Positions 1 to 32,000 of a stretch of 32,000 bases of DNA are shown here, one piece after another. The notes below the pieces were generated by a model that did not search any database, was not told the origin of the DNA, and saw only the letters and a program-made list of their open reading frames with translations. This DNA is from Candidatus Saccharimonadota bacterium. Its GTDB lineage: Bacteria; Patescibacteriota; Gracilibacteria; BD1-5; UBA2023. The DNA lies in NCBI GenBank assembly GCA_046350815.1, contig JAXLZO010000001.1:1080001-1112000 (forward strand), written 5' to 3'. A program made the translations under genes and the position numbers. The stretch's first letter is position 1. Each line of letters starts with the position of its first letter.

Positions 1-278
1 ATACCCTGACTCCTCACCTCCAAGTTCTTCAAGGGTAATTTCAAGATCCTCATCCATGAGGTCATCAGCAGCAACAACTGTTTTTTCAACGGACATTTCA
101 AAGCTATTTTTTTCAAAATCAAGAACAACATTTACATTCATATCTTTTGATCCAAAATCACGCTTATAAGCACTCTTGAGAGCAGCCTCAACAACACCAT
201 AAAGCTTTTCCTTTGGAATTTTCTTCTCAAGTGCAATCTGGGATACAGCTGCATCTATAAGTTTAAGGTCAAGCATAA
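1..278 (-). CDS. nusA: Transcription termination/antitermination factor NusA, N-terminal part (gene runs off the left edge)
   Basis: ATG at 278 (reverse strand). Translation MLDLKLIDAAVSQIALEKKIPKEKLYGVVEAALKSAYKRDFGSKDMNVNVVLDFEKN... resembles the NusA N-terminal domain. Frame stays open to position 1. Confidence 0.8.
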
Positions 279-300
279 TTCAATGATAAAATGATATTTA

Positions 301-329
301 TAAGAAAAAGTTTGGATCACTCCAAACTT
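301..329 (-). terminator. Rho-independent terminator downstream of bcp
   Basis: 9-bp stem aagtttgga/tccaaactt with a 4-nt loop (308-329). On the minus-strand RNA it is followed by UUUUUCUU (complement of 301-307). Confidence 0.6.
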
Positions 330-374
330 CTGACACACAAAGGTTATGTATTTTTCTTTTTTTTGCAAGATTTA

Positions 375-836
375 TTATAGAATTTCTTTTGTTTCACGCA
401 GTACTTTCTCGGCATGACCAGTAGCGCGGACATTTTTCCATGTCTTGAGGATATTTCCCTCGCTATCGAGAAGAAAACTAGATCGAATAAGTCAAAAAAT
501 TATTTTTCCATACATATTTTTCTCACCCATCACCGAGAATGAATCCACAAGATATCCATCATCAGCTATGAGATCAAGTCAGATACCACATGAAGACTGA
601 AAATTCGCATGGGAATCACCACTATCTTTCGATACACCGATAACCTGAACTCCAAGAGAGAGAAAGTCCGAAGATAAACGAGTAAAATCCTGACCTTCCA
701 ACGTACAACCGGGAGTATTATCCTTCGGGTAGAAATAAAGAAGTGTATACTTTGATCATGAAAGCAATTCACCATATGATATTTGTACATGATTTCCTCA
801 CTTTTTTGTAAGAGAGAGAAGAGTATTTTTATCCAT
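375..836 (-). CDS. bcp: Peroxiredoxin, Bcp-type thiol peroxidase (153 aa, 4 in-frame TGA read as Gly)
   Basis: Translation [51 protein letters not shown]...VIGVSKDS... contains the Bcp active-site block YFYPKDxTPGCT. Start ATG and stop TAA were located independently and the length is a multiple of 3. Confidence 0.9.
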
Positions 837-846
837 AGAAATAATA

Positions 847-1476
847 TTAAGATTGAATCTTTGAATTCCCCTGAATTCGTACTAAGAAGACAATAGCGAT
901 AACGCACGCAAATGCAAGTAGCACAAGGCCAGTATATTTAATATATTCCTCAGCAATTTCCATCATGTGAGGCCCATATTTTCATCCCATATACCCGATG
1001 ATCGCAAGGACAGTACACCAGATTCACGCTCCAGCAACCGTCGCGATAGTAAAATTTCTTGGTGACATCAGAAATACTCATGCAGGAAGAGAAATGAGAT
1101 GTCGCACGACTGGAATAAGACGGCCAAGAAATGTATAGAGTATACTATTTTTGAGAAAGAGCTTTTCGGCTCGCCTGTATTTTATCTCAGTAATGCCAAG
1201 GTATTTACCAAATTTGAGAATAGCAGGAATACCAACAAATGAAGCAAGAAGATAATTTGCACACGCTCCAACAAGACTTCCAAAAGTTCCACTCGCAACA
1301 ATAATCCAAAGGGGAATTCCAGAATTATAAGCAATTACTCATGCAGGAATCATAACCAGTTCGGACGGCACAGGAAAGAGAGAAGACTCCAGTGCCATGA
1401 AAAAAAATATCGCCATTATCAAAATTTCATTCTGACCGGCGAAAGAATTAATGAGAATATTGAGTTCGTGAAACAT
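847..1476 (-). CDS. DedA/SNARE-associated family inner-membrane protein (209 aa)
   Basis: Translation ...ALESSLFPVPSELVMIPAGVIAY...GRLIPVVRHLISLPAGVFLMSPRNF... carries the DedA motifs (E..fPvPsE..m..aG; R.ip..R...s.paG). Multiple TM segments. 4 TGA codons, two of them in the conserved PAG motifs. Confidence 0.85.
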
Positions 1477-1482
1477 AAAAAA

Positions 1483-2103
1483 CTAGAGATGAAACATTCG
1501 TGCCAATCGCAAAAGAGGAGCTACTAAAAAACGGTCGTACGCTCTATTGTAACGATGAGTAAGACTATGTACAAAGAAAGCAACCATCATACCGATGATC
1601 CATCATGCAATAATATCCGATGGATAATGAATACCTGCTATAACACGTACTACACACATATCCAAGCCAATGAATCAGACCAAAATAGTCAGCCAACGAC
1701 GCTCAAAAATAACCGCTGCCGCAATCATCGATGCGGCAGCAAAAGCTGCATGTCCCGATGGAAAAGAGTTATCAGGAGTATGATCGATTAGTGGAGCTAT
1801 TCCTGGAACAATTACCTCTGGACGTGGACGCTCTGGAAGAAATTGATTGAAAATAGCATATACAAGAAAAACACTCACGATCATAAAAAATCATTTCAGT
1901 GCCTCTCGGCGATACACATCGGACCGATGGTACACCCCCAAGAGCCACCAAATCAATAAAGATAATGCCACAGCAAACACTGGAAGATCAGCATAAATAC
2001 TGACAAATTGAGCAAGTGTTGTATGAGGTTCAACAAGAGATCTCATAAAAGTAAGAAGATCGATATCCCATTGACCAAACCAAGCTGCGGAAGAAAAATC
2101 CAT
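1483..2103 (-). CDS. PAP2-superfamily lipid phosphatase (undecaprenyl-diphosphatase/phosphatidic acid phosphatase type, 206 aa)
   Basis: Fuses track ORFs 1891..2103 and 1675..1884 with a 62-codon tail through 3 TGA codons. All three PAP2 motifs are present: ...PERPRP, SFPSGHA, RVIAGIHYPSDI. Stop is TAG at 1483. Confidence 0.85.
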
Positions 2104-2138
2104 AAAAAATAATTTAGGAAACGATTATATAAGATAAT

Positions 2139-2171
2139 AGAAAAATCCCAACTCTTTGAGTTGAGATTTTT
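2139..2171 (-). terminator. Rho-independent terminator after the 742-aa orphan gene
   Basis: 13-bp stem aaaatcccaactc/gagttgagatttt (one G-U pair on the minus-strand RNA), 3-nt loop, flanked by an A/T run. Confidence 0.55.
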
Positions 2172-2184
2172 CTATAGACACAAA

Positions 2185-4413
2185 TTATTTATTACCTACC
2201 TTGATACGACTAGGCATTGCTCTTCCAAGAGTATTAATTGTGTTCTTTGGAGTCTCTAAAATAATATCTCATTTGTCATTTACAGAAAATGGAGAACTCA
2301 CACCTTGAGTATACATATAGGGCGTAGCTCATACATTACCTGAAAGGGTTAATGCCTGAGTGGTAACCAAGTTTGGTATCAATTGCTCGTAGAGCCCATC
2401 AATTTCACTTTGAGAGAGAACTTGCTTCAAAGCTATTGGATTACTTATTTTTTCCAACCGCTGACGAAATGCAACAGGATTACCATTTATGAGATCATTA
2501 AATTCCCTTTTGATCAACTCAAATATCTCACTACCATTTTCCTTTCGGTCTCTATGATACTTGTAAAAATTACGCAATGTACGATAACTGACATAATAAG
2601 AATCTGCATTCATCGTCATGGACTCAAAAAGAGCTTTTTGATAGAGATGTGTATTTTCTGTTTTTCCACGCAAAAGTGTATCCTGAACAAACGATCGCAT
2701 ACCAAGAATATTTTTAGCCCAAACCTGAAAAATATCTTCATGTTGAGCGTGGGTATTTTTTTCATATTCATCGGAATAAACCTTATCCGAAAAAAGAACA
2801 TCTACTCCAAGGATACTAGATAACTTCTTTGTAGTCGGACCCATATCTCCATCAGGAATCAGTATATCAACATCAAGAATTTTTCCAGAAATATGCTCAT
2901 TGATAAGAGCCATATTGAGGGCAGACTGCTGAGGTAAATGTCGCAGTGTCCTAACCACATTTGTCGGATAAATTGCAGCAACTCTATCAAAATTATCAGA
3001 ATTATTGAGTAACTCACTAGCACGATTATAGTTATTCGATTTAACAATATAGGAATCGCTTTGTTCATGCTTAAGATCCCTGATCACAGAGTTCTGTTGT
3101 CACACAAGATGATCTACTACCATCTGAGCATTTTGATAAACCCCAACTCCCATTTTCACTTTCTGTTCCAATTGTTTTATCAAACTATTTGTTCTGCTTA
3201 TTGCATCAGTTTTCCCTTTAATTTGACTCAAAATTTTCTTGCTTTTTCAAGAAGTTCTACGAAGCATATTAATTTCAGATTGCAATACGGCAACCTCACG
3301 TTTCCGAGCAGTCAATTCCGATCGATATTGATGTGCCAAACCTTCTGCCTGAGAACGTTGATAGCGCGCAGACTGCAACTGACGCGAATAATCTGCAACA
3401 ATTGTTTTAAGCTGTTCTTCTTTTGGATCAATGATCGCTTGCTCAATAACTTCTTGAGCACGATTTATCTGTTCATTTCCAACTCGCATATATTCAGCTA
3501 TATAAGCATGAATAACTATTCCAAGAGCAACACCGACCTCAAAATTAGCAGTTACATCTCAAGATTGAAATGCTTGTATGAATTCATCTGGAGAATCATA
3601 TCAACATATGGTATAAAGAGGAAGAAAATCATTGCCTGTAATATGATCTCAAACGCCCCAAGCTATAACATTATCACGCGATGCTCGAGGGAGCTGGAAC
3701 GATGCCACTTTCCGTAGAATCATATCACGAGTATTTGCATCATAATCATCAAGAGTATTTGTTTTCGTACGAAATGTCGCACGACTTGTAGGTTTAAATG
3801 GCTCAATCAGTGCATCAGGGACAAGACGTCATAGACGTACTCAACCATTTGAGAGGACATTTTCACTTTTAGCAGTGTGTAAAAGTGTTGATAAAAGCCC
3901 TTCATGAATGCGAATAGCCTCTTCTTCGGGGGCATTAGCATGATCAAAGTATTCGCTCTTTTCGGAAAAAGAGTTATTCTTCTTAAGAATTTCTCGTAAA
4001 GATATACTCGTACCATCATGCTGTGGCCAAATTGCATCAACAATTTTTCCACTCTTGTTATACTTCACAAGTGGAACTGACTCATATGGCATATTGTCAT
4101 TCTTCCCAAAATAAGAAGATGGGGAATAAACAACACCTTCTATCTTCTTCCATTCAGGATGTTGTTGAATATAACGATCTACTATATCTTCATATGGCTC
4201 GGTAAAAACACGTGCCTGAAGACCATTTTTATCACTATAAGTTAACGGTGGCACGGAAGCCACAGACCCAAGAAACAAAGTAAGTCAAAGAATCTTTCAC
4301 ACCTTACGATATATTCTCGTGACAGTTGATTGAGTTCGTGGACCTTGTATGTTAGTATGACTGGAAGAAATTCTGTTTTCATCCTCTCATAAATCTAATT
4401 TATCGTTTGACAT
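2185..4413 (-). CDS. Hypothetical membrane-anchored protein with central coiled coil (742 aa)
   Basis: Track ORFs 3841..4278, 3247..3489 and 2329..3087 are all in one frame. They join through about 12 TGA codons with no TAA/TAG. The section 3490-3843 and the 3' tail were checked codon by codon. N-terminus MSNDKLDLGEDEN...KVGKILGLTLFLGSVASVPP has one hydrophobic anchor. Residues about 310-420 are heptad-like and Q/R/E-rich. No motif I recognise. Confidence 0.7.
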
Positions 4414-4550
4414 ATATGTGTACAGTAAATTTGTCGTAAAATATCAAAATATATATTATAATATATATTTTATTGTGTCAAATTATTAAATTCTCAAAAT
4501 ATTGAATATTGTCAAGATTTTGTATACTCAATAAGAATTTCTCTTAAAAA

Positions 4551-5879
4551 ATGCTCCGTTATAAAATTTTTGGTTGCAAAACAAATAAATACTACACTGA
4601 TGAATGGCTCGCATCCGACTATCTTAAAGATAAATCAGGCATTTTTATCGCATCATGCGTCGTTACGGATAAGGCAAAATCAAAATGGCTCAAGTACGCT
4701 CTCAGAGAACTCAAAAATCTGAAGCAAGATGAAAAGGTCTACCTTTCCTGATGTGGAACAATGCAATGAGGTGAGGTAGATCCAAGATTTTATGAAATCT
4801 ACAGCGAACTCCTCCCCTATCGTGAGTGACTGGAACTCCTCCCAGAAGATCCACGCGAAAGCAAGCTTGTAGGCAAAAAATTCAAGCTACAAGATATGAG
4901 CTCACGGATATCAAATCTTCGTACCAAACTACAAAAATCCAGTGATCGTCTCTTTGCTCGAAAGTTCATTGTTGTACAAATGGGATGTAATAATTTTTGC
5001 ACTTTTTGCCTGACCCTCCAAGCAAGATGAAGACATAGGTGGAGATCTCCAGAGGAGATTATTCAAGAAGTGAAAGATTTTGTAGAAATAGGATGAGAAG
5101 AAGTTGTCCTCACCGGAACCAATATCGGTGCATGGTGATCGGAGGATTCCAACGATTTTCAAAACTGAGAACTCCCAATACTCATAACAAAGATTCTTGA
5201 ACAAACAAAGATTAAAAAAGTGCGAATCTCATCACTCTGAGCTGAATTTCTCTCTGACGAGATGATCGAACTTTTTGGACAAGTAAGAATTACCCCTTAT
5301 GCACACCTCTCGGTGCAATCTGGGAGCGATCGTATTCTCGAGCTCATGAGGCGTCACTATACTCGAGATGAGCTTCTCAAGAGATTAGCAAAATTGAAAA
5401 ATATCATTCGTGAAGATGGAGCGAGGATAAATATCGGAGCTGATCTTATCGTTGGTTTTCCAGATGAAAGCGATCAGGATTTTGTAGATACACTCTCCCT
5501 TGTCACACAATATTGAGTCACTCAAGTACATGGATTTCCATTCTCAGCACATCAGAGCCATCACAGCGTACCAGCCGGTAAATTTCCAAACCAAATTGAT
5601 GAGAAAATAAAACAAGAACGACTTCAACGACTCCTCCAGGCAGGCGAGAAATCACTCGATATATTCAAGAAATTGCACGATGAACAAATACTCGAACTTC
5701 TTATTGAGTGAAATCCCACCAAAGAAAAATATTGTGGATACACACAAAACTATCTCTGGTGTGATGAAGCAAATTTCACTATCACGCAGTGAGCGATCGA
5801 GAGATGAAAATATGTTCGAGGAATATACAAGTATCGAAGAGATGACAGTGGAAAAAGAGAGGAAGAGCTAGGATTTTAA
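4551..5879 (+). CDS. Radical-SAM methylthiotransferase of the MiaB/MtaB/RimO family (442 aa)
   Basis: N-terminal UPF0004 block MLRYKIFGCKTNKYYTDEW and ...YLSGCGTMQ. Radical-SAM cluster motif QMGCNNFCTFCLTLQARGRHRWRS. Also VVLTGTNIGAWGSED, RISSLGAEF, GFPDESDQDF, and a C-terminal TRAM-like end (GYTQNYLW). 10 in-frame TGA at Gly-type positions. Stop TAA 5877-5879. Confidence 0.9.
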
Positions 5880-5904
5880 AAACTACACTTTAAATGTAGT
5901 TTTT
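5878..5904. terminator. Bidirectional terminator hairpin between convergent genes
   Basis: Perfect 10-bp stem aaaaactaca/tgtagttttt with a 7-nt loop. A/T runs on both sides. It sits between the stop at 5879 (+) and the stop at 5903 (-). Confidence 0.7.
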
Positions 5905-6556
5905 ATTGCTCTATTTTTTGCGTTTTCAGTTTACTCTGAAGCTTTTCAAAATATGTTATTTGTTGATCAATTCTAATTTGTTGAGCTTCTGAAGCCTTAA
6001 GTAGCTCTACTGATCCAGTTATATTTTCTTCAATATCAGATTTTGCATGTTCCAATATTCATTTCTGGACTTCTATCACTTGTAATAAACGTTGCTTCAG
6101 GAGAATACTAAATTCAATGAGAAATTGAAGCTCATTCTTTAATTTGTGAATGGATTCCTTATATCCTTCTTGGCTAAGAAAAAAGCGCATTACATATCGA
6201 AACACAGAAAAATATTGTAGATTTCTCTGAATGACTTTCATTGCGGAAGTTATAATATCAATATCTTCAGTATCTTTATTTTCATGAAACCACAAAAGAC
6301 TTTTATCAATTTTCTGAAATAAGAAGGTAACTCATCATAATATACTTAATACTATAACAGCATATATTATAAATATTCATGCAACAAACATCATAAATCA
6401 TTCGAACCAGGTAATATCTACACCAAATAATGCTAATATAACACAAATGATGGCTACGATAGGAATCAAAAAAACAGTCAATGGTGATAGTGCGATAACC
6501 ATATTCCACTCGAGTTTATCATAAAAAGAATGCGCTCTTGTTTTGGGAGAAAACAT
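5903..6556 (-). CDS. Hypothetical 2-TM membrane protein with C-terminal helical domain (217 aa); paralog of 9692..10483
   Basis: Extends track ORF 6059..6295 in both directions through TGA codons, checked codon by codon. Hydrophobic N-terminal half (...MVIALSPLTVFLIPIVAIICVILALFG...FMMFVAGIFIIYAVIVLSILGG). C-terminus ...EVQKGILEHAKSDIE...SEAQQIRIDQQITYFEKLQSKL. The start is uncertain: ATG at 6556 or 6502. Confidence 0.6.
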
Positions 6557-6597
6557 AAACTTGTTTATGAAATAATAAAACTTTCCAAAGGAAAGCT

Positions 6598-6903
6598 TTA
6601 TCGATGTTTTGCAACCATTTCCAGAAGTTCATCTCCTGTCTTGAGACCGACTGCCTGCTCGACACGAACTCCGTCCTTGAAGACTATAATCGTTGGTATC
6701 GACATGATGCGAAACTTTGAAGCCGTCTCACCACATTCATCAACATTGCATTTGACCACCTTCACGTCAGTTTGTGTTTTTGCAAATTCTTCCAAACGAG
6801 GAAGCATTGCCTGACATGGACCACACCATTCAGCCCAGAAATCAACGAGAACAAGACCTGAGGCGATATCTGCCTCGAATGTAGCATCAGTTGTTACATG
6901 CAT
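6598..6903 (-). CDS. trxA: Thioredoxin (101 aa from ATG 6903; alternative TTG start at 6954 would add a hydrophobic N-terminal extension)
   Basis: MHVTTDATFEADIASGLVLVDFWAEWCGPCQAMLPRLEEF...MSIPTIIVFKDG... carries the canonical WCGPC active site and thioredoxin fold signature. Confidence 0.9.
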   Translation of the reverse strand: MHVTTDATFEADIASGLVLVDFWAEWCGPCQAMLPRLEEFAKTQTDVKVVKCNVDECGETASKFRIMSIPTIIVFKDGVRVEQAVGLKTGDELLEMVAKHR

Positions 6904-6956
6904 AAGAGAAAAAATTAATAGTATTGATACTACCAGATGATGATTTTTTTGCAAGC

Positions 6957-7931
6957 CTATTTTATTGATGGCTTTGATTTTATTCTATCATCAAAGTACG
7001 CAGCATGTTCCATACTCGCAATAGGGACGCTGCGAAGATTCTCTCCTACCATCTTGAGGCGCCAAGTACGAAGGGCATTTGGCTCAAATATCTGACGATG
7101 AATGAGACGATGTGTCACAATATATGGATAGACGCTGCGAACATCCTCTGGTAGGACATAATCTCTCCCAGCAAACATTGCGAAGCCCTGGGCATATTCC
7201 TTGATAGCGAGACTTGAACGAATCGAGAGAGGAGAAACAATTTCACTACTCATCTCACTACGACGAGTATATGCAACCAGATCTCTGATATAGTAGACGA
7301 GAGCTTCACTCGTATGAACAGAGAGAATTTTCTCACGCATTTCTTGGAGAGTATTTGGAGTAACACGATGCATGCTCTTTGTCCCCATAAATCCATTTTT
7401 CAGAATCTCAACCTCCACTTGTGCCGATGGATAGCCGATTGGGAGAGATACAGCAAATCGATCCAAGAGTGAAAATGGGAGCAGTGTCGTCCCAATATCA
7501 TCGAGACTATTATGTGTCGCAAATACACAAAATCCAGGAGGAAGTGGGAGTTTCTCTCAAGCAATAGTAATACTACCATCCGAGAGAGCTTCCAGAAGGG
7601 CGGCGTACAGCCTTGGGGAAGCGCGATTGATCTCATCAATGAGGACAACCTCTGAGAAGAGTGGTCAACGCCGAATCTCGAATACACCATTACGATAAAT
7701 CTCAGCACCGACGATATCGCTTGAGAGTAAGTCTGAAACCATTTGTATCCGTCGATAATCAAGACTGGTTCAAGATAGAAGCTCATCGATCGATCGAGTC
7801 TTGCCTACCCCACTTGGTCACTCAAGGAGCGTATGCCCCCCAAGTACCAGCGAGAGCAGAAGGATACGACGAGTATCGAGACTAAAAGGAATAGTTCCAG
7901 TAAGAGTATCAAGGAGAGATTCGAGAGTCAT
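6957..7931 (-). CDS. MoxR-family AAA+ ATPase (324 aa)
   Basis: Fuses ORF 6957..7466 with upstream sequence through 4 TGA codons. Walker A is HTLLEG(TGA 7818-7820)PSGVGKT, Walker B VVLIDEINRASP. Also ALLEALSDGSITIAG... and LLDRF, typical of MoxR/RavA-like ATPases. Confidence 0.9.
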
Positions 7932-8050
7932 AGAAAAAGAATTTTACAGAGTATAAGCACACATCTCTCGGATACAAGCAGAATGTCAAGCGAAAGAATT
8001 GCACAAAGAAGAAAAGTGTGGTGCAATACGGATAAGTAGAATCAATAACT

Positions 8051-9712
8051 ATGTCCCGGGAAAATCCACCAAATACACCAGAACAACCATCACAAAAAAC
8101 AGAAACAATTTCTGTACCTTTCGAGTCGCTGTCAGCACTAGAGGCAATGTCAGTAAAAGAACTATCAATCCGAAAACAGCAAATAGAAGCAAAGATTTGA
8201 AAACTCAAAGAGCTCGACAAACAACAAGCTATTGCAAAATGAGGAAATATCTACACTCAAAGTAGTGAAAGTGATACCCTTATCCAAGCTCGCAATGAAG
8301 AATCCCTCATCGACAAAGCAATTCAAAAGAAAGCACAGACAATCCAGGATGTTTTCCACGATGATACCATATCCTACACCCCTCAGGATGTTTTGCGGCT
8401 CTATAAGCAACTGGAACCTACCTCACAACAAAACGATCCCGAATCTGCGTACGAATCACTCCAATGACAGGTTGATATTGCAAAAGATGGATCAAAAGAA
8501 TGATGGAGTCTCGATGAGATCCTTGAAAAACTCAAGATACCAAAAGACAATCTAGCATACCGAAAGATTATTGCAAGTGCATTTATCGGGGAAAAACTGA
8601 AGACCAAAAAAACAAGTGCTGATGTTGCAAATGCAGAATTTGATGCAATGAAAAGAGGCATTGCAGATCTTTCACCAGCTGGAAGAACAGCTTTTACGAA
8701 CATCTACCAGAGATTATCACAAAATGATCAGCTTTTGTTCGGGGAAGAGAGACTTATTACAGCACTCAGTTCTTGAGAAAACTATCAGCAAACAAGAGAA
8801 AATGTATTCAAAGAATTATGAGTTCAGATATCAGAGGAAGAGTACAATATCCTGGTCGGAAGTGCAAAACAAATTCATACTGAGACAGATACTGCAAAGA
8901 TACGAGCACAAGAAAATCAAGATATTCAAATCGCAGCCCTCGAAAAATGAAATCTTGTGGAAGCTCTCCAGCAAGAGACAAAATATCAACGAGAAACTTC
9001 ACAAATTGAATACTATCGAGATCTTCGATCGAGCATTTCAAAAACAGAATGAAACCAAATCAATAACATCAGCTCACAAGGCAACGAAAGCATGATTGTC
9101 GGAAGTGCAGATTTTTCGAAGAATCTCACGGAATTTATGAATGATCCAACGGTGAGTTCTATCTATCCAAAACTCAATGATGGTACGACGATCCCAATTA
9201 TTAAATCAGGACCTGATAGTTGTGTGGTGCAAGGCTGTGAGGTAAGCACAGAGAGCGTCGCATCCCTCATCGATATCAATCAAACACTTGCGAATGAATG
9301 ATTGAGATTTTTCTCAACAAAAACACCACTCACCAAAATTCTTGCCAATATGGAACAAGCTCTCCGTGCAAAAGGCGTACAAAACGTTCCCAATTTTGGA
9401 GATCCACAAACATTAGCAAATTATGGAGACAACATAGTGGATATACTCTACCAAGTCATCGATCCGAATCCAAAAGAGCAAATCGCTAACGTTTCCGAGA
9501 GAATCAACACAGCACACAAGAGATTTGCTGGATCCATTCCACTCATCGCCTACGGTCGCCAATCGGGCGTAGTTCGAGAAGATAGTAGTATTGATATCAA
9601 TACATTTACCGACAGGCTCAATTCTATGATACAAAGTGGATATCCGTTTCGGTTTTGAGGAGACAAAAAGGAGAAGAGACAAGAAATATCTTTAGATAAG
9701 CCTTTGTTGTAA
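8051..9712 (+). CDS. Hypothetical protein (553 aa), divergent from the MoxR gene
   Basis: One continuous frame from ATG 8051 (in-frame TAA at 8033 upstream) to TAA 9710-9712. It absorbs track ORFs 9092..9301 and 9302..9658 and passes about 10 TGA codons. Polar and Q/E/K-rich. No TM segment or motif recognised. Confidence 0.65.
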
Positions 9713-10483
9713 TTTTTCAAACTGCTCGATCTGTCTATCAAGTCTTATTTTTTGCAATTCTGAAATCTTAAGAATTTTTTGGGAACCAACAAGATATTTT
9801 TCAATTTCTAATTTTGCTCATTCAAGTGTTTTTTGTTGTTCACGAAGTTGAAACTGAAGGTCTGAACGTAGTTCCATAAGAATCATAGAACTAAGAGAAA
9901 TGGCTATCGAAACGAGGGGTTTAATTTGTTCCTTGCTTGTATCTGAAAAAATAAATTTCAATCGTCCCATATTTATAATTAAAGAAATTATTGATTTTAT
10001 TTTTTGCGACTGCTTAAGAATATCATCTATATCTTTAATTCCAACTTTTTGAGAACTTTCTTTATAAAAATAAAAGAGTGTAAGCATATCCTTTTTCAGT
10101 CTCTCAAATATATTGATGGATTTGATCCATTGATATCCCAAAATACTAAAATACCCAGGTATAAAGAATAATAAGATCATCATTAACTGTTCTAACCCTG
10201 GGTGATCACCTATAAAAAATAAAGACGATCAAGAATATGAGGGGTGTGTTGGTGCTAAATCATATAGTAGTATTACGGCCAGCATGAGCAAAAACCATAA
10301 AAATAGTCAGCTCACAATGCTCAGAAAAAGAATTAAATATTTCATAATCTGAGACATAAATTCAAATGACTGATTCAAATTCAGATCACAAAGATATACG
10401 ATTTTTTGACTCATTGCATCCATCCGTGCCTTTTCTTGTGCCCGTTCTTTAATTTGTGTAAAAATTTGATTACTTAATGACAT
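9692..10483 (-). CDS. Hypothetical 2-3 TM membrane protein with C-terminal helical domain (263 aa); paralog of 5903..6556
   Basis: ATG 10483 to TAA 9692. Includes track ORF 9818..10183. C-terminus ...REQQKTLEGAKLEIEKYLVGSQKILKISELQKIRLDRQIEQFEKLQQRLI aligns with the C-terminus of 5903..6556, including a TGA (Gly) at the equivalent position. Confidence 0.65.
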
Positions 10484-10559
10484 TTAATTGAATTACAGTT
10501 TATAAATTAACCTCGTTCTTCGGGATTTTCAATCCAGAAATCAAATTCTCTTCAATCCT

Positions 10560-11345
10560 CTATCCTCCAACCACCAATCTCGCCATTATATCATCCAACA
10601 CTGCACGAATGGGAAGATTCGTATTTTCGAGATCTTCGAGGGCTTGCGTGAGTACTTTGCTCAGAAGAATCGGTCGTTCATTCCCCTGATGAAATTCACC
10701 AGACAAAAGACACTCATGAAGAGAAATACGATGTGATTCACATATCTCACTGCAGAGTGATCGAGTATCGGTGATTTTCTTGAGATCATTCACCATGATC
10801 TCATAATACCCAACATAATCCTCTCGAAGCCAGAGATCCAATGCTTGACGAATGGGATGATCACGATGGGTATTGGAATCAAGCACCCTCTCGTGAGATT
10901 CGAGTACTTTCACACGTGATCGTATCGTTGGAAGAAGATGATTTGGAGTATCAGTGAGAAGTACAAATAATGTCTTTTCTGGTATATCCTCCAGAGTCTT
11001 AAGAAATTTATTCGCTGATGATGCAGGCATCATCTCGATATGATTGATCACGATGATTGCTATAGGACCATAGGGAGCGAGAAAAGCACGAGTGATAATC
11101 TCATCTGTATATTTTGTCGAGTATTGCTCGACTTTTTTGGTTGCGTCATCGATACGAGGCTCATACCAGACAAGGTCTTGTACCATACGAATTTCTTCGA
11201 GAGATGAGACGCTATAGAGTCAAAAGAGTATTTCCTTTCAGAGTTCCACCGGCAAGACAACCGCATCCGAACTGCCATCCATAACAATGCTATGAACGAT
11301 ATGAGCGAATCACGGATGAACAATACGGCTGAAATCAAGAGTCAT
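10560..11345 (-). CDS. holB: DNA polymerase III delta-prime-like clamp-loader subunit (261 aa), Walker A degenerate
   Basis: ...ASSANKFLKTLEDIPEKTLFVLLTDTPNHLLPTIRSRVKVL... matches the clamp-loader sensor-1/SRC block (aNalLKtLEEPp...fiL.t....lLpTI.SRc). The N-terminal region has no GxxGxGK. Stop TAG at 10560. Confidence 0.75.
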
Positions 11346-11362
11346 ACTGATGACTATAAAGA

Positions 11363-12265
11363 ATGGCAAAAATCTCAATTGCCACTATACTCATCAGAAA
11401 CCATTCTATGTCAAATCGTCTTGTTGCTTTCTTTGTTTTACTCGTCACTCTCATCGTTGGTGGATGAGCTCTCTACTATATATTCGTGACTCGTGGGATC
11501 AAGCTTGAACTTCATATCACCCCTTCAAATATTGAATCACGCGTTGATGTTTCGTACCTCAATACACCCCTTACAACAACTATTTGTAGTGCAAATTGTA
11601 CCATTTCATATCCGAAAAAATCAGGACTGAGCTTATCAATAAGTGCGTCTGGATATGTGAGTCAAACTTTTGATCTCTCAGCGTCACCAACATCCCTCAA
11701 TATCACCCTCACAAAATCCCAAATATCGCTAGAATCTCTCAAACAATCAATATCTACCTGATCTGCCCTGGAGGAACGTATTGCAGAGTTATCATCAAGA
11801 AAGCAATCAAGTACCGGTATAACATTTTCAGGAAACACGCTCACTATTATACCTCAAGAGAGATGGTCAAAACTCATAATTGAGAATGAAAGTGTACCGC
11901 TCAACATAAGCTACAAAGATATACTTTCTGTTCATCGTATCGCACAAGATCCGAATAACATCAATATCACAACTCTACAATGACTAGTGCGACTCAGTCG
12001 ATGAGAAGACGACACGTGGAAAATATCATCCCCTCACCCAATCTATCGAGATATACTCCCCTATCGAGACGGAATTATCAGTCTGAGATGAGAACAAAAC
12101 AAATTTCTCGTCGAATACAAAACATCACAAGCAACGCTTCTTCTCGGATCATATGAAGATGAAATTTTGGCCCTTGATTTTGTGGGCGACTCACTTGCTC
12201 TCCTTCAAAAAAGCGGTAATTGGAAAACTATATCACTTGAAGCAACGAAATCAATTATCAATTAG
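11363..12265 (+). CDS. Hypothetical N-terminally anchored protein (300 aa), possibly PEGA-like beta-sandwich
   Basis: Continuous frame through 5 TGA codons. TM anchor is RLVAFFVLLVTLIVGGGALYYIF. The following segment ...SLSISASGYVSQTFDLSASPTSLNITL... looks PEGA-like (weak). Alternative start ATG 11408. Confidence 0.55.
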
Positions 12266-12270
12266 GAATC

Positions 12271-13764
12271 ATGAAAAAAATCTACACGAACGCAGGAGCA
12301 CAAATTGCAGGGAAAATCCTTACTGCTATCATCGCAATATTTCTCATACGAATACTCACGCAATATCTCTCAGTCGAGTGATATGGTCTCTATTCAAAGA
12401 TATATAACTATCTCTCAATATTTGCAACCATAGCCGACATGGGGCTCTATACCATTGCAGTACGAGAGATAGCACGAGCTGCAAGTAAATGAGATGAAGA
12501 GGAAGTTAGAAAAATCTCTGGAAATATTCTCACCATACGGAGTCTTGGCGGAGTTGCGATTATTGGTATTGCTCTTCTTATAGCGCTCTTTCTCCCATGA
12601 TACAACAGTCACATTGCACTCATTTGTATAGGTATTACGGGTATTTTTACACTCTTTGGACTGATTAATAGTTCTATTCTTGCACTCCTCCAAGCACGAC
12701 TCAAAAGTGAGTTTTCTCTTATCAGTAGTGTCACAGGAAAAATTATCACACTCCTCGGACTCATACTGATAACCTATATACTCCCTCGGGAAAGTACGCA
12801 TTTTGCAGAATGGTGACTCATCGCAATCATCACAGTGGGGCTCATAGGCAATATTGTCATGACCATGATGCTTGCGATCTATGCGAGAAAATCCGATTGG
12901 GTCGGATTTCAATATGATCCTGCATACATAAAACACATCTTCAAAGAAACTCTTCCATTTTGAATCGCTCTTTTTCTCGGAGTGGTCTATTTTAAAGTTG
13001 ATGTCATCCTTCTCTCGATACTCGAGCCAGAGAATATTCACGACGTTTCTATCGCACTCTATTCCCTGCCGATGAAAATCATAGAGGTTGGTATGGTATT
13101 TGGCACGGTGTACCTCAACTCTCTCCTTCCAGTACTCTCATCGCACCATCTAAGTCAAGAAAAAAAACACCGAGTCACTCATACAGCATGACTCCTTCTG
13201 AGTATCCTCGGAAGCATGATTAGCATAGGGTTTGCGTTTTGAGCTTATCAAGTTATCGGACTCATCGCAAGCAGTGAATATGTGAGAATCGGGAGCGTAT
13301 ACGACTCACCTCATGCCCTCATGATTACTGCCTGGATATTTGCTGTCTATTTTATCGCATCACTCTCAAATTATCTTCTCATCAATGCAAACAGACAAAA
13401 AGAACTCCTCAAAATCAATATTGCTATAACTCTTCTTAATATTGGTCTCAATCTCATATTCATACCACACTATTCATTTATCGGCGCAGCAGTTGCAACT
13501 CTCATTTCACAAGTCATCCTCACTCTCGCTACCCTCTCAAGGCTCAGATGAATGGGAATTTATAGCTCTATGCCTATTCGGCGATATCTTGAAGTATTTG
13601 CCTCGTCTCTCCTATGTGTGATCATCCTTGGATGAATCTACAAAATGATTCCAGATGGAATAGTATGACTCATCACGATTTGATCGATAATCCTCTTGGT
13701 ATTTTCACCAGTTCTCATAAAATGGTGGAAGTATAATAGTGAAACCACACTCTATGTCTCATAA
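12271..13764 (+). CDS. MOP-superfamily polysaccharide/lipid-linked oligosaccharide flippase (Wzx/MurJ-like, 497 aa)
   Basis: About 12-14 hydrophobic segments in one frame. N-terminus MKKIYTNAGAQIAGKILTAIIAIFLIRILTQYLSVEGYGLYS... is typical of polysaccharide biosynthesis (Wzx-type) proteins. About 11 in-frame TGA. The 208-aa antisense track ORF 12415..13041 is an artefact. Confidence 0.8.
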
Positions 13765-14314
13765 ACTTCTCGTAGCATTCGTATGACCCATCGGATCAGG
13801 CAAAGGAAAAGCAAGTGAAATCCTCAAAGAACACTATGATTGTGAGATTTACGGTTATTCCTCACCGCTTCGATCAATTGTCGCATTGATTGGACAGGAA
13901 GCAACTCGAGAAAATCTCTCGAATCTCTCACTCAGTCTTCGCCAAACTTTTGGGCAAGATGTACTCGAAAAATCAGCAATCGAAGCATATAAACGATCAG
14001 ACAAATCTATTATATTTCTCGACGGGGTACGACGAGAATCAGATATAGCCAATCTCCGCAAGATGGAAGAATTCATCCTCATCTACATCGATGCACCAAC
14101 GGAACTTCGCTACAAAAGAGTCACAGGAAGAGGTCAAAATGCTGGCGATACTGATAAGAGCTTTGAAGAATTTCTCAAAGACGAGGAACACGACACAGAG
14201 AAATCCATTCGATGACTTCGATCTCTTGCGAATACAGTCATTGAAAATACCGGAAGTGAAGCTGATCTTGAAGAGGCTCTCATATCGTACCTGAGACAAT
14301 ATATCGTTGACTAG
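13754..14314 (+). CDS. P-loop nucleotide/nucleoside kinase-like protein (186 aa; dephospho-CoA kinase/adenylate kinase-like fold)
   Basis: MSHKLLVAFVG(TGA 13784-13786)PIGSGKGKASEIL... is a Walker A with UGA at the first conserved Gly. Followed by ...IIFLDGVRRESD... Overlaps the flippase stop by 11 nt. Stop TAG 14312-14314. Confidence 0.7.
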
Positions 14315-14328
14315 ACCGAATCTTGACA

Positions 14329-14354
14329 ATCAACTCATTTGAGTTGATTTTTTC
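14329..14354 (+). terminator. Rho-independent terminator
   Basis: atcaactca/tgagttgat stem followed by tttttt, 15 nt after the kinase stop. Confidence 0.7.
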
Positions 14355-14380
14355 ATGGAGAGAAAAAGATACTACTTTTT

Positions 14381-14409
14381 TTGACAACAAAAAAAAGAAA
14401 TGGTAGTCT
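14381..14409 (+). promoter_or_regulatory. Putative sigma-70-type promoter for the repeat-protein gene
   Basis: TTGACA (14381-14386), 17-nt spacer, TAGTCT (14404-14409), about 35 nt upstream of ATG 14445. By-eye match only. Confidence 0.3.
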
Positions 14410-14444
14410 TGAGGAGTTAAATTATTTATTCTAAAAATAACTAT

Positions 14445-17216
14445 ATGACTCTAGATAAACCAAAAGAAGGCTCAGAACTTTCTGGATTTAATATCAATAA
14501 ACTTAGTACTGATGCTGGGTTGGTTGAATTTGCAAAGCTTGCAAAGAATGTTAGTCTCCGCGATATGAAAAAATGGTGAAATACTGGCCTAAAGGCAAAA
14601 CTAGCATGAGCAACTGATGGCGATGTTCTCTATAAAGATTATCTTCACAGAAGACTCGGCATGTGAGATAAAAATGAAATCGATAGCGCAACTATGGCTG
14701 CACTTAAAAAAATCGCAGAATCTGGAAAAGTAGCCAAGATTCCATACACAATTCAGAGAAAAGGAAATGAGTTAGCACATACATCAACAGCTAAAAAGGC
14801 AAGAGAGGCTACGGCTTGAACTCAGTCTATTGAATCTATTGTTTCAATAAAACGTGAAGGTGTAACACAGGACAATGCAAAAAAAATTCTTGAACTTCTT
14901 CCTGCATCAAATGGACTACCAACAAAAAAAGCAATAGAAATGTGGGACAAAATATTGTTGTCAGAAAAAAAAGCAATCCAACGAAATATCTGAACAAAAG
15001 ATGATGGAATATTAGGAAAGAAAACCTTTCTTGCACTTCAGAAACGTGCAAATGATGAAATATACGCTGGTGATGATTTTGAATTTCCTAGAAACCCTGT
15101 GGTTGATAAAAAGCTAACTGCACTTGCGGTTGCAGCGGAAGCTGGGAAGCCTGCGGTTGCAGCGGAAGCTGGGAAGCCTGCGGTTGCAGCGGAAGCTGGG
15201 AAGCCTGCGGTTGCAGCGGAAGCTGGGAAGCCTGCGGTTGCAGCGGAAGCTGGGAAGCCTGCGGTTGCAGCGGAAGCTGGGAAGCCTGCGGTTGCAGCGG
15301 AAGCTGGGAAGCCTGCGGTTGCAGCGGAAGCTGGGAAGCCTGCGGTTGCAGCGGAAGCTGGGAAGCCTGCGGTTGCAGCGGAAGCTGGGAAGCCTGCGGT
15401 TGCAGCGGAAGCTGGGAAGCCTGCGGTTGCAGCGGAAGCTGGGAAGCCTGCGGTTGCAGCGGAAGCTGGGAAGCCTGCGGTTGCAGCGGAAGCTGGGAAG
15501 CCTGCGGTTGCAGCGGAAGCTGGGAAGCCTGCGGTTGCAGCGGAAGCTGGGAAGCCTGCGGTTGCAGCGGAAGCTGGGAAGCCTGCGGTTGCAGCGGAAG
15601 CTGGGAAGCCTGCGGTTGCAGCGGAAGCTGGGAAGCCTGCGGTTGCAGCGGAAGCTGGGAAGCCTGCGGTTGGACTTGAAACAAAATACCAGGATGGAAT
15701 AAATATTCTAAAGGCAGAGTTTGACCCTTCAAAATATACCTATGTTAGCTTTACGATTGATACAAAAGAAACTGGCAAAATAACAAAAGTATATCAAATT
15801 GATACCCAAGCTCTTAAAGCAGAATGAATCAATGATGTAACAAAAGAAAATTCATTTATGCTCATGCATATGGTGAGTAGAGGTGCTGCTGTCATGCCAA
15901 AATACTTTCGTGATATAGACACTATCTCTACAAGTGCTATTCCAAGTAACCTTCGAGGACTTGATCGAGTAGATTATGCAAATGCTCTTCTTAAATCACA
16001 AGGCATAGAAGTTAAGCCAAATATTCTTTCAGATGTAAATGGTCTTGGTGTTGGACTCAAAAAAACTCTTCTTCCATTCGGACTAGATAAGCTTGTCGGT
16101 CTTGGAAAAACTGGGGATGAATCCGTAGATACTGATGAACGAAAATCAGAAATGCAGAAAATCTCAAAAAAACTTCAAGAACAAAGCAATAAAATCTTCG
16201 ATGCGAATAATCGAGAAAACCTTTGAGAGCACTATGTTGATCTTTTTCTGAAAGCAAAGAATTTTGCTGAGCTCCAAGCGCAAGCAAAAGACGATCCTAT
16301 TCTCCAAGAAATCCTCTCTACATTCAGTACTCCAGTAAATCCTCAAGGCGATGAGCTTGGACTTGCCCAAGAAGATATCTTAGAGCGAGTCAAAGCAAAT
16401 ATTAATAAACAAGGACGGGAAGTATTTAAAAAGAAATTTGGCGACTTCATTGACAAAAGAAGTGTCGATGGCTTTATTGTACGAAATACAAATTTCCTCT
16501 TTGATGACGCCACACTTCAATCCATTACATCAAAAGATGGAAGTGGTATTCTCAAAGGAAATATGGATGGCGGTCGAGAAATCTATCTTTCAGCTCAAAA
16601 GCTGGATCTCAATGCAGCGAAACTTTCCTATACCAGAGACGGCAAAAGTATGGAACTATCTAATGAAGTTGCTCAATCTTTCAAGGGTCAAACTATTGAT
16701 CTTGGTATGCAAAAAAGTAATGCGAGCTCCGAAGTGCAAGCCATGATGAAGGAAACAAAAATTCATATCGATAGTAATGGCACAGCATATCTTATCACAA
16801 GTCCGAAATATATCAGTACACTCTCTCAAATCATGAGCCGTACTGGAGACGCTCTCACATCAAAAACAGCAGTCGAAGTATATAAAATAGTTGGTACCGT
16901 ACTTCTCACACTCAAACTTGCTGGGGACCATATTGGTACACCACATATTGGCACACCAAATCTTCCAAGTATTGATGTAAATCTTCCAAGTATTCATACC
17001 CCAGATGTATCATCACTCAATACAGCACTTGGTGGTTATGTACTTACATGAGCACTACTCAATCGAAAAATTGCATTTCTTGAGCGTGATCTTCGGAAAA
17101 ATCATATGGAGACACCATCCAATACTATTCTTACTTCCATGGCAACAAAGTATGGAGGAGATGCACAAAGTAAGCTCGACAAAGAAATTCTTGACGCTCA
17201 TAGGACATGAGCATAA
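14445..17216 (+). CDS. Large hypothetical protein (923 aa) with a 20x AVAAEAGKP tandem-repeat linker
   Basis: ATG 14445. Track ORFs 15099..15827, 15858..16226 and 16563..17051 are in the same frame and joined by TGA only; the segment 16227-16563 was checked and has no TAA/TAG. Stop TAA 17214-17216. N-terminal part contains ...DDGILGKKTFLALQKR..., weakly resembling a peptidoglycan-binding (PG_binding_1-like) helix pair. No obvious signal peptide. Confidence 0.75.
15126..15672 (+). repeat. Perfect 27-bp tandem repeat, 20 complete copies plus a 7-nt partial copy
   Basis: The unit gcggttgcagcggaagctgggaagcct repeats exactly every 27 nt from 15126 to 15665 (540 bp). 15666-15672 repeats the first 7 nt. 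The unit is 18/27 G+C in an AT-rich genome. Confidence 0.98.
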
Positions 17217-17219
17217 TAT

Positions 17220-17244
17220 AAAAACTCCCAAATGGGAGTTTTTA
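17220..17244. terminator. Bidirectional terminator hairpin between convergent genes
   Basis: aaaaactccca/tgggagttttt stem with flanking A and T runs, between stop 17216 (+) and stop 17266 (-). Confidence 0.7.
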
Positions 17245-17265
17245 TATTTACAAGAAGCGAAGAAA

Positions 17266-17835
17266 TTAAGCAGCAGTTTCCTCTTTTGCTCCTTCAATTG
17301 CAGATACAACCGACTCATTTGCAGGAGTAATGAACTCAAGAGTTGGATAGTTCTTAGCAATAGTTTCAACATGGATAAGATCACCAGCTTGAACCAGAAG
17401 AGAAATATCAACCTCGATAGCTTCGATAAGATCTTTTGGGAGTACTTTTACTGAAAGAGTTGCATGGTTCTGCTGAAGGGTAGCACCCTCGAGTTGAGCT
17501 TGACTTTTACCCACAAAAACAACAGGGAGATCAACGAGAATTTTTTCAGTTGCAGATACTACGAAGAAATCAACATGCTGAATATCACCGTGAATCGGAT
17601 GAAGCTGAACATCATGCATCATTGCTGAATGAGTCTTTCCATCAACAACGAGGTCGAGTAGATGTGACTTACCAGCGCTACGATATGCCTTAAGAAGCGC
17701 ACTGGCATCAAGAGAGATGCTGATTGGAGCTACCTTATGACCATAAACAACAGCTGGTACAAGACGAGCAGCACGTACATCACGAAGTGGAGTTGCAACA
17801 TCACGAAGTTGTGCAGAGAGAGAGATTTTTTGCAT
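17266..17835 (-). CDS. rplY: 50S ribosomal protein L25, long Ctc form (189 aa)
   Basis: MQKISLSAQLRDVATPLRDVRAARLVPAVVYGHKVAPISISLDASALLKAYR...HDVQLHPIHGDIQHVDF... is the typical L25/Ctc N-terminal domain (R..g.vPaV.YG; hp....i.HvDf) plus a C-terminal extension. ATG at 17835 is preferred over the TTG at 17859 used by the track. Confidence 0.9.
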   Translation of the reverse strand: MQKISLSAQLRDVATPLRDVRAARLVPAVVYGHKVAPISISLDASALLKAYRSAGKSHLLDLVVDGKTHSAMMHDVQLHPIHGDIQHVDFFVVSATEKILVDLPVVFVGKSQAQLEGATLQQNHATLSVKVLPKDLIEAIEVDISLLVQAGDLIHVETIAKNYPTLEFITPANESVVSAIEGAKEETAA

Positions 17836-17912
17836 ACGAAAATTTATATCAGATTTCAAGACCGTGAGAGTATAGATAAACCACGAAATTTTGCAAGTGA
17901 AAGTGAATCTTC

Positions 17913-19046
17913 CTAATATTGAAATGTAATAAGTGGAATTTCACTCTTCGCAGATGTCTTGATAGGAAATCACCATGTTGCCGCTCAGGCAGATATAACA
18001 TAGTGTGTGTGTGAGCGTCGATGATAGCCGATATTTTTTTCAAAAGCAATTTTTGCCATGAGTCCTAGTGGCCACAACTGACCATTATGTGTATGCCCTG
18101 AGAGTTGCAAGGCAACACCTGCTTCTTCAGCTCGCTCAAGATGTGACGGCTGATGATCGAGGAGTATAATAGGAAGATTGCTTGTATTCGATGCTGTGAT
18201 CATCGTGATATCAAGACGGTTACGTCATCTCATCGTATGGACACTGCGATCATCACGACCTACGAGATAAATATCACCCACTACTCGTCATTCATCTTGG
18301 AGCATAGTGATTCCTACGGATTCGAGCAGTCATTTTGCGACTTCAGGATCACCATAATATTCATGATTACCATAAGCACCATAGACTCACAGAGGGGCAT
18401 GGAGTTGCGCAAGTGGGAGATGGAGATTACGATCTTGTACTACGTCGAGAGAACCATCAAAAATATCACCAGCAAAGAGAATCAGATCAGGGCGTGCTGC
18501 ATTCACAGTATCAACAATTCGTTCGATAGTCTTTCATTGATTGAGTGTCCCAATATGAACATCCGTCAGAAGCGCAATAGTTATACTCTTATCGTGACAC
18601 ACCTCTCATCATTCATATGTAACGGTATATGGAATAATCTTTGGATTACGTGCATTGATATATCAGAAGATCAACCAGAGAGCAACAAATATATGAACAC
18701 CAAAAAACCACCAAAGTGATGAGAAAGTATCAAAAATAGTCATCCTATCAAAACACCAAGCCACAAACCAAATCACATCATATACCAACAAAAAAAACGT
18801 AGCATAGAACATCCATGGGAGAGCAAATGATCCAACTATGAGGAATATATCACTCCAACGAGGAAGCGCTCGATTGTCCAAAATTCTCGCTACCAATCAC
18901 CAAATAACGAGTACAGAGTACAAAATATAGTAAAAATATGACCAACTATATCCCTCCAAAAAGCTCGAAATATGTGCGAGTATATATGCATGACCCCCAA
19001 AGTATACAACGAGAACAAACGTAAGAAAACTGAGAATTCAAGGCAT
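17913..19046 (-). CDS. Membrane-bound calcineurin-like metallophosphoesterase (377 aa)
   Basis: The frame was verified codon by codon over 17913-17987 and 18201-18665. The remainder joins track ORFs 17985..18203 and 18663..18896 and the hand-translated N-terminus. N-terminal TM segments. Motifs LLTDVHIG, FAGDIFDG, YGNHEYYG, LSGHTHNGQ, then ...AGAATWGFPIK. About 12 in-frame TGA. Stop TAG 17913. Confidence 0.85.
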
Positions 19047-19065
19047 AGTCGCCAAACACAAAAGA

Positions 19066-19090
19066 AGCTCTGATTATGGGAATCAGAGCT
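19066..19090 (-). terminator. Rho-independent terminator of the ABC exporter operon
   Basis: Perfect 10-bp stem agctctgatt/aatcagagct with a 5-nt loop. On the minus-strand RNA it is followed by UUCUUUUGUGU. Confidence 0.65.
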
Positions 19091-19231
19091 AAAAATGCAA
19101 GCACAAAGTATAGGAGATCAGAAAAAGTTATTCAATATTTTTCACGACAAATTAATATCAGATTCTTCTATTTTTCACCTTTCATCTAATTATAAGATAA
19201 TCTATTCTGCTAACTGAGTTAGACACAATGA

Positions 19232-20455
19232 TTATTCGTAACGAAGTGCGAGAATCGTCTTGAGTCTCGATGCTTTATTTGCTGGGTACACACCAAAGAT
19301 AACACCAACAACAAAACAAAAACTCATAGAGAGAATAACTGATTCAATCGTGATCACTGCATCGATTCCAAAAAGATTGATCACTCAGACGATTGCAAAC
19401 GCTCATATGATACCGAGCACACCACCGATCCAAGCAAGCATGATAGCCTCGATCAAGAACTGCTTGAGAATATCAGATCTCTGTGCTCCTATTGCTTTAC
19501 GAATACCAATTTCTTTCGTACGTTCCGTCACAGATACGAGCATGATATTCATAACTCCTATGCCTCACACAATGAGAGAAATAGCTGCAATCCCACCAAG
19601 AAAGAGTTTGAAGACATCGAGGATTCTCAGAAATGTAGCAAGGATATCTTGGAGATTCACGATTTGAAAATTTGCCTCACTTTTATCAGGGATTCCATAT
19701 CTCTGAAGGAGCTTCTGGATGATAATATCTTTTGTTGCATCAATCTGGGTTGAGTCCACAACATTGATATTGATGCTCGAGAGATATTTGGTACCAAAAA
19801 GCTTGTTCTGAGCGGTTGTCAGGGGTATAAAGACAATTTTATTTGGGTTATTCCCCGGTCATTGTTGTTCGCGAAATTCTTGGATACCAACAATCGTCAC
19901 AATGAGATTATCAATTCGTAATGATTTTCCGATAGGATTCTCTCCGCCAAAAAGTTCTTTAGCAGTATCAAGACCGATAACAGCAACGCTCTCAGAAGTA
20001 AGAATATCATTGGAAGTAATATGTCGACCATATGCTACACGGCTGTTACGAACTTTTTGATATTCAGGCATAATCCCGATAACATTCACGAGTGAATTTT
20101 TTGATCCAACAATAACAGTCTTTCGTCCTGATAACTCAGCAGATATCTGAGCAATCGTTGGAACCTGCAAGCGGAGATAATCTACATCTTGGAGAGTGAG
20201 AACATCTTTCTGATTTCTCGCACCTTTATTCCCGAGAATATCATTTTGATTCTCTCCTCCTGGAACAATAGTCAAAAGATTCGAGCCAATCTTCGCAAAT
20301 GCATCCTGAAAATATTTCTGAGTTCCCTCACCGATAGCAAGCATTACAATAACAGAGAGCACACCAATAATCACTCACAAACTCGAAAGTCCCGTTCGGA
20401 GTTTATTTGCAAGGAGGTTACGTGTAGCGTTCTTGATTTCTTGAGAAAGGAGCAT
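19232..20455 (-). CDS. ABC transporter permease, MacB/FtsX-type (407 aa)
   Basis: N-terminus [27 protein letters not shown](TGA)VIIGVLSV is the canonical MacB TM1 block. It has a periplasmic-domain-like middle section. The C-terminal FtsX block is ...[40 protein letters not shown]... Stop TAA 19232. Confidence 0.9.
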
Positions 20456-20463
20456 AGAGAGTA

Positions 20464-21123
20464 TTAGACAATGAGACCATCTGAAATATGAATAATTCTA
20501 TCCGCATACTGTGCAATTTGCTGATCATGAGTGATAAGGAAAATTGTCTTACCTTGATTATGAAGCTTACCAAGAAGCTCCATAATCTCACGGCCTGTCT
20601 GACTATCAAGCGCTCCTGTTGGCTCATCTGCAAGAATAAGCGTTGGATTCGCAACGATGGAACGAGCAATACAAACACGCTGTTGTTGTCATCCAGATAA
20701 TTCTGTCGGTTTATTGAGGTATTTTTCTCAAAGTCATACATCTTCAAGGACAGATAGTGCTATAGATCGCGCTGACTTCTGATCAATATTTTGATAAAGA
20801 AGCGGAAGCATTACTTGTTCAATCACAGGCATACGAGGGATTAAATTATATCCCTGAAAAATAAAACCAATCTTTTGTCATCGGATACTTGCCTGATCAT
20901 ATTCTGAGAGATTTGCCACCTCCATATGATCCAGTAAATAAGAACCAGAAGTAGGAGTATCGAGTAAGCCAACAATATTCATTAGTGTCGACTTTCCTGA
21001 TCATGATGGTCACATAAGGGCAACAAATTCACCATCTTGAATCGTCAAAGACACCCCATTGAGTACCTCAAGGATCTCTCATCCTATATCGAATGATTTA
21101 TGTATATCTCGAAGATCAATCAT
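20464..21123 (-). CDS. ABC transporter ATP-binding protein, MacB/LolD-type (219 aa)
   Basis: Walker A is G(TGA 21010-21012)PSG(TGA 21001-21003)SGKST. Also a Q-loop, signature LSGG(TGA)[10 protein letters not shown], Walker [13 protein letters not shown], and H-loop ITHD. The track ORF 20418..20747 lies in a wrong frame. Confidence 0.95.
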
Positions 21124-21128
21124 AGAAA

Positions 21129-23180
21129 CTAATTTATATTGCGAACGGACTGAGAATTATCTCGCTCTGGTTGCTTGCCAAAGATACTGGAACTAGCATC
21201 TCATTCAAACGAGATATTCTTCAAGAGAATCAGATCATCCATCATGATTCCTGAGAGGACTTCTACTTTATCGCCAGAGTTCTTACCTAGTACAACATTG
21301 ATCTCACGCACTTCATCAGATGAATACTCTCCAGGACCACGTGACGGTACGCGTAATATTTGCACAATGTAAACCCCACCAGACTGACTCACAGAGGTAC
21401 TTGGTATAAGGAGTGCTTGCTTATGATCATTATGAACAATCTCAATCTCAGCCGTCATACCATTGAGGAATACAAGATCACTAGCACTCAGCGAAAGAGT
21501 GGTTTCATAGAGGATGACTCCATTTTTGTTCTCTGGCGCAGACTCAATTGCCGTCACACTTCATGTAAATATCTTACCAGGATAGGCATCAAAACGAATA
21601 TTTGCCCGATTTCAGAGCCGAACTTTGACAATATCCACCTGATCAATCTTTGCTTTTACACTCACCATGCCAGGTGATGAAATAGATATACCCTTCGTGG
21701 CATTCGTCATATCTCCTACACGAAAATCAATCTTATCAACAACACCAGAAAAAGGAGCTCGGATCAAGAGATTATCTCGATCGCTCATCTGACGATCAAG
21801 AGTTGCCTGAGCTCGTGCTATAGCATTTTTTTGAAGTGCAATATCGGCAGCATCTGGGCCATTGAGGAGATCGGATTTAGTAGCCTGAGCAATTTCTCCT
21901 GTCTTCTGAAGAGCGAGAATCTGTGCATCGATATCTTGGTTGTTCACAATTTTCTGACGCTGGAGCGACTGCTTCTGGAGCTCCTGTGATCGAATATCAG
22001 CAACGAGTTTTTCAGAATTATTTTTGAGCTCTGAGAGTGTCACCCGATTATCAGACGTCTTTATATCCGTATTCTTCGAGAGAAGATCTTGGTTCTGCAA
22101 AGCTATCAATGACTGTTTATCGGCTTGAAGTGATGAGATTCTCGAAGAAACAGACGAGACATGAGTATTGAGTCGGGATCTATAGCCAGCAAGCACACTA
22201 TCTGTAAAAGTAGCGTCCGTGATAGAAAGATCGAGTCCTCGAAGTGAAAGTGAGAGAAAGTCATACATATCATCTACAGCAGAAGATATCTCGGAGTGAA
22301 TTTTCTCAACTTGTTCTTGAGATGGACGGCCCATGAGTGCTGTCTTCTGTTGGTTCAATCGATTCGTGATTTGCGTACGTGCCGTATACCCATCTTTTAC
22401 TTGTTGACGTACGAGGGAACTACGACCGCTGACAAAGATTTCATTTTTTGACTTTGTATCAGTATAGGTATCGAGACCATAGATCTGATCAGCATCGGTC
22501 GTGATTTGTCCCCATGAGAGGAGGAGCGCATCGACCGATGTCTGGAGGCGAACAATAATCTGTTCAAGAGCTTTTCTATCCCGATCGATCGTATCTTGTG
22601 TCTGATCTAGAATCGTCGTCCCATTTGCTTCAGCGAGTGCTATCTTCTCCTTGATAAGAGAGCTTTGATTCTTGAGATCGAGAATTTTAGCCTCAACATT
22701 TGTTATTTCTTTGTCGCTATTGAGAGCATTATCTTTTTTCTTTTGAGTAAGGAGGAGTACCTGAGAATGTGCATCGATTTTTTGTTTGTCCACTTGGAGT
22801 ACGTCTTGTTTCTTTGCTGGAGACTGTAGCTTCTGAAGTTGCAGTCGTGCATTCTCGAGGGCAAGTTTCTGATCCCGCAGTGATGCATCGACACTTTTGG
22901 TATCCAGCTCTGCGAGAATATCGCCTATTTTTATTTTCGATCACTCTGAGGTACTGATTTTCTTGATTTTCCCAGAAGTTCCAAAGTAGAGTGTCTGAGT
23001 ATCAACACGGCTCACTTCCCCAAGCACTGTGAGAGATTCATTCACTATACCAGTGCTTGCGGATACGATCGCATCAGCAGTAATTGTCGACTCGCGATGA
23101 GCATAATACCACCATACTCCAGCACCGACTGGTAGAATCATAGCGACAATCAAGAATTTCTTCGAAAAATGGAATTGCAT
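21129..23180 (-). CDS. HlyD/MacA-type membrane-fusion (periplasmic adaptor) protein with greatly extended coiled coil (683 aa)
   Basis: ORFs 22941..23180, 21612..22793 and 21201..21557 plus a tail share one frame, joined by TGA; the junctions were checked. N-terminal TM is FLIVAMILPVGAGVWWYY. Lipoyl-like half-motif GKIKKISTSEGSKIKIGDILAELD. About 400 aa of heptad-rich Q/L/S/D sequence. Second half ...IRAPFSGVVDKIDFRVGD... and a beta-barrel/MP-like C-terminus. Stop TAG 21129, 5 nt before the ATPase start. Confidence 0.85.
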
Positions 23181-23370
23181 AAGAAAGAATACATATCATA
23201 GTAGCAAATATTCTCAGAAAGAGCAACAAATTGTATTGACGAAGACAAACTTGCAATTTAAATCATTTTGTATAGCATTATTTATATGTTGAATCAATTA
23301 TATATCGTTCTAAGCATTCTTCTTCTCGAATTTTCGGGAGTTTTTGCGTAGAATTATCATTGATTCATAC

Positions 23371-23401
23371 AAAATCTCCCAATCCGATTCTGGGAGATTT
23401 T
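23371..23401 (+). other. Strong hairpin plus T-tract (terminator-like) in the leader of the small ORF
   Basis: 11-bp perfect stem aaaatctccca/tgggagatttt, 9-nt loop, followed by attttct. It ends 21 nt upstream of ATG 23422. No plus-strand gene lies upstream. Confidence 0.5.
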
Positions 23402-23421
23402 ATTTTCTATCTTTTCTCTTT

Positions 23422-23724
23422 ATGACTGAAGAATTCACACCCAACGAGGAATTTATCTACAATAGTTCCACAAATCAATATGATTCCTTTCAAAAGCTTC
23501 ATAAAGTTGAAAATCCATCCACAGTCGAAGAAACAAAGAGAAAATTCCGGACTATCATATATCCAGGTCAAAAAAGCATAAAAATTCACAAACACAACCA
23601 AATCTTTGAGCTTCCAGCATCCATTCGAGATATTACCAAGAGAGCAACCGAGTTAATTGCCACTATTGCTAATCAATCAAATGGACAACTAATTGTGACA
23701 GAATTTTTTGTGAAGTCTGAGTAG
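23422..23724 (+). CDS. Small hypothetical protein (100 aa)
   Basis: ATG 23422 to TAG 23722-23724. MTEEFTPNEEFIYNSSTNQYDSFQKLHKVENPSTVEETKRKF... Bracketed by hairpins. No recognisable motif, so coding status is uncertain. Confidence 0.35.
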   Translation: MTEEFTPNEEFIYNSSTNQYDSFQKLHKVENPSTVEETKRKFRTIIYPGQKSIKIHKHNQIFELPASIRDITKRATELIATIANQSNGQLIVTEFFVKSE

Positions 23725-23738
23725 TGTAAATTATGATC

Positions 23739-23768
23739 AAAAAATGACTCCAAATGAAGTCATTTTTT
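23739..23768. terminator. Bidirectional terminator hairpin
   Basis: aaaaaatgact/agtcatttttt stem (11 bp) with an 8-nt loop, between convergent stops at 23724 (+) and 23773 (-). Confidence 0.7.
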
Positions 23769-23772
23769 GATT

Positions 23773-24570
23773 TTATTTAAGACACATTCTTTTAATAAAT
23801 GGATCTACTGAATCTCTTTTTCGATTGTCATCACCTCGGTAATTGAGAAGAAGATTATCACAAAGTTTCAGAGCTTCACGAGATCATGGTTCGAGTCCCT
23901 GTGAAGCAAGAAAATAGCCATTTACCCAATATGGATCAATTGTGATAATTTGTTGCCCAAGATCACGGATTATAGGTGAAAAATATTGTTCTCGTTTTGG
24001 ATATTGCTTTACATAAAAAGCGATGGTATTTCCAAGATCACTCATATCTTGAGGAGAGTTTACTGCCTTCTGGAGCAAGGCAATGTAGCGTTCAGTATTT
24101 CTCTGATTTCCTCGATAAATAAGACGATTAAGATAACCAATCTTATCTCCAAAATCATCTCTACTTCATGGAACCAAACAACTTGCAGTAAAACCTCTCC
24201 ATCGTGTCATAAAACTGCATCTTTTTTTCTCTTCTGGAAATTCTAAAGCACGTTTCTCAATAAGATCATGTGCCTTATGGGCATATTCAACATCATTATA
24301 ATAAGCGAAAATACCATACGCCCCTATAACCGAAAGAAAATCAGCATAAGATAAGTCATTGATGATTTGTTCATTATTCACGTACTGCAACAATTGCTCT
24401 TGTCGAATAAAAGCAGATTCAAAATCTTGATGATTGAGAAGTTCTCAGATTTCTGAGAGCTCTTGTGATATCTCTCATGCAGAAAGCAAAGATGGGGTTT
24501 CTGAGCTTGCAGCAAATACATTTACAGGAAGTAAGAGACATACTACGAGAATAACTCTGAGGAATTTCAT
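23773..24570 (-). CDS. Hypothetical secreted protein (265 aa)
   Basis: Signal-peptide-like N-terminus MKFLRVILVVCLLLPVNVFAASSE. Track ORFs 24166..24393 and 23884..24078 are in frame and joined through TGA. The rest looks helical with no recognised domain. Confidence 0.6.
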
Positions 24571-24599
24571 AGAGTAAAAATTGAAAGGATAAAAAATAA

Positions 24600-26384
24600 C
24601 TACAACCTCTTCTCCCCTATCTCACTCTTGAGTATCTCGATGAATTCATTCATACCAACGATCGATTGTTCCTTGGTCTTGTAGTTACGCACCGCTACAC
24701 TCTTATTATTCATCTCCTGTTCACCGACAACAAGGATGTAATTCACATGCTCTGTCTCTGCATTTCGCACTTTTTTATTGAGTCCATCGGATGAGTCATC
24801 GAGACTGACACGGATACCTGCTTGCTTGAGAAGAGAGTACACTTCTTCAGCGTACGGGAAAAACGCTTCACCCACTGGGACGACTCGAGCTTGAAGTGGG
24901 GCAAGCCAAAGTGGAAAGGTTCCAGCAAAGTGCTCGATCATAATCCCCATAAATCGCTCAAGTGATCCAGAAATTGCACGATGAATCACGACTGGCTTCT
25001 CTTGTTCGCCCTTCTCATTCGTAAATGAGAGATCAAATCGATTTGGGAGATTGAAGTCACATTGAATCGTTGCGAGTTGCCACTCACGACCAATCGCATC
25101 CTTGAACATAAAATCCAATTTTGGACCATAGAACGCAGCCTCCCCTTCTACACGCTTATAATTAAGCTCATTCGACTTTGCGGCATCCTCGAGAGCTGAT
25201 TCAGCTGTCTGCCATATATCTTCACCACCGAGATATTTTTCAGGAGTTTGAGGATCTCGAACCGAGAGTGATACCCAGTACCCTTCGAGAAGACCAAATG
25301 TCTTATAAAATTCCTTGATAATTCCGACAATCGTTGATACCTCATCCTTGATCTGAGAGACACGACAGAAGAGATGTCCATCATCCTGAGTGATCGCTCG
25401 CACACGAGTGAGCCCAGAGAGCTGCCCAGTCTTCTCATCACGATACACAGTCGCAGGCTCAAAATATCGAATCGGCATATCACGATAGGAGAACTGATTA
25501 TCAGCAAATATCTGCATGTGATGTGGACAGTTCATTGGCTTGAGATGAAATTTCTCTTTACTCGTACCACCATAGACAGAGAACATATCTTCAAGATAGT
25601 GTCCAGCATGCCCAGAAGTCACATAGAGATCTTCCTTCGCGAGATGTGGAGTCCAGACTCGTAGATACCCCTTATCAGAATGAAGCTGCCAGAGGTAATC
25701 TTCGATCGCCTTACGGATAATCATACCACGAGGCTGCATAAGCGGAAGTCCTGAACCAACAAGATCAGAGATCGTGAAGAGCTTGAGCTTCTTCCCGAGG
25801 ATGCGATGATCTCGCTTCTTTGCCTCTTCGAGCATCTTTACATGCGCATCGAGCTCCTCACGAGTATCGAAGGCAAGTGCATAGATACGAGTGAGCATCT
25901 TCTTCGTACTATCTCCCCTCCAATACGCACCAGCTATCTTTTCAAGTTTGAAAGCATTCTCGTCAATACGACTTGTCTGATCGACATGAGGACCTTGGCA
26001 CATATCGACAAATATCTCTTGACCTTGTTGAGATATATTTCGATAGAAGCTAATAACAGACTCACCCTTCGCACCAAGCTCAGTCGCCATTTCAAGCTTA
26101 TACCTCTCCCCTCTTCATTCGAGATAGGTTTTTGCCTCAGAGAGTGGCAAAGAATATTGCTCAAATTTCTGATTTTGCTTAATGATTTGTTTCATCTTCT
26201 TCTCGATCTCTTTGAGGTTCTCCTCCTTGATCTCGATAGATCCAAAGTCAAAATCATAGTAAAAACCAGTATCAATATCAGGACCGATAGCCATCTGAAC
26301 AGAGTCTCCATAGAGAGATTTTACAGCCTGAGCCATAATATGTGAAAGCGAATGACGCTTAGTAGAAATTGGGAAAGTGGACAT
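24600..26384 (-). CDS. thrS: Threonine--tRNA ligase (594 aa), lacking the N-terminal TGS domain
   Basis: ORFs 26115..26384 and 24600..26090 are in frame across one TGA. The sequence aligns along E. coli ThrRS from the editing-domain HxxxH region (RHSLSHIMAQAV) through GPHV, AGAYWRGDS, RDHR, PMNCPHH, RVRAITQDDGHLFC, FYGPKLDF, HRAISGSLERF and the anticodon-binding domain. Confidence 0.95.
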
Positions 26385-26402
26385 AAGTAGGAGATAACGA
26401 GA

Positions 26403-26780
26403 TTATTTTGTTATTTTATAAGCAATAAAAAACGAAAGGGACACTGAAATCAGTATAGACAAGCATACGAAAAAAATGGAAATATCGATTCATGGGAACA
26501 ATGTAAGCATTAGACTTCAAAAAAAGATAGCACAGATAAAATATAAGGCTATGGATATAGGGATTGATAAAATCAGACATTGTAGCCACTGTCTAATGGT
26601 TCGATGAACTCAACATTGAGTTATTAAAAATAATACAATGATCAAGAATAATACCAACAAGAAAATAAACATTGTAGAGAAAATTCAAACCAATGCTTCT
26701 GTTGCTCAGTGTGCGAATGTAGCACTTGGTATACCCAAGAGAAGTAAACAAAGTAAAGTATTTTTTCGAAAAGTAGACAT
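26403..26780 (-). CDS. Small membrane protein, 'FAH-motif' paralog D (125 aa)
   Basis: MSTFRKNTLLCLLLLGIPSATFAHGATEALVGIF... then 3 hydrophobic segments. 5 in-frame TGA. Stop TAA 26403, 18 nt upstream of the thrS start. Confidence 0.55.
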
Positions 26781-26823
26781 AAGAGAAATTTACATTTAGG
26801 ACCTAAGCCAAAACAAAACAATA

Positions 26824-27078
26824 TTATAAAAACGAGGTAAATAGTATACTCATTTTAGCTAGTAAAAAAATTAAGAGAACTATTCATAATATTTTACAAA
26901 AGATTTTAAAACCTCATATAAGTAACATGAAAAAACATAAAAAACAAAAGTAAATTCAGAGATATATATAGGCCATTCCATCACCATGAGCAAACACAAT
27001 ACTTGGAGTCAAAAGCAACAAGGCAACGAATCCATATCCAACTAATCCATATCGGAGAGGAGATTGAATGAGAGACAT
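26824..27078 (-). CDS. Small membrane protein, 'FAH-motif' paralog A (84 aa, shorter)
   Basis: MSLIQSPLRYGLVGYGFVALLLLTPSIVFAHGDGMAYIYLGIYF... Only about 2 hydrophobic segments follow the motif. Possibly a truncated family member. Confidence 0.5.
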
Positions 27079-27089
27079 AAGAGAGAAGA

Positions 27090-27494
27090 TTATTTAATAA
27101 TTTGACGAGCGAGTTTTGGGGCAAAAGAGAGAAAGATACAAAGTAAAATAAATCATATCAGATAATAAAATATCCAAAACCATTCAGACAAAATAGTTAA
27201 TCCATTAACATTTAATATTCCCCAAAAATATTCCCATATCCATAAGAAGGAAGTAAATATACAAGCATAGAATAACCACGAAAGTAGTATTTGTGCGATT
27301 TTACGAACCGTGCTTCATCCGTATTTATTAGCAAAGTAACAAAATATAACAATAAAGATGATAATTGCTAGCATCAATAAAAAGAATATCAACAAGTATC
27401 AGAATCATTCTACTGTATGTGCAAACGTAATATTTGGAATAAGAATCAACAAAGCAGCTAATCAATATCGGAGAGGAGAATAAGAAAAAGACAT
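27090..27494 (-). CDS. Small membrane protein, 'FAH-motif' paralog B (134 aa)
   Basis: MSFSYSPLRYGLAALLILIPNITFAHTVEGFGYLLIFF... 3 hydrophobic segments. C-terminus ...KLARQIIK. 11-nt gap to the next gene. Confidence 0.55.
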
Positions 27495-27505
27495 AGAAGA
27501 AAAAA

Positions 27506-27925
27506 TTATTTTACGATTTTACGAACTATTTGAACAGAGATATTTGCAAGATAATTTATCCCTTTTGTAATCAAAAAAATACTAATAAGGAAAAGGCCTA
27601 CCAATCAGAAGCTGAAGTTTGTGACATTATCTCTAGTGAGATACAACATAAAAAATACACCTATAAAAACACCAAAAAGTAAGATTATAGAAAAAGTTAA
27701 AGCTATTATTCCTTGAAATATTTTTTTTGTTATAGAACCAGTAGATATCTTTTTGATTCATGCCATAATATAAAATGGTAGAAAAATAGCTGTTAGTACC
27801 ATAACAGGCAGAATAAGCATTATCAAGAAAACTCACGCATCACCATGAGCAAAAGCTACACTAGGGAATAGAACCAAAGATAAAGCAACATAAAGATATC
27901 TGAAAAAAGAATAAGAAAGAGACAT
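27506..27925 (-). CDS. Small membrane protein, 'FAH-motif' paralog C (139 aa)
   Basis: MSLSYSFFRYLYVALSLVLFPSVAFAHGDAGVFLIMLILP... 3 hydrophobic segments. C-terminus ...VQIVRKIVK. Includes track ORF 27633..27836. Confidence 0.55.
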
Positions 27926-27981
27926 ACTAAAGAAAAATTAATGGTAGATCCTGATTTTCATCAGGATGACGGATTTATATA

Positions 27982-28734
27982 GGGTCTAAACCAGTTACGG
28001 GTTATATTGACGAAGTAACTTTAGCACTTCCTTATAAATATCTTTTCATTGAATACGACAATTATATCTGAATTCAGATTCTTTCAAAAAATAGTAGAAG
28101 TAGACTTTCTTGATTCCATTGAATTGAGAGAGTCTTCTTTTGGTATAACTCCAAAATGACTCTATTCAATTAATGTGTTGAGTTCATCTTGCAAATTCAT
28201 TTGCTCCGTGATGAACACGGTAGTGTTTCTCATATCCAATATCTACAAGCCCATCATAAGCTCACCATCCATCACTGTTAATCTCAGACTCTTCTATACG
28301 AAGTTTTCATCGAATGATTGGCACGAGAGTCCTTGCTTTTACATCAGGAACTATCTCAGTATATACTTTTCAGTTTCTTTTGAGTAAACCAAAGACTATT
28401 GTCTTCATACCAGCTCACCTTCCTCTCTTTCATCGGACTCTTGTTGGTCAGAAGTAACTCTCATCTATCTCAACATTTCCAGTCCATATTTCATTCTTTT
28501 CTCTCTCACAGAGAAAGGCTATCGCCTTTCTGATATATCTATACCAATCCTGTGTTGTTTTTGGATTGAGACCTGTTAATACCGCTGTTTTATCTGAAGT
28601 AAAATCCAGAGAAAAATATTTCACAATTTCTCTTATTTTTGCATCTCAAATTCGTGATTTTTTCCTATAGGTAGTTTTACTGATCATAGAGCCAAGTTTA
28701 TGGGATAATTTATCCTGTCAACTGGTTTAGACCC
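27982..28734 (-). mobile_element. IS1595-family insertion sequence (753 bp) with 15-bp terminal inverted repeats and a 7-bp target-site duplication
   Basis: IRL gggtctaaaccagtt (27982-27996) is the exact reverse complement of 28720-28734. Flanking direct repeats ttatata at 27975-27981 and 28735-28741. A single transposase ORF fills the element. Confidence 0.9.
27995..28687 (-). CDS. IS1595-family (ISXO2-like) DDE transposase (230 aa)
   Basis: ...NVEIDESYFGPTRVRGKRGRGAGMKTIVFGLLKRNGKVYTEIVPD...INSDGWGAYDGL...HYRVHHGANEFARG..HINGIESFWSYTKRRL...FLKESEFRYN... is the typical IS1595 catalytic-core pattern. 10 in-frame TGA at Gly positions. Confidence 0.9.
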
Positions 28735-28768
28735 TTATATAAATGAATATCTTATTGAACTCTATCAA

Positions 28769-29326
28769 TTATGTCATCCTGAACTTGATTCAGGATCTTC
28801 GACTACTCCACGGATCTCATGAATCAAATTGCCCGAGGAGTGCAAAACTCTCACTATAGCTGGCGATGATATCAAGGAGTCATCGAGCCTCTTGGAGAGA
28901 AATATCCTCAATATCCTTGCGATGACTAATAAGCTCAATGGTCTTCTGAAGTTCTCCGAGTCGTTTTTGATTGATACTATAGCCTTGTATGAGATATTCC
29001 TTGAGTCTCGTCGTCGCCCATTGACGAAATCTGGTTGCCTTTCAGGAATTTGTCCGATATCAGACCGCGAGGATGACATCAAGTGAATAAAACTTCACCG
29101 GCTTATCAGAATTTGCAATATGCATTTTTTGCATATTGCTTTTTTCATCGATCTCTCCATCTCGAAAAATATTGCGAATATGGCGAGCAACGACCGATTG
29201 ATCAATATCAAAAAGCTCTACAATCTGAGTCTGACTCGCCCAGACCGTATCTTGTCTTGGATCAAGTTGCAGCTCAAGTCGATCTTCGTAGAGAATCAAT
29301 GATGTTTTTTGAAGTTGAGTGGTCAT
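28769..29326 (-). CDS. RhuM-family protein, C-terminally truncated (185 aa)
   Basis: MTTQLQKTSLILYEDRLELQLDPRQDTVWASQTQIVELFDIDQSVVARHIRNIFRDGEIDEKSNMQKMHIANSDKPVKFYSLDVILAVGYRTNSGKATRFRQWATTRLKEYLIQGYSINQKRL... matches the conserved RhuM N-terminal region. The reading frame ends inside repeat hairpin 28773-28797. Confidence 0.7.
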
Positions 29327-29343
29327 AAGGTTTTTTAGTCGAA

Positions 29344-29434
29344 GATCCTGATTTTCATCAGGATGACAAATTTTATAAATGTATACCATATCGAAATACT
29401 ATCAATTACGTCATCCTGAACTTGATTCAGGATC
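29344..29434. repeat. Composite palindromic repeat, copy B (91 bp, intact)
   Basis: gatcctgattttcatcaggatgac (29344-29367), 42-bp spacer, gtcatcctgaacttgattcaggatc (29410-29434). It lies between the RhuM start (29326) and the GIY-YIG stop (29453). Confidence 0.9.
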
Positions 29435-29452
29435 TACCTTTATCTTACAAAA

Positions 29453-29746
29453 CTAGAGGGTTATCGTTTCATAAAGGTCATCCCAATTTGGATTTATGGA
29501 TTCTATAATATCTATCTTCCATTTTCGATGCCAGTTTTTAAGTTGCTTCTCTCGTTCGATCGCTTGCCTGATATTATCAAATGCTTCATAGTATACAAGC
29601 CTTTTACAATTGTACTTCGCTGTAAAACAATTTGGATCAATCACATTTTTATGCTCGTATATGCGTTTCACAAGATCAGATGTAACTCAGATATAGAGGC
29701 TTCATCATTTCCTATTTGCAGTGATGTAGACAAATCATCCTTTCAT
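29453..29746 (-). CDS. GIY-YIG nuclease superfamily protein (97 aa)
   Basis: MKGGFVYITANRKGGSLYIG(TGA)VTSDLVKRIYEHKNVIDPNCFTAKYNCKRLVYYEAFDNIRQAIEREKQLKNWHRKWKIDIIESINPNWDDL is the textbook small GIY-YIG (URI-domain) protein. 5 TGA codons, including the Gly of YIG. Confidence 0.9.
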
Positions 29747-29815
29747 AATACAGAAGAAGTGGCAGATCTCCGACTCGCGACGACTATGTCGCTCCCTGGA
29801 CAGTTTGAGCTAGCC

Positions 29816-29834
29816 GAATCAAGTTCAGGATGAC
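29816..29834. repeat. Partial (half) copy of the palindromic repeat, inverted relative to 29410-29434
   Basis: gaatcaagttcaggatgac is the reverse complement of the first 19 nt of gtcatcctgaacttgattcaggatc. It lies between the GIY-YIG start and the NUDIX stop. Confidence 0.8.
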
Positions 29835-29878
29835 AGATTAAATGGTATTATTCGTCTTCAATATAACCAAAACAACAA

Positions 29879-30313
29879 TTAATGAATCTCCGAGAAAAAT
29901 AATCCTTTTTCAATATCTTCACAAACCTGACGATCGTATCAGACAAATATATCACCATGATCAGCCAAGAGATCTAGAAATTTCAGATCACTGCACTTAT
30001 TTGGTTCACCGATCGTAATGGTTCCAGTATACTTCTGCACATCGATATAGACATCAAAGTATTCTCGATCTGGAGCTATGCGATGACTGACATGGACCAC
30101 TTGCATATCAGCCTCTTGCACCGTGATACAAAGCTCTTCTTGGAGCTCGCGAGCAAGAGCAGATTTTACGAGCTCACCTGACTCAAAGTGTCCAGCAGGA
30201 AGCTGGTATTTACCATCTTTGAATCCAGAGTTTTGACGCTGCATGAAAAGTATTTTCCCAGATGCATCACGGATGATAGCATAGATAGCACCATAGAGAT
30301 GAGGAGATCGCAT
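29879..30313 (-). CDS. NUDIX hydrolase (144 aa)
   Basis: Nudix box GHFESGELVKSALARELQEELCI fits GX5EX7REUXEEXGU. ATG 30313 is preferred over the upstream alternative start used by the track. The frame reads through TGA 29939 to TAA 29879. Confidence 0.85.
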
Positions 30314-30529
30314 AAGATAAACTATATAAAAATAAAAACTCCCCACTCACACAGGAAGTTTTTATTTCACCAAAAAACACCCTATGCAGAGAACAAAGAT
30401 AATGTGCGTGTTCACAGTCGTGTGACCATACCAAAGGGTGATGAGTAAATAACTCTAAGAAATATAGTTTTTTTCTGATTTCTGTCAAATCAGCACAAGA
30501 CAGAGTGGTCCAGAATGTTACAATTTCTA

Positions 30530-31152
30530 ATGATATATGATAGCATCGAAGCCATGACGACTCTTTTTCTCATTATCAGCATCACTGCTCTCGCCGCTAT
30601 CAGCCCGTGACATGATTCTCTCATCATCTCACGAAATACCCTCATCCACGGACGTAAGCATGGATTTGCAACTGCTCTCGGTTGTAGTATGAGTCTCATG
30701 ATTCATATGAGCTATTGTATTCTAGGTATAGCAACACTCCTATCATCCTCACCTATCGCATGGAATATACTCAAAACTCTGGTTGCATATTATCTCATCT
30801 ATCTTGCTTACAAACTCATTCGTCAGCACACAACGCATCAAAGCAAAGCAATGGGAGAAAGGAAAGAAAGAGATATCAAGAAATCATTTCTCGAAGGATT
30901 TTTCTGTGATGTACTCAATCCAGTTGTAATCGTGTTTTTCTCGGCGTCTTTACCCAAGTCATCGATCATGCAGCCTCATGGTGGATTATGCTATGATACG
31001 GACTCGTGATGATCCTTACGATTGTAATCTGGTATGCCATCCTTGCCTACATGGTGAGCTACCAGCGATTCAGAACATACCTCGCACGATTTCATATATG
31101 GATTGATAGGATATTTGGAGTACTACTGATCATGCTTGCAATAAAAATGATA
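30530..31152 (+). pseudogene. LysE/RhtB-family amino-acid exporter gene, frameshifted and with its 3' end interrupted by an IS
   Basis: N-terminus ...MTTLFLIISITALAAISPG(TGA)HDSLIISRNTLIHGRKHGFATALG... and ...FLEGFFCDVLNPVVIVFF are LysE-family blocks. The frame switches (frame 2 to frame 1) at the T5 run 30935-30939, after which ...GVFTQVIDHAASWWIMLGYGLVMILTIVIW...GVLLIMLAIKMI continues. The IS TIR begins at 31153. Confidence 0.75.
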
Positions 31153-31933
31153 GGCTCTAGACCAGAAGAAAGTAACTCATATACTCTCTTCTTATGATCC
31201 CATACAGCAAAATATCAGTTCACGAACTTAAAAAGATTATTAAGTGCTTTTGTGTGGATATTGATGCCACAAAAACAAGCGAGCTTTTGGGATATAATCG
31301 AAAGACCGTTAACCATTATTTCTCTATCTTTAGGAAAATAATCTACACGAATCGTATTGAGGCTTTCAAAGAAAAGATAGGTTGAGAAATAGAAGTAGAT
31401 GAAAGCTATTTCTGAGCCAAGCGAAAAAGATGATTTGCAGGAAAACTTAAACGATGAAGATGAACCCTCAAACAGCCAGTATTTTGACTCATCAAGAGAA
31501 AAGATGAGAATGGAAGAGTAGAAATATATACAGAGATTATTCCGAATTGCAAAGCTGTAACACTCCGCCCTATAATACAGGGAAAAGTCAGTATAGAAGA
31601 TTCTATCCTATATTCGGATGGCTGGAAGGGATACGATGGTCTCGTAGATGTATGAATCGACAAGCACTTTCGAGTCAACCATGGTACAAGTGAATTCTCA
31701 CTTGGGAATGGAATTCACATCAATGGGATTGAGAACTTCTGGAGTTTTACAAAGCGCCGATTGAACAAGTTCAACGGCGTGAAAGTAAACTTTCACCTTC
31801 ATCTCAAAGAATGTGAATGGAGATATACCAAAGAAAGCTTTGAACTTGAGCAGGAACTTCTTACAATGATTAAAATCTTTTATAAAAAATCCAGAAAATC
31901 TTAGATATTTCTAAAATCTTCTGGTCTAGAGCC
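31153..31933 (+). mobile_element. Second, different IS1595-family insertion sequence (781 bp) with 16-bp perfect TIRs and a 7-bp target-site duplication
   Basis: ggctctagaccagaag (31153-31168) is the exact reverse complement of 31918-31933. Direct repeats aatgata at 31146-31152 and 31934-31940. Confidence 0.9.
31194..31904 (+). CDS. IS1595-family (ISXO2-like) DDE transposase (236 aa)
   Basis: Track ORF 31194..31385 continues through TGA: ...EIEVDESYFGAKRKRGFAGKLKRGRGTLKQPVFGLIKR...YSDGWKGYDGLVDVG..HFRVNHGTSEF...HINGIENFWSFTKRRL...LKECEWRY... Stop TAG 31902-31904. Roughly 40% identical by eye to the transposase at 27995..28687. Confidence 0.9.
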
Positions 31934-31944
31934 AATGATAATAT

Positions 31945-31970
31945 AAAAGCCACCCTATCGGGTGGCTTTT
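31945..31970 (+). terminator. Rho-independent terminator of the (pre-insertion) LysE-family gene
   Basis: aaaagccaccc/gggtggctttt 11-bp stem with a 4-nt loop and a T run, immediately after the reconstructed original stop codon (31944-31946). Confidence 0.7.
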
Positions 31971-32000
31971 GATCCAACAAAGCTGGCAGTTAGGAAGATT

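What the first reader, a model, noticed from the sequence alone, without database searches (positions are those of the whole stretch)
15126..15672. Twenty perfectly identical, GC-rich 27-bp tandem repeats (AVAAEAGKP) inside an AT-rich genome
540 bp of head-to-tail repeats without a single substitution, plus a 7-nt partial copy. The unit is 18/27 G+C, far above the surrounding sequence. It is in frame, giving a 180-residue Ala/Glu/Lys/Pro linker in a 923-aa protein. Zero divergence implies very recent expansion or continuing concerted evolution by replication slippage or recombination. That makes this a likely length-variable (VNTR/contingency-type) locus that tunes the reach of a surface or envelope protein. 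The other two reading frames of the repeat are also open (track ORFs 15088..15732 and 15124..15702), but only one joins the flanking coding sequence. Caveat: a perfect 540-bp repeat cannot be sized by short reads, so the copy number may be an assembly estimate.
Basis: seen in the sequence. Interest (0 to 1): 0.7.

Follow-up and report, generated by a model that had tools for sequence, protein, structure and literature searches.

The report
Perfect 27-bp repeat linker, Gracilibacteria protein
Twenty identical 27-base repeats really do encode a 180-residue Ala-rich spacer inside a lineage-specific protein of an uncultivated Gracilibacteria bacterium (TGA = glycine); relatives carry a differently homogenised array or no array at the same site, so this is a well-documented but ordinary case of a fast-turnover, in-frame minisatellite.

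Summary
**Observation:** confirmed. There are 20 perfect 27-bp units at 15126..15665 plus a 7-nt partial copy.

**Reading frame:** the 923-aa ORF (14445..17216, + strand) exists only under genetic code 25, where TGA = Gly, not Trp. The organism is a Candidatus Gracilibacteria.

**GC content:** the unit's high G+C comes from Ala/Gly/Pro codons, not from foreign DNA.

**Protein:** it is an orphan family with a conserved N-module, a spacer and a polymorphic C-domain.

**Relatives:**
- A sister species (~83% nt identity) has an array at the same site with the identical right junction. Its unit is different (AVAVDTKTP, 19/27 nt), and all visible copies are identical. I read this as concerted evolution.
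- Other alleles at the same locus, in both lineages, carry a non-repetitive 155-160-aa linker. That linker holds single-copy relatives of both units and is joined to a C-domain only 36% identical.

**Copy number:** unverified. Short-read assemblies break at the array. One contig with 2 copies may be an assembler collapse.

**Localisation:** no signal peptide or clear transmembrane helix supports "surface protein".

**Phase variation:** a 27-nt unit cannot shift the reading frame, so this is not an on/off contingency switch.

**Verdict:** a real, dynamic, in-frame minisatellite, and a new member of a known kind.

The parts
14328..14349 (+). Terminator-like hairpin after the upstream kinase-like gene (13754..14314). 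It suggests that the repeat gene has its own promoter.
   Evidence: 9-bp stem followed by a T-run; gene map
14394..14447 (+). Conserved 5' leader and start region of the gene. It is retained across divergent alleles.
   Evidence: 89% nt identity to the 5' end of L003. The upstream frame IIY[SF]KNNY-M is shared.
14445..17216 (+). Coding sequence of the repeat-bearing protein: 923 aa under genetic code 25, with 9 in-frame TGA = Gly codons and a TAA stop at 17214..17216.
14445..14774 (+). N1, the variable N-terminal segment (aa 1-110). No signal peptide.
   Evidence: 28% aa identity between window and L013, against 90% between L013 and L003. Hydropathy.
14775..15125 (+). N2, the conserved module (aa 111-227) that ends at ...VVDKKLTAL immediately before the array.
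   Evidence: 88-89% aa identity to L013 and L003; alignment
14976..15056 (+). Motif NIGTKDDGILGKKTFLALQKRAN (aa 178-204) with weak similarity to peptidoglycan-binding domains.
   Evidence: All hits are below threshold: PG_binding_3 E = 0.038 and 0.1, PG_binding_1 E = 0.13, PHROG 1224 endolysin E = 0.053, PDB 7dnp_A E = 0.59
15126..15665 (+). Twenty perfect copies of the 27-bp unit GCGGTTGCAGCGGAAGCTGGGAAGCCT, encoding (AVAAEAGKP)x20, aa 228-407.
15666..15672 (+). 7-nt partial copy (GCGGTTG) forming the right junction. The same junction (GCGGTT, then Gly-Leu-Glu-Thr-Lys) is found in the sister-species array.
   Evidence: L017 confirms it independently
15673..17213 (+). C-terminal domain (about 514 aa). 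It is polymorphic and is an orphan family.
   Evidence: aa identity 89.5% to L019, 64% to L001, 36% to L003. No Pfam or PHROG hit. A HMMER scan of 1.84 billion representatives finds only fragments of the same gene. AlphaFold2 model has mean pLDDT 49, and Foldseek finds no match.
16851..16925 (+). First moderately hydrophobic helix near the C-terminus (aa 803-827, ...VYKIVGTVLLTLKLAG...).
   Evidence: Kyte-Doolittle 19-residue maximum of 1.33, below the usual transmembrane cut-off. Predicted helix in the P0001 model. Conserved in all alleles.
17007..17081 (+). Second moderately hydrophobic helix (aa 855-879, ...LNTALGGYVLTGALLNRKIAFL...).
17220..17243 (.). Hairpin AAAAACTCCC-AAAT-GGGAGTTTTT directly after the stop codon. 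It has an A-tract on one side and a T-tract on the other, so it could terminate both this gene and the convergent ribosomal protein L25 gene.
   Evidence: Sequence. Conserved (94%) after the stop codon of L003, and present as an inverted match in L029.

Best explanation
The array is an in-frame coding minisatellite. It forms the spacer of a modular, lineage-specific protein in a Candidatus Gracilibacteria bacterium that uses genetic code 25.

**Architecture.** The protein has four parts:
- a variable N-terminus (N1);
- a conserved ~115-aa module (N2), possibly related to peptidoglycan-binding domains;
- a low-complexity spacer;
- a ~510-aa polymorphic C-domain.

**Alleles.** In one allele class (C-domain type B) the spacer is a tandem array of a 9-codon unit. 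In the other class (type A) it is a non-repetitive Thr/Ala/Glu-rich stretch of 155-160 aa.

**Proposed history (inferred).** The array arose by amplification of a short segment already present in the linker. It is kept homogeneous by repeated slipped-strand mispairing and/or unequal recombination, which is concerted evolution. As a result, each lineage carries its own unit: AVAAEAGKP here and AVAVDTKTP in the sister species.

**Proposed role (inferred).** The array acts at the protein level as a flexible or extended tether, where length and composition matter and sequence does not. Because the unit is 27 nt, gains and losses change spacer length without ever breaking the frame.

**Shown:** the array, the reading frame, the genetic code, the orthologous array with a different unit, the array-less alleles at the same locus, the proto-units, and the mosaic pattern of identities.
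**Inferred:** the slippage or recombination mechanism, the spacer role, and any link to the cell surface.
For: - **Array and frame:**
- **Code 25:**
- **Taxonomy:** the ThrRS fragment is 76-83% identical to Gracilibacteria and Patescibacteria MAGs.
- **Orthologous array:**
  - L013 is syntenic; neighbouring genes are 89-93% aa identical and the flanks ~83% nt identical.
  - L013 and L009 run from the N2 module into 3 or more perfect copies of GCGGTTGCGGTGGATACGAAGACGCCT.
  - L019, L020, L023, L027 and L028 begin inside the same array and continue into a C-domain 89.5% aa / 84% nt identical to the window's. The junction is the same: GCGGTT, then G-L-E-T-K.
  - The units differ at 8 of 27 positions. 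That is more than the flanks differ, yet the copies within each array are identical.
- **Array-less alleles at the same locus:**
  - L012 is 99.7% identical to L013 for 675 nt and then diverges at the start of the linker.
  - L007 aligns to L013 from inside the kinase gene onwards.
  - L110 carries the window-type N1 (93.8% nt identity) with a type-A linker and C-domain.
- **Proto-units in L003:** 21/27 match to the window unit and 19/27 to unit 2. They lie 3 nt apart, and 0 of 500 shuffles reached either score.
- **Linker lengths:** 198 aa in the window against 155-160 aa in array-less alleles.
- **GC content:** explained by amino-acid composition.
- **RNA structure:** no signal in either unit (z = +0.56 and -1.22).
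- **Precedent:** an in-frame repeat gene that fragments assemblies has been described in the same phylum (Sieber et al., bioRxiv 10.1101/595074).
Against: - The copy number of 20 is seen only in this window. Exact look-ups for 1-6, 8, 12 and 16-22 copies with the window's flank sequence found nothing, and short-read assemblies break at the array.
- Copy-number polymorphism is therefore not demonstrated.
- The left (L013, L009) and right (L019 etc.) halves of the sister-species gene are never on one contig. Joining them is an inference from the shared unit and from their co-occurrence in one sample (ERZ22157246, coverage 45x and 35x).
- No evidence places the protein outside the cell.
- The peptidoglycan-binding similarity is below every curated threshold.
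- The structure model is of low confidence (pLDDT 49), so the spacer-plus-effector picture rests on the conservation pattern alone.
Confidence: 0.72

Rival explanations
1. The array is real, but the 20-copy length is an assembly estimate or artefact, for example from gap filling, scaffolding or a long-read consensus error. The true length could be much shorter or longer.
For: - The only other contig spanning the site (L111, a MEGAHIT contig about 99.5% identical in both flanks) has 2 copies plus 7 nt.
- The independent Logan assembly of the same organism breaks 30 nt into the array.
- No protein with 6, 8, 12 or 16-22 copies is in the 15-billion-protein collection.
Against: - L111's 61-nt array is exactly the minimum in-phase loop traversal for k = 39, 55 or 59, so L111 itself is the more likely artefact.
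- A 20-copy array gives a 198-aa linker, close to the 155-160 aa of non-repetitive alleles. Two copies would give 36 aa.
- The sister-species arrays also exceed the assembler's k, because all 22 contigs carrying P0005 are under 2 kb and several begin inside the array.
Confidence: 0.25
2. The locus is a true length-variable (VNTR-type) surface protein. Copy number differs between cells or strains and tunes how far a surface-exposed C-domain projects, for attachment to a host or prey cell or for escape from phages or antibodies.
For: - Perfect repeats are the substrate for slippage.
- L111 may be a genuine 2-copy allele in a strain about 99.5% identical.
- The locus shows deep allelic dimorphism and mosaicism, typical of genes under diversifying or balancing selection.
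- There is a weak peptidoglycan-binding-like motif.
- Gracilibacteria are thought to depend on other cells, and a repeat protein was proposed as an attachment factor in another member of the phylum.
Against: - There is no signal peptide, lipobox or convincing transmembrane segment.
- No domain hit reaches a curated threshold.
- The L111 length coincides with an assembler collapse.
- No within-sample length heterogeneity could be measured.
Confidence: 0.35
3. The repeat acts at the nucleic-acid level. It might be an mRNA structure that modulates translation, a recombination hotspot, a protein-binding DNA array, or coding sequence in an alternative frame or strand. On this view the peptide is incidental.
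For: - All frames on both strands are open across the array.
- The unit contains a small CAGC-GGAA-GCUG hairpin in the centroid fold.
- Allele breakpoints map to the start of the linker.
Against: - Folding energy is no better than shuffled sequence (z = +0.56). The sister unit lacks the hairpin (z = -1.22, empty centroid).
- Only one frame joins the conserved flanking coding sequence, and it does so in every lineage.
- The alternative frames are open simply because a GC-rich unit has no stop codon.
- There is no Rfam hit in the window.
Confidence: 0.05
4. The GC-rich array is foreign DNA, a mobile-element or phage-derived insertion, rather than a locally born repeat.
For: - The unit is 67% G+C in a 38% G+C window.
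- Two IS1595-family transposase genes lie 12-16 kb away.
Against: - The GC excess lies in codon positions 1 and 2 (0.78 vs 0.42), as expected for Ala/Gly/Pro. Third-position GC is only 0.44 vs 0.33.
- Single-copy relatives of both units are present in the array-less alleles at the homologous position.
- The exact unit has no match in JGI metagenome contigs.
- The flanks show no element boundaries.
Confidence: 0.03

Closest known systems
Gracilibacteria (BD1-5) hypervariable PTD-repeat gene (Sieber et al., bioRxiv 10.1101/595074; read)
   Same: - Same phylum and same genetic code.
- An in-frame tandem repeat inside a poorly characterised protein fragments short-read assemblies.
- The authors expect slippage or recombination and could not determine copy number.
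- The gene is bracketed by stem-loops.
   Different: - That repeat has a 9-nt (3-aa) unit with several synonymous variants and cell-to-cell heterogeneity, while the peptide is conserved. Here the unit is 27 nt, copies are identical within a genome, and the peptide differs between lineages at 5 of 9 residues.
- That protein has a predicted N-terminal transmembrane helix; this one does not.
- No sequence similarity between the two proteins was tested here.
Ureaplasma multiple banded antigen (MBA) and similar mollicute size-variable repeat lipoproteins (e.g. PMC3637154, abstract; unit details from general knowledge)
   Same: - An in-frame array of identical short units, rich in Pro, Ala, Gly, Lys and Glu, in a small-genome bacterium with a reassigned TGA codon.
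- Gain and loss of units changes protein size without frameshift.
   Different: - MBA is a demonstrated surface-exposed lipoprotein with observed size variation. Here neither export nor size variation is shown.
- The MBA repeats are C-terminal. Here the array is an internal linker between two non-repetitive domains.
- TGA encodes Trp there and Gly here.
Alpha-like proteins of streptococci (alpha C, Rib; PMC6936399 and PMC2191029, listed)
   Same: Tandem repeats that are identical at the DNA level within a gene but differ between alleles, which is concerted evolution. They are flanked by a distinct N-terminal domain.
   Different: - Those units are folded domains of about 80 aa in LPXTG-anchored proteins with signal peptides.
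- Here the unit is 9 aa, of low complexity, and probably unstructured.
Plasmodium falciparum MSP2-type dimorphic antigens (PMC4749986, abstract)
   Same: A central variable region carries allele-family-specific repeats next to conserved sequence, with two deeply divergent allele families maintained in populations.
   Different: - That is a eukaryotic, GPI-anchored, fully disordered protein.
- Here only the N2 module is conserved, and the dimorphism extends through a large C-domain that is probably folded.
Ala/Pro-rich inter-domain linkers, such as the lipoyl-domain linkers of 2-oxo-acid dehydrogenase E2 chains and the TonB and TolA spacers (general knowledge; not tested here)
   Same: Ala, Pro, Glu and Lys composition with regularly spaced Pro. 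They act as an extended, flexible tether between folded modules, where length matters more than sequence.
   Different: - Those linkers are short (20-70 aa) and not perfect DNA repeats.
- No homology is claimed.

Membership tests
Coding minisatellite under concerted evolution | Head-to-tail units whose length is a multiple of 3, in frame with the flanking coding sequence | tested here: met
   27-nt unit x 20, contiguous with the 923-aa ORF
Coding minisatellite under concerted evolution | Units within an array are more alike than units of orthologous arrays in related genomes | tested here: met
   Copies within each array are 100% identical: 20 copies in the window, and 3 or more visible at each end of the sister-species array. 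Between arrays the units match at 19/27 (70%), while the flanks are 83-84% identical.
Coding minisatellite under concerted evolution | Orthology of the arrays (same site in the same gene) | tested here: met
   Same right junction (GCGGTT, then G-L-E-T-K) and the same phase. The left boundary lies within 15 nt. The upstream genes are syntenic.
VNTR / size-variable repeat protein (MBA or alpha-C type) | Copy number differs among strains or cells | tested here: inconclusive
   One contig (L111) has 2 copies against 20 in the window, but 61 nt equals a k = 39/55/59 loop collapse. All other assemblies break in the array. Presence or absence of the array is polymorphic.
VNTR / size-variable repeat protein (MBA or alpha-C type) | Export and surface anchoring signal (signal peptide, lipobox, LPXTG or transmembrane anchor) | tested here: not met
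   The N-terminus MTLDKPKEGSELSG... is hydrophilic. The highest 19-residue Kyte-Doolittle score is 1.33. No dedicated signal-peptide predictor was available.
Simple-sequence contingency locus (on/off phase variation) | A change in repeat number shifts the reading frame or the promoter spacing | tested here: not met
   The unit is 27 nt (3 x 9) and lies inside the coding sequence, so the frame is preserved at any copy number.
Peptidoglycan-binding domain proteins (Pfam PG_binding_1 / PG_binding_3) | Score at or above the Pfam gathering threshold | tested here: not met
   PG_binding_3 scores 14.6 and 13.2 bits against a cut-off of 24.6. PG_binding_1 scores 12.9 against 23. Hits from four libraries fall on the same 30-residue motif, so this is a lead only.
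Genetic code 25 organism (Gracilibacteria / Absconditabacteria) | In-frame TGA at positions where conserved proteins have Gly | tested here: met
   The ABC ATPase Walker A and signature motifs are restored only if TGA = Gly. Reading TGA as sense roughly triples the DNA in open frames of at least 100 codons. The nearest ThrRS sequences come from Gracilibacteria MAGs. No suppressor tRNA gene lies in the window.
Polymorphic toxin / Rhs-CDI-type variable C-terminus | Unrelated C-terminal toxin domains are swapped after a conserved region, with an adjacent immunity gene | tested here: not met
   The C-domains of all alleles align along their whole length at 36-90% identity. The downstream neighbour is a convergent ribosomal protein L25 gene, not an immunity gene.

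The most novel reading that the evidence does not exclude
The gene could be a host- or prey-interaction factor of an episymbiotic Gracilibacteria lineage, held under long-term balancing selection.
- Two ancient allele classes (array plus type-B C-domain, and non-repeat linker plus type-A C-domain) persist across at least two species.
- Within the array class, the tether is repeatedly rebuilt from different proto-units and its length is tuned by slippage.

That would make it a natural system in which the birth, homogenisation and length tuning of a protein spacer can all be observed in one locus of an uncultivated CPR bacterium.
Probability: 0.15. Interest if true: 0.6.

Novelty: new member of a known kind. 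Interest (0 to 1): 0.42.

Why it matters
In-frame perfect minisatellites in bacterial proteins are well known, so the phenomenon itself is not new. This locus is still useful in three ways.

1. **Evolution of a coding repeat.** It gives an unusually complete picture inside an uncultivated candidate-phyla-radiation bacterium. The array-less allele shows the single-copy proto-units. Two species show arrays built from different units at the same site. All of these are embedded in a mosaic, dimorphic gene.

2. **Assembly and annotation.** Of the public short-read contigs I retrieved that reach the array, every one breaks there except L111, which may have collapsed it. Gene callers that use table 11 split the protein at its TGA codons. 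As a result, the family is nearly invisible in protein databases holding billions of sequences.

3. **Candidate gene.** If the protein is an interaction factor, it is a candidate for studying how Gracilibacteria contact their partners. That remains speculative.

Tried and rejected
- **Table 4 (TGA = Trp):** rejected in favour of table 25 on the Walker A and ABC signature motifs.
- **tRNA and Rfam scans of the window:** nothing found.
- **Exact 27-mer in JGI metagenome contigs:** 0 hits.
- **C-domain profile in GTDB species genomes:** 0 relatives.
- **Word-based homology searches:** one fragment hit each for the C-domain and the N-domain.
- **Search with the repeat-bearing fragment:** only spurious Ala-rich hits. 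This negative is unreliable. It missed P0010, which an exact look-up later showed to be in the collection.
- **Full HMMER scan of 1.84 billion representatives:** only fragments of the same gene, plus one spurious repetitive protein, P0009.
- **Structure:** AlphaFold2 on P0001 with a 3-row alignment gave mean pLDDT 49, and Foldseek against the PDB gave no match below E = 0.1. I treat both as uninformative.
- **Domain and structure-sequence libraries:** Pfam, PHROGs and PDB sequence searches gave only sub-threshold hits.
- **Exact look-ups of hypothetical copy-number variants:** only the L111 form exists.
- **Look-ups of three flank fragments:** nothing on record.
- **Run accessions in the literature:** no relevant papers, so the source environment is unknown.
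- **Degenerate periodicity in the array-less linker:** none detected by TRF at score 30 or above.
- **RNA structure of the array:** not better than shuffled sequence.
- **Foreign-DNA origin:** rejected on codon-position GC and the local proto-units.
- **Polymorphic-toxin reading:** rejected because the C-domains are homologous along their whole length and there is no immunity-like neighbour.
Full report
**1.

Tandem Repeats Finder reports one strong array in the window: 15125..15672, period 27, 20.3 copies, 100% matches, no indels. Direct counting gives 20 consecutive perfect copies of GCGGTTGCAGCGGAAGCTGGGAAGCCT at 15126..15665, followed by the 7-nt partial copy GCGGTTG. The unit occurs nowhere else in the window. 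It is 18/27 G+C, against 38.2% for the rest of the window. Chance cannot produce this.

**2. The reading frame depends on an unstated fact: genetic code 25**

- Under table 11 the region splits into short ORFs.
- Treating TGA as sense raises the longest open frame from 505 to 932 codons. It also roughly triples the amount of DNA in open frames of at least 100 codons.
- The ABC-transporter ATPase at 20464..21123 (-) reads GPSGSGKST (Walker A) and LSGGQQQR (signature) only if TGA = Gly. With TGA = Trp both motifs are broken.
- TGA supplies 26% of Gly codons in the window's genes.
- The TGA-free ThrRS fragment is 76-83% identical to MAGs labelled Candidatus Gracilibacteria or Patescibacteria. The organism is therefore a Gracilibacteria with no close species representative in GTDB.
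- The window is ordinary chromosome. It carries ribosomal protein L25, ThrRS, a MacB-type ABC transporter, a flippase, a MoxR ATPase, a radical-SAM enzyme and a DNA polymerase III delta' subunit.

**3. The gene**

The coding sequence is 14445..17216 (+), 923 aa with 9 in-frame TGA codons. It looks monocistronic:
- A terminator-like hairpin follows the upstream kinase-like gene at 14328..14349.
- A hairpin, AAAAACTCCC-AAAT-GGGAGTTTTT, sits directly after the stop codon at 17220..17243. It is conserved in relatives.
- The next gene is the convergent L25 gene.

The array encodes (AVAAEAGKP)x20, aa 228-407. The unit's GC richness is explained by its amino acids. GC at codon positions 1 and 2 is 0.78, against 0.42 in other genes. 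Third-position GC is 0.44 against 0.33. The open frames on the other strand and in the other phase are the trivial result of a stop-free unit. Only one frame joins conserved coding sequence, and it does so in every lineage. Neither unit folds better than shuffled sequence as RNA (z = +0.56 and -1.22).

**4. The protein is an orphan**

- The N-terminal 227 aa and the C-terminal 516 aa have no Pfam or PHROG match above threshold.
- Word-based searches of 5.8 billion clusters returned one fragment each.
- A full HMMER scan of 1.84 billion representatives returned only four TGA-bounded fragments of the same gene and one spurious repetitive protein.
- The family has no relative in 185,579 GTDB species genomes.
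- The AlphaFold2 model was poor (pLDDT 49) and Foldseek found nothing.
- The one recurring lead is the motif NIGTKDDGILGxKTxLALQKRAN just before the linker. It gives sub-threshold hits to PG_binding_3, PG_binding_1, a PHROG endolysin family and PDB 7dnp_A. This is a hint of peptidoglycan binding, not a finding.
- There is no signal peptide. The two conserved C-terminal helices are only moderately hydrophobic, with a 19-residue Kyte-Doolittle maximum of 1.33. 'Surface protein' is therefore not supported by sequence.

**5. Relatives show what the array is**

*(a) Sister species, array allele.*
- L013 is a 10-kb contig that is syntenic with the window. Neighbouring genes are 89-93% aa identical and the flanks ~83% nt identical.
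- Its ortholog runs from the conserved N2 module into perfect copies of a different 27-bp unit, GCGGTTGCGGTGGATACGAAGACGCCT (AVAVDTKTP). The contig ends inside the array. L009 does the same.
- Ten further contigs, from ten samples, carry a C-domain 89.5% aa / 84% nt identical to the window's. Five of them begin inside that same array.
- That array abuts the C-domain at exactly the window's junction: the partial GCGGTT, then Gly-Leu-Glu-Thr-Lys.
- The two units share period, phase and 19/27 bases.
- So the arrays are orthologous and each is internally identical, yet they are more diverged from each other (30%) than the flanks are (16-17%). This is the signature of concerted evolution.

*(b) Array-less alleles at the same locus.*
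- L012 is 99.7% identical to L013 over 675 nt and then diverges at the first codons of the linker.
- L007 aligns to L013 from inside the upstream kinase gene.
- These type-A alleles (L003-L008, L012) have a non-repetitive Thr/Ala/Glu/Ser-rich linker of 158-160 aa. Their C-domain is only 36% identical to the window's, but it aligns along its whole length.
- L110 combines the window-type N-terminus (93.8% nt identity) with a type-A linker and C-domain. The dimorphism therefore exists in both lineages.
- Segment identities confirm a mosaic:
  - N1: window to L013 28%, L013 to L003 90%.
  - N2: 88-97% throughout.
  - C-domain: window to L019 89.5%, to L001 64%, to L003 36%.

*(c) Origin of the units.*
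- In the array-less L003 linker, the best ungapped match to the window unit is 21/27 (GCGGTTACAGCGGAAGCTGGTGAAGCA, AVTAEAGEA).
- The best match to the sister unit is 19/27 (…GCTGTGGATGCGAAGCAGTCT, VDAVDAKQS).
- The two matches lie 3 nt apart, and none of 500 shuffles reached either score.
- The inference is that the ancestral linker held both short segments and that different lineages amplified different ones. TRF finds no residual periodicity in that linker.

**6. Copy number remains open**

- Logan contig L017, from the same organism (100% identical over 7,060 nt), starts 30 nt inside the array. That is a k-1 break.
- L111, a MEGAHIT contig with 4 mismatches in each flank, spans the site with only 2 copies plus 7 nt.
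- However, 61 nt is exactly the shortest in-phase traversal of the repeat loop for k = 39, 55 or 59. It may be a collapse. That 39 and 59 are MEGAHIT default k values is from my own knowledge.
- Exact look-ups found no other copy-number form in 15 billion proteins.
- The linker-length comparison (198 aa, against 155-160 aa in array-less alleles and 36 aa in L111) favours a long array as the functional state. This is an inference.

**7. Mechanism**

- *Shown:* an in-frame, perfectly homogeneous array that replaces a non-repetitive linker between a conserved module and a polymorphic domain, with lineage-specific homogenised units.
- *Inferred:* expansion and homogenisation by slipped-strand mispairing and/or unequal recombination. 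The peptide probably acts as a flexible or extended tether in which length and Ala/Pro/charged composition matter and sequence does not, since 5 of 9 residues differ between the two units.
- Because the unit is 27 nt, changes in copy number alter length only. This is not an on/off contingency switch.

**8. Comparison with known systems**

- The closest precedent is the PTD-repeat gene of a closed Gracilibacteria genome (bioRxiv 10.1101/595074). It shares the phylum and the assembly problem. It differs in having a 9-nt unit with synonymous heterogeneity.
- Functionally similar kinds are the Ureaplasma MBA (PMC3637154), the streptococcal alpha-like proteins (PMC6936399) and the dimorphic repeat antigen MSP2 (PMC4749986).
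- The export and anchoring signals that define those surface proteins were looked for here and not found. I therefore file this locus as a coding minisatellite under concerted evolution, not as a member of any of those families.

**9. Verdict**

It is a well-documented new member of a known kind, of moderate interest.

Noticed in passing
window, whole (e.g. 20464..21123 -): The genome uses genetic code 25 (TGA = Gly). TGA supplies about 26% of Gly codons in the window's genes. Public gene calls for this lineage use table 11, so proteins are split at every TGA.
   Followed up: yes
window 26403..27925 (-): Four tandem small hydrophobic paralogs (84-139 aa). Each begins MS..(S)..RY and has a signal-like segment ending in FAH. 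This looks like a lineage-specific family of small membrane or secreted proteins.
   Followed up: no
window 27995..28687 (-) and 31194..31904 (+); 28769..29389 (-): Two IS1595/ISXO2-like transposase genes (Pfam E = 3e-27 and 1e-22) flank a RhuM-family gene. L013 also has a short 82%-identical match to window 28685..28744, which suggests a repeated element end.
   Followed up: no
window 5903..6829 (-) and 9692..10483 (-): Two predicted membrane proteins share a C-terminal motif (…QIR[IL]D[RQ]QI..FEKLQ…) and are probably paralogs. The large neighbouring ORFs at 2185..4413 (-) and 8051..9712 (+) have no Pfam match. The second is only 58% identical to its L013 ortholog, while its neighbours are about 90% identical.
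   Followed up: no
L021 and L024 (3' ends), L006 (3' end): Public metagenome contigs end in Illumina adapter sequence (AGATCGGAAGAGC…; translated as …SEEHTSELQSH in L006). This is adapter contamination in the deposited assemblies.
   Followed up: no
L003 vs L004, linker region: Two array-less alleles from different samples differ by 6 nt (2 aa) in a Thr-rich stretch of the linker (TTPETTTTTQAPQ vs TTSETNTQATQ). Even the non-repetitive linker therefore shows small in-frame length changes.
   Followed up: partly
L001 / L002 (Logan ERR2088990 and ERR2088991): A third C-domain allele class, 64% aa identical to the window. Its contigs end about 10 codons upstream of the C-domain (…TTPVVTEVGQ). This is consistent with another unassembled repeat or linker, but that could not be shown.
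   Followed up: partly
The word-indexed homology search with the Ala-rich repeat query missed a true relative (P0010, on L111). The search scored only 8000 candidates, probably mostly low-complexity proteins. Negative results from that tool are unreliable for repeat queries.
   Followed up: yes

What the first reader, a model, noticed from the sequence alone, without database searches (positions are those of the whole stretch)
27947..29834. 91-bp composite palindromic repeats separate consecutive same-strand genes (cassette-like array) next to a GIY-YIG nuclease
Two hairpin types have perfectly conserved sequence: gatcctgattttcatcaggatgac (27947-27970 and 29344-29367) and gtcatcctgaacttgattcaggatc (28773-28797 and 29410-29434). 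They form two 91-bp units whose 42-bp spacers are only about 60-65% identical by eye. A half copy (29816-29834) is inverted relative to 29410-29434. In transcription order on the minus strand the layout is NUDIX - half repeat - GIY-YIG - repeat B - truncated RhuM - repeat A - small-membrane-protein array. Each gene is thus followed by a repeat, and both the GIY-YIG gene and the RhuM fragment are bounded by inverted GTCATCCTGA...TCAGGATGAC ends. Conserved inverted ends with a variable centre recall integron attC sites or REP/MITE-type elements. From memory (not verifiable here), similar GTCATxCTGA...TCAGxATGAC palindromes accompany small GIY-YIG genes in other phyla, which would make the nuclease a candidate mobilising or processing enzyme. 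No integrase is present in the window and the ends do not match the canonical attC R'/R'' core.
Basis: partly seen in the sequence, partly recalled or inferred. Interest (0 to 1): 0.65.

Follow-up and report, generated by a model that had tools for sequence, protein, structure and literature searches.

The report
Hairpin repeats of an Ssn nuclease
The conserved hairpins are real, but they are the recognition motifs of a small single-strand-DNA nuclease (the GIY-YIG gene next to them), a pairing first described in 2025, so this is a new example of a known system rather than a new kind of element.

Summary
One point is wrong: "unit A" is 851 bp in the window, because a 753-bp IS1595-family insertion sequence sits in its spacer. 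Removing the IS and one 7-bp target duplication restores exactly 91 bp.

The hairpins (GTC + 8-bp stem + 4-5-nt loop + C) have the architecture of NTS/SRM motifs. These are bound as ssDNA and cut a few nt upstream by SsnA, a ~94-aa single-domain GIY-YIG nuclease (Chenal et al. 2025, PMC11893778). The window's 97-aa GIY-YIG protein keeps the SsnA catalytic residues.

Three related contigs and 80 independent metagenomic loci show the published layout: a sense hairpin upstream of the gene and an antisense hairpin downstream.

The 91-bp units are hairpin doublets, like Neisseria NIME units. No integrase, RAYT or Xer is present, and no terminators coincide with the hairpins.

Two modest additions:
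- This A/T-rich hairpin type is missed by the published search pattern.
- Strain comparison shows a gene replacement starting 15 nt from a doublet, and a doublet inversion.

Verdict: a new member of a known kind, of modest interest.

The parts
29453..29746 (-). ssnA homologue: a 97-aa single-domain GIY-YIG nuclease (code 25, four in-frame TGA = Gly).
   Evidence: Pfam GIY-YIG 1.9e-17. Homologues of ~95 aa are 60-67% identical in many phyla. Y7, Y18 and E66 are invariant in the family and align with Y6/Y17/E64 of 94-aa members, the residues mutated in Nm SsnA.
29816..29834 (-). 5' part (GTCATCCTGAACTTGATTC) of the sense hairpin upstream of ssnA.
   Evidence: I1, I19. Alignment with the intact upstream hairpins of L120, L121 and L122.
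29770..29815 (-). 46-nt, 61% GC insertion that splits the upstream hairpin. Origin unknown.
   Evidence: Absent from L120, L121 and L122. Unique among the window and all fetched loci. No tRNA and no fold signal.
29759..29769 (-). Remnant of the 3' arm and tail of the split upstream hairpin: AGATCTGCCAC, against AGGATCTACCAC in relatives.
   Evidence: and alignments.
29410..29434 (+). Hairpin H2B, antisense to the genes, 18 nt after the ssnA stop codon. Stem ATCCTGAA, loop CTTGA.
   Evidence: ssDNA fold -6.4 kcal/mol, z -3.7. Same position and polarity in L121 and L122 and in 50 of 59 downstream hairpins of 80 loci.
29368..29409 (.). 42-nt, 19% GC spacer of doublet B.
   Evidence: GC. Homologous to the spacers of doublet A, L120 and L121.
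29344..29367 (-). Hairpin H1B, sense strand, 17 nt upstream of the rhuM start codon. Stem ATCCTGAT, loop GAAA.
28769..29326 (-). rhuM' fragment: the first ~172 residues of a RhuM/Fic gene. The ORF then reads through hairpin H2A and ends ...FRMT*.
   Evidence: Pfam Virulence_RhuM 3.4e-20, profile positions 15-75 of 252 only. L120 has the full 323-aa gene with the HPFSDGNKR motif. Homology with L120 ends at window 28813.
28773..28797 (+). Hairpin H2A, antisense, starting 15 nt beyond the point where rhuM homology with L120 ends.
27982..28734 (-). IS1595-family insertion sequence inside the spacer of doublet A. TIR GGGTCTAAACCAG, TSD TTATATA at 27975-27981 and 28735-28741, transposase at 27995-28687.
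   Evidence: Pfam DDE_Tnp_IS1595 5e-27. NCBIfam transpos_IS1595 5e-47. Excision restores a 91-bp unit.
27947..27970 (-). Hairpin H1A, sense strand, 21 nt upstream of the start codon of the first small membrane protein gene.
26403..27925 (-). Four paralogous small membrane-protein genes (139, 134, 84 and 125 aa). Together with doublet A they replace the rhuM 3' half and a lipoprotein gene found in relative L120.

Best explanation
The hairpins are Ssn-related motifs (SRM/NTS type). The 97-aa GIY-YIG gene between them is their cognate SsnA-family nuclease.

Inferred mechanism, by homology with the Neisseria, N. elongata, N. wadsworthii and Wolbachia enzymes:
- When this DNA is single-stranded (uptake, replication, repair), each hairpin folds.
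- The protein binds the stem together with the C just 3' of it.
- It then cuts that strand a few nucleotides 5' of GTC. It does not act on dsDNA, RNA or the opposite strand.

Shown directly by the sequence:
- The hairpins are polar. A sense copy lies 17-24 nt upstream of the start codons of ssnA, rhuM and the first membrane-protein gene. Antisense copies follow ssnA and the rhuM fragment.
- Where an antisense and a sense copy abut they form the 91-bp doublet, with GTC heads facing inward and a 42-nt A/T-rich spacer.

Inferred consequences:
- Cuts on both strands would fall inside the spacers, chopping ssDNA of this locus into gene-sized pieces.
- As proposed for Neisseria NTS/NIME arrays, this would modulate recombination with incoming DNA and make the locus a hotspot of gene replacement.
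For: Motif:
- Same plan as NTS, CGTCAT-palindrome-ATC-YRG. The window has GTCAT-CCTGA-loop-TCAGG-ATC-TWC.
- The paper found the 3 nt before the palindrome critical for cutting and the C after it critical for binding. Both are invariant here.
- Each hairpin folds as ssDNA at -6.4 kcal/mol, z about -3.6.

Protein:
- Single GIY-YIG domain of 97 aa, with the Y/Y/E catalytic triad conserved.

Association:
- Relatives L120, L121 and L122 all have a sense hairpin upstream and an antisense hairpin downstream of the gene.
- L122 keeps H2 at 28/28 identity although its coding DNA is about 73% identical. Its downstream copy carries a compensatory AT>AC/GT change.
- In 80 metagenomic loci, 68% have a hairpin within 150 bp and 49% on both sides. 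Upstream copies are sense 41:7 and downstream copies antisense 50:9.
- Unbiased search: 102 of 150 hairpins carry GTC...C, against a chance rate of 1/256.
- The closest proteins (L123, L124, L126) carry the same CCTGA-type stems.

Hotspot:
- L122 has nothing between ssnA and ThrRS. L120 has a doublet, full rhuM and a lipoprotein gene. The window has a doublet, rhuM', a second doublet with an IS, and four membrane-protein genes.
- The doublet is inverted in L120.
Against: - No biochemistry exists for this protein or for this A/T-rich hairpin type.
- The published degenerate SRM pattern does not match any of the window's hairpins.
- I could not compare directly with Nm SsnA or CDD cd10448, as neither is available in the tools.
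- Genome-wide copy number is unknown. All copies in the 32-kb window lie within 1.9 kb.
- Only 2 of 119 hairpin-bearing loci from other genomes have a GIY-YIG gene within 8 kb. Dispersed repeats would give this result, but it shows that most copies act, if at all, in trans.
- In the window the sense hairpin upstream of ssnA is disrupted.
- A role in transformation is an extrapolation from Neisseria.
Confidence: 0.8

Rival explanations
1. The hairpin-ssnA-hairpin unit is itself a selfish, IS-like mobile element. The doublets and hairpin-flanked gene fragments would be its footprints or cargo, and the nuclease would be the mobilising enzyme.
For: - The gene is flanked by inverted hairpins with heads outward, like TIRs. 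The paper's authors raise this idea themselves.
- Identical 25-mers (for example GTCATCCTGAACTTGATTCAGGATC) occur in many phyla, and proteins are 60-67% identical across phyla. This suggests horizontal spread.
- rhuM' and ssnA are each bounded by inverted hairpins.
Against: - In this lineage ssnA stays beside ThrRS in three relatives, including one with only 67% protein identity.
- No target-site duplications flank the units.
- No transposition activity is known for any Ssn. The published activity is ssDNA cleavage only.
Confidence: 0.08
2. The 91-bp units are non-autonomous MITE- or REPIN-type elements moved by a transposase (the resident IS1595 elements or a RAYT), unrelated to the GIY-YIG gene.
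For: - The units have conserved inverted ends with a variable centre.
- Two IS1595-family elements are present in the window.
- The doublet architecture resembles REPINs and BIMEs.
Against: - The IS termini (GGGTCTAAACCAG, GGCTCTAGACCAG) are unrelated to the hairpins, and the IS is inserted into a unit with its own TSD.
- No TSD flanks the units.
- No Y1/RAYT transposase is present in the window.
- The hairpins show strong, polar association with ssnA in 80 loci.
Confidence: 0.04
3. The hairpins act at the RNA level, as terminators, transcript stabilisers or processing sites between co-directional genes.
For: - All copies are intergenic within a co-directional gene string and would be transcribed.
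- Sense copies sit 17-24 nt before start codons.
Against: - None of the 6 terminator-like sites in 26300-30500 coincides with a hairpin, and no T-tract follows any of them.
- There is no Rfam match.
- Homologous enzymes do not bind RNA.
- The strict GTC...C polarity around ssnA has no RNA-level explanation.
Confidence: 0.04
4. The array is an integron-like cassette array (CALIN) in which the 91-bp units serve as attC sites.
For: - The units are of attC-like size, with conserved inverted ends and a variable centre.
- They can fold as one long imperfect ssDNA hairpin (-14.9 kcal/mol).
- Genes alternate with repeats.
Against: - There is no tyrosine recombinase in 32 kb.
- The ends do not fit R''/R' (RYYYAAC/GTTRRRY).
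- The same hairpins occur singly and in heads-outward doublets in many phyla and flank ssnA with fixed polarity.
Confidence: 0.02

Closest known systems
Ssn nucleases with NTS/SRM hairpin repeats (Chenal et al., Nat Commun 2025, PMC11893778)
   Same: - A single-domain GIY-YIG protein of about 95 aa with the same catalytic residues.
- A polar hairpin motif: GTC(AT) head, palindrome, then C.
- Hairpins on both sides of the gene.
- A cluster next to membrane-protein genes.
   Different: - The stem is A/T-rich (CCTGA) with 4-5-nt loops, and is not matched by the published degenerate SRM pattern.
- The host uses genetic code 25.
- Only five copies were seen, all beside the gene.
- No biochemical data exist for this pair.
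Neisserial intergenic mosaic elements, NIMEs: dRS3-RS-dRS3 arrays (Bentley et al. 2007, PMC1797815)
   Same: - Hairpin repeats flank short (19-214 bp), less conserved, lower-GC spacers. Here the hairpins are 42-44% GC and the spacers 19%.
- Arrays lie next to surface or membrane protein genes.
- Array content differs between strains.
- An opportunistic IS insertion sits inside the array.
   Different: - The consensus is not the dRS3 sequence (ATTCCCN8GGGAAT).
- This is a tiny array of two doublets, not hundreds of copies.
- It lies outside Neisseria, where NIMEs were said in 2007 to be unique.
REP / BIME / REPIN elements with RAYT (IS200/IS605-like Y1) transposases
   Same: - Short polar palindromes with a conserved 5' head.
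- The palindromes are arranged as inverted doublets.
- They are recognised as ssDNA hairpins by a small dedicated enzyme whose gene they flank.
   Different: - The enzyme is a GIY-YIG nuclease, not an HUH/Y1 transposase.
- The head is GTCAT, not GTAG.
- No transposition has been shown.
Integron attC sites and cassette arrays
   Same: - Repeats of about 60-140 bp with inverted conserved ends and a variable centre.
- The repeats are active as folded ssDNA.
- They separate co-directional genes.
   Different: - There is no integrase and no R/L box consensus.
- Each end is a self-contained hairpin.
- The partner is a nuclease rather than a recombinase.
pdif (XerC/D) modules of Acinetobacter plasmids (from my own knowledge)
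   Same: Short imperfect palindromes in alternating orientation bound discrete gene modules.
   Different: - No Xer recombinase is nearby.
- There is no 11-6-11 dif architecture.
- The setting is chromosomal, and the association is with GIY-YIG.

Membership tests
Ssn / SRM system | Small (~94-100 aa) single-domain GIY-YIG protein | tested here: met
   97 aa. The Pfam GIY-YIG domain covers residues 4-78 and no other domain is present. Homologues are 94-100 aa.
Ssn / SRM system | Catalytic residues equivalent to SsnA Y6, Y17 and E64 | tested here: met
   Y7, Y18 and E66 are present. Y18 and E66 are invariant and Y7 nearly invariant in a 28-sequence alignment. In 94-aa members (P0025) they fall at positions 6, 17 and 64, which are the residues mutated in the paper.
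Ssn / SRM system | Membership of CDD cd10448, or BLAST E<1e-10 to N. meningitidis SsnA (NMV_0044/NMB0047) | not testable with these tools
   Neither CDD nor the Neisseria sequence is available. NCBIfam has no specific model and PDB has no relative.
Ssn / SRM system | Polar hairpin motif: GTC(AT) directly 5' of a palindrome and C directly 3' of it | tested here: met
   All four complete copies and the split fifth have it. ssDNA folds are at z about -3.6.
Ssn / SRM system | Match to the published degenerate SRM search sequence HGTCWYN(0-2)YYVSBRHN(0-5)WNVSBRGN(0-2)RNCYNB | tested here: not met
   There are 0 hits in the window, while the NTS control matches. The pattern also misses 53 of 102 GTC...C hairpins beside ssnA homologues, including all 19 with A/T-rich stems.
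Ssn / SRM system | Motif copies flank the gene on both the 5' and 3' sides | tested here: met
   The window has a split sense copy upstream and H2B downstream. The copies are intact in L120, L121 and L122. 39 of 80 independent loci have copies on both sides.
Ssn / SRM system | ssDNA-specific, strand-specific cleavage a few nt upstream of the motif | not testable with these tools
   This needs purified protein and oligonucleotide assays.
Ssn / SRM system | Motif enriched genome-wide relative to shuffled sequence | tested here: inconclusive
   There are 4 exact copies against 0 expected in the 32-kb window, but all lie within 1.9 kb. The rest of the genome is not available.
NIME-type arrays | Hairpin repeats flanking short, less conserved spacer (RS) elements, with a GC peak/trough pattern | tested here: met
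   The hairpins are 100% identical between the two doublets and the spacers 77% identical. GC is 0.42-0.44 for hairpins and 0.19 for spacers.
NIME-type arrays | dRS3 consensus ATTCCCN8GGGAAT; Neisseria | tested here: not met
   The stem is ATCCTGA and the host uses code 25.
Integron attC / CALIN | Integron integrase nearby, or attC R''/R' core sites (RYYYAAC / GTTRRRY) | tested here: not met
   No tyrosine recombinase was found among the 29 window ORFs scanned. The ends read GATCCTGA...TCAGGATC.
Integron attC / CALIN | Score above threshold with the IntegronFinder attC covariance model | not tested
   The model is not available here. Rfam has no match in 27800-30000.
REP/REPIN-RAYT | Associated Y1 (IS200/IS605-like) RAYT gene and a GTAG-type head | tested here: not met
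   No Y1_Tnp domain is present in the window. The head is GTCAT.
MITE derived from the resident IS1595 elements | Terminal inverted repeats matching the IS, with flanking target-site duplication | tested here: not met
   The IS TIRs are GGGTCTAAACCAG and GGCTCTAGACCAG with 7-bp TSDs. The units have different ends and no TSD.

The most novel reading that the evidence does not exclude
In this code-25 bacterium the Ssn nuclease and its hairpin doublets could form an integrase-free cassette-exchange platform.

Proposed mechanism:
- Cuts in the doublet spacers would release units of the form [sense hairpin - short leader - ORF - antisense hairpin] from incoming or replicating ssDNA.
- These units would then be swapped, inverted or inserted by recombination at the hairpins.

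Observations that fit:
- The hairpin-leader-ORF-hairpin pattern is repeated three times.
- The gene replacement begins 15 nt from a doublet.
- The doublet is inverted in a sister strain.

On this reading, NIME-like recombination hotspots would be a general property of Ssn systems rather than a Neisseria peculiarity.
Probability: 0.15. Interest if true: 0.7.

Novelty: new member of a known kind. Interest (0 to 1): 0.3.

Why it matters
This finding assigns a concrete, testable function to a repeat that would otherwise be filed as an unexplained palindrome or a pseudo-integron.

It extends the Ssn/SRM pairing in three ways:
- To a bacterium that uses genetic code 25.
- To an A/T-rich hairpin class. 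The published search pattern missed all 19 A/T-rich-stem hairpins next to ssnA homologues, so published SRM censuses probably undercount low-GC genomes.
- To natural strain-to-strain evidence outside Neisseria that genes next to such hairpin doublets get replaced and that doublets invert. This is what the recombination-hotspot hypothesis for NTS/NIME arrays predicts.

The H1 and H2 sequences with this 97-aa protein would also be a ready-made new enzyme/site pair for ssDNA-cutting tools.

Tried and rejected
- **IS ends:** I first read the hairpins as the inverted ends of the IS1595 element and the 91-bp unit as its MITE. I rejected this once the true IS ends and a 7-bp TSD were found inside the spacer, with a second IS copy confirming those ends.
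- **Rfam:** An E-value scan of 27800-30000 gave only sub-threshold noise.
- **Chance matches in the genome scan:** My arithmetic gives about 120 expected hits for 18 fixed bases with 7 gap lengths in 596 Gb. I rejected chance because 116 of 140 loops are 7 nt and three loop sequences account for 90 of them.
- **GIY-YIG next to every hairpin:** Only 2 of 119 hairpin loci have the gene within 8 kb. The association holds from the gene's side, not from each repeat's side.
- **8-bp flank symmetry (TTCGACTA/TAGTCGAA) as cassette ends:** This is explained by a conserved 3' tail of the motif, ATC-T-W-C..., which all copies and relatives share.
- **46-nt insert as a tRNA fragment:** ARAGORN found nothing.
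- **An IS-free allele of doublet A:** ThrRS look-ups gave only short contigs ending inside the membrane-gene array. The NUDIX and RhuM code-11 fragments are not on record.
- **Other sources:** The paper's supplementary tables are not held. PDB has no sequence relative.
Full report
**What is in the sequence**

The window reads far better in genetic code 25 (TGA = Gly) than in code 11: 19.6k against 5.6k aa in ORFs of at least 80 aa.

The pattern GTCATCCTGA-N(4-10)-TCAGGATC occurs four times in 32 kb, against none in 100 shuffles:
- H1 (24 nt) at 27947-27970 and 29344-29367, read on the minus strand.
- H2 (25 nt) at 28773-28797 and 29410-29434, read on the plus strand.
- A fifth, partial copy at 29816-29834.

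- NUDIX, 29879-30313.
- A 97-aa GIY-YIG protein, 29453-29746.
- An N-terminal RhuM fragment, 28769-29326.
- Four paralogous small membrane proteins, 26403-27925.
- ThrRS, 24600-26384.

**Correction to the observation**

Only 29344-29434 is a 91-bp unit as it stands. The other H1/H2 pair is 851 bp apart because an IS1595-family insertion sequence sits in its spacer:
- The IS spans 27982-28734, with TIR GGGTCTAAACCAG and a 7-bp duplication TTATATA.
- Its 230-aa transposase hits Pfam DDE_Tnp_IS1595 at 5e-27 and NCBIfam transpos_IS1595 at 5e-47.
- A second element at 31153-31933, whose transposase is 47% identical, has matching ends and also a 7-bp duplication. This fixes the IS boundaries.

Deleting the IS and one duplication copy gives exactly 91 bp. 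The hairpins are then identical to the other unit and the 42-nt spacer is 33/43 identical.

**Identity of the hairpins**

A scan of one genome per species found the same hairpin in at least 119 loci from many phyla.
- The hit count alone is about what chance would give.
- The loops are not random: 116 of 140 are 7 nt, with ACTTGTT ×50, ATTTATT ×20 and ACTTGAT (= H2) ×20.
- A generalised form (GTCAT, stem, loop, stem, AT) occurs 210 times in 873 kb against 4 in shuffled sequence, mostly as inverted doublets.

The literature search led to Chenal et al. 2025 (PMC11893778). The paper reports:
- The Neisseria NTS motif, CGTCAT-TCCCGCG-MAV-GCGGGA-ATC-YRG, and its relatives in other phyla ("SRM").
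- The motif is bound as ssDNA by SsnA, a 94-aa single-domain GIY-YIG protein.
- SsnA cuts a few nucleotides upstream of the motif. It does not act on dsDNA, RNA or the complementary strand.
- The three bases before the palindrome matter most for cutting, and the C after it matters most for binding.
- 71% of ssnA homologues have an SRM nearby and 42% have one on both sides.

The window's hairpins share this plan (GTC, 8-bp stem, 4-5-nt loop, C). Each folds as ssDNA at -6.4 kcal/mol, with z about -3.6.

**The protein**
- It is a bare GIY-YIG domain.
- Homologues of about 95 aa are 60-67% identical in Rickettsiales, Hyphomicrobiaceae, Bacteroidota, Campylobacterota and Patescibacteria.
- In a 28-sequence alignment Y18 and E66 are invariant and Y7 nearly invariant.
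- In 94-aa members these residues fall at positions 6, 17 and 64, the SsnA residues whose mutation abolished cleavage.
- I could not run CDD or compare with the Neisseria protein itself.

**Independent tests of the association**

Three related contigs were recovered:
- **L121** (about 84% nt identity): NUDIX, sense hairpin, ssnA, then a doublet with a 33-nt spacer, then rhuM.
- **L120** (80-88%): the same layout, but the doublet is inverted relative to the window.
- **L122** (protein 67% identical, coding DNA about 73%): keeps H2 at 28/28 identity 22 nt upstream of the start codon.
  - Just after the stop codon it has a variant, GTCACCCTGAatttattTCAGGGTC, carrying a compensatory stem change.

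In 80 metagenomic loci encoding this subfamily:
- 54 have a perfect GTC-stem-loop-stem-C hairpin within 150 bp of the gene, and 39 have one on both sides.
- Upstream copies are sense 41:7 and downstream copies antisense 50:9.
- The closest proteins carry CCTGA-type stems.

A search for any perfect hairpin, with no flank requirement, found 150 near these genes. Of those, 102 carry GTC...C, against a chance rate of 1/256.

**Where the window departs from the published description**
- The published degenerate SRM pattern matches none of the window's hairpins.
- It catches only 49 of the 102 hairpins above, and none of the 19 with A/T-rich stems.
- This is therefore a hairpin class that the published census would miss.

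**Anatomy in gene orientation**

The layout is:

split sense hairpin – ssnA – [antisense H2 – 42 nt – sense H1] – rhuM' – [antisense H2 – 42 nt + IS – sense H1] – four membrane-protein genes – ThrRS

- Sense hairpins sit 17-24 nt before the start codons of ssnA (in relatives), rhuM and the first membrane-protein gene.
- The 8-bp flank symmetry TTCGACTA/TAGTCGAA is a shared 3' tail of the motif.
- The doublets have GC 0.42-0.44 in the hairpins and 0.19 in the spacers.
- Their spacers are homologous across the window, L120 and L121.
- This matches the dRS3-RS-dRS3 "NIME" units of Neisseria, which also carry opportunistic IS insertions, vary between strains and sit beside surface-protein genes (PMC1797815).

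**Strain polymorphism**

Between ssnA and ThrRS the loci differ:

| Locus | Content between ssnA and ThrRS |
|---|---|
| L122 | nothing |
| L120 | doublet, full-length 323-aa RhuM/Fic gene, lipoprotein gene |
| Window | doublet B, first ~172 codons of rhuM, doublet A (with the IS), four membrane-protein genes |

Homology between the window and L120 stops at 28813, which is 15 nt from hairpin H2A.

**Rivals**
- **Integron, Xer or RAYT partner:** no integrase, Xer, serine recombinase or RAYT is encoded in the window.
- **Terminators:** no terminator-like site coincides with a hairpin.
- **Known RNA family:** Rfam has no match.
- **MITE:** the units lack target duplications, and their ends are unrelated to the resident IS.
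- **Selfish ssnA element:** this reading is not excluded. It is disfavoured here by the conserved position of ssnA beside ThrRS.

**Verdict**

The GIY-YIG link is right. The system is the published Ssn/SRM pair arranged in NIME-like doublets. It is a new member of a known kind, with an unlisted A/T-rich motif class and some natural evidence that such doublets mark recombination breakpoints.

What is shown here:
- The anatomy of the hairpin array.
- The conservation of the hairpins.
- The polarity of the hairpins relative to the genes.
- The association with ssnA homologues.
- The polymorphism between strains.

What is inferred from homologues:
- ssDNA cleavage by this particular protein.
- Any effect on DNA uptake or recombination.

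Noticed in passing
window 27982-28734 and 31153-31933: Two IS1595-family insertion sequences (753 and 781 bp). Their TIRs are related (GGGTCTAAACCAG / GGCTCTAGACCAGAAGA), both have 7-bp target duplications (TTATATA, AATGATA), and their transposases are 47% identical. Both genes need code 25 to read through.
   Followed up: partly
window 27971-27981: The IS target duplication (27975-27981) begins 4 nt from the GTCAT head of hairpin H1A. An Ssn-type cut on the minus strand would fall about there. This may be coincidence or insertion at a nick.
   Followed up: no
window 29770-29815: A unique 46-nt, 61% GC insertion splits the hairpin upstream of ssnA. It is absent from three relatives and has no other copy in the window or in about 200 fetched loci. 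It is not a tRNA.
   Followed up: partly
L120 335-436 versus window 29337-29438 and L121 1561-1650: The hairpin doublet downstream of ssnA is inverted in L120 relative to the window. The flank tails suggest the window differs from L120 by inversion of the whole unit. L121 appears to differ from L120 by inversion of the inner part only. The L121 spacer is 33 nt, not 42.
   Followed up: partly
L022, L119, L085, L081 (other phyla): The 5' half of the motif plus about 9 upstream nt ([N9]GTCATCCTGAAC) is tandemly duplicated immediately before a complete hairpin in several unrelated genomes. This could be a recurring slippage or repair footprint.
   Followed up: no
window 14990-15800: A perfect 27-bp tandem repeat of about 20-30 copies encodes AAEAGKPAV repeats inside a 923-aa ORF (14445-17216) that has no Pfam match.
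   Followed up: no
window 26403-27925: Four tandem paralogous small membrane-protein genes share an N-terminus of the form MS.S.S..RY....L....P...FAHG. They have no Pfam match, and relatives L120-L122 have no homologue. L120 has a lipoprotein gene at this position instead.
   Followed up: partly
L120 449-1420: The full-length RhuM homologue (323 aa) carries a Fic-type HPFSDGNKR motif in the C-terminal half. That half is missing from the window's copy.
   Followed up: no
window 30515-31027: A LysE-type translocator ORF covers only profile positions 3-120 of 193 and ends about 125 bp before the second IS. The IS may have truncated it.
   Followed up: no
loci L123-L202: Hairpins next to ssnA homologues fall into two loop classes. 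One is GNRA-like tetraloops (GAAA, GAAG, GCAG). The other is CTTGA/CTTGT/TTTAT pentaloops. The window's doublets combine one of each (H1 = GAAA, H2 = CTTGA).
   Followed up: partly
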